A stretch of 64,000 bases of DNA from Candidatus Saccharicenans sp. (GCA_030018265.1 JASEFX010000007.1:1122-65121), one strand, 5' to 3'. Shown: positions 1-64,000, counted from the first letter of the stretch. The notes: generated by a model from the sequence alone, not told the origin. Translations and numbers: made by a program.

Positions 1-234
1 ATGCTCTCCGACCTGCGCGAATCAGGTGCGATCGAGCAGGATGCTGATGTGGTCATATTCATTTACCGCCCGGATTATTACCATCCTGAAGACGAAGCGA
101 TTAAGGGAATTGCCGAGGTTTCGGTGGCCAAGCAGAGAAACGGACCGCTCGGAGGCGTCTCGCTGGTGTTTTTGCGGGAATACGCTAAATTCGTTAATAT
201 GGATAAAAGTTACCGGCACGAAGAAGAATTTTGA
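1..234 (+). CDS. dnaB: Replicative DNA helicase DnaB, C-terminal fragment (truncated by window start)
   Basis: [22 protein letters not shown] and AKQRNGP are DnaB H3/H4 motifs. Confidence 0.96.
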
Positions 235-243
235 TTCCGACAG

Positions 244-1026
244 ATGGCCAGACAGGTGTGGATACCCTTTTTCGGGAAATTTTTCTTTGAACTCGGCCAG
301 GTCTATTATCTGACGGTTCGCAGCCTGAAGGCTATCTTCAGCAAGCCGTTTGAAACCAGAAATTTCTGGCAGCAGCTGGAGGAAGTCGGTGTAAATTCTC
401 TGCCGGTGGTTTCTCTGACGGCTGCTTTCGGAGGGCTGGTTTTCGGTCTGCAGTCTTATCTGGCGTTTCATCGCTATATAGGTCCCGGTTCAGAAACTCA
501 GGGAGGGCCGATCATAGCCGTAGGACTGTGCCGCGAGTTAATTCCGATTCTTGTCGGGTTGATGGTGGCCGGCCGGGTCGGCTCAGCGATGGCCGCAGAA
601 ATAGGGACGATGAAAATTACCGAGCAGATCGACGCCCTTTTCAGCCTGGGCGCGGACCCGGTGAAGTATCTGGTGGCTCCGCGAATTCTGGCCAGCTTGA
701 TCATGGTTCCCTGTCTCACGCTTTACGGAGATGTGATCGGGATTTTCGGCGGCTATGCTTATAACGTCTTGCTGATGAAAGTCAACAAGACGCTGTACAT
801 TCAGAATACGCTTAAATATTTTGAGATGTGGGACGTTTCGGTCGGGTTGATCAAAGCCCTGGTGTTCGGTCTGGTTATTGCCATAGTAGGCTGCTGGCAG
901 GGAATGACGGCTGAAGGCGGAGCCGAAGGCGTCGGTCGGGCCACCACGAAGGCGGTGGTGGTGGCCAGCATCGCCATTCTCATCCTGAATTTCTTCCTGA
1001 GCAAAATACTTCCAGCCACAATCTAA
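244..1026 (+). CDS. mlaE: MlaE-family ABC transporter permease (lipid trafficking)
   Basis: AGRVGSAMAAEIGTMKITEQIDAL and GAEGVGRATTKAVV motifs; precedes the ATPase and MCE genes. Confidence 0.93.
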   Translation: MARQVWIPFFGKFFFELGQVYYLTVRSLKAIFSKPFETRNFWQQLEEVGVNSLPVVSLTAAFGGLVFGLQSYLAFHRYIGPGSETQGGPIIAVGLCRELIPILVGLMVAGRVGSAMAAEIGTMKITEQIDALFSLGADPVKYLVAPRILASLIMVPCLTLYGDVIGIFGGYAYNVLLMKVNKTLYIQNTLKYFEMWDVSVGLIKALVFGLVIAIVGCWQGMTAEGGAEGVGRATTKAVVVASIAILILNFFLSKILPATI

Positions 1027-1030
1027 AAAA

Positions 1031-1783
1031 ATGGTGAAGATAAAAATAACTGACCTGCACAAAGCCTTCGGGAGCAAACAGGTGCTCAAAGGGCTGGATC
1101 TGGAAATCATGTCGGGCGAGACGCTGGTGGTCATCGGTCAGAGCGGGTCCGGAAAGAGCGTGCTTTTGAAACACATCATAGGTATTATGAAACCTGACCG
1201 GGGCAGGGTGATGGTTGACGGTCAGGAAATCAGCTCGATGTCCGATGAACAGCTGATGAAACTCAGCCGTAAATTCGGCATGCTTTTTCAGGGAGCCGCG
1301 CTTTTTGATTCACTGACGGTTGAAGAAAATGTGGCTTTTGGCCTCCGGCGGCATACCACTCTCAGCGAGGATGAAATTAAAGAGAGAGTGAAGGAAAGCC
1401 TTGAACAGGTGGGCCTGAGAGGAGTGGAAAAGCTTTTTCCCCACGAACTTTCCGGCGGGATGAAAAAAAGAGTCGGGCTCGCCCGGGCGATTGCCTACCG
1501 CCCGGAAATCGTCCTGTATGATGAACCGACAACCGGACTCGACCCGATAAGGGCTGAAGCTATCAATGATCTGATACTCTGTCTCAAGAAGCAAATGAGG
1601 GTAACTTCAGTCATCATCACTCACGACATGAACATGACCTATAAGGTGGCTGACAGGATTGCCATGCTTTATGATGGACGTATCATTGAGACCGGGGCTC
1701 CTGAGGAAATCAGGAATACCGACAACCCGGTGGTTCAGCAGTTTATCAACGGCCGGACCGAGGGGCCGATTACTGAATGGTGA
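1031..1783 (+). CDS. mlaF: MlaF-family ABC ATPase
   Basis: Walker A GQSGSGKS, signature LSGGMKKRVGLARA, YDEPTTGLDP. Confidence 0.93.
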   Translation: MVKIKITDLHKAFGSKQVLKGLDLEIMSGETLVVIGQSGSGKSVLLKHIIGIMKPDRGRVMVDGQEISSMSDEQLMKLSRKFGMLFQGAALFDSLTVEENVAFGLRRHTTLSEDEIKERVKESLEQVGLRGVEKLFPHELSGGMKKRVGLARAIAYRPEIVLYDEPTTGLDPIRAEAINDLILCLKKQMRVTSVIITHDMNMTYKVADRIAMLYDGRIIETGAPEEIRNTDNPVVQQFINGRTEGPITEW

Positions 1784-1792
1784 GGAGAAAAA

Positions 1793-3106
1793 ATGCAGAT
1801 GCAGAGAGAAATGAAAGTCGGGCTCTTCTTTTCGGGAGTTTTTGTCATCCTGGCCATTTTGATACTCTCGGTTGGAGATGTCCAGGAACTTTTTAAGAAG
1901 AAAGGCTATCAGCTTTATGCTGTTTTCGATTCAGCTCTTGGTCTGGAAACCAACGCCGTGGTTAAAATGGCCGGCATAAAGATCGGACTGGTTAAAGACA
2001 TCGCTCTGAGCGGCCGTCGCGCCCGGGTAACCATGAGCATCTATCCGGAGTATCGCATACCGCACGGCTCCAAAGCCACCCTGGCTTCTCTGGGCATTCT
2101 TGGAGAAAAATACGTGGAAATCGTGCCCGGAAAAGAAGACAGCTATTATGAGCCGGGAGAGGAAATGGATTCTCTTCCGCCGATCAGTTTTGATCAGCTT
2201 GGCTTGCTGCTGATGTCCCTGGGAGAAGATGTCAAAAAGGTGGCCGCCTCGGTTAACACCGTGCTCCAGAGGGATCTCGGCCCGAACCTCAGGAAAACAC
2301 TGGAAAATCTGGCCTCGCTTTCCGGAGAGCTGGACTCTCTGGTTAAAGAGAACAGGTCTTCGCTGCATCAGGCGCTTGAGGATTCCGGAAAAACTTTCAG
2401 CAATTTCAACCATCAGCTGGAGAGAGTTTCCAGCCAGCTTCAGGAAACGCTGAAGGAGATAGATGGTCTCGTCGAGGAGAACAGACCAGGGTTGAAGGAA
2501 AATCTGAAAAAGATGGATGAAGCGCTGACGGCACTTCGTGAAGCCATCGACCGCCTCAGGAATATACTGGATAAAATTGACCGGGGAGAAGGAACGGCTG
2601 GCCGGCTGCTGCTGGACAGCGCTCTCTATGAAGAGGCGCGCGAGTCGATCAGTCAGGTTCGCGAGATTGCCTCTAACGTGAAGGGGTTGAGTATAGAAGG
2701 GGGAATATCTGGAAATTATTATGGCCGGAGCGATCTTTTCAAAGGAAGCCTGCACGGTAATCTCTGGTGGAAAAATCGGGCGCTTGTTTCTGTCGGTCTT
2801 GTGAGCAATCCCTGGCAGGACAGATTTGTTTATTCGCTTCAGGCCGGATGGAGGACGGCGGGTCTGGTGGCCAGGGGAGGGTTGATAGAATCAAAATTTG
2901 GCGCAGGACTCGACTGGTATCTTCTGAAGGAGAGGGTAAGCCTGAGCGCCGAAGCTTTTGATTTCAATCGCCAGCCGCGACCACAGTTCAGAGTTTATGG
3001 CCGGGTGTATCCGGTAAAAAATATTTATTTTTTGATCGGTCTGGATGATTTTTCGCTGGCCGGGAAGCGTGAAACCTTCTTCGGTCTCGGACTGGAGTTT
3101 AAATGA
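1793..3106 (+). CDS. mlaD: MCE/MlaD protein with long helical stalk and C-terminal beta-rich domain
   Basis: N-terminal TM; MCE domain (GLETNAVVKMAGIKIGLV...LGILGEKYVEIVPG); heptad-rich middle; amphipathic beta-strand C-terminus ending FGLGLEFK. Confidence 0.88.
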   Translation: MQMQREMKVGLFFSGVFVILAILILSVGDVQELFKKKGYQLYAVFDSALGLETNAVVKMAGIKIGLVKDIALSGRRARVTMSIYPEYRIPHGSKATLASLGILGEKYVEIVPGKEDSYYEPGEEMDSLPPISFDQLGLLLMSLGEDVKKVAASVNTVLQRDLGPNLRKTLENLASLSGELDSLVKENRSSLHQALEDSGKTFSNFNHQLERVSSQLQETLKEIDGLVEENRPGLKENLKKMDEALTALREAIDRLRNILDKIDRGEGTAGRLLLDSALYEEARESISQVREIASNVKGLSIEGGISGNYYGRSDLFKGSLHGNLWWKNRALVSVGLVSNPWQDRFVYSLQAGWRTAGLVARGGLIESKFGAGLDWYLLKERVSLSAEAFDFNRQPRPQFRVYGRVYPVKNIYFLIGLDDFSLAGKRETFFGLGLEFK

Positions 3107-4458
3107 GAAAAAACACAGTGTTTGTATGCCAGAATTGCGGTTTTCATTCGCCGAAGTGGCTTGGAAGATGCAGCCAGTGCGGCGAATGGAATACCATGGT
3201 AGAAGAACTCGAGGAGCAACTGGCGGTTGAACTTTCGGAGACTCCCGGGTATCCTGTTCTTTATCAGGACATCCAGGAAACATACTGCCAGAGGATACCG
3301 GTTGGCATAGAGCAGCTGAACAACGTGCTGGGCGGGGGGCTGGTCCCGGGCTCGGTGGTGCTGATCGGTGGAGAGCCCGGCATCGGCAAATCCACCCTTC
3401 TGCTTCAGGTTTCAAAGGATCTCGGAAGCGGAGATTCTTCAGTTCTTTATGTTTCCGGTGAGGAATCTCTCGAGCAGATCAAACTCAGAGGAGACCGCCT
3501 GGGCTTGCGAGCGGAAAAAGTTTATCTGATGGCCGAGACCAGCCTGGAGAGAATATTAAACGCAGCCGATCGGATGAAGCCTGGCATTCTGGTGGTCGAT
3601 TCTGTCCAGACAGTTTTTTCCTCTCAGCTAACCTCGAGTCCAGGAACGATCAGTCAGGTCCGCGAGGTCACCAATCGCATCTTCCGACTGGCCAAGCAGA
3701 ATCAGATGCCGGTTTTTCTGATCGGACACATCACGAAGGAAGGGAGCCTGGCCGGCCCGAAATCGCTCGAGCATATGGTGGATGTGGTTCTGCTGTTTGA
3801 AGGTGAACGAGATCATCATCACCGGGTGCTCAGGGTGCTCAAGAACCGCTTCGGCCCGGTTTCCGAGCTGGCCATATTTGAGATGACCCAGTCAGGTCTG
3901 CAGCCGATAGATAATCCTTCCGCCTTCTTTCTCCGGGAAAGGCCCCAGAATGAACCCGGTAGCGTGGTGGTGGCCACGATCAAAGGTTCGAGGCCTTTGC
4001 TGGTTGAGATTCAGGCGCTGGTCTCCTCCACCCTTTTTACCGGAAATCCCAGGCGGATGTCGATCGGACTTGACCATTACCGCGTCTCGATGCTTCTGGC
4101 GCTGGTGGAGAAAAAAATCGGTTATAGCTTCTCTGGAGAGGATATTTATCTGAATGTGGCAGGCGGGCTGGAAGTGGAGGAACCAGCGGCCGACCTGGGT
4201 GTGGTGCTGGCGGTAATTTCCTCCATCAAAAATATTCCGCTGCCCCGGGAGATGGTGGTTTTCGGTGAAGTGGGACTGAGCGGTGAGGTCCGTTCGGTCA
4301 GCCAGGCCGCCGCCCGGGTGAAGGAAGCCAGGGCTCTGGGTTTTGAAACTGTTTTGCTCCCCGCGGGAAATCTGCCGCAGCTGCAGTCAGAAAATCTCAA
4401 AGGAATCCGATGCCTCGGAGTGGATTCGATCAGGAAAGCTCTGACCCAGGTATTTTAA
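3103..4458 (+). CDS. radA: DNA repair protein RadA/Sms
   Basis: C4 zinc finger CQNC...CSQC, GGEPGIGKSTLLLQ, KNRFG motif, Lon-like C-terminus. Confidence 0.97.
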   Translation: MRKNTVFVCQNCGFHSPKWLGRCSQCGEWNTMVEELEEQLAVELSETPGYPVLYQDIQETYCQRIPVGIEQLNNVLGGGLVPGSVVLIGGEPGIGKSTLLLQVSKDLGSGDSSVLYVSGEESLEQIKLRGDRLGLRAEKVYLMAETSLERILNAADRMKPGILVVDSVQTVFSSQLTSSPGTISQVREVTNRIFRLAKQNQMPVFLIGHITKEGSLAGPKSLEHMVDVVLLFEGERDHHHRVLRVLKNRFGPVSELAIFEMTQSGLQPIDNPSAFFLRERPQNEPGSVVVATIKGSRPLLVEIQALVSSTLFTGNPRRMSIGLDHYRVSMLLALVEKKIGYSFSGEDIYLNVAGGLEVEEPAADLGVVLAVISSIKNIPLPREMVVFGEVGLSGEVRSVSQAAARVKEARALGFETVLLPAGNLPQLQSENLKGIRCLGVDSIRKALTQVF

Positions 4459-4510
4459 TTTTCCTGCCTTTTTTTGTAAAATAGTCTCGGCTTTAGAAGG
4501 TGTTCATAAA

Positions 4511-5500
4511 ATGGCTTTATTATTATTCAGGGTTTTTATTGTTTCGCTCTTTTTGATCGCAGGCTATTTTTATCCGCCCTTCATGCTCAGCCGTACCGCC
4601 GGCGGGCTGGTCGGGCTGTTTTTTGGACTGGTGGTGGTCATTCTGGAAACCAGAGTCCGTCGCGCCCAGTTCCGGATCATCTGGACCGCTTCGGTCGGCA
4701 CGTTGATCGGAGTGCTGGTAGGCTGGCTTCTCGGTTCCATCTATCATACAGTGGCCAGGACGCCGGAGATGTCCAGCTTCATCCGGATATTCTTCCTGAT
4801 TACATTTCCTTACATCGGATTTCTTCTCGGGGTTAAAAAGCCCGAATGGCTGGAACCGGGCTTCTTCGCCAGCTTTTTCCGCAGCAAAAGTCCGGAACAG
4901 AGCCCGAAATTGCTCGACACTTCAGCCATCATCGACGGTAGAATCGCCGAGGTGTGCAGCACAGGTTTTGTTGAAGGTCATCTGGTCGTGCCGCAGTTTG
5001 TGCTCAAAGAACTTCAGCTGGTGGCGGATTCTCCCGACGCCCTCAAAAGACAGCGCGGAAGGCGGGGGCTGGAAGTGCTCGACCGGCTGCAGAAAATATC
5101 GAAAATCAAGGTAATCATCTCGGACCTGGATTTCCCTGAGGTCAGGGATGTTGATTCTAAATTGATCGAAGCCGCCAGGACGCTCAGGGCGAAAATTATC
5201 ACCAATGATTTTAATCTCAATAAAGTGGCCAAGCTTCAGGGGATAGAAGTTCTGAACATTAACGAGCTGGCCAACGCTTTGAAACCGGTGGTGCTTCCCG
5301 GAGAAACCATGAGGGTGTTTATTCTGAAGGAAGGCAAGGAAAAAGACCAGGGGGTGGCTTATCTGGACGATGGGACAATGGTGGTGGTCGATAATGCCCG
5401 CAGGATGATCGGTCAGACGGTTGACATTACCGTCACCTCGGTTCTTCAGACTACCGTCGGTAAAATGATTTTCGGCCGTTATAATGGAGACGTTCATTAA
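4511..5500 (+). CDS. Membrane-anchored PIN/TRAM domain protein (YacL family)
   Basis: N-terminal TM helices, PIN motifs LLDTSAIIDGRI and ITNDFNLNKVA, TRAM GVAYLDDGTMVVV; follows radA. Confidence 0.92.
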   Translation: MALLLFRVFIVSLFLIAGYFYPPFMLSRTAGGLVGLFFGLVVVILETRVRRAQFRIIWTASVGTLIGVLVGWLLGSIYHTVARTPEMSSFIRIFFLITFPYIGFLLGVKKPEWLEPGFFASFFRSKSPEQSPKLLDTSAIIDGRIAEVCSTGFVEGHLVVPQFVLKELQLVADSPDALKRQRGRRGLEVLDRLQKISKIKVIISDLDFPEVRDVDSKLIEAARTLRAKIITNDFNLNKVAKLQGIEVLNINELANALKPVVLPGETMRVFILKEGKEKDQGVAYLDDGTMVVVDNARRMIGQTVDITVTSVLQTTVGKMIFGRYNGDVH

Positions 5501-5521
5501 AGTTCAGCATAGAATGATTCG

Positions 5522-6004
5522 ATGAGCTTCAAAGTCGGTATCGGTTATGACCTTCACCGCCTGGTCCCCGGTCGTCCGTTGATAATCGGCGGAGTAAAGT
5601 TGCCGGCGGATGCCGGCTGTCTGGCTCATTCTGACGGCGATGTCCTGGTGCACTCGATGATCGATGCGCTTCTCGGAGCCAGGGGGGAGGGGGATATCGG
5701 CCAGAGATTTCCGGATGATGCCCCGGCTTTCAAGGGCATTTCAAGCCTGGAACTCCTGCGCCGGGTGATGAAGGAAATAAAAGAGGCTGGATTCAGGGTG
5801 GTGAACACCGACAGCGTAATAATTCTTGAAAAGCCAAAGCTTGCTCCTTATTTTGAAGCGATGAAAGCAAACCTGGCACCAATTCTGGAGGCTTCGCCCA
5901 ACCGGATCGGTCTTAAAGCCAAAACGGCCGAGGGGACTGGAGAAGTCGGCTCCGGACTGGCGGTAGCTGCCTGGACGGTGGTTCTGGTGGAGGCCGAAAT
6001 CTGA
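5522..6004 (+). CDS. ispF: 2-C-methyl-D-erythritol 2,4-cyclodiphosphate synthase
   Basis: GIGYDLHRL, HSDGDVLVH, GDIGQRFPD, KAKTAE. Confidence 0.96.
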   Translation: MSFKVGIGYDLHRLVPGRPLIIGGVKLPADAGCLAHSDGDVLVHSMIDALLGARGEGDIGQRFPDDAPAFKGISSLELLRRVMKEIKEAGFRVVNTDSVIILEKPKLAPYFEAMKANLAPILEASPNRIGLKAKTAEGTGEVGSGLAVAAWTVVLVEAEI

Positions 6005-6026
6005 GCCGGAAAACGGTTTGTTGTTT

Positions 6027-6055
6027 TTGCCAGAAGTTATTAATTCTGGTATAAT
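6027..6055 (+). promoter_or_regulatory. Sigma70-type promoter of the glutamate dehydrogenase gene
   Basis: TTGCCA-17 nt-TATAAT with an extended -10 TG; AAAGGAG RBS before ATG 6171. Confidence 0.7.
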
Positions 6056-6170
6056 TTAGGCTAATTTCAGGGGAGTTAATTTTCCTGGCTGAATAGATAA
6101 TCGGCAATAAAAAATAAATTTTTCCAGCGGGAAAACTACTCTTCTGAAAAATTTAAGAAAGGAGTGTTAA

Positions 6171-9059
6171 ATGAAATCGTTGAGTGAAATCGCCAGAAAT
6201 TCTTTCTTGAACGAAGCCCAGTTAGCCAAAATTGAGGAAATTATTCTGACAGACGGTTTCTTCTGCCCCGAGACCGTGCGCGAGGAGATAGAAACCTTCT
6301 GCACCGACCTCGGCTTGAGCGAGCAGTATTTTGAGTCAACCCCGCTCGAGACCATCGCCCATCACATAGAGGCGCTGGGCGCGGCTGAAATCCTGGCAAA
6401 ATTAAGAGGAGAGAAAGAGGTAAGAATCGATTTTGCCACCGAGCTTGAAGATGAAGCCTTCTACCTGGTTGAAGACAGTCATTATCGGGCCATCGAGATT
6501 GAAGAGAGAATAGAGAAGAAATATCCTGGCTTCCGGATTCAATCCTATCGTTCCAGCAGGAAACTGCGCGGGATTGAACATCTCCGGTGGTATGTAGTCT
6601 GCCGCCCGCAATTTGCGAGCGGTGCGGTTTCCCCGGAAGAGACCGACCTCAAGAAGATCGCCGATAAAGATTTTCTGTCTTCGATTCCGAAAGAAACATT
6701 CGCCAGATACCAGGAGCTGATGAAAAAAGCTAAGGACCCGGAAAGGCCGTACATCGAGGCCAACCATGTGGCCAAAGACAAAAGTCTGCGGATTTCAGTC
6801 GTCTGCAAGAGCGATTCGATACCGAGATTTTTCATCAACGTTTCCGACGTGTTAAATTCACATGGCCTGGTTTCCAGAAGGAAATATGTTGAACATTTTG
6901 CCAACGGTCGCACCATCCTGACCTTCTACGTGGACGATATTACCGATCAGGAAAAGCTGGATGACCTGCTGGCGGACATAAGCCTGATTTATGTGATTCC
7001 CGAGAGCCCGCTGTCGAAGCTTTTCCGCGAGGGCAAGCTCACTGCTCAGGAAATGCTGTTCGGAGTCTCTGCCTGGAGCTTCTGCCACCAGTTCCTGAGC
7101 AGCTTCAACGAGGAATATCTTAAACTTTCTCAGGCGCTCAAGGATAACCCTGAGCTTCTCGGACTGCTCAGGGAGCTGAAAATCCGGCTGGCCAAGGAAA
7201 CTTTTACTGAGGATCGAGTCTGGGACGCTCTGATTAACAACTATCAGATAGTCAAAGAGCTATTCAAAATATTCGACCAGCGTTTTAACCCCGCGGTCAA
7301 AAACCATAATGTGGATGAAGCTTTCGAGAACATCAGCAAAACCATCACCCGCGAGGTTCAGGTGGAGGCTGACCGGGTCGTGCTGCTGACTATAATCAGC
7401 TTCATCAAATCAATTCTGCGCACGAACTTTTACAAGAAAGAAAAAGTTTCCATCGCTTACATGTACAATCCGGAATTCCTGAACAAAGTTGATTATCCGG
7501 TCACTCCTTTTGGTGTTTTTCACGTTATAGGTCGCGAGCTGCGCGGTTTCCACGTACGATTCCGCGACATCGCCCGCGGAGGCATCAGAATCGTCAGGTC
7601 GATCAACTATCAGACCTATCTGAACAATTCCGATTTCATCTTCGACGAAAATTACAACCTGGCACTCACCCAGCAGCGCAAGAATAAAGACCTGGCTGAA
7701 GGCGGGTCAAAAGGCACGATCCTCCTCCGCTGGGGTTTTACGGACAAAATGTCCGTAGCTTTTAAGAAGTACATCGACGGACTGCTCGACCTGATGATGC
7801 CCGACAAGTCGATCGTGGATTATTACGGCAAAGAAGTTATCCTGTTCCTCGGTCCGGATGAATGGACAGCGGATTTGATGGAATGGGCAGCCGATAGAGC
7901 CCGCTTCCGCGGCTACAAATTCTGGAAAGCTTTTACTACCGGAAAACCGCTCAGCATGGGCGGCATTCCCCACGACCGCTACGGGATGACCACCAATTCG
8001 GTGCATGAGTATGTGCTCTGCGCGCTGAAAAAGCTCGGGCTTAAGGAAGAGAATGTGACCAAGGTTATGACCGGCGGTCCGGACGGCGACCTGGGTTCGA
8101 ACGAAATCCTGATTTCCAGGGACAAAATTCTGGCTGTCATCGACGGTTCGGGTGTTCTTTACGACCCTGAAGGGATCAACCGCAAAGAGCTGGTGCGTCT
8201 GGCCAGGGCCAGGAAGATGGTGGAAAACTTCAACCGTTCACTCCTTTCTCCCCAGGGCTTTCTGGTGACCATTAAGGACAGGGACGTGGTACTGCCGGAC
8301 GGAGAAAAAGTGGAAAACGGACTGGAGTTCAGAAACACCTTCCATCTGCATCCGAAGTTCAGAGCCGATATCTTCGTGCCCTGCGGCGGTCGCCCGGCAT
8401 CGGTCAACATCAATAACTGGAAGACATGGGTGGATGAGGACGGCAAGCCCAGGTTCAAGGTCATCGTGGAAGGAGCCAATCTCTTCCTGACTCAGGAAGC
8501 CAGACTCCGCCTTGAAGAGAAGGGCGCGATTATTTACAAGGATGCTTCCGCCAATAAGGGCGGCGTTACTTCTTCCTCGCTGGAAGTGCTGGCAAGCATG
8601 GTGATGACCGATAAGGAATGGGATGAGCTGATGTGCGTCAAAAACGGACAGGAATCGGATTTCAGAAAGCAGTACATTGCTGAAATCATCGAAACTATAA
8701 AAGAGAACGCCCGACTCGAGTTCGAAATAATCTGGAAAGAGCACGAAAGAACCGGAATGCCCAGGGCTGTGCTGACTGACCTGATAAGCGAAAAAATCAA
8801 TCAGATCAAGGATGCTGTTTACAACTCCAGCCTGTTTAACGACCGAGCTCTGTTGAAGAAAGTGATCGAAATCGGCGTGCCCCAATCGCTTCTGAACCTG
8901 GTCGGCCTTAACCGCTTCCTCAACCGGCTGCCCGAGAACTATCTGCGAGCGCTGTTTGCTTCCCGTCTGGCCAATCGTTATGTCTACAGATTCGGTCTGC
9001 AGGCGAATGAAGTGGATTTTTATCAGTTTGTTGAGAGCATCAAAAAGGAAGAGAAGTAA
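6171..9059 (+). CDS. Large NAD-specific glutamate dehydrogenase (fungal/protist GDH2-like)
   Basis: GFHVRFRDIARGGIRIV, KNKDLAEGGSKG, LGPDE, GGIPHDRYGMTT, GGPDGDLGSNEI, VEGANLF, DASANKGGVTSSS. Confidence 0.9.
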   Translation: MKSLSEIARNSFLNEAQLAKIEEIILTDGFFCPETVREEIETFCTDLGLSEQYFESTPLETIAHHIEALGAAEILAKLRGEKEVRIDFATELEDEAFYLVEDSHYRAIEIEERIEKKYPGFRIQSYRSSRKLRGIEHLRWYVVCRPQFASGAVSPEETDLKKIADKDFLSSIPKETFARYQELMKKAKDPERPYIEANHVAKDKSLRISVVCKSDSIPRFFINVSDVLNSHGLVSRRKYVEHFANGRTILTFYVDDITDQEKLDDLLADISLIYVIPESPLSKLFREGKLTAQEMLFGVSAWSFCHQFLSSFNEEYLKLSQALKDNPELLGLLRELKIRLAKETFTEDRVWDALINNYQIVKELFKIFDQRFNPAVKNHNVDEAFENISKTITREVQVEADRVVLLTIISFIKSILRTNFYKKEKVSIAYMYNPEFLNKVDYPVTPFGVFHVIGRELRGFHVRFRDIARGGIRIVRSINYQTYLNNSDFIFDENYNLALTQQRKNKDLAEGGSKGTILLRWGFTDKMSVAFKKYIDGLLDLMMPDKSIVDYYGKEVILFLGPDEWTADLMEWAADRARFRGYKFWKAFTTGKPLSMGGIPHDRYGMTTNSVHEYVLCALKKLGLKEENVTKVMTGGPDGDLGSNEILISRDKILAVIDGSGVLYDPEGINRKELVRLARARKMVENFNRSLLSPQGFLVTIKDRDVVLPDGEKVENGLEFRNTFHLHPKFRADIFVPCGGRPASVNINNWKTWVDEDGKPRFKVIVEGANLFLTQEARLRLEEKGAIIYKDASANKGGVTSSSLEVLASMVMTDKEWDELMCVKNGQESDFRKQYIAEIIETIKENARLEFEIIWKEHERTGMPRAVLTDLISEKINQIKDAVYNSSLFNDRALLKKVIEIGVPQSLLNLVGLNRFLNRLPENYLRALFASRLANRYVYRFGLQANEVDFYQFVESIKKEEK

Positions 9060-9062
9060 AAT

Positions 9063-9824
9063 TTAACTTATTTCGCCCGTAATGTAGGCCCGGGTTCTGG
9101 GGTCCCTGGGAGAAATCAGGACCTCGGAAGCCGGGCCGAATTCTATAAGCTCTCCAAAATAAAGGAAGGCGACGTAGTCTGCGAGCCTTCTTGCCTGACG
9201 GAGGATGTGTGTAACCAGAACGATAGTGTAATTTTGCTTGAGGTTAAGAAGCTGCTTTTCAACGTTCCGGCTCGATTGAGGGTCCAGAGCCGAAGTGGGT
9301 TCGTCACCGAGGATCACTTCGGGTTCAACGGCCAGCCCGCGGGCCAGACATAGCCTCTGCTGCTGACCGATGGAAAGACGGCTGGCCGGTTCAGCCAGCC
9401 GGTTCCTGACTTCCTCCCAGAGACCGGCCATCTTCAGGTATTTCTCCACCAGTTCATCCAGCTCTTTTCTTTTTCTGATTCCGAGCAATTTCGGCCCGAA
9501 GGCCACGTTATCGTATATTGACATCGGGAGGACCTGGGGCTTTTGCGAAAGAAGGCCCATCCGCTTGCGAATGGCGGTTACGTCGATGTCTTCCTGATAG
9601 ATATCCTGATCATCCAGTATTACTTTCCCTTCAACCCGGACCCCATCCTGTTCCTCCAGCAGGCGGTTGAGACTTTTAAGAAAGGTGGTTTTGCCGCATC
9701 CTGACGGCCCGATTATCACGGTGATGCTGTTGTCAGGAATTACCAGCGAGATGTTTTTAAGCACCTGATTTTTACCATAGAAAACATTCAGGTTTTCCAC
9801 TCTCAGGCGACCCGGTCGCGTCAT
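9063..9824 (-). CDS. pstB: PstB-family ABC ATPase (operon 1, divergent)
   Basis: GPSGCGKTT, LSIGQQQRLCLARGLAVEPE, DEPTSALDP. Confidence 0.88.
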   Translation of the reverse strand: MTRPGRLRVENLNVFYGKNQVLKNISLVIPDNSITVIIGPSGCGKTTFLKSLNRLLEEQDGVRVEGKVILDDQDIYQEDIDVTAIRKRMGLLSQKPQVLPMSIYDNVAFGPKLLGIRKRKELDELVEKYLKMAGLWEEVRNRLAEPASRLSIGQQQRLCLARGLAVEPEVILGDEPTSALDPQSSRNVEKQLLNLKQNYTIVLVTHILRQARRLADYVAFLYFGELIEFGPASEVLISPRDPRTRAYITGEIS

Positions 9825-9836
9825 CGCTTTGCTCCC

Positions 9837-10733
9837 TTAATGTATTTTATGCTGACTGAATTTTCGGCTGAGGCCACGGGAAGCCAGGCTTATGAGCAGG
9901 ATTAAGATGGTCAGAACGGCTGCAGCCGCGTAGGCTCTTTGCTGCACTTCCGGATAGGGAGAGTTCAGCTGAAAGAAAATGGCCAGAGGCAGGGTGGCCA
10001 CCGGCTGAAAAAGCGAAGTGGTGATGCGGTCAGTATAGCCGGCCGTAAACAGGACGGCGGCCGCGTCGCCCAGTCCTCGCCCGAAAGCCATCAGGGTGGC
10101 GGTCAGAAGACCGGGGAAGGCCTGGCGCAGGACTACCTTGATGGCAGTCTGCCAGCGGCTGGCTCCGAGTGAGTAAGTGGCCTCTTTCAGTTCAGCGGGA
10201 ACCATGTTGATCGTTTCGTCCAGCGCCCGGCTGAGGATCGGCAGTTCCACCATGGCTACCGTGATCATTCCCGCCAGAAGAGAGGCTCTCAGATGAAAGG
10301 CGAGCATAATCAGAAAGCCGAAGGCGCCGTAGACGATCGAGGGTATCCCCCAGAGAACGTCGAGGACAAACCTGATCGCTTCTGCCAGCGGTGAGTGCCG
10401 GCGAAGATAGCTGTTGAGAAAAACCACAGCCGGAAGAGAGATGAACAGGGCGACCACGGTTGCACCCAGGGTCAGCTGCAAAGATCCAGCGATGGCATTG
10501 AGGATGCCGCCTTCGTGGCCCAGATAATAGCCGCTTCCTGGCGTTCGGATGATCAGACTCAGTCTCAGCGCGGGAAGACTCTTGAAGAGAATGGTGGCAA
10601 GTATCAGTATCAGGCTGAAGAGAACCAGCCCTGCGCATATTGATATTATTATTTTGAACAAAAGTTCTGCCCGCCGCCGGCGGCGAAGATGTCCGGTCTT
10701 TGGAATCAGGCTGGCCGGGCAGCTGTTATTCAT
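9837..10733 (-). CDS. pstA: PstA-family ABC permease (operon 1)
   Basis: GIPSIVYGAFG, EAA-loop ELKEATYSLGASRWQT; operon position. Confidence 0.85.
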   Translation of the reverse strand: MNNSCPASLIPKTGHLRRRRRAELLFKIIISICAGLVLFSLILILATILFKSLPALRLSLIIRTPGSGYYLGHEGGILNAIAGSLQLTLGATVVALFISLPAVVFLNSYLRRHSPLAEAIRFVLDVLWGIPSIVYGAFGFLIMLAFHLRASLLAGMITVAMVELPILSRALDETINMVPAELKEATYSLGASRWQTAIKVVLRQAFPGLLTATLMAFGRGLGDAAAVLFTAGYTDRITTSLFQPVATLPLAIFFQLNSPYPEVQQRAYAAAAVLTILILLISLASRGLSRKFSQHKIH

Positions 10734-11626
10734 CCGAACCTCCGGCTGATTTTTACTAAATACCAGCGAGCGATCAGACTGAACCCGATCACAATAACAA
10801 GCAATATCAGCGCAGCCAGATTGAGCGCCGCTTCATACCCGGGAATCGACATCATTTCTCCGTAGTTGTTGGCCAGAAGCGCCGGGAGCGGGTAGGCTGG
10901 AGAAAATAGCGAGCGAGGAATTTCCGGCACATTCCCGACCACCATCAGCACGGCGATGGTTTCGCCGAACGCCCTGGCCAGCCCGAGGACGCAGGCGGCC
11001 ATGATGCCCGGGAAACATTTTTTCAGTACAACATATCTGACCACTTCCAGACGTGTGGCGCCGAGGGAAAGAGCGGCTTCCTTCAGCTCGAGGGGCACAG
11101 AACTCATCACCTCAACCGAAACGTTGATGATGGTCGGCAGGATCATTACAGCCAGTACTATTCCGGCGGCCAGAACGCTGTAACCGGAGCTTTCGCGGCC
11201 AACTGTCAGCGCCTGTAACTTTCTCACGGCCGGGACCACCAGAAGCACTCCCCACATCCCGTAAATCACCGAGGGAAGTCCGGCCAGAAGGTCAAGCACC
11301 GGCCGGAAAATCTTTTGCAGACCTGAAGGCGCGTATTCTGATAGATAAATGGAACTCAATAGTCCGACCGGCACCGCCAGAAAAAAAGCCGTGATGGTCA
11401 CCCAGATCGTCCCGGCTATAAACGGCAGAAGGCCGAAGTTTCCCCGGCCAGGCTGCCATGTGGAAGAAAAGAACAGAGTGCTCAAAGATTTAAAAGAAAT
11501 AAAAGGCAGAGCCTTCCCGGAAAGCGCCAGGAAAATAGCGACCGCCAGAAGAAGCGGCAAAAAGGCGAAGAGTGCCGTGACCAGCGCCGGCCACAGGTCT
11601 TTCTGACTTAAATTTTTCAGGCTCAT
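10730..11626 (-). CDS. pstC: PstC-family ABC permease (operon 1)
   Basis: LLAGLPSVIYGMWG, EAALSLGAT, RAFGETIAVLMVVGN. Confidence 0.87.
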   Translation of the reverse strand: MSLKNLSQKDLWPALVTALFAFLPLLLAVAIFLALSGKALPFISFKSLSTLFFSSTWQPGRGNFGLLPFIAGTIWVTITAFFLAVPVGLLSSIYLSEYAPSGLQKIFRPVLDLLAGLPSVIYGMWGVLLVVPAVRKLQALTVGRESSGYSVLAAGIVLAVMILPTIINVSVEVMSSVPLELKEAALSLGATRLEVVRYVVLKKCFPGIMAACVLGLARAFGETIAVLMVVGNVPEIPRSLFSPAYPLPALLANNYGEMMSIPGYEAALNLAALILLVIVIGFSLIARWYLVKISRRFG

Positions 11627-12642
11627 CTTTTTCTGAGCTCCTGGATTTTCTGGCGTTGCTGTTTGAGAATCTCGTCATCTGGCGTCAAATATCCAGCCTG
11701 CTCTACCAGACTCTGCCCGCGGGTTAAAACCCATTCGAGGAAAACGAGCACCGCTTCTTTCTGCAGGTTCATTTTAACCACCAGAAAAAGGTCGCGGGCG
11801 GGAGGCGAAGGATAAAGTCCATTTTTGATGGCGGCGGTCAGAGTTGTCCGGTCCTGGTAAAAATTTTCTTCCGGGGAAATCTCACCGTCAGAGTTCAGGT
11901 CCAGCGGAATTATGGCCAGCCCTTCGTGGGGTTTCAGCGTGCGCGGATTGTAGGCAAAATTAAGGTTGTTAAAACCGATCCCGAGCGGGTCGCGACGGAC
12001 AGCCTCCGCCAGACCCGGGTCTCCAAAGATGGCCACCCCTTTCAGGTCTTCCTGATGAGCTCCAAGGAAAGCAGCCCAGGTTTCGGCCGCGCCGCAGGCG
12101 TCCGAACGGATGTAAGTTCGGATGGGAGTTTTAGGAACGGAAGCGAAAAGCTCTTCCCAGAAGCGAATCTTTCCTTCTATAAAAATAGCTCTGAGTTCTT
12201 TACTGGTTATGCCTCTTTCGAGAATTGATCCGAGAAACGGATTTTTTGAGTTGACTGTGCCAACGACGGCGTCCTTAGCGACGACCAGCGGCCAGGCGCC
12301 GCGGCTGATTTCCTCCGGGTGCACGTCTCGAGAAAGCATGCCGATATCCACCAGCCCCGACAGAACGTCCGCCATTCCTTTGCCTGCTCCTCCTGCCTGC
12401 AGGTCTATTTTTACGCCGGGGTATTCTTGCTGAAATACTTCTGCCCAGCGGGCCGCCAGCGGATAGAGCGCCCAGGCGCCGGAGATGCTGATATTTGCGG
12501 TGAGTTTTGAATTTTGAAATTCTTTCGCTGGCGTTAAAACTCTGACTGCAAGCAGGGCGGTAAATGACATAAGAAAAATTAACAGGAAAAAACATACGGT
12601 TTTTTTTCTGCTCGCAATTGTATTTCTTTTCTCTGCGATCAT
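11623..12642 (-). CDS. PstS-like periplasmic oxyanion-binding protein (non-canonical ligand site)
   Basis: PBP_like_2-type layout (ISISGAWALYPL, GGAGKG, LSRD, RSDACGAAETW, YPSPPARDLF); N-terminal TM/signal; directly upstream of pstCAB. Confidence 0.8.
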   Translation of the reverse strand: MIAEKRNTIASRKKTVCFFLLIFLMSFTALLAVRVLTPAKEFQNSKLTANISISGAWALYPLAARWAEVFQQEYPGVKIDLQAGGAGKGMADVLSGLVDIGMLSRDVHPEEISRGAWPLVVAKDAVVGTVNSKNPFLGSILERGITSKELRAIFIEGKIRFWEELFASVPKTPIRTYIRSDACGAAETWAAFLGAHQEDLKGVAIFGDPGLAEAVRRDPLGIGFNNLNFAYNPRTLKPHEGLAIIPLDLNSDGEISPEENFYQDRTTLTAAIKNGLYPSPPARDLFLVVKMNLQKEAVLVFLEWVLTRGQSLVEQAGYLTPDDEILKQQRQKIQELRKR

Positions 12643-12707
12643 TCCTCAGACCTCAAAGGGATGTTCCTTTTTTGAAGCCATCGGCTCCACCATAATCTTT
12701 CTGGCGG

Positions 12708-13715
12708 TTAGAAGCCGACCTGCAGCTGGAGAAGAAACGCGTTGTAATCGGGTCCATTTTCCACCCGATGGAATTCCACGTTAGCCTGCGCTTTAGACTT
12801 CCCGCTCAAAAACCAGTTCGTCCCGGCGGTGAAGGTTGTTGCGCTGTTTCCGGGGATATTGTGGTTGTCATTCAGGTAATCGAGCCTCAGGACCAGCTGA
12901 TATTTTTTCTTAATCAGGTCGGCCGCTCCGAGAAGGTACCAGCCTGATTTTTCGGCCGTGTGGTCTTCTGCCATTATGTATTCAGCCTGAAGATAGAAGG
13001 GAGCGCGAAGCCAGGTCAGCTCAAACCCGTATCTGTTCCTTTTAAGATCCATGGCAGCGGCCGTGTCGAATCGCCGGCCATTGTAAATAGAGAAACCAAA
13101 AGAGAAACCCTCTATCGGATTAAAGGTAATTCTGACGGCCAGGTCTTTGTGATCGTTATCGTCCTTTTTGTTGGCGCCGGTTCCGTTGACCAGACCGATA
13201 GAATAATGCACGGAAGAATAGCTTCCGTAAACCACCGCACCGATATCCCGGCCGGCGGTGCCTGTATCACGCCCGGGCGCCAGTTTTTCCACCACCTGAG
13301 AGCGATTAATAGTCAGCAACTGCCCGGCCGAGGTATTGTTTTCGAGGCTGAAAGGAACAAGAAACTGTCCGAGGCGAAAATTAATACCCCGGATTATGTT
13401 CACTTCCGCCATCGCGTCAAGAAGAGCCGGGGAGCGGGTAAAATCCACCTGGAGCTTGAAGTGGAGGTTTTTGATGATAGAAGCCCCCATAGAGAGACGC
13501 GCGCGCCTCACAGAAAAGGTGTCGGCGGAATCTTTACGACCGCTGAAAAGAATCTGGGTATAGCCGGAAAGTGAAACCGGCAGGGAACTCGTTATCGCAG
13601 GGGAAGATGATTCTGAATCTACGGGTGTAGGGTAACCGGAAACGATTGGAGCGAAACAGGCTAAAAAAGGAGTGATCAAAACACAGGCAAAAATGCGCTG
13701 GCAGGCTTTTTTCAT
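12708..13715 (-). CDS. OprO/OprP-like anion-selective porin
   Basis: Signal peptide, FSVRRARL, LLDAMAEV, GQFLVPFSLE, GRDIG, NWFL; ends LQVGF (outer-membrane barrel terminal Phe). Confidence 0.82.
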   Translation of the reverse strand: MKKACQRIFACVLITPFLACFAPIVSGYPTPVDSESSSPAITSSLPVSLSGYTQILFSGRKDSADTFSVRRARLSMGASIIKNLHFKLQVDFTRSPALLDAMAEVNIIRGINFRLGQFLVPFSLENNTSAGQLLTINRSQVVEKLAPGRDTGTAGRDIGAVVYGSYSSVHYSIGLVNGTGANKKDDNDHKDLAVRITFNPIEGFSFGFSIYNGRRFDTAAAMDLKRNRYGFELTWLRAPFYLQAEYIMAEDHTAEKSGWYLLGAADLIKKKYQLVLRLDYLNDNHNIPGNSATTFTAGTNWFLSGKSKAQANVEFHRVENGPDYNAFLLQLQVGF

Positions 13716-14161
13716 TTTATGCCTCCACCGGACTGGTTCTTTTTAATCTCCACATGTTTTCTTACCACATCCTCAAAGGTGGTCTTTTCCAGATGACTGG
13801 CTACCATATCCCTGACTTCTTTCCACAGCGATCTGAGACCGCAGCGGTTTTCAAACGGGCAGGGTTCATGGTCGATGACGCTCACGCAATTGATTGGAGC
13901 CAGTGGCCCGTCGAGCACCCTGATCACTTCAGCCACGCTGATTTCGGCCGGAGGTCGCGCCAGATAATAACCTCCTGATGGTCCTTTCTTGCTCTTGACG
14001 TATCCGGCTCGTTTGAGAGAGAGGAGAATCTGTTCAAGAAACGGCCGTGGGATGGCCTGAGACAGCGAGATTATTTTTATCGGAACAGGCCCCTGTCCGT
14101 AGCGTAGAGAAAGTTCCAGCATCGCCCGGCTGGCATATTCTCCTCGCGTCGAAAGCCTCAT
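13712..14161 (-). CDS. Rrf2-family transcriptional regulator (IscR/CymR-like, three Cys)
   Basis: MRLSTRGEYA, FLEQILLSLKRAGYVKSKKGPSGGYYLARPP, GPLAPINCVS...C...C; overlaps the porin start (ATGA). Confidence 0.92.
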   Translation of the reverse strand: MRLSTRGEYASRAMLELSLRYGQGPVPIKIISLSQAIPRPFLEQILLSLKRAGYVKSKKGPSGGYYLARPPAEISVAEVIRVLDGPLAPINCVSVIDHEPCPFENRCGLRSLWKEVRDMVASHLEKTTFEDVVRKHVEIKKNQSGGGIK

Positions 14162-14174
14162 AATTCGACAGTTA

Positions 14175-14230
14175 ATAGTTGATTAATTCTATCAACTTTA
14201 TCATATATTTAACTCGTGCAGGATTGTCAA
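14175..14230 (-). promoter_or_regulatory. Promoter plus palindromic Rrf2-type operator
   Basis: Minus strand TTGACA (14230-14225), 17 nt, TATATG; inverted repeat AGTTGAT-N7-ATCAACT (14177-14197) between the -10 and the ATG. Confidence 0.65.
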
Positions 14231-14536
14231 GCACTTTTCAGTCGAAATGCTCATTGGACTTGCAAAGGTAAGCAAACAGGAGAGGATAAAAATGTCCTCA
14301 TAAAACATAGAGGATACAGGGAAAAAATGCGATGCATAACAGCAGCTTCAGGTAAAATCAGCATCAGAAATAGGGAGACAGAATATACAGGATGAAAAAT
14401 AAGCAGAGATTGACTTAATCGTTTTCGAAACAGGTTTTACGTGAAATCTTCGTTTTGCGGAAAACTTTCGCTTTTTTCAATATTGTCAACCGGTGAGGGT
14501 TGTGGCATCATTTTCCTGTGCTGGAAGGAGGAAATA

Positions 14537-15325
14537 ATGACCCGCTGCAGACGGCTAAGGTTTTTCTCCATAGTCTTTTTAATATTAGCCTCCGCTGCTC
14601 TGGCAGGTTTCTCTCAGGCCAGAGGCCCGAGAGTGGAATTCAGGGAGGAGAGCTGGAATTTTGGCCGGATAAAGCAAGGGGAAATCGTCACTCATGAATT
14701 TGTGTTCAAAAATACTGGGTCAGATGTGCTGGTGGTGAAGAATGTGACCACCTCCTGTGGCTGCACCGCTGCCCTGGTTTCTGAAAGGGAAATTCCACCG
14801 GGGAAAGAGGGAAAGCTCAGCGTCAGCTTCGATTCGAGAGGCTATGCCGGCAGGGTGATCAAGTATGTTTATTTTGAAAGCAACGACCCGCGTCACCCGC
14901 GGAAGGAGCTAAAAATTGAGGTGGAGGTGGAAACCGGGCCGGCTCCGAGGATTGAGATTGAGCCCTATAACCTCGACCTCGGGCTGGTGCTTGAAGGAGA
15001 ACCGGCTGAAGCTGAGATCAAGGTCAGAAACAGCGGCCAGCTCGAACTGACCATTGACATCGATTATCCCGGTGTGAACTTTATGGTTGGAGGGAAGTCG
15101 ATTCGTTTCCCTTACAGGATACCGGCTGGCAGGGAGATAGTGCTGAAAATTACGCTGCCGGCGGTTAAAGACAAAAGGGGAGCGCAGAGAGATTATCTGA
15201 TGGTGAAGTCTAACGATTCGGCGCGGCCGGCCATATCGATCTTCATAAGCAGGTATGTAATCAGCCGTGAAGAATTGAAGAGTCTGTTTGAAAAATACGG
15301 GAAAGTTCTGGGAATCAAGCATTGA
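14537..15325 (+). CDS. Exported DUF1573 (Ig-like) domain protein
   Basis: GGAGG RBS before ATG 14537; signal peptide; WNFG...FVFKNTG...VTTSCGCTAA...IPPG motif; second Ig-like repeat. Confidence 0.8.
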   Translation: MTRCRRLRFFSIVFLILASAALAGFSQARGPRVEFREESWNFGRIKQGEIVTHEFVFKNTGSDVLVVKNVTTSCGCTAALVSEREIPPGKEGKLSVSFDSRGYAGRVIKYVYFESNDPRHPRKELKIEVEVETGPAPRIEIEPYNLDLGLVLEGEPAEAEIKVRNSGQLELTIDIDYPGVNFMVGGKSIRFPYRIPAGREIVLKITLPAVKDKRGAQRDYLMVKSNDSARPAISIFISRYVISREELKSLFEKYGKVLGIKH

Positions 15326-15399
15326 GCTGAGTTCTGTCGAGCGAGGGATGGCTGATTCAGGCACTGGCCCGATGCAGGAAAAAGAATAAAGCTTGTGCC

Positions 15400-15636
15400 A
15401 TGATGATGTCAAAAAGAATTCTTGTGGTTAGAGTGCAACCAGGGTCATCAAAGAGGGAATTGGTTAAAATTTCCGATAACGAATACAGAGCGCGCTTGAA
15501 TTCTCCTCCGGAAAAAGGACGAGCGAACCAGGAGCTCCTGGAACTTCTTTCTGATTACCTTAAAATTCCTGTTTCCAGATTAAAAATTGTGAAGGGAAAG
15601 GCATCCCGTGAGAAGTGGGTGGAAATAGAGCCGTGA
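15400..15636 (+). CDS. DUF167/YggU family protein
   Basis: VRVQPGS...SPPEKGRANQELLELLSDYL...IVKGKASREK. Confidence 0.88.
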   Translation: MMMSKRILVVRVQPGSSKRELVKISDNEYRARLNSPPEKGRANQELLELLSDYLKIPVSRLKIVKGKASREKWVEIEP

Positions 15637-15736
15637 ACTCAGCCGGAACCATAGAGATCTCAATTTTCGAAACTTTACTTTCGTCCGAAAATCAATCTAA
15701 AAATCCAGGGAAAGAATCGGCGCCTGGAGGTTCAGC

Positions 15737-17047
15737 ATGAGTTACCGGAATCTGGTGAGTCTGGCTGGCCTGCTGACGCTGGCCGTTGTTGCCTGGTTAT
15801 TCTCAAAGAAGAAAAAAGTGATTAACTGGAAAGTTATTTTATGGGGATTCGGGCTGCAGATTCTGCTGGCCTTTTTCGTTTTTCTGGTTCCAGCCGGGAG
15901 CAAATTCTTTCTTCTGATAAATGAAGTGGTGGTGCGGGTGCTCGACAGCGCCAGCGCCGGGATAAGATTTCTGTTCGGCCCGCTGGCTCTTCCGCCGGGC
16001 ACAAAAGGCGAAGGTGGAGAAACTTCGTTCGGGTTTATTTTAGCCTTTCAGGGACTGCCCACAGTGGTCTTCTTTGCCGCTCTGGTCGGGGCTCTTTATT
16101 ATTTGAAGGTAATGCCGTTTCTAATCCGGTTATTTGCCCGCATTTTTACCCGCCTGATGAAAGTCAGCGGAGCTGAATCTCTCTGTGTGTCCAGCAATGT
16201 TTTTGTCGGCATTGAATCGGCACTGGTGGTCAGACCTTATCTCACCCGGATGACGATTTCCGAGCTGGGGACCATTTTGACCGCGGGCATGGCCACCATC
16301 GCTTCCTCCGTCCTTTCGGTCTATGTGATGGTCCTGAAAAACGAGCTGCCGACGATTGCCGGTCATCTGGTGACGGCTTCTCTGCTTTCCGCCCCGGCGG
16401 CCCTGCTGACTTCCAAGCTGATCTTTCCGGAGACGGAAAAACCGGAAACTCTCGGGCTTAACGTTGAACCGTATTATGAAAGAGAGGATAACCTGATTAT
16501 GGCTATCATCAACGGAGCCCAATCCGGCCTGAAACTGCTTGCTGGAATAGTGACGCTTCTGCTGGCTTTCCTCGGATTGCTGGCTCTGCTGGACCTGATT
16601 CTCGGCTGGTTCGGCGGGCAGCTGAATAATCTTTTCGGATGGCACTTCAACTGGCAGGTGGCAGGGATTTTAAGTTATGTTTTCTATCCGTTCAGCCTTC
16701 TTATGGGGGTTGCTCCGCAGGATGCCATGACCGTGGCGAGACTCCTAGCCGAGAGGGTGGTAGTCACGGAACTGGTGAGCTATCAGCATCTGGCTGAATT
16801 TCTGAGAAGTGGAGCTTTCCAGGAAGTTCGCTCGGCCATCATTGCTTCTTATGCCCTCTGCGGGTTCGCGCATGTGGCTTCGCTGGCCATCTTTGTTGGC
16901 GGGATAGGAGCACTGGCTCCGGAGCGGCTGAAAGACCTGTCGCGACTGGGTTTCCGGGCGTTGCTGGCCGCCACGCTCGCCTGCATGATAACCGGCGCAG
17001 TGGCCGGAGTTTTTTATTCTGGCACTTCGCTCCTTTTAGGTCGATAG
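15737..17047 (+). CDS. nupC: NupC/CNT-family concentrative nucleoside transporter
   Basis: SGAESLCVSSNVFVG, GMATIAS, SYALCGFAH, GIGALAPER. Confidence 0.92.
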   Translation: MSYRNLVSLAGLLTLAVVAWLFSKKKKVINWKVILWGFGLQILLAFFVFLVPAGSKFFLLINEVVVRVLDSASAGIRFLFGPLALPPGTKGEGGETSFGFILAFQGLPTVVFFAALVGALYYLKVMPFLIRLFARIFTRLMKVSGAESLCVSSNVFVGIESALVVRPYLTRMTISELGTILTAGMATIASSVLSVYVMVLKNELPTIAGHLVTASLLSAPAALLTSKLIFPETEKPETLGLNVEPYYEREDNLIMAIINGAQSGLKLLAGIVTLLLAFLGLLALLDLILGWFGGQLNNLFGWHFNWQVAGILSYVFYPFSLLMGVAPQDAMTVARLLAERVVVTELVSYQHLAEFLRSGAFQEVRSAIIASYALCGFAHVASLAIFVGGIGALAPERLKDLSRLGFRALLAATLACMITGAVAGVFYSGTSLLLGR

Positions 17048-17330
17048 GCAGTCCAGCCGGCCGGGCTTAATCATGTTTTGAAATTTCTTTATACAACGGT
17101 GTTTAATCAAACCGATTCAGTTAATGCCTGCATGTCAGATAAACTTCGACTTACCAGCGGTTTTAACCTCTAATGACTGCCTCAGATGGCATTCTCTGAT
17201 TTGCCCTCAATCTGTCCGCGGAGATCTGTGAGAAAAAATTTTTTGCCAATCGTCTTCCAGGATGAAAATAAATTTTCTTAAACCGGTCTGGCTGTGGTAG
17301 AATCGTGAAAAAGCAAGAAGGAGAACGAAA

Positions 17331-18206
17331 ATGACCGGGAAAATCAAATCGATTCTCTGGGCAACCGACTTTTCGAAGGAGTCGGTGGCCGCTCTGGATT
17401 ATGCCGGGTATATGGCGCAGCATCTGGGAGCAGATATTATGGCTTTGCATGTAATTCCTGATTTTGCTCCCGCGCTTTACGAGAGCCGCGGAGTGGTCGT
17501 GGCCGAGCTAATAAAGAAACAGGAAAAGAGCCGGGAGCTGGCTCTGAAAAAGCTGGAGAAGATTTCCGGCCAGAAAGGGATTAAATTTTCCCGCGTGATT
17601 GTGGAAAATGGTTCGGCCGGGAGCAAAATACCAGAAGTGGCTGAAAAGGAAAAGTGTCAGCTGGTGGTCCTCGGCCGGACAGGCCTGTCAGCTCTGGAGA
17701 AAATATTGCTCGGCAGTGTGGCCAGCAGGGTACTCAGGAAGGCCAAAGTTCCGGTTCTGGTGGTTCCGGGGAAGAAAAAGACGCCGGAAATAAAGAACAT
17801 TCTGGTCCCGACCGATTTCTCCGACGCTGAGGAAAGAGAGAGGGACTATGCCTGGTGGCTGGCCTCCACCCTTAAAGCCAACCTGACTCTGATTTACATT
17901 CTGGAGCTTTATGATTTCAAGTTCTCTCCGGAAGAAGTAAAGAAGATGATGGACGAAGCTCTCGAAAGGCTCAAAAAAAGAAAAAGAAGAAAAACCGATT
18001 TTGAGGTGAAGGAAGTGGTCGTCCGGGATCTTAATGCTGCCGCCGGAATTGTCACTTACGCGGCCAGACATAAGATGGACCTTATTCTGATGAGCACCTG
18101 CGTTTCTCCGCTCGAAAGATTCTTCCTGGGGAGCACCACCGAAAAGGTTGTTTCTTATTCGACGGTTCCGGTCCTGGCTCTCCCCGCGGTTTATTGCAAA
18201 AAGTGA
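17331..18206 (+). CDS. Tandem-domain universal stress protein
   Basis: Two USP domains (ILWATDFS...LGSVASRVLR; ILVPTDFS...LGSTTEKVV). Confidence 0.92.
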   Translation: MTGKIKSILWATDFSKESVAALDYAGYMAQHLGADIMALHVIPDFAPALYESRGVVVAELIKKQEKSRELALKKLEKISGQKGIKFSRVIVENGSAGSKIPEVAEKEKCQLVVLGRTGLSALEKILLGSVASRVLRKAKVPVLVVPGKKKTPEIKNILVPTDFSDAEERERDYAWWLASTLKANLTLIYILELYDFKFSPEEVKKMMDEALERLKKRKRRKTDFEVKEVVVRDLNAAAGIVTYAARHKMDLILMSTCVSPLERFFLGSTTEKVVSYSTVPVLALPAVYCKK

Positions 18207-19309
18207 ACAAAGACAACAGGAAGCTGAGCTGGCTTCTCCTGAACTATCTGGTGACCGACGGGTTGCTTTCAGCCCGGAGGGCCATTGCCATCCAGAGAAG
18301 CGTTCCGCAGTTATTTCCGACGGGAGAATCGGTTATAGATCCTTTTCAGTTGCGACCGGCAGCCAGGCAGAAGCTCCTTTCTGGAGAATTGCGGGCGAGG
18401 GCTGAAACAGAACTTGAGAAGTTAGAGCGGCTGGGGTATACTCTTATAACCTTTGACGACCCCCTCTACCCGCGGCTTCTGCGGGAAATCGTCGAACCGC
18501 CACCAGTTCTCTATTGTCGGGGGCAGGCAGAAATTCTCGACTGGGCGGCGGTGGCCGTGGTGGGTTCAAGGAGACCCAGCGGATATGGCCGGATGATCGC
18601 TCTGAAGCTCTCGGAGGAACTGGCAGGCTGCGGACTGGTGGTGGTGAGCGGCCTGGCTCGGGGTGTTGACACCTTAGCTCATCGAGGAGCTATGAGAAGC
18701 GGGCGGACAGTGGCGGTGCTGGGTTCGGGCCTGGAAAATATATACCCGAGGGAAAACAGGATGCTGGCTGAAAAGATTGCCGAAAGCGGTGCGGTCGTGA
18801 GCGAGTTTCCTCTGGATTCTGGACCGCTCGGGTTTCATTTCCCTCTGCGGAACCGGATTATCAGCGGGCTCAGCCTGGCCTGCCTGGTGGTCGAGGCCGG
18901 GCTGAAATCTGGAGCTCTGATCACCGCCAGACTGGCTGCGGACCAGGGACGCGAGGTTCTGGCGATTCCGGGTCCGGTGGATTCGGAGCTGAGTCGCGGA
19001 ACGAACTTTCTCATCAAGCATGGCGCCCGGCTGGCGGAATCGGCCGAAGATGTGCTGCTGGAATTGCCCTCTCCCTGGAGGGAGGCAGCGCTCAGCCGGC
19101 TGGCCGACAGGAAGGCGACTTTTCCTGAACTTCAGGTGCGGGAAAAACAGGTTTTACAGGCTTTGCCGGAAGCCACCCTTATTCACATTGACGAATTATC
19201 TGATAAAATTCAAATACCGGTGGCCGAGCTACTGACAGTATTGCTGGCCCTTGAAATGAAGGACCTGGTGGTTCAGGAACCAGGGAAATTTTTTCGCAGG
19301 AGAATATGA
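18203..19309 (+). CDS. dprA: DNA-processing protein DprA/Smf
   Basis: AVVGSR, VSGLARGVD, FPLRNRIISGLS, SGALITA; GTG start overlaps the USP stop. Confidence 0.95.
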   Translation: MNKDNRKLSWLLLNYLVTDGLLSARRAIAIQRSVPQLFPTGESVIDPFQLRPAARQKLLSGELRARAETELEKLERLGYTLITFDDPLYPRLLREIVEPPPVLYCRGQAEILDWAAVAVVGSRRPSGYGRMIALKLSEELAGCGLVVVSGLARGVDTLAHRGAMRSGRTVAVLGSGLENIYPRENRMLAEKIAESGAVVSEFPLDSGPLGFHFPLRNRIISGLSLACLVVEAGLKSGALITARLAADQGREVLAIPGPVDSELSRGTNFLIKHGARLAESAEDVLLELPSPWREAALSRLADRKATFPELQVREKQVLQALPEATLIHIDELSDKIQIPVAELLTVLLALEMKDLVVQEPGKFFRRRI

Positions 19310-21673
19310 GTGGGTAAATCGCTGGTAATCGTAGAATCTCCAGCTAAAGCTAAAACGGTAAACCGCTATCTCGGCCCGGGCTATCTGGTTAAAGCCTCGA
19401 TGGGACACGTCTGCGACCTGCCTAAATCCAGGCTCGGAGTTGACCTGAAGAATGATTTCAAGCCTACCTATCAGATCATACCTGAGAAGAAGCGCCTGGT
19501 GGCGGAATTGAGAAAACTCGCCCGGGAAGCGGAAAAGGTGATTTTAGCCGCTGACCCTGATCGCGAAGGAGAAGCCATCTCCTGGCACTTGCAGCAGCTG
19601 CTGTCTTCCGAAAACGAGAAAATCTACCGCGCGGTCTTCTATGAGATTACCGAAGAAGCCATCAAGGAAGCTTTCAAGAAACTCGGGCCGCTCGACCAGA
19701 ACAAGATCAATGCCCAGCAGACGAGAAGGATTCTCGACCGGCTCGTTGGCTATCTGATCAGTCCTCTGCTCTGGAAAAAAATCGGCCGCGGATTGAGCGC
19801 CGGTCGGGTTCAGTCGGTCGCCCTGCGGCTGATCTGCGAACGCGAAAAAGAAATTAAAGAGTTCAATCCCGAGGAATACTGGACGATTGCCGCTATCCTG
19901 AGGGCTGAAAATCCGCCGGAATTTCGGGCTCAACTTTCGCAGATAGACGGCAAAAAAGCCCGCATAAAAGATGAAAAGTCAGCCCGGGAAATTCTGGAAG
20001 TCTGCCGTCAGGAACCTTTTGTTTTGGAAAAGATTCAGGTTAAGGGCAGAAAGAAAAATCCTCCGGCTCCTTACATCACCTCAACCCTGCAGCAGGATGC
20101 CTACCGGCTGCTTAAATTTCCTGTGAAAAAGACGATGATGGTCGCCCAGAGACTTTATGAGGGGCTGGAAATCGGCGAACTCGGTCCGGTCGGTTTGATT
20201 ACCTACATGCGCACGGATTCAGTCAGGATTTCAGAAGCCGCCAGGCAGGCCGCTAAGAAATACATAGCCGAAAATTTCGGACCGGAATATGTTCCTGAGA
20301 AACCGGTGCCTCATAAGTCGAGGAAAACAGCTCAGGAAGCGCATGAAGCCATCAGGCCAACCCATATGGAACTGACGCCGGAGAAAATCAAACCCTACGT
20401 TAAAAAAGAAGAGTATGACCTCTACCGTCTTATCTGGAATAGATTTTTAGCATCGCAGATGAGTCCGGCCGAGGTGGAAGAAACTCAGTTTGAAATCCGC
20501 TGCTCCAGGTATGTTTTTGTGGCAAAGGGTGAGGTTATTAAATTCAAAGGTTACCTGGCTCTTTCTGAGAGAGAAAAACTTCAGTTTGAAGCGCCCCGGA
20601 ACGGGGAAAGCAAAGCCGGGGATGAAGAAGAAAAAGACCAGGGACTGCTGCCCCCGGCCAGAGAGGGTGAAATCCTCTCCCTGGTGGACCTGGAAAGCAA
20701 ACAGAATTTTACCCAGCCTCCCCCGCGTTACACCGAAGCCACGCTGGTTAAGGAGCTCGAAGCCAGGGGCATAGGCAGGCCAAGCACTTACGCACCGATA
20801 ATCGCCACCCTGCAGGACCGGACTTATGTTATCAAGGAAGAAGGGCGGTTCCGGCCGACAGAGCTCGGGATGTTTGTGACCGATTTTCTGGTTAAATATT
20901 TCACCGAGCTTTTTGATTATAAATTTACGGCAAAGATGGAAGAAACCCTCGACCGCATCTGTGATGGTGAGGCTGACTGGCTGGAAAGCCTGAGACAGTA
21001 TTATCATCTCCTCCAGGAATATCTGAAGAAGGGTCATGAGACTGAATCCGTAAGGAGGAACGGCATCCCGGTGGAAGACCGGTGCCCGCGCTGCGGGAAA
21101 AACCTGGTTATAAGAGAGGGTCGTTACGGAAGGTTCAAGGCGTGTTCCGGTTATCCTGAATGCAAGTATAAGGAACCGCTGGTGAAGAAGACGCAGAGCC
21201 ATCTTCCCGAGAAAAAATGTCCGAAGTGCGGTTCTCCTCTTGCGCGGCGGCGCGGCCCGTATGGCTTTTTTAACGCCTGCTCAGCCTACCCGAAATGCGA
21301 TTATATTGAGAAAAAAGAGGTGGTGGATACAGGCCAGCTCTGCCCGCTCGGCTGCGGCGGAACAATCCTCATAAGAAAATCGAAGAGAGGCAAGCCATTT
21401 TACGGCTGCAGCCATTTTCCCCGTTGCAGGTTTTTGAGCTGGGATGAGGTTGTGGCCCGGAGCTGTCCGAAGTGCGGGGCGAATTTTCTGCTGAAGAAGA
21501 CCCCGGCCAGGAAAAAACCATACCTGTACTGCAAGAGCTGCGATTATGTAAATTATGATGAGGTCGCGCTGGAACAGAACCAGACAGAAGCGACCGCCGC
21601 GGCCACCTCGCCCGAAGGTCAGGTTAGCTCAAATCCGGCCGGTGAGGCTCGCTCCGATGAAAAAAGAGATTGA
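19310..21673 (+). CDS. topA: DNA topoisomerase I
   Basis: LVIVESPAKAKT, DPDREGEAI, SAGRVQS, ITYMRTDS, C-terminal zinc ribbons. Confidence 0.97.
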   Translation: MGKSLVIVESPAKAKTVNRYLGPGYLVKASMGHVCDLPKSRLGVDLKNDFKPTYQIIPEKKRLVAELRKLAREAEKVILAADPDREGEAISWHLQQLLSSENEKIYRAVFYEITEEAIKEAFKKLGPLDQNKINAQQTRRILDRLVGYLISPLLWKKIGRGLSAGRVQSVALRLICEREKEIKEFNPEEYWTIAAILRAENPPEFRAQLSQIDGKKARIKDEKSAREILEVCRQEPFVLEKIQVKGRKKNPPAPYITSTLQQDAYRLLKFPVKKTMMVAQRLYEGLEIGELGPVGLITYMRTDSVRISEAARQAAKKYIAENFGPEYVPEKPVPHKSRKTAQEAHEAIRPTHMELTPEKIKPYVKKEEYDLYRLIWNRFLASQMSPAEVEETQFEIRCSRYVFVAKGEVIKFKGYLALSEREKLQFEAPRNGESKAGDEEEKDQGLLPPAREGEILSLVDLESKQNFTQPPPRYTEATLVKELEARGIGRPSTYAPIIATLQDRTYVIKEEGRFRPTELGMFVTDFLVKYFTELFDYKFTAKMEETLDRICDGEADWLESLRQYYHLLQEYLKKGHETESVRRNGIPVEDRCPRCGKNLVIREGRYGRFKACSGYPECKYKEPLVKKTQSHLPEKKCPKCGSPLARRRGPYGFFNACSAYPKCDYIEKKEVVDTGQLCPLGCGGTILIRKSKRGKPFYGCSHFPRCRFLSWDEVVARSCPKCGANFLLKKTPARKKPYLYCKSCDYVNYDEVALEQNQTEATAAATSPEGQVSSNPAGEARSDEKRD

Positions 21674-22544
21674 ACAATTTCTGGACTATCTTAAATTTGA
21701 AAAGAACGCTTCACCTCATACTATCTCCAGTTACCGGCGAGATCTCAGCCAGCTGGCTGAATATTTGAAGGGAAAAGGCTGCGGCTGGAGAAATGTGGAA
21801 ACCCTGACCCTGCGCGGGTTTCTGGCGGAGCTGCATGAACGGCGGCTTAAGAAAAGTTCGATCATCCGGAAACTGGCGGCCATGCGTTCTTTCTTTGAGT
21901 ATGCGCTGCGCAGAAAATGGCGGGAAGATAATCCGGCCAGCGCGCTGTCCACGCCGCGTAAGGAACAGCAAATTCCAGGCTTTCTGACCGAGGAAGAAAC
22001 CGCCAGGCTGCTCGAATGGTCGGTCGACCGTGAAGATCCGCTCGAGGTCCGGGACAGAGCAATTCTGGAATTGCTTTACGCATCCGGTCTGAGAGTCTCA
22101 GAGTTAACCGGACTCGACCTGGAAGACCTTCATCTCAGGGAAAGGCTGGTCAGGGTAAAAGGTAAAGGGAAAAAAGAAAGAGTCGTGCCTTTTGGCCGGG
22201 AAGCGGAAAGGTGGTTGAAAGAATATCTGAGCCGGCGTTCGGTGCTCGGGAAAAAAGCGCCGGCGAGTCCGGCGCTTTTTCTCAACAATCGAGGGCAGAG
22301 ATTGACTCCGCGTTCTGTCCAGCGTCTGGTGCAGAAACGGTTGAAACAGATTGCCGTTTTCCGGCGCATAAGTCCTCATTCTCTGCGGCATTCTTTTGCT
22401 TCTCATCTTTTAAGCCGGGGAGCTGACCTCAGAGCCATCCAGGAACTTCTCGGTCACAGGAGTTTAGCCACCACCCAGAAATACACTCACCTTGACCTTA
22501 ATCGTCTTCTGGAAGTCTACCGGAAATCCCACCCCCGTTCCTGA
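21657..22544 (+). CDS. xerC: Tyrosine recombinase XerC
   Basis: LYASGLRVSEL, PHSLRHSFASHLL, LLGH, TTQKYTH; conserved dprA-topA-xerC order. Confidence 0.88.
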   Translation: MKKEIEQFLDYLKFEKNASPHTISSYRRDLSQLAEYLKGKGCGWRNVETLTLRGFLAELHERRLKKSSIIRKLAAMRSFFEYALRRKWREDNPASALSTPRKEQQIPGFLTEEETARLLEWSVDREDPLEVRDRAILELLYASGLRVSELTGLDLEDLHLRERLVRVKGKGKKERVVPFGREAERWLKEYLSRRSVLGKKAPASPALFLNNRGQRLTPRSVQRLVQKRLKQIAVFRRISPHSLRHSFASHLLSRGADLRAIQELLGHRSLATTQKYTHLDLNRLLEVYRKSHPRS

Positions 22545-22561
22545 AAAAATTCCTGGATAGT

Positions 22562-22607
22562 AAAAAAAAAGAAAGGGCAGGAAAGCTACCGGACTCTTTC
22601 CTGCCCT
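22562..22607 (-). terminator. Intrinsic terminator of comEA (possibly bidirectional)
   Basis: 12-bp stem AGGGCAGGAAAG (22574-22585)/CTTTCCTGCCCT (22596-22607), followed on the minus strand by a long T tract. Confidence 0.8.
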
Positions 22608-22625
22608 GAGAATTTCCCGCCGGGA

Positions 22626-22934
22626 TTATTTAGCCTCGCCGACCGTGATCAGATCCTTGATCTGATTGAAGACTTTTTCCCCGATGCCCCGCACTTTCAT
22701 TATGTCTTCAATCTTTTTGAACGGGCCGTTCTGCGTGCGGTAATCAACAATTCTCTGGGCTACCTTCGGGCCGATCCGCGGAAGCGTCTGAAGCTCGCTA
22801 ACGGGGGCGGTGTTAATGTTGATTTTTTTGGTGGTTGAGGCTGACTGATTCTGGGCCAGAACCAGGCCGGCGGCCAGAGCCAGCATCAGAACAACAAGGC
22901 TGAAAGATGTGACCTTTCTAATAGCTCCGGTCAT
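22626..22934 (-). CDS. comEA: ComEA-like periplasmic helix-hairpin-helix DNA-binding protein
   Basis: Signal peptide; KININTA...LQTLPRIGPKVAQRIVDYR...GPF...VRGIGEK. Confidence 0.9.
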   Translation of the reverse strand: MTGAIRKVTSFSLVVLMLALAAGLVLAQNQSASTTKKININTAPVSELQTLPRIGPKVAQRIVDYRTQNGPFKKIEDIMKVRGIGEKVFNQIKDLITVGEAK

Positions 22935-22961
22935 TTTATACCTCCTTTCATTCGAAGAAAA

Positions 22962-22977
22962 TGCGAGAAACGGACCA
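22962..22977 (-). promoter_or_regulatory. Candidate sigma54 (-24/-12) promoter of comEA
   Basis: Minus strand TGGTCCGTTTCTCGCA = GG-N10-GC, just upstream of the AAAGGAGG RBS. Confidence 0.45.
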
Positions 22978-23131
22978 GATTGCCGGCAAATATAAATTAT
23001 TTTTTATCAAGAAGATAGAAGATGAAGAGCTGAATGCAGTGTAAACGGTGGTTTACAGTCAGCGGTATGAAGTAAATTAATTTTGTCAGAAGGAGTACTT
23101 TCGTTTTTTCTTCAGGAGTTCTTTCCTGCTA

Positions 23132-23740
23132 TCAGCGGCTGTTCAGGTATTTTTTGAGGAAGCGCAGGAGTTTGTTCAAAGCCCTGCCGCGATGACTCAC
23201 CCGGTTTTTTTCTTCGGAAGTCAGCCGGGCAAAAGTTTTTTTGAGGGGCGTATAATAAAAAACCGGGTCGTAGCCGAATCCTCTCCGGCCATCAGGCTGG
23301 CTTAGAATCACTCCCTGCACCTGTCCTTTGAAGGTTTTGATCACTCTGCCCTGCTGCCCCAGGGTAGCCACGCAAACAAAACGCGCCCGACGCCGGGATG
23401 GCGGGACTCCGGACAGGAGCTTTAATAACTTCTGGATATTTTTTTCATCGGTGGCGCCGGGCCCGGAAAACCTGGCCGAACGAACGCCGGGCTGGCCCTG
23501 AAGCGCTTCCACTTCGAGCCCGGAATCTTCTGCCAGGACCAGTCCAGGATAGTGCCGGCTGTAATAGAGGCATTTGCCTCGGCTGTTTTCTTCAAATGTT
23601 TTACCCGTTTCGCGGTATTTACCGTATTCCGGATATTGCTCGAGACTTTCTATTTTCAGCGGGAGGCAGCGAAGAAGCTTCTTCATCTCCCGGATTTTTC
23701 CCCTGTTGGTGGTGGCCAGTAACAATCGTCGTTCAATCAA
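23132..23740 (-). CDS. rdgB: Non-canonical purine NTP pyrophosphatase RdgB/HAM1
   Basis: ATTNRGKIRE, EDSGLEV, PGVRSAR, GFGYDPVF, KNRVSHRGRA; TTG start inferred. Confidence 0.95.
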   Translation of the reverse strand: MIERRLLLATTNRGKIREMKKLLRCLPLKIESLEQYPEYGKYRETGKTFEENSRGKCLYYSRHYPGLVLAEDSGLEVEALQGQPGVRSARFSGPGATDEKNIQKLLKLLSGVPPSRRRARFVCVATLGQQGRVIKTFKGQVQGVILSQPDGRRGFGYDPVFYYTPLKKTFARLTSEEKNRVSHRGRALNKLLRFLKKYLNSR

Positions 23741-24380
23741 CCCGGAATTCCTCCAGCTCGCCAAGGTTCATGAGGGCATCGGCGAACTCGTGTTCTTTCT
23801 CTTCGCTTCCGGTGATGGAGAAATTCAAAATCAGATGCAGGTCTTCTTTTTTTATGTTCAACCTTTCAAGTTTAATTCCATAATGAAAGCTCAAACGGCG
23901 CAGTCTTGAGAGCAGATCAGGAGAATCTTTGTATTTAAGGTGATAATGATAAACATTCTTTCTCAGGTAAAGCGCTTCTATCTTCCGGAAAGCCACCAGG
24001 GTGGCGATGATCAAAGCCGTCAGAATCAGCGAGGGGATGTAGTATCCGGCGCCGATGACCAGTCCGAGACCGGCGACCACCCAGATGGTGGTGGCGGTGG
24101 TCAGACCGATCACCATCCCTCGAGCCTGAATGATCGTCCCGGCTCCGAGAAAACCTATCCCGGTGATCACGCCGGCAGCCATGCGGATAAGCGAGTCGGG
24201 AGTGGCCGCTGACCCCTGGACCAGGCCGACGGCCAGGCTCATCATCATGGCTGAACCGACGCAGACTAAGATGTTCGTGCGGAATCCGGCCGGTTTCTGG
24301 CTGGCTTCGCGTTCTATGCCAATCAAGCCACCGAGGGCCACAGCCAGGATCAATTTCAGGATGATTTCAAGTATGTTCAT
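23733..24380 (-). CDS. MgtC/SapB family membrane protein
   Basis: GIEREASQKPAGFRTNILV, ITGIGFLGAGTI, GLTTATTIW; ACT-like C-terminus. Confidence 0.92.
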   Translation of the reverse strand: MNILEIILKLILAVALGGLIGIEREASQKPAGFRTNILVCVGSAMMMSLAVGLVQGSAATPDSLIRMAAGVITGIGFLGAGTIIQARGMVIGLTTATTIWVVAGLGLVIGAGYYIPSLILTALIIATLVAFRKIEALYLRKNVYHYHLKYKDSPDLLSRLRRLSFHYGIKLERLNIKKEDLHLILNFSITGSEEKEHEFADALMNLGELEEFRVD

Positions 24381-24498
24381 GCCTCTGCCCTTTCTTCGGG
24401 TTGCCGCCGTTTTGATTTACTGGCGAAATCGGGGCGGCTTCTACAATTTTATTAAAATCAAATAAAAAATAGAAGAAGGAAGAACCGGACGGGGTTAG

Positions 24499-25839
<1,341 letters not shown>

Positions 25840-26056
25840 AACATTAATACGGATTCAGCCAGAAATTTAAGAGAAATTTTTTCAACCTGGAATTAGCGGC
25901 AACAATATTTCTGTCTGCCGGTTGCACTGGCCGGGCTGAATAAAAGTCTTCGCCTCTGAGCTTCTCGCCAGAAGGCTTTTTCAGTCGGTTCAATAAAAAT
26001 TATTTTTGCTTTTTGCGGTTCTGTTATGTATTCTTAAACTAATCGAGGATTCAGGG

Positions 26057-27214
26057 ATGAAGAGATTTCTCTGTCTTTTTATAGTCTGGGTTATTCTGCT
26101 GGGGGTTGTAAATCTGGAAGCCAGAGCTCAGGCGGCGAAAATCCGGCTGCGGGTAGTCGCGGAGCAGGCGAACATCAGAGTCAAGCCGGATATCGGAAGT
26201 GAAATGCTCTGGCAGGTGGCCGGCGGGACGGACCTGCTGGCGGAGAAAAAGGAAGGCGAATGGTATCTGGTGACGCTGGAAAAACCCGATGGCTCGCGAA
26301 TTCGCGGCTATGTTCATGAAAGCCTGGTGGAAGAAATCTCAACCGAAAAGAAATCTACGGTGATGCGGCTGCCGGCAGAAAAAGTTACGGAAAAAGTTTC
26401 TGCTCCTGAAAAAACTGTTGCGGTGGTTGAAATGTCCAGGGTAAAGACAGAAAAGGAATTTTCCCTTTTCCTTTTTGGTGGCGGAAGTTATCTCTCGCCG
26501 GCGGAGTTAAACCAGGCAGCCCAGGGAGTCACTGATTATTATTTGATTGCGCTGAACTCGGGGAAAAAAGTTAGCCTTGGCGGCCTGCATCCCGCCTGGT
26601 CCTACGGGCTCGATTTCTTCTATCATTTTTACCCGCAACTGTCCCTCGGGCTCGGTTTCGATTATCAGCAGGGTTCGAAATATTCGTCGGTTGATTTTAC
26701 CGTTAACAACCTAGCCTGCAGGGTCATGACCGAACCTGAACTGAGAAACTTAGCCTTCAGGTTTTCGCTGCTTTTTCAGCCGGCTAATGTTTTTTATTTC
26801 AGAGCAGGAATAGAGGTGAGCCTGGCCAGACTCGGTTATTTATATCGGGTGGAACAGGGCGATTCCTGGATGGAATGGCGTGGCCGGGCCAGTGGATTTA
26901 ATGCGGGCTGGATGGAGGCAGCCGGGATATTGATACCCGTTACCACCTGGCTGGAATTTTATGTAGAAGGCGCTTACCGCTATGTCAGAATAAAGAATTT
27001 TGAGGGAACGAATTATTATTCTGATTCCGACGGTTTGCAGAAGACAGAGAAAGGAAAACTCTATTACTGGACAGTAAATTACAACTCGAGATATTATTCT
27101 GCTTTATTCGTTCGCGACCGGCTGCCGACCGACCCGGGCGTGCTGGACCCGAGAGAAGCCAGCGTCAACCTTTCGGGCTTCACTTTGAGAGCCGGTGTTC
27201 GCCTTTCTTTCTGA
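26057..27214 (+). CDS. Outer-membrane beta-barrel protein with N-terminal bacterial SH3 domain
   Basis: Signal peptide; ANIRVKP...GEWYLV...RGYVHESLV (SH3b-like); linker; amphipathic strands ending GVRLSF. Confidence 0.7.
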   Translation: MKRFLCLFIVWVILLGVVNLEARAQAAKIRLRVVAEQANIRVKPDIGSEMLWQVAGGTDLLAEKKEGEWYLVTLEKPDGSRIRGYVHESLVEEISTEKKSTVMRLPAEKVTEKVSAPEKTVAVVEMSRVKTEKEFSLFLFGGGSYLSPAELNQAAQGVTDYYLIALNSGKKVSLGGLHPAWSYGLDFFYHFYPQLSLGLGFDYQQGSKYSSVDFTVNNLACRVMTEPELRNLAFRFSLLFQPANVFYFRAGIEVSLARLGYLYRVEQGDSWMEWRGRASGFNAGWMEAAGILIPVTTWLEFYVEGAYRYVRIKNFEGTNYYSDSDGLQKTEKGKLYYWTVNYNSRYYSALFVRDRLPTDPGVLDPREASVNLSGFTLRAGVRLSF

Positions 27215-27493
27215 ATCTCTCCTGACCTTTTTGTTTGAGTCGCCACGGCTTGCTAAGACCGGTAATGCTGGAAAGCAAGTGGAAAGATTATCAGAAGAAA
27301 AAATCCGCAATAACTTTTTTCCCTTCCAGGTTATTTTACCGGCGCAAGCGCAGAAGATGCGAAAGGGGATGGTCAGAATCTGGTGATAACGAAGTCTGAA
27401 CGGGAGAAATTGTCAAATCTGTTTGTTTGCTGATAGAGATTTTTCTTATAATGCTATCTTCGCTTAATTACAGACGAAGGCGCGGAGGTCAGT

Positions 27494-28954
27494 TTGACGC
27501 AGCGAGAACATTTTGTTTCGCGACTGGGATTTGTGGCCGCGGCCATCGGCATGGCTGTGGGCACCGGAAATATCTGGCGCTTTCCCCGAATGGCAGCTCA
27601 GTACGGTGGCGGAGTGTTCGTGCTGGTGTACCTCCTGGCGCTTCTTTTGTGGTCAGCTCCGCTTCTTATGGTTGAGATGGCCATCGGGAGAAAAACCAGG
27701 CTGGGTCCGGTCGGCGGGTTTCGTGATTTTATCGGCGAGAGTTACACCTGGATGGGCGGCTGGATGGTGGCTGTCTGTATGCTCATTACCTTTTACTATG
27801 CGGTAATTACCGGATGGTGCGCCAAATATTTTGTTCTTTCGCTCCAGGGAGCTTTCAGAGAGGGGGTGGATACAGCCACTATCTGGCATAATTTCCAGCA
27901 CAACAGAATGGAGAATATCTTCTTTCAGGCTCTGGCCATCGGTCTCTGTGGTTTGATCATCTACAGGGGAATCCAGAAAGGCGTCGAACGGATTAATAAG
28001 ATTCTGGTGCCCTCGCTTTTCGTTTTTCTGGCGATTGCCGCCGCCAGGGCCATTACTCTGCCAGGAGCCGGCCTGGGCCTGAGCTATCTGTTTGTGCCCG
28101 ACTGGAGCAAACTGGCAGACCCGGCCACCTGGCTGCAGGCTTTCACCCAATCGGCCTGGTCAACCGGCGCCGGCTGGGGGCTGATGCTAACCTATGCGGT
28201 CTATACGAGCAAAAAAGACGATATTCCCCAGAATTGCCTGACCGTCGGGTTTGGTGATAACTGTGCGGCTTTACTGGCCGGCATGGCTGTCATCCCCACG
28301 ATCTTTGCTCTTGCTCCCGACCCGGCTGCGGCCCGGGCTTCACTCGGAGATAATATGGGACTGACTTTTATTTCGCTGGCGGGCCTTTTCCCGAAGATGA
28401 AAGGCGGGTTGATCGTGGCCCCGGTGTTTTTCCTGGCTATGCTTTTTGCCGCTCTCTCTTCGCTCATTGCCCAGGTGGAACTTGGAGCCAGAGCCCTGAT
28501 GGATTTTGGCTGGAGCCGGAAGAAAAGCACGGTTATGATAATACTCCTGTGCTTTCTGTTTGGTCTGCCTTCGGCTGCTTTTCCGTCTTTCCTTCTAAAT
28601 CAGGATTGGGTGTGGGGCATGGCGCTTCTGGTCAGCGGCTTCTGGACGATTTTAGCTGCAAGAAAATATGGCCCGGAAAAGCTGCGGCGGGAGATTAATG
28701 CCGGAGCTGAGCTGAGACTCGGCCGCTGGTGGACTGTAATCTTGAGATATATTTCTCCTTTGATCTTTCTGACGGTGACCGGATGGTGGTTCTACCAGGC
28801 CATAACCTGGGATAAAACCTCCTGGTGGCATCCGTTTAAGACCTCCACCGTGGGAACAATTCTTTTGCAGTGGTTGATATTGCTGGCGCTGGTATTGCTG
28901 TTAAACAAGCATCTTGTCCGCCGGACCGGAAAACCTCTCGATTATGGGGATTGA
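27494..28954 (+). CDS. Sodium-dependent NSS (SNF) family transporter
   Basis: GMAVGTGNIWRFP, ITFYYAVITGW, AFTQSAWSTGAGWG; GGAGG RBS before TTG. Confidence 0.92.
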   Translation: MTQREHFVSRLGFVAAAIGMAVGTGNIWRFPRMAAQYGGGVFVLVYLLALLLWSAPLLMVEMAIGRKTRLGPVGGFRDFIGESYTWMGGWMVAVCMLITFYYAVITGWCAKYFVLSLQGAFREGVDTATIWHNFQHNRMENIFFQALAIGLCGLIIYRGIQKGVERINKILVPSLFVFLAIAAARAITLPGAGLGLSYLFVPDWSKLADPATWLQAFTQSAWSTGAGWGLMLTYAVYTSKKDDIPQNCLTVGFGDNCAALLAGMAVIPTIFALAPDPAAARASLGDNMGLTFISLAGLFPKMKGGLIVAPVFFLAMLFAALSSLIAQVELGARALMDFGWSRKKSTVMIILLCFLFGLPSAAFPSFLLNQDWVWGMALLVSGFWTILAARKYGPEKLRREINAGAELRLGRWWTVILRYISPLIFLTVTGWWFYQAITWDKTSWWHPFKTSTVGTILLQWLILLALVLLLNKHLVRRTGKPLDYGD

Positions 28955-28955
28955 A

Positions 28956-29051
28956 ATGGAAGTAATTGTCTGGATGGTGGTAATTCTCGGGTTGAATTTC
29001 GGGGCGCTCGGTTATTTTCTCTGGAGGCTTCTCCGGAAAAAAGGGTCCTGA
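28956..29051 (+). CDS. Small single-TM subunit of the NSS transporter (MetS-like), 31 aa, absent from the ORF track
   Basis: MEVIVWMVVILGLNFGALGYFLWRLLRKKGS* starts 1 nt after the transporter stop; hydrophobic helix plus basic tail. Confidence 0.7.
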   Translation: MEVIVWMVVILGLNFGALGYFLWRLLRKKGS

Positions 29052-29120
29052 CAATTCTGAACTGATTAACCGGCTTCAGCGGAAGCACAAAAGAAATAAT
29101 TTCCGGGTGCAGAATGCTCT

Positions 29121-29819
29121 TTAAGCCTTTACTTCCTCGTATTTATAACCAACTCCCCTGACGCTGTGGATGAAAGCTGCCAGAGGACCGAGTTTTTCTC
29201 TGAGGTGTCTGATGTGGACGTCAACCGTGCGGTGAATTACCACCTTTTCCTGACCCCACAGGCGGTCCAGGATCTCGTCTCTGGTAAATACTCTTCCGGG
29301 CCGGGAGGTGAGAAGTTCAAGAATCCTGAATTCGCTAAGGGTGAGTTCGACCGGCTTTCCCATGACCAGAACTTCAAATTTTTCCGGTCTGATGATGAGC
29401 TTGCCTCCGGCCAGATTTTTTTCGGAAGTTTCCGGGGTGAGCGATTTGTCCCGGCGGCGGAGAACAGCTTTGATCCGGGCTTCAAGTTCGCGCAGGGAAA
29501 AAGGTTTGGTCACATAATCGTCGGCGCCCATTTCCAGTCCGGTTACCCGGTCGGCTTCCTGTGATCTGGCGGTAAGCATGATGATGGGAATGTCTGCCCG
29601 TTCCGGCTGGCTTTTTAACCAGCGGCAGATTTCCAGGCCGTCGCTTCCAGGCAACATCAGGTCGAGAAGAATAAGGTCGGGCCGGTGACGCTCGAGATAC
29701 CTGAAGAAAGATCCTGGATTACTGAAAGCCTCGACTCTGTAGCCGGCCCTGGATAAATTCGTCTGGACCAGTTTCAGTATGTCCTCTTCGTCATCCAGGA
29801 TGGCAATGGTTCTGGACAT
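29121..29819 (-). CDS. phoB: OmpR/PhoB-family response regulator
   Basis: Receiver domain (ILDDE, LDLMLP, GADDYVTKPFS) plus winged helix (RTVDVHIRHLREKL, SVRGVGY); downstream of pst operon 2. Confidence 0.8.
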   Translation of the reverse strand: MSRTIAILDDEEDILKLVQTNLSRAGYRVEAFSNPGSFFRYLERHRPDLILLDLMLPGSDGLEICRWLKSQPERADIPIIMLTARSQEADRVTGLEMGADDYVTKPFSLRELEARIKAVLRRRDKSLTPETSEKNLAGGKLIIRPEKFEVLVMGKPVELTLSEFRILELLTSRPGRVFTRDEILDRLWGQEKVVIHRTVDVHIRHLREKLGPLAAFIHSVRGVGYKYEEVKA

Positions 29820-29910
29820 TTCTTGGTTCCTTTATATTCTAATATTTTTTTCTCCGGGTGTTCAAACTAAAATTCCGCGCAATCCGAATAATAACCGTAA
29901 CAGTTCCGGC

Positions 29911-30696
<786 letters not shown>

Positions 30697-30698
30697 GG

Positions 30699-31583
30699 TC
30701 AATGTCTCCACTTCTTTCTCAATCTGGATCGAATCAGGATAGCTCCGAGGTTGAACAGAATGATAAAGGCAATCAACACCAGGGCTGTGCCGTAAGCCAG
30801 CTCTCTGGCCCTGTCGATGGCGTGATGCTGGGTGGCCATTATGTAGAGATGGTAGGGAAGCGCCATAAACTGGTCTTTAAGCGACTGCGGGATGTAAGGA
30901 AGGTAGAAAGCTGCTCCGGTGAACATAATAGGCGCGGTCTCTCCGGCCGCCCTGGCCAGGCCCAGCACCGCTCCGGTGAGCATTCCAGGAATGGCATACG
31001 GTAGTACGTTTGTCCGGATCATCTGCCATCTGGTAGCGCCGAGGGCCAGCGCCCCTTCCCGGTAGGCGTCCGGAACGGATTTCAGAGCTTCCTCGCTGGC
31101 GGTAATGGTCCACGGAAGTGTCAGCAGTCCGAGGGTCAGCCCGGCTGAGAGCACGGAAGTTCCAAATTTCATGATGTTAACAAAAAGTATCACCCCGAAA
31201 AGACCATATACTATTGAAGGGACGCCGGCTAAATTGCGGATGGATAACCTTATAAGACGGGTCAAACGTCCGGCTCTGGCATACTCGTTCAGGTAGATGG
31301 CCGCGGCCATCCCCAGGGGAACAGCAAAAATGGCTGTGATCAGCGTTACCAGAAATGTTCCCACAATCGCCGGGAAGATTCCGCCCTCGGTCATTCCGCG
31401 GCGCGGTGCCTGGCTCAGAAACTCCCAGGAGATAACCTTATATCCCTGGCTGCTGATGTCGTAGAAAAAATAGAGCAGGATGAAAAGAACGGAATAAACA
31501 GCGATTCTCAGCATAAAGAAGCCGATGAATTCTGCCAGCTGGCTCCCGCGCCATTCGGAAACTTTCTTAACCGATCTGGTCAT
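30699..31583 (-). CDS. pstA: Phosphate ABC permease PstA (operon 2)
   Basis: [34 protein letters not shown]. Confidence 0.95.
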
Positions 31584-32485
31584 TGGAGTTTTGTCCTCTG
31601 TTTTTCCAGGATGATGTCTGCCGTCAGGTTCACGCTGAAAGCCAGAATGAACAGCACCAGCCCCAGGGCAAAAAGCGCATAGTAGTGGGTGGTGTAATAA
31701 GGAACCTCGCCCAGCTCGATGGCAATGGTGGCGGTGAGAGTTCTTACGGATTGAAGAAAGCCACGAGGGAAAGCTCTGGCGTTTCCGGTGGCCATGAGCA
31801 CGGTCATGGTCTCACCGACAGCCCTTCCGAGACCGAGCATCAGAGAAGCGACAATTCCCGAGATAGCAGCCGGGATTTTTACCCTTATTAAAGTCTGCCA
31901 GCGATTGGCTCCGAGAGCCAGGGAAGCTTCGGTGTAACTCAGAGGTACGGCTCTCAGCGAATCTTCAGAAATGCTGATGATGGTCGGAAGCGCCATTATA
32001 GCCAGGAGGATACTCCCGTTGAGGGCAGTCAGACCATGGTTGAGCTTGAATATTGTGGAGATCAACGGACCGGTTATGGTTATGCCGATGAACCCGACGA
32101 CCACCGAAGGTATTGCAGCCAGCAGTTCTATCACCGGTTTTAAGATTTCCCTCACCCGCGGGCTGGCCAAATCGGAAAGGTAGGCGGCCACGGCCACTCC
32201 CAGCGGAAAGGCAATTAAAAGCGCTCCAGTGGTTACCATGATCGAACTGGCGATCATCGCCAGAATCCCGTATTCGGGCTTTTCCGGCGAAGTCGGGTCC
32301 CAGCGGGTTGAGGTCAGAAATTCCTTAAGACGGATTTCTTTGAAAGCCGGAACGGAAGTGTAAAGAAGAAGGGCAAATATGCCCATTAGAGCTATGATGG
32401 CCAGCATCCCGCTCGTCTGAAACAGAGTTTTTATCAGGCTTTCCTTGATGTCTCCCAGGATGCCCTTCTTCTTTACCGAGGTCAT
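31580..32485 (-). CDS. pstC: Phosphate ABC permease PstC (operon 2)
   Basis: ELLAAIPSVVVG, GRAVGETMTVLMATGN, ALFALGLVLF. Confidence 0.95.
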   Translation of the reverse strand: MTSVKKKGILGDIKESLIKTLFQTSGMLAIIALMGIFALLLYTSVPAFKEIRLKEFLTSTRWDPTSPEKPEYGILAMIASSIMVTTGALLIAFPLGVAVAAYLSDLASPRVREILKPVIELLAAIPSVVVGFIGITITGPLISTIFKLNHGLTALNGSILLAIMALPTIISISEDSLRAVPLSYTEASLALGANRWQTLIRVKIPAAISGIVASLMLGLGRAVGETMTVLMATGNARAFPRGFLQSVRTLTATIAIELGEVPYYTTHYYALFALGLVLFILAFSVNLTADIILEKQRTKLQ

Positions 32486-32508
32486 TGTTTATCTTCCTTA
32501 AATGTCGA

Positions 32509-33444
32509 TTATCTTAAATTCTTTTCGTTCTGCTCCATCAGGTCTTTTCCCACCTTGAAGAAGCCTTCCTTCTCGACGATCGACTGGCCTTCGGGGCTGA
32601 GCACGAAGCGGATAAAGTCAGCCACAGCCGGTGACGGTTTTCCGTTGGTTGACTGATAAAGCGGTCTGGAAATAGCGTATCTGGCTGAATAGACGGCTTC
32701 CTTATCCAGGGGGGAATAGGCCGGGGCATTTTCATCTTTTTTGATTTTCAGCACTTTGATGCCTTTGCGGACCTCACCCTTTTTGTCATACAGGTAGCCC
32801 ACTCCCACGTAGCCAATTCCGGCCGCGTCCTGAGTGACAGCTTCAATAATCTGAGCGTTTCCGTTCATTTCTTTGACATCCGGGGAATAATTTTTGTTGT
32901 TAAGGACATGTTCCTGCAGAAAAGCATAGGTGCCTGAATTTGACTGGCGCCCGTAAAGAGAGATTTTCATCTCGGGACCGCCGACCGCCTTCCAGTTTTT
33001 AATTTCGCCGCGGAAAATCGCCCCCACCTGTTCCATGGTCAGAGTCTCCACCGCGTTCTTATCGTTGACTATTATGCTGAGAGCGTCCACGGCTATGGCA
33101 AAAATTCTCGGTCTGACACCTTTTTCATAGGCCAGGTCGAGCTCTCTGTCTTTCCATTCTCTGGAATGGTTGGCTACGTCACAGGTGCCGTTGATGAGCG
33201 CGGTAATGCCCGTTCCGGAACCGCCGCCGAGAACGGCGATGGCTGTGCCCGGCTTTTTACTCATGTATTCTTCGGCCAGGATCTGGACGAGGTTGACCAT
33301 CGTATCGGAGCCTTTGATTTGAATCATTTTCTTCTGGGCCGAAACCGTGGTCGGTAGAAGCAGGCCAAGGGTTGTAAGCAGGATCGCTCCGAAAAGCATT
33401 CCCCCCGCTAATTTCTTGATTCGAGTGAAAATTTTTGTGTTCAT
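32509..33444 (-). CDS. pstS: Phosphate-binding protein PstS (canonical)
   Basis: IKGSDTMVNL, GGGSGTGI, GRQSNSGTY, YAISRPLY; GGAGG RBS before ATG 33444. Confidence 0.93.
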   Translation of the reverse strand: MNTKIFTRIKKLAGGMLFGAILLTTLGLLLPTTVSAQKKMIQIKGSDTMVNLVQILAEEYMSKKPGTAIAVLGGGSGTGITALINGTCDVANHSREWKDRELDLAYEKGVRPRIFAIAVDALSIIVNDKNAVETLTMEQVGAIFRGEIKNWKAVGGPEMKISLYGRQSNSGTYAFLQEHVLNNKNYSPDVKEMNGNAQIIEAVTQDAAGIGYVGVGYLYDKKGEVRKGIKVLKIKKDENAPAYSPLDKEAVYSARYAISRPLYQSTNGKPSPAVADFIRFVLSPEGQSIVEKEGFFKVGKDLMEQNEKNLR

Positions 33445-33465
33445 TTTTTCCTCCTTCATGTTAAT

Positions 33466-34560
33466 TTAAAAGCTCATCAGAAAGGTCAGGTTAAAAATCA
33501 CATCATTTTTCTTGAGAGGGGCTTTATAATCGTAAACCCAGACGTTCGGCTGTAATCTGAAACTGCTGTGAAGCGGAGACCAGTCGAGACCGGCTATGAT
33601 GAGTGATATCTCGTCGCCTGACAGAAGATTGTTAGGTTCGTACCGGTCAAACCGGGCGAAGAGATTCAATTTTTCCTTTATAAGTTGATAGCGCCCGAAG
33701 ACCGAAAGACCGGAGCGGTCGTAACGCTGGCCATCTGTCAGGTTTTTATCGTTGCGATAGATGAAGTATTCGGTTCCTATGGTCAAACCGGGGATGAATT
33801 CAAGGTAAAGGTCTCCCTTATAGGTAAAAGCGCTGGCTCCGACGTCCTGCTTTTCATAGTCGACATAACCAACGACAGACACACCGGCCACCGGAATCAA
33901 CTGCAGAAAAGAGCTGAGTTTTTTATGTTTGTCTTTTTCTGGCCTGGTATAACCTTCTCCGCTGGAAAGCATGATTCCATAGCGCAGCTGACGCACAATT
34001 TTCCCGCTGAGGCTTATTCCCAGGTCGGCGCTGGTGGCGTCAATATCTTTGCCTGTTATATCTTTATAGCCGTCAAGCAGAGTCTTGGCCACGCTGCGGT
34101 AACCCCAGCGGTCCTCGGCCAGCTTGAAGGTTATGGTGTCCGCCATCCCGATTTTGATGTCGGCATCGGGGATCAGTTTGTTGATCTGAAGATACATATG
34201 CTTCAGATAAGGGCGAAACTTGTCGTCAGGTTTGCCGGAAGCATCGGTCGCTTTCAAATTATCTCCGTCGAGAGTCAGGCGAAAGCTGATCATGTCGTTT
34301 ATTTTGTTGTCGTAGCGAAAGTATACCCGGCGGAACTGCATGAAGTTATTCTTGAAGTTCGGGTTGTCGGGCGGGGACGTGGTGATCGGACCATTTTTAG
34401 AAAGATAAAAGGTGTAATCAAAAAACACCGTGCCTGAAATTTTTTGCTGGGCAGAAGCTGACCTCAGCAGCATGGTGGTGGCCAGCAGGACGGTCAGACA
34501 CAGAAAGAAAAGTCGGCGAGAACGGTAACCCGGTTTCTCTGATTTTCTCTTTGCTAACAT
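33466..34560 (-). CDS. Porin-like outer-membrane protein heading pst operon 2
   Basis: Signal peptide, FQFRRVY-like MQFRRVYF, YLKHMYL, amphipathic strands, terminal Phe. Confidence 0.72.
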   Translation of the reverse strand: MLAKRKSEKPGYRSRRLFFLCLTVLLATTMLLRSASAQQKISGTVFFDYTFYLSKNGPITTSPPDNPNFKNNFMQFRRVYFRYDNKINDMISFRLTLDGDNLKATDASGKPDDKFRPYLKHMYLQINKLIPDADIKIGMADTITFKLAEDRWGYRSVAKTLLDGYKDITGKDIDATSADLGISLSGKIVRQLRYGIMLSSGEGYTRPEKDKHKKLSSFLQLIPVAGVSVVGYVDYEKQDVGASAFTYKGDLYLEFIPGLTIGTEYFIYRNDKNLTDGQRYDRSGLSVFGRYQLIKEKLNLFARFDRYEPNNLLSGDEISLIIAGLDWSPLHSSFRLQPNVWVYDYKAPLKKNDVIFNLTFLMSF

Positions 34561-34659
34561 TTTTCCTCCTTTTTAAGTTTTGAATTTCCCGGCGCCAGGA
34601 AAATTCGTTAATTCGAGAAGAGAGCATAAGACATTAAAATGAACATACGGCAAAGGAAT

Positions 34660-34676
34660 TGTTAATTTCTGGTTAA
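34660..34676 (-). promoter_or_regulatory. Pho-box-like direct repeat upstream of pst operon 2
   Basis: Minus strand TTAACC-agaaa-TTAACA (11-bp period), followed by a possible -10 TATGTT (34647-34642). Confidence 0.5.
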
Positions 34677-34807
34677 GAAAAAAGCGCTCTGGCCTTAACA
34701 TGAGTTAAATTTATTCCAGCTCTGACCCGGCTGACCTGGAGTTTTTCTGATTAACACTATAAGGGCTATCTGATATAATAGAGTGTAATTTTCAAGGGAT
34801 ACAGAAT

Positions 34808-36289
34808 ATGTGTGGAGTAATCGGCATCTGGTCTAACGGGGAAGTGTTTCATGACCTTTATCAGGGCCTTCTGTCCATCCAGCATCGAGGTCAGGATGCG
34901 GCCGGCATCATTACTTACGATGGCAAATTTCACGAGAAAAAAGGCAACGGTCTGGTTCTCGATATCTTCGGACCCCAGGAAGCGGCTCAGCTGAGGGGAA
35001 ATGTGGGTATCGGTCACACCCGTTATCCGACCATCGGCGGGGGCGGACATGAAGATGCTCAGCCCTTTATGGTCAACACTCCATTTGGCATCATTCTGGC
35101 TCACAACGGAAACGTGATCAACTACCGGCAGTTGAAAAAAGAGCTGTTTGAAAAGAACCAGAGATTGTTGAATTCTGACTGCGACGCTGAGGTTATCCTG
35201 AATGTTTTTGCTCAGGAGCTGGAAGAGCAGAGGGTCAGACAGCTCAGCCCCGACCACATCTTCAAAGCGGTAGCCGGGGTTTACCGCCGGGTTAGAGGCA
35301 GCTACTCGGTGGTGGCCTACATAGCCGAACAGGGAATGGTGGCTTTCCGCGACCCGCAGGGGATTAAACCGCTGAGTTTCGGCCGGCGCCGTGACGGTCT
35401 GATTCCCTCCTATGCCTTTGCCTCGGAAACGGTCAGCCTTAACCTGATGAATTTCGGAGAAATAGAACACATCCAGGCGGGAGAAGCGGTTTTTCTTGAC
35501 CGCAACCGGCAGTTGCACCGGCGGAAGATCGTCAACAAAAAGCATACCCCCTGTCTTTTTGAGTGGGTTTATTTTGCCCGGCCGGATTCGGTTATAGATG
35601 GCGTCAACGTCTATAAAAGCAGGGTTAATCTCGGCCGGCTGCTGGCCGGAGAAATCAAAAAAAGGAATCTGGAAATAGACGTGGTGGTGCCGGTCCCTGA
35701 TTCTGCCCGCGATGCAGCCATAGAAATTGCCCGCGCGCTGAAATTGAAATACCGTGAAGCGCTGGTGAAAAACCGTTACATCGGCAGAACTTTCATCATG
35801 CCGGCTGAGACCAAACGACAGAGTTCCGTGCGGCAGAAACTGAACCCTATCTGTTCAGAGATTGCCGGAAAGAAAGTCCTGCTGGTCGACGACAGCATCG
35901 TCCGCGGTAACACTTCGCGGGCTATTGTGGAGATGGTGAGAGAATGCGGCGCGGTGAAGGTTTATTTTGCTTCTTACTCGCCGCCGCTTCGCTACCCCTG
36001 CGTCTATGGCATCGACATGCAGACTAAAACTGAATTTGTCGCTCGTGACGCCGACGAGGAGCTGGTCGCCCGCAGGATCGGGGCAGACCAGGTAATATAC
36101 CAGACGCTGGCCAACCTGAAAAAAGCCATCCGGATGGAGAATCCGGCATTGAAGCACTTCTGCGCGGCCTGCTTCGACGGCAGGTATCCAACCGGCGACG
36201 TCACCCCCGACATCCTGAAAGCGATCGAAGAGGAACGTAAACTGGTGCAGGAAAGTCAGCTTGAACTGAATATCAAAACAGGTTGTTAG
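34808..36289 (+). CDS. purF: Amidophosphoribosyltransferase
   Basis: N-terminal MCG, QHRGQDAAGI, GHTRYPT, VDDSIVRGNTS, CVYGIDM. Confidence 0.97.
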   Translation: MCGVIGIWSNGEVFHDLYQGLLSIQHRGQDAAGIITYDGKFHEKKGNGLVLDIFGPQEAAQLRGNVGIGHTRYPTIGGGGHEDAQPFMVNTPFGIILAHNGNVINYRQLKKELFEKNQRLLNSDCDAEVILNVFAQELEEQRVRQLSPDHIFKAVAGVYRRVRGSYSVVAYIAEQGMVAFRDPQGIKPLSFGRRRDGLIPSYAFASETVSLNLMNFGEIEHIQAGEAVFLDRNRQLHRRKIVNKKHTPCLFEWVYFARPDSVIDGVNVYKSRVNLGRLLAGEIKKRNLEIDVVVPVPDSARDAAIEIARALKLKYREALVKNRYIGRTFIMPAETKRQSSVRQKLNPICSEIAGKKVLLVDDSIVRGNTSRAIVEMVRECGAVKVYFASYSPPLRYPCVYGIDMQTKTEFVARDADEELVARRIGADQVIYQTLANLKKAIRMENPALKHFCAACFDGRYPTGDVTPDILKAIEEERKLVQESQLELNIKTGC

Positions 36290-36307
36290 AGAAAGTTACC
36301 TGCGCCC

Positions 36308-37267
36308 TCAGGCTGTCTCTCTCCAGTAGTTGAGAAGATCAAGGATAGACTGTTTCAGGTTCAGCTGCGGCTTCCAGCCGGCGAGCTTGACCAGTCGGGT
36401 AATATCAGCCAGCAAAATCGGGGGTTCGGGAAAGCGACTTTTCGGGTCTTCGGTTTCAATTACCATTTTCGCCCTGGTCATACCCTGCATTAATTTAAGG
36501 ACTTCATGGCCTGACCAGGCCTGCCCCGAACCAACGTTGTAAACTTCACCGGGCTCGCTCTTTTCCAGGATTAACCAGAGGGCTCTGACCAGGTCTCTGA
36601 CATCCAGGTAATCCCTTTTGTTTTCCAGATTGGCCACTTTTATCAGCGGCTCTCTTTTCTTTTTTTCTATTTCGGCTATCTGCCAGGCAAGGCTTGATAT
36701 CTGATAATGAGGCGGCTGACCCGGGCCGACCGGGCTGAAAATCCTGGCCCTTACGATCGGCAGGCCATAGAGCATTTGAAATACTGAAAGCCTAGAAGAT
36801 CCTGAGCGGCTTTGCTAACGCCAAACGGACTGAGCGGCCGGAAGACGGCTGTTTCTTTTACAGGCAGCTCGTCGGAGTAAACCAGACCGTAAGCTTCGGC
36901 TGAAGTGGCCACCAGCACCCGGGGTCGCAGCTTGAGCTCCCGGAGGGCTTCGAGCAGGTTAACTGTGCCCATCAGGTTGGTGTCCATAAAAGCACAGGCC
37001 ATATTATGTGAGGAATCCGTTGACGACAGGCTTGCCAGGTGAAAAATCCGGTCGGGTCGTAAATCTGCCAGTACCTGGAGAAGCGACCGCAGGTCCCGCA
37101 CGTCTCCTTCGACCACCCTGATACGCTCGGTCAGTTTTTTTCGTTTGAGAGTAGCAGGAACCCGGCCTGACCAGGCCGGAGATCTCCACAGGCGATACCA
37201 CCTGGGAGATGTATTCAATGAGATGGCTGGCCACAAAGCCGCTGGCTCCGGTAATCAGTATTCTCAT
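36308..37267 (-). pseudogene. GDP-mannose 4,6-dehydratase / GDP-4-keto-6-deoxymannose reductase (Rmd-like SDR) with two frameshifts
   Basis: MRILITGASGFVASHL (37267), then frameshift near the A7 run (37141-37135), middle PDRIFHLAS...SAEAYG...SPFGVSK, second frameshift near 36778, then RDYLDVRD...GEVYNVGSG. Confidence 0.8.
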
Positions 37268-37524
37268 CTTTTATTTCCCGTTTTTACTTAAATACCATAT
37301 AGGTTTTTTTCTCTGAGTGTCAATACTAAAATTATTAAAAAAGCGGACATAACTCTGGCAAGTCTTTGCCTCTGCTGCCCCGAAATGAACAAATCAATTC
37401 GCTTTCAGGAAAAAATCGCACAGGCTTTTTTCAGGCATACTTCAGACGAAGCCCCGGAAGCTCCGGTTTGATTTTATCAATCGATCAATATCAATCTGAT
37501 CACATTCCACCGGACAGCTTTAGC

Positions 37525-39711
37525 TCAGAACCCGAGGGTTCCCGGCAGGTCTGAAGTGTGGCTGATATTACCCAGTCCAACAGAGAATCTGAACTGAGCT
37601 TCCGGCTTCGAACGATAATAAAAAATCCTGAGGTCAAAGCTGAAGTCCAGACACTGATAATGATAGGTGCCCGCCAGGGCGGAATAAAGAATTTTCCTGT
37701 TCTGGACGTCCACTTCAACCTGGGTCTTCAGGTCGATTTTTTCAGGCCAGCGAACACCGGCCTGAATTCCGGCCTGATGGCTGCGGAAAAAGCTGTCCGG
37801 CGTAATTACCTGGTAATACTTTGACCAGTTAAGGTTGAAGAAAAAACGGTCTTCAGGCTTTCCCCAGCCGGCGCTCAGCCTGGAGCTGAGAAGGTTTTTT
37901 TCATAGGGGTTAAAATCGGCTGAAACATCCAGGCTCAGCGGTCCGAACGGATAATATCTCAGGTAGACGTTGACCGGAGAAAAGTGCCTTTCCTGGTGGC
38001 AGGGGTAATAGTAGCGAATCGGACTGTGTTCAGGGTCGAAGAAAACCGTTGTCGTCAATCCGAGCGTCAGGATTTCTCTGGGGGAGCTGTCGGTTTTCGT
38101 CAGAAAATGCTGGGTCAGGCCGAATTTCAGGTTGTTGTTTCTAAAAATTCCGAAGGGAGAAATAATTCTTTCGAGCGTTTCCCGGGGTATCGGGCTATCG
38201 AAGGAATAAGAGATAAAAGGCACCACCAGGTGTTTAAGATAGGCCTGGCCTTTCCTGAAGAAAAGGCGATAGACGACCGGACCTTCAAGGTTAAGGCCAA
38301 AACTGCCCTGGGCCGTCAGCAGGGAATTTTCTGTGCGGATGTTTGTTCCCGGCTGATAGCTCTGGAAATACCAGACAAAATTGCCGCCGGCGCGGAAAGT
38401 CAGGTTTAACCACGCGGCAGGCAGCAGGGGGAAAGAAAGAGAAGGTCGGAAATAGGCCTGGCCGAGGTCATAACCGGTTTCAGTCAGCTCAGTTTTCCAG
38501 CTGTACTGCCAGTTGCTGAGGCCGGATTCAAAAGAGAGGTCGACCCGGGGAAATAATCTGTATTTCAACATGTTGAAGCTGAGCTGGGGTCGGTAGGTGG
38601 TACTCACTTTCTGGCCGGTGAGGGGGAAGTAGCTTTCGAATTTAGAGGCCCGGAGGTTAAAATTGAAACGCGACCAGTTTCTGGTAAGTCCGAGCTGATA
38701 GGATCGATTGTTTACCGTGGCCAGGTTGAAATTGTTCTCAAACTCTCTCAGAAAATCGAAAGAACTGGAATAGTCAGCCCGGGCTGAAAGATGAAATCCG
38801 TAAGGCAATTTCTGGGAATGGTCCAGGCGCAGAATGAAGGGTGTTTTTTGAGGCGAAATGTTTTCATCTTTCCATGGAAGGAAAAAGTAACCGTTAGCTT
38901 CGCCTCTTGTTCCCCCCGGCAGAAGATAACGGAATTCGAGACCGGCTCCGGCGCCTTTTCTTGAATACCAGTCGACGGTGACGGTGGAATCGATGTTCCG
39001 GGTTATTGCCCAGTAAAAACTCTGGCTGAGAGTAATTCCTTTCACCCGGTTGAAACCCAGGCGAGGGAAGAGAAAACCGGTAGCTCTGGGTTTCAGTGGA
39101 TATCTCAAATAAGGAACATAAAGGACTGGAATTTCTTTAACCCGGAAAACGGCCTGCTTCATGGTGATATGGTCTTCAGGCTGAAATCGGGCTTCAGAAA
39201 AGGCAAAGCGCCAGCGGGGCACCGGTTGGGTGCAGCTGGTGAACCAGGCTCTTTCCAGGCGGTATACACCGGTGACTGATTTATGGATTTTCTCCGCTCC
39301 AAAAAGAGCGCCCGGACGACTTATAGCCCGGACTTCTTCCAGGGAGCACTCTCCGGTTTTCAGGTTGTAGGAGAGACGATCACAGGAAATCACCTCATCC
39401 GGAAGTTGAAGAGTGATATGTCCCAGCGCGACCAGTTCATAGGTTTCGAGATTCACCTGAAGGCGATCAGCCAGAAGCACCAGCGAGCCGTATCTGAGTT
39501 CTACCTCTCCCTCGGCCAGCCAGACCGGACCGTTTTTTTCCTGGTATTTAGCTTCAAGCTGAATGACCTCGTCCACAAGGATAGAGTTTCTTTCCTGGCT
39601 TATATACGTTGCAGGCAAAGACAGAGCGGGACACAGAATAAGGAGGCTGATAAAGCAGATGCTCTGCCAGGAAACAGGTTTCCAGCCGTTCATTCCGATC
39701 ACTGTGTTCAT
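37525..39711 (-). CDS. lptD: LPS assembly outer-membrane protein LptD (start uncertain, 39711 or 39693)
   Basis: OstA-like N-terminus, FTSCTQPVPRW, YLRYPL...RATGFLFP, YHYQCLDF near the C-terminus. Confidence 0.85.
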   Translation of the reverse strand: MNTVIGMNGWKPVSWQSICFISLLILCPALSLPATYISQERNSILVDEVIQLEAKYQEKNGPVWLAEGEVELRYGSLVLLADRLQVNLETYELVALGHITLQLPDEVISCDRLSYNLKTGECSLEEVRAISRPGALFGAEKIHKSVTGVYRLERAWFTSCTQPVPRWRFAFSEARFQPEDHITMKQAVFRVKEIPVLYVPYLRYPLKPRATGFLFPRLGFNRVKGITLSQSFYWAITRNIDSTVTVDWYSRKGAGAGLEFRYLLPGGTRGEANGYFFLPWKDENISPQKTPFILRLDHSQKLPYGFHLSARADYSSSFDFLREFENNFNLATVNNRSYQLGLTRNWSRFNFNLRASKFESYFPLTGQKVSTTYRPQLSFNMLKYRLFPRVDLSFESGLSNWQYSWKTELTETGYDLGQAYFRPSLSFPLLPAAWLNLTFRAGGNFVWYFQSYQPGTNIRTENSLLTAQGSFGLNLEGPVVYRLFFRKGQAYLKHLVVPFISYSFDSPIPRETLERIISPFGIFRNNNLKFGLTQHFLTKTDSSPREILTLGLTTTVFFDPEHSPIRYYYPCHQERHFSPVNVYLRYYPFGPLSLDVSADFNPYEKNLLSSRLSAGWGKPEDRFFFNLNWSKYYQVITPDSFFRSHQAGIQAGVRWPEKIDLKTQVEVDVQNRKILYSALAGTYHYQCLDFSFDLRIFYYRSKPEAQFRFSVGLGNISHTSDLPGTLGF

Positions 39712-39809
39712 AATATATAATTGCCGCCTTTTCGGGGGCAAGGAGAAAGTGCTGCCTGGTTCCTTGAATTTGATTAGCTAAATGTGGTAAAAATAAAGGC
39801 ATCTGAGAA

Positions 39810-41063
39810 ATGAAAGCTCTGGCCGGTTTGAGAAAATTTGCTGTTCCAGTGTTAAGAACAACAATATTCTGTCTGTTTTTTTCTTTCCTGACCATCGACC
39901 TTATGGCTGAGACCTGGAAAGCTAAGGAACTTCGCCGGGCCTGGGAGGAGGCGGCCTGGAGGTTTGGACCGCTCAGGGTTCAGCCTCTTATTATTATCAG
40001 GGATGCTGGTTACGATTCGAACATCTATTACCATCCTCAGGCGGTGTCGGATTTCTGGCTGACAGCGGGACCAGGGGCTTATGCTTATTTGATGTTCAAA
40101 AAGAGAGTGATAGTTCGAGTTTTTGAATCGCGACAGTATGTTTATTTTTTTAAGACGGAAAGGGAAAGAACCTGGAATAATTACTTCAACGGAGACGTTT
40201 CGCTAAGCTTTAACCGGATTCTTCTGACCGTCGGCGGAGCCTGGAACAATGCCCGCGAAAGATGGAACACCGAAATCGATATAAGACCGCGAAGAATAGA
40301 AAAAAGAGGTAACCTTTCTTTGCTTTATCAGAGATCTTACCGGGTTTCCTTTGAAGTTACCGCTTCCCTGGCGGATTATCTTTATGAGAGCCTGGAATAT
40401 AATTCCGTAAACATAGGGGAAAGACTGAGCCATCTGGAGAATCTGTTTTCAGGAAAACTTTATTACCGGTTGAACCCGAGGATTCAGTTTTTTCTTGAAG
40501 GGGAGTTCGCGCGGTATGATTTCAGGAGCGAGCTGAGCCCCGGAGATTCCCGGAGCCAGGCTGTTTATTCCGGTTTTGAATTTTCTCCGGCCGGCAGGAT
40601 CAGAGGGCGGCTGAGACTGGGCTATAAAAATTTCGACTCCCTGGAAGAGGGGCGGCCGGATTACCGCGGGCTCGTCGGGGACACCTCGATCAGCTGGGCG
40701 CTGATGCGTCCGCTGGTTCTGAGAGCTTCCTATCAGAGGGATGTTAACTTTTCGGTCTGGTCGCAGAATCCTTTTTATGTAGGAAACGGCTGGTCAACTG
40801 GAGCCTCCGTTTATATGTTCCGGAGAAGGATCCGCCTTGATTATAATTACAGCCGGCTGCGAAATGATTACCCTCTGGATGCGGTGCCCGGTTCCGAACC
40901 CAGAAAGGATTTTTATACTTTGAATTCGGTGGCTTTATATATTAGAATTAAAAAGACGGTAGGATTTGGAATTTCAGGAGGTTTGTGGAGCAGAAAGATA
41001 AATGTTTTTGACTGGGATGTAAGAAAAAAATTTCTCGGAGCAAACCTGACCTATGAATTTTAA
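39810..41063 (+). CDS. Outer-membrane beta-barrel of polysaccharide export (EpsL/VpsM/EpsX-like)
   Basis: Signal peptide, GYDSNIY motif, Tyr/Phe-rich amphipathic strands ending LTYEF; directly upstream of the OPX gene. Confidence 0.72.
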   Translation: MKALAGLRKFAVPVLRTTIFCLFFSFLTIDLMAETWKAKELRRAWEEAAWRFGPLRVQPLIIIRDAGYDSNIYYHPQAVSDFWLTAGPGAYAYLMFKKRVIVRVFESRQYVYFFKTERERTWNNYFNGDVSLSFNRILLTVGGAWNNARERWNTEIDIRPRRIEKRGNLSLLYQRSYRVSFEVTASLADYLYESLEYNSVNIGERLSHLENLFSGKLYYRLNPRIQFFLEGEFARYDFRSELSPGDSRSQAVYSGFEFSPAGRIRGRLRLGYKNFDSLEEGRPDYRGLVGDTSISWALMRPLVLRASYQRDVNFSVWSQNPFYVGNGWSTGASVYMFRRRIRLDYNYSRLRNDYPLDAVPGSEPRKDFYTLNSVALYIRIKKTVGFGISGGLWSRKINVFDWDVRKKFLGANLTYEF

Positions 41064-41115
41064 TCCCGGGCTGGCATTAGCACGGGTTAGACAGTCGATA
41101 AAAGGTAAATAAAAA

Positions 41116-42018
41116 ATGGATAAAGTTGAATTTAAGCGGTTCAATATCTTTTTCGTGTTTCTCCTGGTATGCGTTCTTTTCGGGTACGGGTTAAGTCAGG
41201 ATAGAGGAGTTCCGGCTGAAGCTCAAGAGATGCAAAAAGCTGCCCGCGATTATTTCATCAGAGAATACGTTATCGGTCCTAGGGACCTTCTGGAAATAAA
41301 AGTTTTTGAGCTCCCGGAGTTTGACAACACGGTCAGGGTGTCTGAAGACGGTTCTATTACTCTGCCGCTTCTCGGGAATGTCCAGGTCCGCGGGTTGACG
41401 AAGGAAAAACTCGAGCGGAGACTGGCTGAACTTCTGGAAAAATACGTTAAGAATGCTCAGGTGTCGGTTTTTATAAAAGAATATCAGAGTTCCCGTGTGG
41501 CCATCATCGGTGCGGTGGAAAGACCCGGCATGTACGAACTGGTTGGCCGGCAAACGCTGCTGCAGATGATTTCTCAGGCGGGCGGTTTCAAGGAAAACGC
41601 AGCCAATGAAATTTACATCCTGAGAGAAGGCGAAGGAGGAGTTACCGCTTCTATCAGAATTGACCTGGAAGATCTGCTGCTCAACGGCAATCAGCGGCTG
41701 AACATTCCTCTCCAGCCTAACGATGTGATCAACGTTCCGGTCGACAGGTTGATTACCATTTATGTTTTCGGTCAGGTCCGCAACCCCGGAGCGATTCAGG
41801 TAAAGATGTCTAAAAAGATTACTCTTCTTCAGGCTATCGCCCAGGCCGGGGGCCTGAGCGAAAACGCTTCGAAACGAGGGGTGATTGTGAAAAGAAAAGA
41901 TAAGAGCGGTAAAGAAATAAATTTTAAGATTAATCTGAACGATATCATAAAAGGCAAACGCAAGGATCTCCCGCTCCAGGAAGGAGATGTGGTGATCGTT
42001 CAGGAAAGCATATTTTAG
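41116..42018 (+). CDS. Polysaccharide export OPX protein (short Wza-like, Poly_export plus two SLBB domains)
   Basis: YVIGPRDLLEIKVF, VRVSEDGSITLPLLG, GAVERPG, GQVRNPG, LQEGDVVIVQESIF. Confidence 0.9.
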   Translation: MDKVEFKRFNIFFVFLLVCVLFGYGLSQDRGVPAEAQEMQKAARDYFIREYVIGPRDLLEIKVFELPEFDNTVRVSEDGSITLPLLGNVQVRGLTKEKLERRLAELLEKYVKNAQVSVFIKEYQSSRVAIIGAVERPGMYELVGRQTLLQMISQAGGFKENAANEIYILREGEGGVTASIRIDLEDLLLNGNQRLNIPLQPNDVINVPVDRLITIYVFGQVRNPGAIQVKMSKKITLLQAIAQAGGLSENASKRGVIVKRKDKSGKEINFKINLNDIIKGKRKDLPLQEGDVVIVQESIF

Positions 42019-42042
42019 GGCACGTAAGGTAAGAGGTTAAAG

Positions 42043-44250
42043 ATGAACAACGAAAACTATGTGGAATCTCAGGCCACGGCCGCGGATGAAATAGACCTGA
42101 GAAAATACATCGATATCATCGTACGCAGACGCTGGACGGTGATTTCGGTCACCCTGATCGCGGCGGCCATTTCTCTGATCATTTCCTTTGTCACCAGGCC
42201 CGTTTATAAAGCCAGCGGGACGGTGATGATTGAAAAAGAACCGAACATTTTAAGCTTTGAGGACATTTTTCAGATAGAAACTTTCCGGGATGATTATTTT
42301 CAGACACAGTACAAGCTGCTTCAAAGCCGGAGCCTGGCGGAAAGAACCATCGAACAGCTGAAACTCTGGGAGAAAAAAGAATTTTCCGCCGGGAAAGAGG
42401 TCACGCCGGATGACCTGAAGAATCCAGTTTTCAGAAGAAAATTGATTGACAGGTTCTTAAGCCGGCTCGAGGTCAAGCCGATCAGAATGACCAGGCTGGT
42501 GGAAGTCTCCTTCAAGGCTGGCGACCCGGTCCTGGCCAGCGATTGCGTGAACGCCCTGTTCGATTCTTTCATAGACATGAATATTGAGTCAAAATACGAG
42601 ACCACCGAACAGGCAACCGAATTTCTTACCCAGCAGATCAACGACCTGAAGCGAGAAATAAGCGAGAAAGAACAGGAGCTGCAAAGGTACGGTCAGGAAA
42701 AGGATATCGTTCTGCTGAGCGAGAAAGAAACAACGGTGCTGGATAAGCTAAATGAAGTTAACAAGGCACTGACCGAGGCCCAGATTGACCGGGTAAGGAA
42801 AGAAGCTTATTACAACAGCATCAAAAACGCTTCACCCGATTTTATTCCCGAAGCCCTCAACAACCAGCTGATTCAACGCCTGCGCGAGGATTATGTGAGA
42901 CTCAGCCGGGAATACGCCAAGATGCAGGAGAAATTCCAGCCCGATTACCCGGAAATGCAACGTCTGAAAGCCGAGCTGGATTCAGCCAGAGAACTACTGA
43001 AGAACGAAACCCAGAGGCTGGTGCAGGCCGCTTATTCCGATTATCATGCATCACTTAAGAAAGAGCTGTCATTGCGGGAACTTTTTGAAACACATAAGGA
43101 GGAAGCCTTCCGGCTGAATTCCAGCGCCATTCTTTACAACAGCCTGAAGATTGAAATAGAAAACAAAAAAAATCTTCTCGAATCTCTTCTGAAGAGGCAG
43201 AGCGAAACGGGTCTTTCAGCCCGGCTTAAGGGCCTGAGAACTTCCAACGTCCGCATTGTCGACCGGGCTGACATTCCGATCCATCCTTACAGCCCCAAAA
43301 AATTGCGCAATCTGCTGCTGGCTCTTTTTCTCGGGTTGTTTGGAGGAGTCGGGCTGGCTCTGGTCATGGAGTATCTGGATAATACGATTAAATCAGCCGA
43401 GGATGTTGAGCGTTACTCCAGGTTGCCCACGCTCGGAGTTGTTCCGGCATTTAATGGAGACACTATTCTTGACGGCCATTATTATGCCTACCGCTCGAGA
43501 GAGGATGAGTCAGAAGACAGGAAGAAAAAGAGAAATGAAAAGGAAGAGACAGCCGCGGGGACTGAACCCAGAAGCATCGAGCTGATCAGTTACTTTGCTC
43601 CGGAATCCACCTTTGCCGAAAGCTACCGCTCGCTGAGAACCGCTCTGTTGTTATCCGGACCCCTTTCGAGTCTTAAAAGCTTGATCATCACCAGTCCTCT
43701 GCCGAATGAAGGCAAATCCGTAACCATTTCCAATTTGGCGGTGAGTCTGGCCCAGATGGAAAAGAAGGTTTTGCTGGTGGATGCCGACCTGCGCCGGCCA
43801 AAACAATACCGCATTTTTAACATAAAAAACCACGACGGGCTGAGCAACTTTCTGACCATAGGGGTGGATATTGAAAAACTGATTAAGCCCACGATTGTGC
43901 CTTTTCTGTACTTGATAAACTCCGGGCCGATCCCGCCGAACCCGGCCGAGCTGCTCGGTTCCGAAAGGATGAAGGAACTTCTGGAAAGGGCGAAAGAAGA
44001 TTTTGACTTTGTTTTGATAGACACTCCGCCGCTTCTTTCCGTGACAGATTCCCAGGTGCTGGGCAAGCTGGTTGATGGGATTATAATGGTGGTGCATGCG
44101 GAAAAAACACCCCGCGAAGCCCTGCGGCAGGCAAGAGAGATTATCGACCTGCTTCAACTGAAGACGTTCGGGGTGGTGATCAACGCCCTCAACCTTGACA
44201 ACCGTGGATATTATTATCGCCGCTATTATCGGCATTATTATAAAAAATAG
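42043..44250 (+). CDS. wzc: Polysaccharide co-polymerase / BY-kinase (Wzc)
   Basis: EIDLR, two TM segments, coiled coil, ESYRSLRT, Walker A EGKS, DADLRRP, IDTPP, Tyr cluster GYYYRRYYRHYY. Confidence 0.93.
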   Translation: MNNENYVESQATAADEIDLRKYIDIIVRRRWTVISVTLIAAAISLIISFVTRPVYKASGTVMIEKEPNILSFEDIFQIETFRDDYFQTQYKLLQSRSLAERTIEQLKLWEKKEFSAGKEVTPDDLKNPVFRRKLIDRFLSRLEVKPIRMTRLVEVSFKAGDPVLASDCVNALFDSFIDMNIESKYETTEQATEFLTQQINDLKREISEKEQELQRYGQEKDIVLLSEKETTVLDKLNEVNKALTEAQIDRVRKEAYYNSIKNASPDFIPEALNNQLIQRLREDYVRLSREYAKMQEKFQPDYPEMQRLKAELDSARELLKNETQRLVQAAYSDYHASLKKELSLRELFETHKEEAFRLNSSAILYNSLKIEIENKKNLLESLLKRQSETGLSARLKGLRTSNVRIVDRADIPIHPYSPKKLRNLLLALFLGLFGGVGLALVMEYLDNTIKSAEDVERYSRLPTLGVVPAFNGDTILDGHYYAYRSREDESEDRKKKRNEKEETAAGTEPRSIELISYFAPESTFAESYRSLRTALLLSGPLSSLKSLIITSPLPNEGKSVTISNLAVSLAQMEKKVLLVDADLRRPKQYRIFNIKNHDGLSNFLTIGVDIEKLIKPTIVPFLYLINSGPIPPNPAELLGSERMKELLERAKEDFDFVLIDTPPLLSVTDSQVLGKLVDGIIMVVHAEKTPREALRQAREIIDLLQLKTFGVVINALNLDNRGYYYRRYYRHYYKK

Positions 44251-45081
44251 ATGGACACCAAGCTTAAAATATACTATTCCCGCAAGCCCGGTTCTGAAGG
44301 CATGATCGACCTGCATACTCACCTTCTGCCAGACTGGGATGATGGGCCTGAGAGCTGGGATGAAGTGAGCCGGATGGTGGAGGTAGCGGCGGCGGACGGG
44401 GAGACCGCAGTCTGTTTGACGCCTCATATATTTCGATTTTCCCGCTATCAGGACAATCAGCAGATTCTGGAAGAGCGCTTCCAGCAGTTTTATGAGAGAT
44501 TTGGCGCCGATAACCGGATCAGTTTTTTCAGGGGGGCTGAAGTTTTCATCCACCCGGATATGGTCCAGGAAATTGAATCAAGGCATTTGAGTGTGAACCA
44601 GAGCGAATACGTGTTTGTTGAATTTCCTTCTGACCAGGTTCCAGCCGGGGCCAGGGAGCTCTTCTATCGCCTGATGTTAGCCGGCTATACTCCGATTATC
44701 AGTCATCCGGAAAGGAACGAATTTTTCGGCCGGCAGCCTGAGATTCTCTATGATTTTATAAATCGTGGATGTCTCGCCCAGCTGACCGCCGGAAGTCTGG
44801 TCGGAAGTTTTGGCCGGGAAGTCCAGAGAAGAGCCGAATTGTTTCTGAAACATCATCTGGTTCAAATTATGGCCTCCGATGCGCATGATTACCGGAAGAG
44901 ACCTCCGGTTCTCAGCCGGGGAGTGGAAGCCGCTGCCCGCCTTGTTGGCAGTGAATTAGCCGAGGCGATGGTCAGGCAGGTTCCTGAAGCGATTCTCAAT
45001 AATCAGATTATTCCAGAACTGGAAAGGCCGACCAGTCCGCTGCGACGCGGGTTTTTCTTTCGGTGGTTTAAAAAAAAGTGA
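44251..45081 (+). CDS. CpsB/CapC-family PHP tyrosine phosphatase (start possibly 44302)
   Basis: IDLHTHLLPDWDDGP, TPH, HPERN, ASDAH. Confidence 0.9.
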   Translation: MDTKLKIYYSRKPGSEGMIDLHTHLLPDWDDGPESWDEVSRMVEVAAADGETAVCLTPHIFRFSRYQDNQQILEERFQQFYERFGADNRISFFRGAEVFIHPDMVQEIESRHLSVNQSEYVFVEFPSDQVPAGARELFYRLMLAGYTPIISHPERNEFFGRQPEILYDFINRGCLAQLTAGSLVGSFGREVQRRAELFLKHHLVQIMASDAHDYRKRPPVLSRGVEAAARLVGSELAEAMVRQVPEAILNNQIIPELERPTSPLRRGFFFRWFKKK

Positions 45082-45090
45082 AAAAATTTC

Positions 45091-45119
45091 TTGAAAAATG
45101 AGTAAAGAAAAGTTATATA
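45091..45119 (+). promoter_or_regulatory. Internal sigma70-type promoter
   Basis: TTGAAA-17 nt-TATATA in an AT-rich gap, followed by GGGAGGT RBS. Confidence 0.5.
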
Positions 45120-45147
45120 TTGATTATAATTGTTGAGGGAGGTTAAA

Positions 45148-45681
45148 ATGCTCCGCCAAAGAATTTATCGGTCTCCCTTTTTTGCCGGAATGGTCATCGC
45201 CTCATTTTTGCTTTTATTGATTCCCGTGGAAGCTCTGGCTGCTCCAACCGGCTCGCTGGTGGGATTTATCTTCGCTGCTGACATGAAAACTCCGGTGCAG
45301 AACGCCGTGGTTAAAATCAGAAGTCTGGATGACGGCAAAGAATATGTGAGCACCCCAACGGATGCCAGCGGCAATTACAAACTGGAAAAGGTGAAGGAAG
45401 GCAAATACATACTCGGAGTGACGGCTCCTGACGGCGATTATAATTTCCCCTACATTATGGTCGTAAAAGGTGGCGAGATGGCCAAGCTGTCTCTCGCGCT
45501 GAAAGCTGGAAGCGCAACCGGGCTCGGTCAGGAAACTCTGGAACAAGCGGAAAAAGAAAAAGTTTCATTCTTCAAAACTCCGGTGGGTGTGGCTGTGCTG
45601 ATGGTCGCCACCACTCTGGCTCTCTACGGAACTTTCAAGTTGCTCGAGGGCAAAGAAGAAGCTTCACCGTCCAGGAAGTAG
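45148..45681 (+). CDS. Small exported carboxypeptidase-regulatory-like (beta-sandwich) protein with C-terminal hydrophobic segment
   Basis: Signal peptide ALA|A; GSLVG...PVQNAVV...TDASGNY...EGKYILGV; C-terminal FFKTPVGVAVLMVATTLALYG...EASPSRK. Confidence 0.7.
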   Translation: MLRQRIYRSPFFAGMVIASFLLLLIPVEALAAPTGSLVGFIFAADMKTPVQNAVVKIRSLDDGKEYVSTPTDASGNYKLEKVKEGKYILGVTAPDGDYNFPYIMVVKGGEMAKLSLALKAGSATGLGQETLEQAEKEKVSFFKTPVGVAVLMVATTLALYGTFKLLEGKEEASPSRK

Positions 45682-45776
45682 AATTCCCGGCATAATTTTT
45701 CGCACCGGGAAGCGGGCTTCTGACAGATTGATTCCTTTTCTGTATCCCGCAATGAGATTTATTACTCTGTAGATTG

Positions 45777-47198
45777 ATGGAATGGATTATATTCGTTATT
45801 CTCTGTCTGCTTCTGTGGCTTTTGCCGCTCCCTTTTGGCGGAAATGTTGAATGGGCTGTCCTGGTTCTGGAAGTAACCGTCTGGGTTTTATTCCTGGCTT
45901 ATATAGCCGTTCTATCGCGCAGTAAATCTGAAGTCGGCGCCAGAGCAAGATCACCTGTTGAGCGGGCGGTCTTGTGGCTGGCAATCCTTTTTTTTCTAAC
46001 AGGGGGGCTTCAGCTCATTCCGCTGCCGGAAGGTCTCGTCGGAACGATATCTCCTGCGGCACACTCCTGGCGTCAATCCCTGGTAATTGTCGGTCTTTTT
46101 CAGCCGGGAAAGTTCGGGCTTCAGACATTGTCTTTGTCCCCGTGGGCCAGCGCTTACGAATTGATCAGATATCTAACGTACGGAGCGTTTGTGTTTCTCC
46201 TGGCCAGGACTCTTAACAGCCGTGCCAGGATCACAGTGCTGACGGTTACTCTGATCAGTGCTGGGGTTTTTCAATCCCTGTACGGACTCTCGGAATTTTT
46301 TGGCGGCACCAACCGGATCTTCACCTGGGTTAACAAATATTATTCGGGCAGCGCTTTTGGAACGTTCGTCAACCGCGACCATTATTCTGCCTTTTTAGAA
46401 ATGCTTTTCCCCTTGAGTCTGGGTTATTTCCTGGTGCGTTCAGAGTTTTTTTCACTGCGGCCCGGCCTTAACTGGAGACAGAAATTAGCCCGCTTCGGTC
46501 AGGAACACGTGCAAAAGTCCCTGCTGTTCATCATACCGCCGCTGATAATTGGACTCGGTCTGTTTTTCTCACGCTGCCGTTCAGGAATCATTATCTTCAT
46601 CGTCATCTTTTTTGTAACCCTGATCATGCTTTCTGTGTCAGCTGAATCGGAAAGACCTGGAACAGAAAAGAAACTCGTGCGGGTAGTGGTGCTGGTGGTG
46701 CTGCTGGCGGTGGTTCTGGTCGGGATAGATCCGATTCTGGAGAGATTCACGCGGGAAGGTTTTATCGATAAAAGCAGGCTGCTTTTCTATCGCCATACTC
46801 TTGACCTGATTGCAGATTATCCTCTGGTGGGATGCGGACTCGGGACTTATGCTCAGGCCATTAATTATTATTTACCCGGAGACCCGGGAGTCATTGTCAG
46901 TCATGCCCACAACGATTATCTGGAAATGCTGGCTGAGTCCGGACTGATCGGCGGTTTATCGTTAATCATAGCCGGCTTCCTGGCGTTTTCCCTGTCTTTA
47001 AGAAAATGGTTGAGATGCCGGAATCCACTCGCCAAGGGAGTTGGCCTGGGAGCGCTGATGGGGGTACTGGCGATATTTCTGCACAGCCTGACGGATTTCA
47101 GTCTCAGAATGCCCGGGAATGCCCTTGTCTGGTTGAGTCTTATGGTTCTGGCGATAAAAACTCCTGCCGTCCTGGAAAAAGAGGAGGGGCAGCCATGA
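45777..47198 (+). CDS. O-antigen ligase / Wzy_C family membrane protein
   Basis: About 12 TM segments, GTFVNRDH, SRCRSG, GCGLGTY, HAHNDYLEMLAESG, HSLTDFSL. Confidence 0.88.
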   Translation: MEWIIFVILCLLLWLLPLPFGGNVEWAVLVLEVTVWVLFLAYIAVLSRSKSEVGARARSPVERAVLWLAILFFLTGGLQLIPLPEGLVGTISPAAHSWRQSLVIVGLFQPGKFGLQTLSLSPWASAYELIRYLTYGAFVFLLARTLNSRARITVLTVTLISAGVFQSLYGLSEFFGGTNRIFTWVNKYYSGSAFGTFVNRDHYSAFLEMLFPLSLGYFLVRSEFFSLRPGLNWRQKLARFGQEHVQKSLLFIIPPLIIGLGLFFSRCRSGIIIFIVIFFVTLIMLSVSAESERPGTEKKLVRVVVLVVLLAVVLVGIDPILERFTREGFIDKSRLLFYRHTLDLIADYPLVGCGLGTYAQAINYYLPGDPGVIVSHAHNDYLEMLAESGLIGGLSLIIAGFLAFSLSLRKWLRCRNPLAKGVGLGALMGVLAIFLHSLTDFSLRMPGNALVWLSLMVLAIKTPAVLEKEEGQP

Positions 47199-47884
47199 AA
47201 GGGCAGAATGACGCCCGCCGGATCATGCAGAAAATTGCCACAGTTCTGGCGATGGCTGGCGGTTTACTGGCTCTGACCGCTTCCGTTTTTTTATACTGCG
47301 GGTACTGGCATTATTACCGCTATCAGGAAGCCATCAGAAATGTTAGAAGTCTGGAGCGGGAATATCCAGCCCTGGAAAAAAGATTGCGGGCGGTGGTGAA
47401 CTGTTATCCTCTGTCTGTTTTTTACTACGAACTCGGCCGGTTGCATCTTCGCCGGGCGATGGCTGAAGTTGAGTTTTACCAGGCGCAAAACAGCGATATT
47501 TATTTAGATAAAGCCCGGGAAGCCCTGCTGCGGGCGGTGGAGGGGAATCCCCTTGACCACAGCTTTTTATGGGAATTGAGCAAGGTTTATTTTCTCTACA
47601 ATTATCCGATTATGACCTATGCTGAGAAGGGACGTCTGATCTGCCGGGAGGCGCTGAGGCGCTATCCTTACAATGAATTTCTCTTCCTCAACATCGCGCT
47701 GATCTTTTTTGAGCAGTGGCCGCTTCTCGAACAATCGGAGAAGGAATGGCTTGCCGAAAGCCTGAAACGGATGATCGGCGCCGATCCACGTTTCATCGAC
47801 CGCCTGAGAAATCGCTGGCGTCAGAGTTACCGGGAAACGCGGACACTGGACGCCAGGCTGGCCGAGCTCAAACTCAGCCCTTGA
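47195..47884 (+). CDS. Membrane-anchored helical-repeat (TPR-like) protein
   Basis: ATGA overlap with the ligase stop; N-terminal TM; A..A...NP / ALRRYPYN helical-repeat pattern. Confidence 0.6.
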   Translation: MKGQNDARRIMQKIATVLAMAGGLLALTASVFLYCGYWHYYRYQEAIRNVRSLEREYPALEKRLRAVVNCYPLSVFYYELGRLHLRRAMAEVEFYQAQNSDIYLDKAREALLRAVEGNPLDHSFLWELSKVYFLYNYPIMTYAEKGRLICREALRRYPYNEFLFLNIALIFFEQWPLLEQSEKEWLAESLKRMIGADPRFIDRLRNRWRQSYRETRTLDARLAELKLSP

Positions 47885-47926
47885 GCGGTCGGCCTGTTAT
47901 TTTAACTTTATGTGAACGGAGGGGAG

Positions 47927-49105
47927 ATGAAAGAAAGTAAGAATTCAGGATATCTCAGGAAAATATCAGCTGTTATTTTTTTGTCTTTAATCATTTTCCC
48001 GGTTCTGGCTGGTGGCATTCTGATGCCTCAATCATCCGCCGCTGATGAAACGCGTTACCTGAGGTTTGCACGCGGAATTAACCTGCCATTCTGGTTCTGG
48101 CTGAACAGCGGAGAGCTTCAGCCTCTGGAGAAACGTTTTTCTGAAGACGACCTGGCGCTCATCCGCCAGCTTGGCTTTACTTACGTCCGGGTGCCAGTGG
48201 ATATGGCTAACATATATGACCCAGAACGGAACGATCTGCTGCATCCAGCGGCCATGGAGCTCCTGCTTTCAGGGCTCAAAAAAATAATTTCCACCGGTCT
48301 CGCCGTAAATTTTGACCTGCACAGCATTTCTCAGAAAACCGGGGGATCTGATTATTCGGGCCCGCTTGGGAAGGACCCGGAATTTACCGAAAAGTTTTTT
48401 GTTTTCTGGGAAAACCTGGCCGTGAAGCTGTCTGTTTTTGACCCGGAGTGGCTGATCGTGGAACCGATGAATGAACCCGTATTTCTTGGAGAGGAACACC
48501 GCTGGCCGCCGATCCAGAAAGAACTTATCGCCCGGATAAGGGCTAAGTTGCCGCGGCATACCATCCTGGCCACAGGAGCTTTCTGGTCCAACCTTTCAAC
48601 CCTGCTGGCGCTCGAGCCGCTGGATGACCCCAAAATCTGGTATTGTTTTCATTTTTATGAACCTCACATTTTCACCCATCAGGGCGCCCACTGGAGTTCG
48701 GAGCTGGTGAAGAAAGTGAGAAAAGTGCCGTATCCTTCTTCGCCGGAAGCAGTGAAGGAAGCGATGGCCCTGGTGCAGGAGGAAAACCTTAAAAAGGCTC
48801 TTAAAACCTATGGAGAGGAGAGATGGGATGCTGCCAGAATAGAGGAAAGAATCCGCCAGGCTGCCGATTGGGCCTCAAGACATCGCGTACGGCTGATCTG
48901 CAATGAGTTCGGGGCTTACCGCATCTACTGCCCTCCGGCGGCGCGCGTTGCCTGGGTTCGCGATGTCAGGTCGGCTCTGGAAAAGTACGGGATCAGCTGG
49001 GCGATGTGGGAGTTTGACGGAAGCTTCGGGCTGGTATACCGGAGGGGGAATAAAGTGATTCCCGACAGAAAACTGGCGCAAGCTCTGGGGTTGAACATTA
49101 AGTAG
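47927..49105 (+). CDS. Exported glycoside hydrolase family 5
   Basis: RGINL, VRVPV, DLH, acid/base NEP, FHFYEPHIFTHQGAHW, nucleophile NEFG, WAMW. Confidence 0.9.
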   Translation: MKESKNSGYLRKISAVIFLSLIIFPVLAGGILMPQSSAADETRYLRFARGINLPFWFWLNSGELQPLEKRFSEDDLALIRQLGFTYVRVPVDMANIYDPERNDLLHPAAMELLLSGLKKIISTGLAVNFDLHSISQKTGGSDYSGPLGKDPEFTEKFFVFWENLAVKLSVFDPEWLIVEPMNEPVFLGEEHRWPPIQKELIARIRAKLPRHTILATGAFWSNLSTLLALEPLDDPKIWYCFHFYEPHIFTHQGAHWSSELVKKVRKVPYPSSPEAVKEAMALVQEENLKKALKTYGEERWDAARIEERIRQAADWASRHRVRLICNEFGAYRIYCPPAARVAWVRDVRSALEKYGISWAMWEFDGSFGLVYRRGNKVIPDRKLAQALGLNIK

Positions 49106-49109
49106 GATT

Positions 49110-49553
49110 TCAGCCAGGAAAATTATTTTTATACTTTGACTGGATTCGGGCAAACTGTTCTTTTATTTCACGCGGCAAGCTCGATCCTGAAATTCGTGGG
49201 CCAAGCCTGAAACGGTAAATTTCTTTAAGATAATGTTCAACCTGTTCGGTTTTCTTAAGGTTGTAAGCCGAGAGAGTTAGATAAACAAAGGCGGCACCGA
49301 GGAGGTCCGGTTCGTCCAGCAGGCCGAAGGCAGCGATTTTTAAACATTCAAAAGCTTCTTCAAAATTACCCCGGTTAAAAGCTTCGATTCCTTCTTCGTA
49401 AAGGTTAAGGTAAAAGGGGTCAATCTTTTTTGATCCGTCTGGCAGTTGCTGAGCTTTGAGGGGGATATTAAACAATAAGAGGCAAATGAACAGGGTTGAC
49501 AGAAGAGGAGAGGCCGGAATCAGATACTCTTTCACCTTCGCCAGGCCGGACAT
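49110..49553 (-). CDS. Small exported TPR-like hypothetical protein
   Basis: Signal peptide; YEEGIEAFNRGNFEEAFECLKIA helical repeat; TTGCCT-17-TAAAAT promoter upstream on the minus strand. Confidence 0.6.
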   Translation of the reverse strand: MSGLAKVKEYLIPASPLLSTLFICLLLFNIPLKAQQLPDGSKKIDPFYLNLYEEGIEAFNRGNFEEAFECLKIAAFGLLDEPDLLGAAFVYLTLSAYNLKKTEQVEHYLKEIYRFRLGPRISGSSLPREIKEQFARIQSKYKNNFPG

Positions 49554-49855
49554 TTCCTTTTCTCCCGATTAAAATTAAACAAATTTTAATCCATTTTTGG
49601 CTTTCAGGCAAGTCCCGGAGCAAGGCCAATTCATGCGCCTTACAAACCCTGGTTGAAAGCCTTTCTCAGGTTTGCATCTGAACGCGGCTTTCTGTGCCAG
49701 AAAAGCCCTTTTATTGTGAAAGATATCCAGAGCAAGGTAAATGCAGCTCCCTGTGCTTACCTCCAGGCCGGGGATTAATTAATGCAGCGATGCGAGTATA
49801 ATTTTTTGTCGTATGGCGTAATGCCAGCATATAATAAATCTAAGAGGAAACAAAG

Positions 49856-50110
49856 TTGAGAAGACCGTTGCTTAACGATTTCCGGAAGTTAGCCGAGATC
49901 TCCTCGCTGGTTTTGATCCTGCCCTCTTCTATAGCCGTTGGCCTGGCCATCGGTTACCTGCTCGATCGCTGGCTTAAAACCGAGCCCTGGATGCTGCTGA
50001 TCTGGCTTATATTCGGAGTAGCCTCCGGGCTGCTCAACCTATTCAGGGGTATAAAGCGGTATCTGCGGGAAATTGAGGAGAAGGGAGATCGCTCCCGGCG
50101 GTCGGATTGA
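49856..50110 (+). CDS. AtpZ/AtpI-family ATP synthase accessory protein
   Basis: IAVGLAIGYLLDRWLKTEPWMLLIWLIFG motif, heading the atp genes. Confidence 0.88.
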   Translation: MRRPLLNDFRKLAEISSLVLILPSSIAVGLAIGYLLDRWLKTEPWMLLIWLIFGVASGLLNLFRGIKRYLREIEEKGDRSRRSD

Positions 50111-50150
50111 ATATCCTTAAAGATGTCTGTAAAATCTTTTGAGGCAGAAA

Positions 50151-50540
50151 ATGAATAATCACGGGCTGGAAAAATCCATAAGACGGGTGCCGCTGGAAAC
50201 GCTGATACTTGGAGTGATTTCTGGAGCAGCTGCTTTCTTTTTGTTTGAACCAGCTTCAGGAGTACTCGTCCTGGCCGGGGCGATTCTGTCCAGTCTGGGT
50301 TTTATATCTGTTAAATCTTTTGTTGACAGGTATTTATATTCGAAATCACACCGCCTCCGCCGCCGGGCGCTGATTTTTTACGCGGTGAGGCTATTGTTGA
50401 TTTGCCTTATTTTTTTAATTATAATCATATTCTTCAAGACCAGGATATTAGCTCTGGCTGCAGGTTTTTCTCTTATAGTAATCTCAATTATTCTGGAGGT
50501 GGTCAGGAATCTGGCCAGCTTGAAGCTATGGAAGGCTTAG
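50151..50540 (+). CDS. atpI: ATP synthase subunit I (AtpI)
   Basis: Four-TM hydrophobic protein between the atpZ-like gene and atpB. Confidence 0.7.
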   Translation: MNNHGLEKSIRRVPLETLILGVISGAAAFFLFEPASGVLVLAGAILSSLGFISVKSFVDRYLYSKSHRLRRRALIFYAVRLLLICLIFLIIIIFFKTRILALAAGFSLIVISIILEVVRNLASLKLWKA

Positions 50541-51274
50541 AACACAGTCTGCCGATAGTGGATTTTTTTAATTTCGTCCTTGGACGTCCGCTGGCCGCGC
50601 TGCTGGGGCTTCTGGGCTTTCAGGTTAAGGATCCGAAGCATCTTCTACCCGATTATCTGGTGATGGCCCTGCTTGTGGTCATAATCCTGTCAGTGCTGCT
50701 TTCTCTGGCCGGGCGCCGGGTCAAACTTGTTCCCGATAAAATGCAGGCGATGCTGGAAAGCCTGCTTGACTTTTTTGAAGGACTGATACTTGATACCATA
50801 GGAGAGCCCGGAAAAAAATATCTGCCGCTGGTGGCCACGGTCGGCCTTTTTATAATGACTTCCAACCTGCTGGGCCTGATTCCGGGCTTCATGTCTCCGA
50901 CCAGCAAGTTGAACGTTACTCTGGCCTGCGCCCTGGTGGTCTGGCTTTACTATCACTGGCAGGGCATCAAAAGCCAGGGGCTTCTCGGTTATCTTAAACA
51001 TTTCACCGGACCGAATCCGTTTCTGGCTCCGCTTCTGCTGCCGATTGAAATTATCAGCCATTTTTCCCGGCCGGTTTCCCTGTCAATGCGTCTTTTTGGA
51101 AATATTTTCTCAGAAGAGCTACTGATTCTGATTATCGCTTCGATCATTCCTTTTTTCCTTCCGCTGCCTTTCATGGCCATAGCCATTTTCACTTCTGTAA
51201 TTCAGGCCTACGTTTTTGTCCTGCTTACTTGCATTTATATAGCGGGGGCGATAGCCCACGAGGAAGAACATTAA
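50528..51274 (+). CDS. atpB: F0 ATP synthase subunit a
   Basis: NLLGLIPG, SPTS, RPVSLSMRLFGNI, IQAYVFVLL; ATG 50528. Confidence 0.96.
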   Translation: MEGLEHSLPIVDFFNFVLGRPLAALLGLLGFQVKDPKHLLPDYLVMALLVVIILSVLLSLAGRRVKLVPDKMQAMLESLLDFFEGLILDTIGEPGKKYLPLVATVGLFIMTSNLLGLIPGFMSPTSKLNVTLACALVVWLYYHWQGIKSQGLLGYLKHFTGPNPFLAPLLLPIEIISHFSRPVSLSMRLFGNIFSEELLILIIASIIPFFLPLPFMAIAIFTSVIQAYVFVLLTCIYIAGAIAHEEEH

Positions 51275-51292
51275 TGAAAAGGAGTGTTTGAG

Positions 51293-51628
51293 ATGTCCAA
51301 GAATAGTAAGGTTATCGGTCTTCTGGTTTTTATTCTGGCTCTTACTCTTGTTCCGTTGAACGCTCAGACGGTGGATCCCACCAGAGCCAGCCTGTTTAAA
51401 CTTTCGATTATTGTTGGTGCTGGTGTGATTACCTTAGCGGTCATCGCCGGCGCCTTCGGACAGGCCAAGGCTATTTCTTCAGCCTGCGAGAGCATCTCCC
51501 GCAACCCTGCAGCCGGCCAGTACATCAGAGGAATATTGATTTTTGGACTGGTGTTGATTGAAACTCTGGTTATATACGCTCTGCTGATCACCATCATAAT
51601 TCTCATGGTCAAGTGGGGTGCTTATTGA
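51293..51628 (+). CDS. atpE: F0 ATP synthase subunit c with signal-peptide-like N-terminal extension
   Basis: GAFGQ...ISRNP...LVLIETLVIYAL; AAGGAG RBS before ATG 51293. Confidence 0.93.
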   Translation: MSKNSKVIGLLVFILALTLVPLNAQTVDPTRASLFKLSIIVGAGVITLAVIAGAFGQAKAISSACESISRNPAAGQYIRGILIFGLVLIETLVIYALLITIIILMVKWGAY

Positions 51629-51654
51629 AAACCTCGGAGCCTTCAAAAAAATAG

Positions 51655-52569
51655 ATGGCTCGCCACTGGCTTAAAATACTGGCTGCTTCCTTCAGGCGGT
51701 TCAACGAAGATCGCTGCTGGACAGCCTCGATCGTTATATCCTATTTTTCTTTGCTCTGCCTGGTGCCTCTGGTTGCCCTTTTCTATTATCTTGGCGTCAG
51801 GATTCTGGGAAACTCAGAGGTTATCGTCCGCAGTCTGAACATTTTTACCGAAGAGTTTTTCGCCAGGATGGATCCACTGTTTTTCAAGAGGCTGCAGGCG
51901 CTCGGCAGCAACATCTCCAACCTCGGCTGGTTCGGCCTGCTCGGGTCGCTGGTGGCTGCTTCCTTTCTTTTTTCCAACCTGATTTCCGCCATCAATCAGA
52001 TATTCAGGGTGAAGCACAAGAGGTCATTCTTCTACAACCGGCTGATTGAGTACATGGTTATGATAGTTATCGGAGTGATCCTGCTGATTTCTATTTCCAT
52101 TACCGGACTCTGGATTGGGCTTCAGAAATTTCTGAGTGAAAAGCACATACTTTCAGAATACATCAATCCCCGCTGGATAACTGTGGTGAATAATTTTTTC
52201 TTTCAATATCTCCTTCCTTACGGACTGACTTTTCTTTTTCTATTTATCCTTTACAAGTGTATCCCGGAAACCAGAGTGCATACCCGAAGCGCTCTCCTGG
52301 GGGCGGCCGTAGCCGCTTTTTTCTGGGAACTATTTAAGAGGGGATTTGCCTTTTATGTGGTCCATATTTCAGCTGTCGGCATCGTGCTGTCGAAAATAAT
52401 GGCCGGCACGCTGACCTCGGTGATCTTTTTCCTGCTGTGGATCTCTTCTTCCCTGATTATCCTTCTCTGGGGAGCCGAGCTGGCAGCCGTGGTTAACGAC
52501 CATCTTGAAGCCCGGCTGGCTGCAGCCGGGAAAGAAAAAGAGGTTTCCACCGGCGAGGTTCAGGCCTGA
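51655..52569 (+). CDS. YihY/BrkB family membrane protein
   Basis: [43 protein letters not shown]. Confidence 0.88.
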
Positions 52570-52895
52570 GCCAGATGGCGGGAAATAAATTGTATCAGCT
52601 GGTTTTTCGGCAGCGCTCCGATGACTGAATCCACCGGCTGCCCGTTTTTGAAAATAATCAGGGTCGGGATGCTCATAATCTGATAGCGCGAGGAGACAGC
52701 CGGGTTTTCGTCAACGTTGACCTTGACCACTTTCAGTTGATGACGGTAAGTTTCTGCTATTTCCTCTATTGCCGGTGCCACCATCAGACAGGGTCCGCAC
52801 CAGGGAGCCCAGAAATCAACCAGAACAGGAAGGTTAGAATTTAGAACTTCCTCCTGAAATGTGGCGTCAGTGGCTTCCACCACGTTTTTGCTCAT
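52560..52895 (-). CDS. trxA: Thioredoxin
   Basis: [20 protein letters not shown]. Confidence 0.96.
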
Positions 52896-54361
52896 TATGT
52901 TCCTCCAGTATGTAAGCTTATGGCCTTCTGGTAAAGAAGCCTGTATTTTCCTACCAGTCTGGACCAGGAATTATCAACCTGCAAACAGTTTCTTTGAAGT
53001 TTCTGCCAGATTTCCGGCTGCGAAAAAATTTCCAGAGCCTGGCCAGCACTCCGCTGCAGAGCTTCCTCAGAATAATCTTCAAAAACAAAGCCGGTGCCGG
53101 TGCCGTTTTCAGGGTCGAAAGGCTGTACCGATTCTCTGAGACCACCCGTGGCTCGCACCACCGGCACGGTGGCATAACGCAAGCCGTGCATTACGGTGAG
53201 ACCGCAGGGCTCTTCCAGAGAAGGCATCAGCAGAAAATCAGCTCCGGCAATCACCTGATGATAGAGGCTGGCGGTATATTCGGGACGGAAGCCGAACCGT
53301 CCGGGGTAGCGTTTCTGCATTTCGGCCAGCGCCTGTTCATATTTTTCTTCTCCCTGACCGGCAATTATCAGCTGAAATCCCCGGTCCAGCAAAGATTCTG
53401 TGGAATTTATGACCAGCTCTATGCCTTTCAGTCTGGTAAGATAACCTACCATGGCCAGCACGGGCAGGCGGCTATCCACTTCGAGTCGGAAGATTTTCTG
53501 AAGATGTCTCTTGCAGACCGCTTTGCCTGAAAGATCTTCCGGACTGAAATTCGCCGGCAGATAGGAATCGCGAGCCGGATTCCATTCCTCGTCGTCGATC
53601 CCGTTTCTCAGACTGTAAAGTGGCTTACTCCTTCTGGAAAAGAAAGAGCAGATTTCGCGGTGGTTGCTGAGCACTTCGTCGCGGTAGCTCCGGCTGACCG
53701 TGTTGACCACGTCAGCAAAAAGTATGCCGGCTTTGAGAAAGCTGAATTTCCCTTTGAAGGCCAGCTGGTGTGAGTTAAGATAGTTCCAGTCGAGCCCTGT
53801 CAGACTGAGCGATTCTGCCGGGAATTCTCCCTGATAACTGAAGTTATGGATAGTAAGAACGCAGGCCGTGCTGTTAAGAGATTTTTTCTTATGGAACACT
53901 GACTTCAGCAGCATCGGCACGAGGCTTGAGGCCCAGTTGTGGCAGTGGAGCACATCGAACTTCATCCGTCTGGAGGCGAGAAACTCGCACACTGCCCGGT
54001 TGAAAAAGATAAAACGCTCATCGTTGTCAGGATAATCTCCCTGGGGAGAGCCGTAGATGTAATCGCGGTGGAAATACTTCGGCTGGTCTATCAGGTAAAT
54101 AGTGTATCCGGATGAATCCGAACGCCAGATGGCCGCGGGAAGTTTTTTGTCGCCGATTGGCACCTGAAGGTCTTCCACCAGCAGTTCTCGTTTCAACGAA
54201 TCTATCTCCGGGCGGCGGTAGCTCGGCAGGAATACGCTGACCTGGTTACCAGACCTGGCCAGAAACCGGGCGAGGCCGGCGACAGCCTCGGCCAGTTCTC
54301 CGGACCTGGCCAGCGGGGAGAGTTCCGGAGTGATCAAAGCGATTTTCAGCCTGCCCTTCAT
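52895..54361 (-). CDS. glgA: Glycogen synthase (GT5) homolog with degenerate active-site motifs
   Basis: [24 protein letters not shown]...WNP..D, EPCGL, VRATGGL. Confidence 0.82.
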
Positions 54362-54502
54362 AAGAAAAAATGATAGCTGGCCGGAAGAAAAAAATCAATC
54401 TGCTGTAGTCCCTGAAGCTGTAGCCGGAAGTGACATTTCCCCAGGCATAAGAAAAGCGATTTTTTCTGGCGGCGAATACCGGAAGTGGTTTTTTGTGTCC
54501 GC

Positions 54503-55360
54503 TCACTCGGCCCAGCCGAGTTTTTCCTTCACCAGCTGGTAATAACTGCGCCAGGGGGATGTTACCAGTTTGAGGGTCAGGCTGGATTTTCTAACGGAGA
54601 TGATGGCGTTTTTAGGTATGACTTCTCCCCGCTGTCCGTCTATGGTAAGGTAGACCTTTTCTTCCTGAGTCAGCAGTTTTATGCTTATCTTGGAAGAGGC
54701 GGGCACCAGCAGCGGCCGGAACGACAGGGTGTGGGGACAGATCGGCGTCAGGATGATCGAGTCGATAGCTGGATGAACGATCGGTCCACCGGCTGAAAGA
54801 GAATAGGCAGTCGAGCCGGTGGGGCTCGATATGATGAGGCCATCCCCTTTCAACCTGGTCACTTCTTTGCCATCTATATAAATCATCAGCTCTATCATTC
54901 GTGCCAGCGCTGCTTTGTTCAGAACCACATCGTTGAGACATATGTCCTGAATATTCTGGTAGCTGATTTCGAGTAGAGTGCGCGCGCTGATAAATCCATT
55001 TCTGTCATTGAGGAAAGCATCCATGACCGGAAGAGCTTCGGCCACAGGGATTTCGGTTAAAAACCCCAGTCTTCCCAGGTTAATGCCGATGACGGGAATT
55101 CCCGCCCGGGCCGCCTGCGGGGCGATGCTCAGCAGAGTCCCGTCTCCGCCAAGAACTACCAGCGCCTGGCAGTTTTCCGGAACCTGATGACGTTCGGGAC
55201 CGCCCTCCAGACCGAGTTTTTCCGCTGCGATTTTTTCCAGAACTGGTTCTATCTCCCGCGCCTTCAGGAAGGCAATTATTTCCTTCAGTATACTTTCAAT
55301 TCCATGAGCGTGAGGTTTAATGATAATGCCCACCCTTTTAATTTTTTTCTCTGCGCTCAT
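54503..55360 (-). CDS. nadK: NAD(+) kinase
   Basis: LGGDGTLL, GINLGRLGFL, LNDVV, SPTGSTAYSLSAGGP. Confidence 0.96.
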   Translation of the reverse strand: MSAEKKIKRVGIIIKPHAHGIESILKEIIAFLKAREIEPVLEKIAAEKLGLEGGPERHQVPENCQALVVLGGDGTLLSIAPQAARAGIPVIGINLGRLGFLTEIPVAEALPVMDAFLNDRNGFISARTLLEISYQNIQDICLNDVVLNKAALARMIELMIYIDGKEVTRLKGDGLIISSPTGSTAYSLSAGGPIVHPAIDSIILTPICPHTLSFRPLLVPASSKISIKLLTQEEKVYLTIDGQRGEVIPKNAIISVRKSSLTLKLVTSPWRSYYQLVKEKLGWAE

Positions 55361-56138
55361 CTTCGACTGTCTCCTGAATCTTTCTTTTTAATTCTTCCTG
55401 GCTCCAGCTCTCCGAGTTAATTCCCAGCCAGGCTAAAAATTCCTGGTTTCCTTTCTGTCCGACTGTCTCGCAGGCCAGAAGTCCCTTCACCGCAAAACCT
55501 GTCTGCAGACAGCCGGTCAGCACTTTTTCCAGAACTTCCCGGTGAATCCGGCTGTCCCTGATTATACCTTTTTTCCCTACCTGATGGCGACCGGCTTCAA
55601 ACTGGGGCTTGATCAGCACAAGCAGGTCCCCCGAATCCATAACTCTGCGCACAGCGGGAAGTATCTTAAGGACAGAAATGAAAGAAACATCAACGGTGAC
55701 TATATCCGGTTTTTCCGGCAGGTCCTCAGGTTGCAGATACCGGGCATTTTTCTCTATCGTTATGACCCTCTGGTCCTGAAGCAGCTTCCAGTCGAGCTGT
55801 TTAATGTTAACATCCAGAGCATACACGCGGCGAGCTCCGGCCTGAAGCAGGCAGTCGGTAAAACCTCCGGTCGAGCAGCCAATATCCAGAGCTATTTTAT
55901 CTCTGACTTCAATACCGAAGTGCTTGAGACCCTGTTCGAGTTTGGTTCCTGCCCGGCTGACATAGGGCAGGGGGCTGAGGATGGAAATTTCTGCTTCAGG
56001 AGAAACCAGCTGGCCGGGTTTGCAGGCGGGGCAGCTGTCGACCAGGACCTGACCGGCCAGGATTAGCGCCTGAGCCTTTTCCCGGCTGGGAGCCAGGCTC
56101 CGCTGAAGAAGCAGCTGGTCCAGACGAATCTTTTTCAT
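55338..56138 (-). CDS. tlyA: TlyA family rRNA methyltransferase
   Basis: S4 domain RLDQLL, YVSRAGTKL, DIGCSTGGFTD, DVSFIS, IKPQFE. Confidence 0.95.
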   Translation of the reverse strand: MKKIRLDQLLLQRSLAPSREKAQALILAGQVLVDSCPACKPGQLVSPEAEISILSPLPYVSRAGTKLEQGLKHFGIEVRDKIALDIGCSTGGFTDCLLQAGARRVYALDVNIKQLDWKLLQDQRVITIEKNARYLQPEDLPEKPDIVTVDVSFISVLKILPAVRRVMDSGDLLVLIKPQFEAGRHQVGKKGIIRDSRIHREVLEKVLTGCLQTGFAVKGLLACETVGQKGNQEFLAWLGINSESWSQEELKRKIQETVEDERREKN

Positions 56139-56150
56139 CCCGGTCGAAAA

Positions 56151-58040
56151 TTATAGAAGGTTATACTTTCGATAAAATTCTTTGATCGAGGAGGTCAGGC
56201 TTCCGGCATCCAGCCCGAGCAGCCTTCGTATTTCCTCAGGCTGTCCGGCAGGATAAATTTCCGGCGGAATACCGAAGCGCTTAAACAACGGGTGGAAAAT
56301 CTCATGACGGTCGAGCATCTCCCTGACGGCGCTGCCAAAGCCGCCATCGAGCACGCCTTCTTCCAGGGTGAATATAGCTCTGGCTTTCCGGGCAAGTTGA
56401 GTCAGAAGGGTTTCATCCAGCGGTCTGGCAAACCGGGCGTTAACCACCGCCAGGGAAATACCTTCTTCCTCCAGCCGGCTGGCTACCTCGATGGCTATCG
56501 AAACCATATGGCCGTAAGCAATCAGCAGGTCCGTTCCGGATTTCAGGAGTTCTGCCTGCCCTGGCGGGATAAAGCGAAATTCTTTATCCAGCGGCACGCC
56601 GTATCCGTAACCCTTGGGGAAGCGTATGGCTACCGGGTGTCCGTATTGAAAAGCGGAATAAAGCATGTGCCGGAGCTCGTTTTCATCCCGGGGGGCCATC
56701 AGGATGATGTTAGGCAGGTGCCTGAGATAAGCGATGTCGTTTGTCCCCTGATGAGTTGGTCCATCCTCGCCGACTATGCCTGCCCGGTCCAGCGCGAAGA
56801 CCACCGGCAGGTCCATCAAACAAACTTCGTGAAAGATCTGGTCGTATGCTCTCTGCAGGAAGGTTGAATAGATGGCCACCACCGGTTTAAGCCCGGAAAT
56901 GGCCAGCCCTGCGGCGAAATTTACCGCGTGCTGTTCGGCGATGCCCACATCGAAGAAGCGGTCAGGGTTTTCGGCCGCAAATCTGTTGAGGCCGGTGCCG
57001 TCGGTCATCGCTGCGGTGACAGCAATTATTTTTTTATCCTGGCGGCCGAGCTCGGCTATGGTTTCCCCGAAGACCTGGCTGTAAGTCGGCCGTTCATCCC
57101 GATGTTTTGGTTGGCCGGTAGTGATATCAAAAGGAGGAGCGCTGTGAAATTTTTCCGGGTTCATCTGGGCCGGGCGGTAACCTTTGCCCTTCCTGGTAAC
57201 GCAATGAACCAGGATCGGGCCCTGATGATTCCTGACGCTTTCAAAGGCTTCAATCAGACTGTAAAGGTTGTGTCCGTGAATCGGGCCGAGATATCGTATA
57301 CCCAGCTGTTCAAAAAACAGGCCGGGGAAGAAGGTCTTCAGGATAATGCCCTCGGCAGCCCGGGCGAGCTTTATCAGTGGCCAGCCAATTTTCGGGATCG
57401 ACCTCAGGACTGATTTCGCCTGTTCCTTTATTCTCAAATATGGCTGTCCGGAAACCAGAAAGGAAAGGTATCGCGAAAGCGCCCCGACGTTGGGAGAGAT
57501 GCTCATTTCGTTGTAATTCAGAACGATGATCAATCTCTCTCTGAGATGTCCGATCTGGTTAAGCGCTTCGTAAGCCACGCCTCCGGTGAGGCTGCCGTCT
57601 CCCACCACCGCCACCACGTTGTAGTTCTCGTTATTGCGATCGCGGGCCACGGCCAGACCGAGAGCCGCAGAGAGAGCGGTGGAAGCGTGGCCGGTGTTGT
57701 AAACATCATGTTCGCTTTCTTCCCGGCTCGGGTAACCCAGAATACCCTGAAACTGGCGGAGCCGGGAAAAATCCTTCTGGCGGCCGGTTATGAGCTTATG
57801 AGTGTAACATTGATGGCCAACATCCCATATGATCTTGTCCCGTGGCGAATCGAACACATAATGGAGGGCCAGAGTGAGTTCCACGACTCCCAGGTTGGAG
57901 GCCAGATGCCCGCCCGTGCGGGAAACCGTTTCTATTATCCTGGCCCTGATTTCTGCTGCCAGCTGCTGCAGCTCGTTGAGCGACAGTTTTTTTAAGTCCT
58001 GCGGACTGTTAATTCCGGGAAGTATTTTTTCGGGGCTCAT
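56151..58040 (-). CDS. dxs: 1-deoxy-D-xylulose-5-phosphate synthase
   Basis: GGHLASNLG, WDVGHQ, GDGSLTGG, DVGIAEQHA, DGPTHQG; ATG 58040 overlaps the ispA stop. Confidence 0.97.
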   Translation of the reverse strand: MSPEKILPGINSPQDLKKLSLNELQQLAAEIRARIIETVSRTGGHLASNLGVVELTLALHYVFDSPRDKIIWDVGHQCYTHKLITGRQKDFSRLRQFQGILGYPSREESEHDVYNTGHASTALSAALGLAVARDRNNENYNVVAVVGDGSLTGGVAYEALNQIGHLRERLIIVLNYNEMSISPNVGALSRYLSFLVSGQPYLRIKEQAKSVLRSIPKIGWPLIKLARAAEGIILKTFFPGLFFEQLGIRYLGPIHGHNLYSLIEAFESVRNHQGPILVHCVTRKGKGYRPAQMNPEKFHSAPPFDITTGQPKHRDERPTYSQVFGETIAELGRQDKKIIAVTAAMTDGTGLNRFAAENPDRFFDVGIAEQHAVNFAAGLAISGLKPVVAIYSTFLQRAYDQIFHEVCLMDLPVVFALDRAGIVGEDGPTHQGTNDIAYLRHLPNIILMAPRDENELRHMLYSAFQYGHPVAIRFPKGYGYGVPLDKEFRFIPPGQAELLKSGTDLLIAYGHMVSIAIEVASRLEEEGISLAVVNARFARPLDETLLTQLARKARAIFTLEEGVLDGGFGSAVREMLDRHEIFHPLFKRFGIPPEIYPAGQPEEIRRLLGLDAGSLTSSIKEFYRKYNLL

Positions 58041-58906
58041 CGGGAAGTTTCTCCGTGCTGGCTGATCATGTCTACAAAATAAAATAACACTCCGGATTCG
58101 ATGCCTGAGTTCTTCAAAGACTGCCTGGCTTCCTCCAGCCATTGCGAAAGAAGTTGCAGTGAGTTTTTTTCTCCGGTGGCTCGAGCCAGGTTCGGCCGGA
58201 AAGGCTTTCCTTCAATTTGATCCTGCTTGAGATCTTCCAGGTCATCCCGGAGCTGGAAGGCCAGCCCCAGGAAGATGCCGAATCTGTTAAGCTGGTTGAT
58301 GACTTCCTCCGGAGCTCCGGCCAGCGCGGCGCCGCTTACCGCAGAAACTCTGATCAAACCGGCGGTCTTTTTCAGAAACATTTCCTGGAATGAGTGAAGC
58401 TCTTTATTTTCCGGGTTGAAGCTGATGTCGAGCCACTGACCGGCAATCATTCCGGAAGGACCGGCGGCTCTGGCTATTTCTGCCACCACCCAATTTTTTG
58501 CCGGATGATTGTTGTTCGGGGCCGGCGCTCCGGCCAGGATTTCGAAAGCGAGCGTGAGCAGCGCGTCGCCAGCCAGAAGAGCTAGGGCTTCGCCGAACTT
58601 CCTGTGGCAGGTGGGCTGTCCGCGGCGGAAGTCGTCGTTGTCCATCAAAGGAAGGTCGTCGTGGACGAGCGAATAATTATGGATTAATTCCACAGCGCAG
58701 GCATAAGGCAGAAGGAGTTCTTCCGGCGCTCCGAACTGTTCTCCGCTGGCCAGAAGGAGCAACGGGCGGAATCTCTTTCCACCGGAGAGTACCGAATAGC
58801 GCATGGCTTCGAACACGGGTGAATTCTCAGCTGAGAGGTAGGCAGCGAGTTCTTTCTCCAGCCGGTTTTTTTTCTGCTCTAAATAAAGTTCAGGATGAAT
58901 ACTCAT
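58037..58906 (-). CDS. ispA: Polyprenyl (farnesyl/geranylgeranyl) diphosphate synthase
   Basis: GGKRFRP, SLVHDDLPLMDNDDFRRG, KT, FQLRDD. Confidence 0.93.
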   Translation of the reverse strand: MSIHPELYLEQKKNRLEKELAAYLSAENSPVFEAMRYSVLSGGKRFRPLLLLASGEQFGAPEELLLPYACAVELIHNYSLVHDDLPLMDNDDFRRGQPTCHRKFGEALALLAGDALLTLAFEILAGAPAPNNNHPAKNWVVAEIARAAGPSGMIAGQWLDISFNPENKELHSFQEMFLKKTAGLIRVSAVSGAALAGAPEEVINQLNRFGIFLGLAFQLRDDLEDLKQDQIEGKPFRPNLARATGEKNSLQLLSQWLEEARQSLKNSGIESGVLFYFVDMISQHGETSR

Positions 58907-58934
58907 TTTAAGAAATCAGGTTAGTTTCTGGCTT

Positions 58935-59243
58935 TTATTCTTCCTCTTCTTCGTCCTCTTCTTCCTCTTCCATCTCTTCCTCCGCTTCCAGCGCGGAAGC
59001 GGTGTATTCCTCAGGGTTGAAATCGCGCGCTTCCATTTCTCCCTTTTCGTTTTTGAGGAGAATTTCTACCTTTTTTTCTGCCCGGTCAAGTTCGGCTCTT
59101 AAAAATCTGGTCAATTTAATCCCTTTTTCAAAAAGCGCCAGCGATTCGTTCAGAGTCAGGTTTCCCCGATCAAGTTGATTGACAATCTGTTCGAGTTCAG
59201 CCAGCGCCTTTTCAAAATTCAACTCTTTGCTTTTCGTGCTCAT
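58935..59243 (-). CDS. xseB: Exodeoxyribonuclease VII small subunit with acidic tail
   Basis: FEKALAELEQIV...LNESLALFEKG...AEKKVEIL. Confidence 0.93.
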   Translation of the reverse strand: MSTKSKELNFEKALAELEQIVNQLDRGNLTLNESLALFEKGIKLTRFLRAELDRAEKKVEILLKNEKGEMEARDFNPEEYTASALEAEEEMEEEEEDEEEEE

Positions 59244-60613
59244 TCTGTCTCCTTGATGAATTTTGATTCAATTTTAGCTGTCGGGTCAACATTGAGAACC
59301 CGGCAGTTGAGTTCTCCGCGGTAAAAAGAAACCAGAATATCTTCCCCCGGTTGAACTTCAGAAGCCTTTTGCAGCGGAAGCAGACCACCAGATTTCCAGC
59401 AAATGGTGTATCCTTTCTTCATCACGCTGAGGGGCGACAGGGTGTTGAGAGCCGAGGAAAGTTGCTTCCAGGTGGACTCGAGTGAGTTCAAGCGCAGACG
59501 TATGCAGTGTTCCATCTGCTGCGATAACTGCTGGTTCCGGTTTTTCAGGTCCGAAAGCCGTTTTCTCATCCGATGGATCGCCGTCCAGGCGCGGTAGTTA
59601 AGTCCGTCAACAGTCTGGTGCAGGGTGTTCAAGTTGTAACGGAAATGTTTGACAATGTTTTTTTCGGAAAGGCTTTCTATGCGGTTTTTCAGAGTTTCCA
59701 CCAGGTGTTTTTGATTCTGATGGAGGCGGATGAAAAGATTTTTAATTTTTTCCCGGAATTCTTCTTCCCGGGCGACCACCATTTCCGCCGCCGCTGAGGG
59801 AGTCGAGGCTCTGATGTCAGCCACAAAGTCGGCGATGGTAAAGTCGATTTCGTGGCCGACAGCTGAGATTACCGGTTTGGTCTTCATGCAGTTGAAAATG
59901 GCCCGGGCCACCAGTTCTTCGTTGAAAGCCCAGAGGTCTTCCAGCGAACCGCCGCCGCGGGCGACGATGACCACGTCTATGTCATCCCTACGGCTGAAAT
60001 ATTCCAGACCTTCAGCTATATTTCTGGCGGCTCCATCTCCCTGAACCAGAGATGGATAGATCACGATGTGCAGCCGGTTGAAACGGCGCTCTATCACCCG
60101 GAGTATGTCGCGAATGGCCGCTCCCGTAGGAGAAGTGACGATGCCTATTTTCTTCGGAAGCAGAGGAAGTTTTTTCTTGTGTTTCGGGTCGAACAGCCCC
60201 TCGGCCTGGAGTCTGGCTTTTAACTGCTCAAAAGCGATCTGCAGCGCGCCCTTGCCAACTGGCTCCAGCTTTTCCACCACCAGCTGGTATTCGCCGCCCT
60301 TTTCATAGACGGTAAGGCGACCCCCGCAGATCACCTTAATCCCGTTCTTGAGCTCAAAGGAAGCGGTCAGGTGGTTCTTTCTGAGCTCGAACTGGATACG
60401 GCTGGCGTTGCCACGGAACATCACGGCTCTGAGCTGGGCGTATTCATCTTTCAGAGTGAAATAAAAATGTCCGGAAGAAGGGGAGCGCAGGTTAGAAATC
60501 TCGCCTTCAACCCAGACGAAAGGAAAAGATGATTCCAGCTCCAGCCGGACCAGCCGGGTGAGTTCGCTGACGGTATAAATTTTATCCTGAATGATCAGGT
60601 CTTCATTCTTCAC
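59240..60613 (-). CDS. xseA: Exodeoxyribonuclease VII large subunit
   Basis: WVEGEISN, SGHFYFTLKD, RGGGSLEDLWAFN, SAVGHEID, TPSAAAE. Confidence 0.96.
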   Translation of the reverse strand: MKNEDLIIQDKIYTVSELTRLVRLELESSFPFVWVEGEISNLRSPSSGHFYFTLKDEYAQLRAVMFRGNASRIQFELRKNHLTASFELKNGIKVICGGRLTVYEKGGEYQLVVEKLEPVGKGALQIAFEQLKARLQAEGLFDPKHKKKLPLLPKKIGIVTSPTGAAIRDILRVIERRFNRLHIVIYPSLVQGDGAARNIAEGLEYFSRRDDIDVVIVARGGGSLEDLWAFNEELVARAIFNCMKTKPVISAVGHEIDFTIADFVADIRASTPSAAAEMVVAREEEFREKIKNLFIRLHQNQKHLVETLKNRIESLSEKNIVKHFRYNLNTLHQTVDGLNYRAWTAIHRMRKRLSDLKNRNQQLSQQMEHCIRLRLNSLESTWKQLSSALNTLSPLSVMKKGYTICWKSGGLLPLQKASEVQPGEDILVSFYRGELNCRVLNVDPTAKIESKFIKETE

Positions 60614-61409
60614 GGCTGTGTTCCTCGACCAGAAGCTCCCGTTTTATTGATAATGCTTTTCCGGTGGTAGGGTCAATAGAGATGTACACAGCGCTCAGCA
60701 TCAGGCCGTCAGCCGAGGGCTCAAAACGCTGCGGCCTTGAAGTCAGGAAGCGCTGCAGCGCCTGTTCCGGTTTCATTCCGATGATCGAATTAAACCCGCC
60801 GCACATCCCGGCATCGGTCAGATAGGCAGTTCCTCCTGGCAGTATTCTTTCGTCGGCTGTGGGCACGTGGGTGTGCGTTCCGATCACTGCTGATACCCGA
60901 CCGTTCAGGTACCAGCCCAGAGCCTGTTTTTCCGAGGTGGCTTCAGCGTGAAAATCTATTATAACGATCGGAGTGATCGGAATAATTTCCTCGAGCAGGC
61001 GGTCGGCCGTAAGGAAAGGGCAGTCGATCGGTTCCATGAATACCCGCCCCTGAAGATTGATGACGGCCGCTTTAAGCCCGTGTTCGTTCTGGTAGATATA
61101 ATAACCGCGTCCGGGATTGCTGGCCGGGTAGTTGGCCGGTCGCAGCAGGCGGGATTCCTTTTCCAGGTAATTGAGAACTTCTTTTTTGTCCCAGATATGG
61201 TTGCCGGAGGTCAGAACATCAACCTGAAAGAACAGTTCCTTGCCGATTTCTTCGGTCAGTCCATTCCCGCCAGCGGCATTTTCTCCGTTGGCCACCACCA
61301 GGTCTGGCTGATATTTTTTGCGAAGCTCGGGCAAAAACCTGGCCAGCGCCCGGCGGCCGGGTCGACCGATGAGGTCACCGATAAAAAGCACTCCGAATTT
61401 ATCTGGCAT
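60603..61409 (-). CDS. ymdB: YmdB-family metallophosphoesterase
   Basis: [35 protein letters not shown]. Confidence 0.93.
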
Positions 61410-62961
61410 ATTCCACTGCTCTCATTTCCCTGATTACCACCACTTTGATCTGTCCGGGGTAATCAAGTTCGTCTTTAATCTTTTGTGCTATGTCACGGGC
61501 GATGACCATTGCCCGGTCGTCAGAAACCTTCTGGGCGTCGACAATGATCCTGATTTCCCTTCCAGCCTGGAGGGCAAAAGCTTTCGACACGCCTTCAAAG
61601 GAAGTGGCGATCTGTTCGAGTTTTTCCAGTCTCTGGATGTAAGTCTCCAGAAGTTCTCGTCTGGCTCCGGGTCTGGCGGCTGAGAGGGTGTCGGCGGCCT
61701 GAACCAGAACAGCTTCAACCGACGGGAAGTCTATGTCGCGATGGTGGGAGGCTATTGCCTGGACCACCGACTCGGATTCTCCGTATTTTCTGGCAAGCTC
61801 AACCGAAAGTTCGGTATGTGTGCCCTCATAATCTTTGTCCACCGCTTTTCCGATGTCGTGGAGAAGCCCGGCCCGGAGGGCAACGTTGACATCGGCTCCA
61901 AGTTCACGAGCCATCAAGGCGGCCAGCATGGCTACTTCCTTCGAATGCTGCAGCACATTCTGGCCATAACTCGTGCGGTATTTAAGCTTGCCCAGATATT
62001 TCACCAGCTCGGGATGCATATTGTGAATTCCGAGCTCGTAAAGGGTGTTTTCACCTTCCTGTTTTATTTTTTCTTCGAGCTCGCCTTTCACCTGTTCGAC
62101 GATATCTTCTATCCTGGCAGGATGGATCCGGCCATCAGCCACCAGCTTTTCGATGGCCATCCTGGCCAGCTCTCTCCTTAATGGATCAAAGCTCGAAAGA
62201 ATAACCGCCTCCGGTGTGTCGTCAACAATGATATCCACGCCGGTGGCCATTTCCAGAGCTCTAATGTTTCGACCTTCCCTTCCGATGATTCTGCCCTTCA
62301 TGTCGTCGGACGGCAGGTCGACCACGGAAACCGTGGTTTCGACCACATGCTCTGCAGCTGACCGCTGTATCGCATTCGAAATTATTTCCCGGGCGAGCGC
62401 TTTGCTCTTTTCCCTGGTTTCTTCTTCAATTCTTCTGATCGTCTGAATAGCCTGAAGTTTCGCTTCGTCTTCAATTTTTTTGATCAGCATGTTCCGGGCT
62501 TCTTCCTGGGTCAGGCCGGCAATACGTTCGAGTTCGGCTGTCTGCTGCTGCAGTATCTCGGAGATTCTCTTTTCCTCGGCTTCCAGCTCTTTTTCTTTCT
62601 GGAATAGCCGTTTCTCCCTGGCTGAAAGATCCCGTTCCTTCCTTTCCAGGTTCTGATATCGTCTTTCAAGACTTTCTTCCCGGTGGAGGAGCCTTCTTTC
62701 CAGCTCGGCCAGTTTGCGCTTCTTTTCACGCGTCTGAGCTTCAAATTCAGCCTGGCGGGCAACATCCCTTTCCCGCGCCTCGAGCTCGGCTTTTTTCCTT
62801 ATTCTTTCGGCTTCCTCTTCAGCTCTGGCCAGAATTTCTCTGGCCTGAGCTTCAGCCTGCATCAGGGTCTTAAGTCCGCGGCTTTTTTTGAGCTGGAGAA
62901 AAATTATAATCAACAAAAATAAAGATATAAGTGGAATACCCACCATCAGCATAGTGTTCAT
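61399..62961 (-). CDS. rny: Ribonuclease Y
   Basis: N-terminal TM, coiled coil, KH domain [15 protein letters not shown] domain [14 protein letters not shown]; GAGGAGG RBS before ATG 62961. Confidence 0.97.
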
Positions 62962-62976
62962 CGTCAAACCTCCTCA

Positions 62977-63097
62977 GCGGACCGGCAGGTCAAAGGAGGA
63001 CGGGTGAGGTCAGGCTTTTACTCTGGAAGGTTTCCGGAATGGTTCCCCTTAAAGCGTCGACAGAGTAAAAGGTTTCTTTCTTCTGCAAACGCCCCGC
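62977..63097 (-). ncRNA. ssrS: Candidate 6S RNA
   Basis: Lies in the zapA-rny gap where ssrS commonly occurs; rod-like fold with closing stem GCGG..GCAG/CTGC..CCGC, central bubble, 11-bp stem CTTTTACTCTG/CAGAGTAAAAG and a GGGAACC motif; boundaries approximate. Confidence 0.5.
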
Positions 63098-63121
63098 AAT
63101 TAGACCAGGGGTCTAATCTAT

Positions 63122-63151
63122 AAAAAGAAACAAACAGAATTGCTTCTGTTT
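63122..63151 (-). terminator. Candidate intrinsic terminator after zapA
   Basis: Minus strand AAACAGAA-GCAA-TTCTGTTT hairpin followed by GTTTCTTTTT; the stem is AU-rich and probably weak. Confidence 0.5.
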
Positions 63152-63480
63152 CAAGGGGTAAGTTTTCCCAGAGTATCGTATTCATTTTCATCCTGATTAA
63201 CCTGATCCTCAATTCGCGCCAGTTGCCTCTCCAGACGCTCGAGAGCTTCATGCAGCTGGTCAATCTGCCTTTCAGCGGCAAAAAGCTCGTCGGCAATGTT
63301 CAGGGCGGTCAGCACCGCTATTTTGCCGGTGTCTGACGACCTGGACTGCGCCGCTACTTCCTGCATCTTCTGCTCGACATAAGAAGCCAACTGGCTGATA
63401 TAGAACTCGTCATCTTCTCCTTTGACGCAGATCCTGTATTTATTTCCAAAAATTTCAATCTCAATTATTTTCTCTTTCAT
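63151..63480 (-). CDS. zapA: Cell division protein ZapA
   Basis: IEIFGNKY...LASYVEQKM...KIAVLTALNIADELF. Confidence 0.92.
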   Translation of the reverse strand: MKEKIIEIEIFGNKYRICVKGEDDEFYISQLASYVEQKMQEVAAQSRSSDTGKIAVLTALNIADELFAAERQIDQLHEALERLERQLARIEDQVNQDENEYDTLGKLTP

Positions 63481-63737
63481 ACACCCAGCTTTTCCATCTG
63501 AGTGATCAGGGCTTCAATCCGGTTCTTAACCTCTTCCCTTTCCGTCTGCAGCTTCCGGACCTCTTCTTCCAGACTGGCCAGCGCCTTGAGCTTTTCCTGG
63601 AGCTCTTTGTTTTCGCCCTTCAAATGTTTAACTTCTTCCTTGAGGCGGCTGTTCTCCTGAGAAAGCCTGGAAAAGCTCTCCACCAGCTGGATTATCTTGC
63701 CCTCAAGTATTTTAATGCGATCGAGATCCGATGTCAA
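63477..63737 (-). CDS. ZapB-like coiled-coil protein
   Basis: Pure heptad coiled coil between pheT and zapA. Confidence 0.7.
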   Translation of the reverse strand: MTSDLDRIKILEGKIIQLVESFSRLSQENSRLKEEVKHLKGENKELQEKLKALASLEEEVRKLQTEREEVKNRIEALITQMEKLGV

Positions 63738-63747
63738 TTTAGCCTCC

Positions 63748-64000
63748 TTACCGCAGCTGAATGTTAAGAGAAGACTTCAGCTGGGAGATGATCTCCTGCA
63801 TGATCCGGTCGACCTCTTCTGCCTGGATGGTCCGGGCTTCATGCCGGAAATAAAAACGAACGGAAAAGCTGACTTTCCCCGGAGGAAGCGACTTTCCTTT
63901 GAACCGGTCATATATCAGAAATCTTTCCAGCAGAGGCAGGTTAAGCTTTTCCAGCTGCTGGTGAATTTGCTGGTAGGTGATGTGTTCGTCCACCAGGAAG
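63748..64000 (-). CDS. pheT: Phenylalanyl-tRNA synthetase beta subunit, C-terminal anticodon-binding domain (truncated by window end)
   Basis: YDRFKGKSLPPGKVSFSVRFYFR...RTIQAEEV...IQLR; pheT-zapB-zapA synteny. Confidence 0.9.
   Translation of the reverse strand, partial: FLVDEHITYQQIHQQLEKLNLPLLERFLIYDRFKGKSLPPGKVSFSVRFYFRHEARTIQAEEVDRIMQEIISQLKSSLNIQLR

Follow-up and report, generated by a model that had tools for sequence, protein, structure and literature searches.

The six-gene operon at positions 9063-14230 of the analysed DNA, a 64,000-nucleotide stretch of Candidatus Saccharicenans sp. (GCA_030018265.1 JASEFX010000007.1:1122-65121; the window), probably encodes a Pst-derived importer of sulfate, and possibly of thiosulfate too, rather than of phosphate, under a CymR/IscR-like repressor. 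Gene content, family separation, residue changes and genomic linkage are direct observations; substrate, repression and signal are inferred.

All six genes lie on the minus strand, in the order rrf2, porin, PstS-like binding protein, pstC, pstA and pstB. The coordinates, promoter included, bear out the single tightly packed operon described in the first-pass annotation, as well as the overlap reported at the porin start, which measures 4 bp. The Rrf2-family regulator (149 aa, 13712-14161) is followed by a protein of the Porin_O_P family, a predicted outer-membrane anion porin (335 aa, 12708-13715), that scores 78.8 bits against PF07396 (gathering score 20.9), with its best stretch at profile positions 20-166. 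Next come the PstS-fold substrate-binding protein, with an altered pocket (339 aa, 11623-12642; PBP_like_2, 92.7 bits), the PstC-type permease (298 aa, 10730-11626), the PstA-type permease (298 aa, 9837-10733) and the PstB-type ATPase (253 aa, 9063-9824). The flanks hold a large NAD-glutamate dehydrogenase-like ORF, a DUF1573 protein and a nucleoside transporter, and neither phoU nor phoB is found in them, as had been noted.

Upstream of rrf2 there is a promoter-like site (14202-14230, minus strand) made of TTGACA at 14230-14225, a 17-nt spacer and TATATG at 14207-14202, which we infer to act as a promoter. A consensus promoter scanner made no call at this site, since its -10 model requires T as the sixth base. 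Among Aminicenantes relatives, the TTGACA and TA.ATGATA blocks upstream of rrf2 are kept, and so are the arms of the 25-bp palindrome that had been proposed as an operator. This candidate operator (14175-14199; ATAGTTGA-N9-TCAACT(T)T, with 8-nt arms and a 9-nt spacer) comes just after the -10 element and 14 nt ahead of the rrf2 start. In the 2.37-Mb genome, no other site matches its 16 arm positions with one mismatch or fewer. The next best differ at 2 or 3, and none of them is at the Sat-CysC cluster; a wider Rrf2 regulon is therefore not in evidence. With a single good operator copy in the genome, the Rrf2 protein looks like a local regulator.

The Rrf2 domain itself is clear (PF02082, 133.5 bits against a cut-off of 30). 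Scores of 105 bits for the CymR model (cut-off 195) and 99.9 for the IscR model (cut-off 207.55) place the protein in neither equivalog. Its nearest solved chains are 4cic (1e-29), Bacillus subtilis CymR 2y75 (2.5e-23) and IscR (about 1e-16). It carries three cysteines spaced C-x8-C-x5-C, which 37 of the 42 Rrf2 proteins neighbouring family loci share and the other 5 lack.

Two other pst operons in the genome are canonical, one accompanied by a PhoB-like regulator and the other by PhoU. The first is in the same window (29121-34560), where the first-pass annotation had placed a canonical system with PhoB. By its scores it is canonical (PstS 239.7 bits against a cut-off of 206.6, PstC 289.6, PstA 289.5, PstB 405.4), and PhoB is the best match of its response regulator, at 237 bits and below the cut-off of 296. 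TTAAC words are repeated upstream of 34560.

Among the membrane and ATPase subunits of the operon at 9063-14230, PstC and PstA exceed the cut-offs of TIGR02138 (260.3 against 196.45 bits) and TIGR00974 (204.7 against 193.45), and PstB is narrowly under that of TIGR00972 (332.2 against 343.2). Against CysT and CysW models the permeases reach only 25-53 bits, for cut-offs of 240-442 (37-53 against 246 for the CysT models). The motif deviations listed earlier are correct and held family-wide. PstB has LSIGQQQ and VTHILRQ where the canonical copy in the window has LSGGQQQ and VTHNMQQ, and LS[IVLM]GQQQ is present in 65/66 family PstB. In PstA (RGLGDAAA), GETA has become GDAA, with E224D in 65/65 and T225A in 62/65 family members. 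PstC shows G236S in 70/75 and L239F in 63/75. The operon's PstB is 55-67% identical to family PstB of other phyla, and those are 47-52% identical to the window's canonical PstB. The available part of a cryo-EM report (PMC12976172) ties PstA R220 and PstC R237 to Pi specificity. We rejected these channel arginines as a discriminator between phosphate and non-phosphate systems, since they are conserved in the family too (R in 65/65 PstA; R in 72/75 PstC and K in the other 3).

The binding protein, which is likely the specificity determinant of the importer, scores far under the PstS cut-offs. It reaches 106 bits with TIGR02136 (cut-off 206.6), 64.9 with TIGR00975 (205) and 25.7 with NF008171 (339); the 239.7 bits of the window's canonical PstS offer a comparison for the first. 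Its own, separate family counts 168 clusters at 50% identity (E<=1e-30), and at least 587 stretches in species-representative genomes match it, across many anaerobic phyla. In a phylum-wide search, members score above 300 bits and canonical PstS below 130. Databases label this large family of anaerobic bacteria as phosphate transporters: every source name shown referred to phosphate transport or, generically, to solute binding, as the predicted misannotation implies. From loci found with a 14-sequence family alignment, we took a census of 104, interrelated and mostly chosen with two pocket motifs, in which adjacency was counted by tblastn.

The AF2 model of the binding protein (pLDDT 93.6) has only PstS proteins as its top Foldseek matches, at 17-24% identity, and all close solved structures are phosphate binders. 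Its pocket motifs are GAWALYP, GGAGKG, SRD and RSDACGAA. We take the phosphate ligands of Escherichia coli PstS to be T10, S38, D56, R135, S139, G140 and T141. Mapped onto these by sequence alignment, not superposition, the hydroxyl ligands are all swapped (T10 to W/F57, S38 to A86, S139 to C183, T141 to A185), and the equivalents of R135, D137 (D181 here) and G140 are retained. Cys183 is found in 100 of the 104 loci, a set in which most members were picked by pocket motifs. The earlier claim that the Ser/Thr/Asp ligands had been lost thus stands for Ser and Thr and fails for Asp, given that D137 is kept and D56 is replaced by Ser104 as in canonical short PstS. With Ser in the family and in canonical short PstS alike, the Asp56 position was rejected as a discriminator.

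As for gene neighbourhoods, the enrichment check that had been proposed supports a Pst paralog repurposed for a non-phosphate anion. None of the 104 family loci has PhoU next to the binding-protein gene, while Rrf2 is adjacent in 53 and cysH, cysD, cysN, sat or cysC in 13, from about six lineages (Bacteroidales, with eight loci, Ignavibacteriales, Delongbacteria, Phycisphaerae, Planctomycetota and UBP1). Where the sequence reaches far enough upstream (85 loci), Rrf2 is at most 2.5 kb upstream in 47. OmpR-family regulators resembling the PhoB-like protein of the window occur at 9/104 loci, and a porin homologue adjoins the binding-protein gene in 35/104. The cys-linked arrangements vary (cysHDN, cysDN-cysC, sat), and their binding proteins have the same pocket signature as the one studied here. 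At one locus (L097), the transporter genes, binding protein-pstC-pstA-pstB, are followed by cysH-cysD-cysN-sulfite reductase. Counted by Pfam family, PAPS_reduct (17) and GTP_EFTU/CysN (9) come first among the 112 same-strand operon partners, and APS_kinase occurs twice and ATP-sulfurylase once.

At the genome level, CysT is above cut-off in none of the 10 genomes with linked cys genes, and SulP is missing in six of them. Among 52 Acidobacteriota genomes, CysT/W exceed the cut-off in 0/26 family-positive and 5/26 family-negative members. SulP separates the two groups weakly (3/26 against 5/26). Sat is equally common in both (19/26 against 20/26), and its presence was dropped as evidence for the sulfate reading. 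The genome of the window encodes Sat and CysC; no SulP, CysT/W or DASS carrier was found in it, and one PiT and one TSUP gene are present, either of which could carry sulfate. These two genes count against the sulfate reading, as do the missing operator copy at the Sat-CysC cluster and the small share of cys-linked loci, 8 of the 13 being Bacteroidales.

That the operon still imports phosphate, as a third and divergent Pst system of other affinity or regulation, seems quite improbable to us. The PstS fold with its phosphate-binding solved relatives, the equivalog-level PstC and PstA, the retained channel arginines and R135, D137 and G140 equivalents, and a porin of the phosphate-selective O/P family would all fit such a function. 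Against it, the four hydroxyl ligands are swapped across the family, the binding protein scores at half the PstS cut-off, PhoU is next door in none of the 104 loci and cys/sat genes are in 13, and the genome already has two canonical systems, one with a PhoB-like regulator and the other with PhoU.

Import of another sulfur oxyanion, mainly thiosulfate or sulfite, is unlikely but has points in its favour. The near-invariant pocket cysteine, at the place of PstS Ser139, could help recognition, and the Rrf2 regulator is related to sulfur and Fe-S regulators. Moreover, CysH/CysD-type genes and the NIR_SIR sulfite reductase are absent from this genome (90.6% complete) and from five other family-bearing genomes, so that standard sulfate assimilation is impossible here and PAPS-type chemistry would be the only use, a point that also counts against the sulfate reading. 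However, the linked CysDN, Sat, CysC and CysH work on sulfate, APS and PAPS, not thiosulfate, and the 25 commonest partner families include no rhodanese, CysM or Sox genes, with one PALP protein. We consider it very unlikely that the substrate is a different fully ionised tetrahedral oxyanion (molybdate, tungstate, selenate or arsenate), even if a pocket of mostly amide and guanidinium donors would presumably fit any non-protonated oxyanion, and CysDN and Sat can likewise activate selenate and molybdate analogues. Those 25 families include no moa, mod, ars or selenium genes, and a Tup-like ABC system directly adjoins molybdopterin genes on C27 of the genome. For want of moa or mod linkage and given this separate system, molybdate and tungstate are disfavoured; of the anions first suggested, sulfate is favoured.

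If the operon imports sulfate, the anion would cross the outer membrane through the O/P-type porin and then be bound by the membrane-anchored PstS-fold protein. Its pocket would have lost the hydroxyl side chains by which PstS holds protonated phosphate and would retain backbone amides, the Arg179-Asp181 pair, Ser104-Arg105, a family-specific Lys88, the aromatic at 57 and the near-invariant Cys183. A PstC/PstA-type channel, still with both Pst channel arginines, would conduct the anion, powered by the PstB-type ATPase. From the single promoter, the product of the first gene, the Rrf2 protein, may repress the operon via the 25-bp palindrome over the start site. Sulfur shortage, perhaps sensed by an Fe-S cluster on the three cysteines or by a CymR-like partner, would then lift the repression. 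Sulfate taken up would feed Sat and APS kinase, giving APS and PAPS in this genome.

The available excerpt of a 2018 review (PMC5840216) lists five families of sulfate transporters, none of them Pst-derived. On balance, we lean slightly towards the family being a sixth, so far unrecognised prokaryotic class, derived from Pst by coordinated change of all four subunits. It would be widespread in anaerobic Bacteroidota, Acidobacteriota (Aminicenantes), Planctomycetota, Spirochaetota, Clostridia and other phyla, usually with its own Rrf2 sulfur/Fe-S sensor. Under its database name pstSCAB, it would account for part of the "phosphate-stress" signals from anoxic metagenomes and metatranscriptomes, and that part would in reality report sulfur demand. 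A literature search, supplements aside, found no description of this PstS-like family.

Sulfur assimilation begins with the uptake of sulfate, and a Pst-type sulfate importer, if real, would close a transport gap in many anaerobes equipped with CysDN or Sat and lacking SulT and SulP. It would also correct a systematic misannotation as phosphate transport, with consequences for the widespread use of pstS counts to mark phosphorus limitation. Finally, it would give a natural case in which few pocket substitutions, with matching permease and ATPase changes, convert a phosphate-specific system to sulfate, useful for understanding and engineering anion selectivity.

Compared with known regulators, the Rrf2 protein shares with CymR (B. 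subtilis, Staphylococcus aureus) and the IscR type the Rrf2 fold, a palindromic operator (here a 25-bp candidate) and the sulfur and Fe-S themes, the IscR-like 4cic and CymR 2y75 being its closest solved relatives. It differs in falling under both equivalog cut-offs and in its seemingly local role, with one good operator copy; by alignment, CymR lacks the three cysteines of its C-x8-C-x5-C pattern.

In terms of transport, the nearest system is PstSCAB of E. coli (cryo-EM 9k3s/9k3x, PMC12976172), with the same four components, gene order and PstS fold and the closest PstC, PstA and PstB families; the PstA Arg220 and PstC Arg237 equivalents are also common to both. The differences are a binding protein far under the PstS cut-offs and without the T10, S38, S139 and T141 hydroxyls, the changes from GETA to GDAA in PstA and from LSGGQ to LS[IVLM]GQ in PstB, and linkage to Rrf2 and cys/sat instead of PhoU or PhoBR. 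SulT systems (Sbp/CysP-CysTWA, TCDB 3.A.1.6) do the job proposed here, binding-protein-dependent and ATP-driven sulfate uptake feeding CysDN/Sat. They show no family-level homology, as the operon's binding protein falls in PBP_like_2 and sulfate-binding-protein families are absent among its matches. The pocket lacking hydroxyl ligands may be set beside that of Sbp, which holds sulfate with donor groups only. Lastly, B. subtilis CysP, as cited in PMC5840216, belongs to the PiT phosphate-transporter family but is a sulfate permease, encoded with sulfate-assimilation genes. Although it is a secondary, non-ABC carrier unrelated in sequence to the operon, it sets a precedent for recruiting a phosphate-transporter lineage to sulfate uptake.

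The window holds six minus-strand genes with short or overlapping junctions, assigned with Pfam and NCBIfam: rrf2 (Rrf2 family, 14161-13712), a porin of 335 aa (13715-12708) that overlaps rrf2 by 4 bp, a PstS-like binding protein of 339 aa with an N-terminal anchor (12642-11623), pstC (11626-10730), pstA (10733-9837) and pstB (9824-9063). A promoter-like TTGACA, a 17-nt spacer and TATATG are found 5' of rrf2, followed by a 25-bp palindrome (14175-14199). Both elements are kept at this place in Aminicenantes relatives, and the palindrome is the sole good copy across the 2.37-Mb genome. Neither phoU nor phoB is present in the operon flanks, which are made up of a convergent 962-aa ORF, a DUF1573 protein and a nucleoside transporter. 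Gene order, families, palindrome and the lack of flanking phoU or phoB thus bear out the rrf2-porin-Pst operon reported in the first-pass annotation.

By sequence, the binding protein falls into a large family of its own: among 1.84 billion representatives scanned, there are 168 matching clusters at E<=1e-30, rising to 857 at E<=1e-10. Across 301 Acidobacteriota genomes the family-profile scores are bimodal, with 26 genomes above 300 bits and canonical PstS proteins below 130 bits. A scan seeded with motifs, in which each species was represented by one genome, gave at least 587 confirmed family stretches among the matches listed (at least 600), and the hosts among these matches are Aminicenantes, Bacteroidales, Clostridia, Spirochaetota, Omnitrophota, Planctomycetota, Kiritimatiellia, Anaerolineae, Ignavibacteriales and others.

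The main evidence for sulfate comes from genomic context. By tblastn we examined the neighbourhoods of 104 family loci (10, 16 and 78 from three sets, the 16 stemming from the Acidobacteriota profile search and the 78 from the motif-seeded scan), many of them cut by contig ends. Alongside the binding protein, 94 loci have PstC/PstA-type genes and 83 have PstB. One of the carriers, Danxiaibacter flavus (L009), is the only one noticed with a record title that bears no MAG label. Rrf2 is found in 53 (47 of the 85 with at least 2.5 kb of upstream sequence) and a window-type porin in 35, with Alginate_exp-type porins as seven further operon partners. By tblastn, none of the 104 has PhoU beside the binding protein. 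Sulfate-activating or reducing genes adjoin 13 loci: eight from Bacteroidales with cysH-cysD-cysN directly 3' of pstB, one from Ignavibacteriales whose cys-linked operon runs on into a NIR_SIR sulfite reductase, one from Delongbacteria with cysD, cysN and cysC upstream, and three (Phycisphaerae, Planctomycetota and UBP1) with sat directly 3' of pstB. The most common Pfam families among 112 same-strand operon partners are PAPS_reduct (17) and CysN-type GTPases (9), and the binding proteins of all 13 linked loci share the pocket signature of the window's protein. The comparison of rrf2, cys and sat neighbours against phoU, proposed earlier, therefore falls on the side of the former.

Some loci vary in their surroundings. 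In several Bacteroidales (L095, L103, L113, L129 and L138) a LuxR-type response regulator stands ahead of the operon in place of Rrf2, and in L103, L113 and L138 an Alginate_exp-type porin follows the operon, in place of the O/P porin. Operon partners also include HisKA_3 histidine kinases. The ORF convergent with pstB in the window (6171-9059, plus strand), whose length and sequence suggest an NAD-specific glutamate dehydrogenase, has homologues of 960-965 aa at family loci; in 13 related loci, most of them from Aminicenantes (including L002-L008 and L062-L064), one of similar size occupies the opposite strand directly 3' of pstB.

For the pocket, the family profile was aligned to E. coli PstS, a sequence-based mapping rather than a superposition, in which we re-registered the first loop manually from a conserved Trp anchor, on our own inference. 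Here T10 of E. coli corresponds to W/F57, S38 to A86, D56 to S104, R135 to R179, D137 to D181, S139 to C183, G140 to G184 and T141 to A185. The motifs G-A-[W/F]-A-L-Y-P, G-G-A-G-K-G, S-R-[E/D] and R-S-D-A-C-G-A-A are near-invariant in the 104 loci, most of which were picked by the first and last of them; C183 is found in 100. A loss of Ser, Thr and Asp ligands had been claimed, and this holds for the hydroxyls of T10, S38, S139 and T141, but not for D137, which is kept as D181. The D56 position was rejected as a discriminator, since the window's canonical PstS also has Ser there. Taken together, four hydroxyl side chains are lost and the donor groups are kept. Hydroxyl side chains can both give and accept hydrogen bonds and, by the reasoning established for PstS and the sulfate-binding protein, a donor-only pocket fits an anion that is fully ionised rather than phosphate in its protonated form. 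By analogy, the family pocket may suit an anion of the former kind.

The other subunits are altered in step with the binding protein. PstA GETA has become GDAA (E224D in 65/65, T225A in 62/65), G236 of PstC is Ser in 70 of 75 proteins, and the PstB signature LSGGQQQ reads LS[IVLM]GQQQ in 65 of 66. Both Pst channel arginines are retained; a cryo-EM paper ties them to Pi specificity (PMC12976172). The channel is still an anion path, which speaks neither for nor against sulfate.

Phosphate is a rival substrate, and some similarities are shared with it. The window's PstC and PstA exceed the NCBIfam phosphate equivalog cut-offs, PstB is slightly below (332.2 vs 343.2), and the AF2 model of the binding protein, a confident one (pLDDT 93.6), has matches solely among phosphate binders of the PstS type (17-24% identity). 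The binding protein itself reaches about half of the PstS cut-off (106 vs 206.6). The window's genome, whose closest relatives are Candidatus Saccharicenans/Aminicenantes MAGs, has two canonical pst systems, one in the window (29121-34560) with a PhoB-like response regulator and one on contig C39, where pstB is present in two copies alongside a PhoU-like gene. A Tup-like ABC system is likewise encoded outside the window (C27:17661-21597) and comprises a PBP_like_2 binding protein, a single 223-aa permease and a 367-aa ATPase. Phosphate and tungstate/molybdate uptake are therefore otherwise covered. Thiosulfate or sulfite, as well as other oxyanions, would be further rival substrates; the sulfur genes of the linked loci are those of sulfate activation or reduction. 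Overall, the main point of the first-pass annotation, a non-phosphate oxyanion importer, is supported, and sulfate is the favoured anion of this Pst-type importer, with a fair degree of probability.

By eye, the C27 system adjoins ORFs with moeA- and moaA-like N-termini. The first gene of the canonical pst operon in the window (33466-34560, minus strand) encodes a 364-aa protein with no match in Pfam or NCBIfam. Weak homologues (~25% identity) lie directly 3' of the binding-protein genes of L058, L118 and L124, which have no adjoining permease genes.

As for known sulfate carriers, no SulP, CysT/W or DASS was found in the window's genome (90.6% complete), which carries one TSUP gene and one PiT gene. 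The latter (PHO4, C29:8271-9165, outside the window) has one in-frame TGA within the match, which may reflect a frameshift, an error in sequencing or the presence of two ORFs. When 52 Acidobacteriota genomes were compared, bona fide CysT/W was found in 0/26 family-positive versus 5/26 family-negative genomes, strong SulP matches in 3/26 versus 5/26, and Sat in 19/26 versus 20/26, so complementarity with known carriers is weak at best in this phylum. Among the ten genomes with linked cys genes, whose completeness is not established, none has CysT above cut-off and six lack SulP.

Sat and APS kinase are encoded in one cluster of the window's genome (C72:54734-58847, outside the window), together with a type I phosphodiesterase/nucleotide pyrophosphatase-like protein (460 aa; Sat has 382 aa) and a NAD-dependent epimerase. 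CysH/CysD-type genes and NIR_SIR sulfite reductase are absent from this genome and from five other carriers, two of which are records made up of one sequence each (3.2 and 4.3 Mb) and titled as chromosomes. Unless another, unknown route exists, sulfate in Aminicenantes would therefore go to APS/PAPS chemistry and not to cysteine synthesis; the C72 cluster suggests PAPS for sulfation or a sulfo-sugar/lipid.

The Rrf2 protein of the window reaches neither the CymR nor the IscR equivalog cut-off, and its closest solved relatives are B. subtilis CymR and 4cic, which we take to be a Cys-to-Ser IscR variant. Its triad C-x8-C-x5-C aligns with Ser in 4cic and is kept in 37 of 42 Rrf2 neighbours. The other five (L074, L084, L102, L114 and L120, from Spirochaetota, Kiritimatiellia, Planctomycetota and Omnitrophota) lack all three Cys, as does CymR, so the pairing with the transporter persists with a CymR-like regulator lacking an Fe-S cluster. 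The likeliest logic would be autorepression at the palindrome, relieved by sulfur or Fe-S shortage.

No description of a Pst-type sulfate importer or of an Rrf2-pst pairing was found in the full-text literature outside subscription journals. Database names displayed for the family are only phosphate-transport or generic solute-binding ones. This would be a widespread and systematically misnamed Pst-type system. The available part of a 2018 review gives five sulfate transporter families, SulT, SulP, CysP/PiT, DASS and CysZ, and the word "Pst" is absent from its text (PMC5840216). Lastly, one locus (L125) has a tandem pair of family binding-protein genes ahead of a single pstC-pstA-pstB set, an arrangement that recalls the Sbp/CysP pair sharing one permease in SulT.
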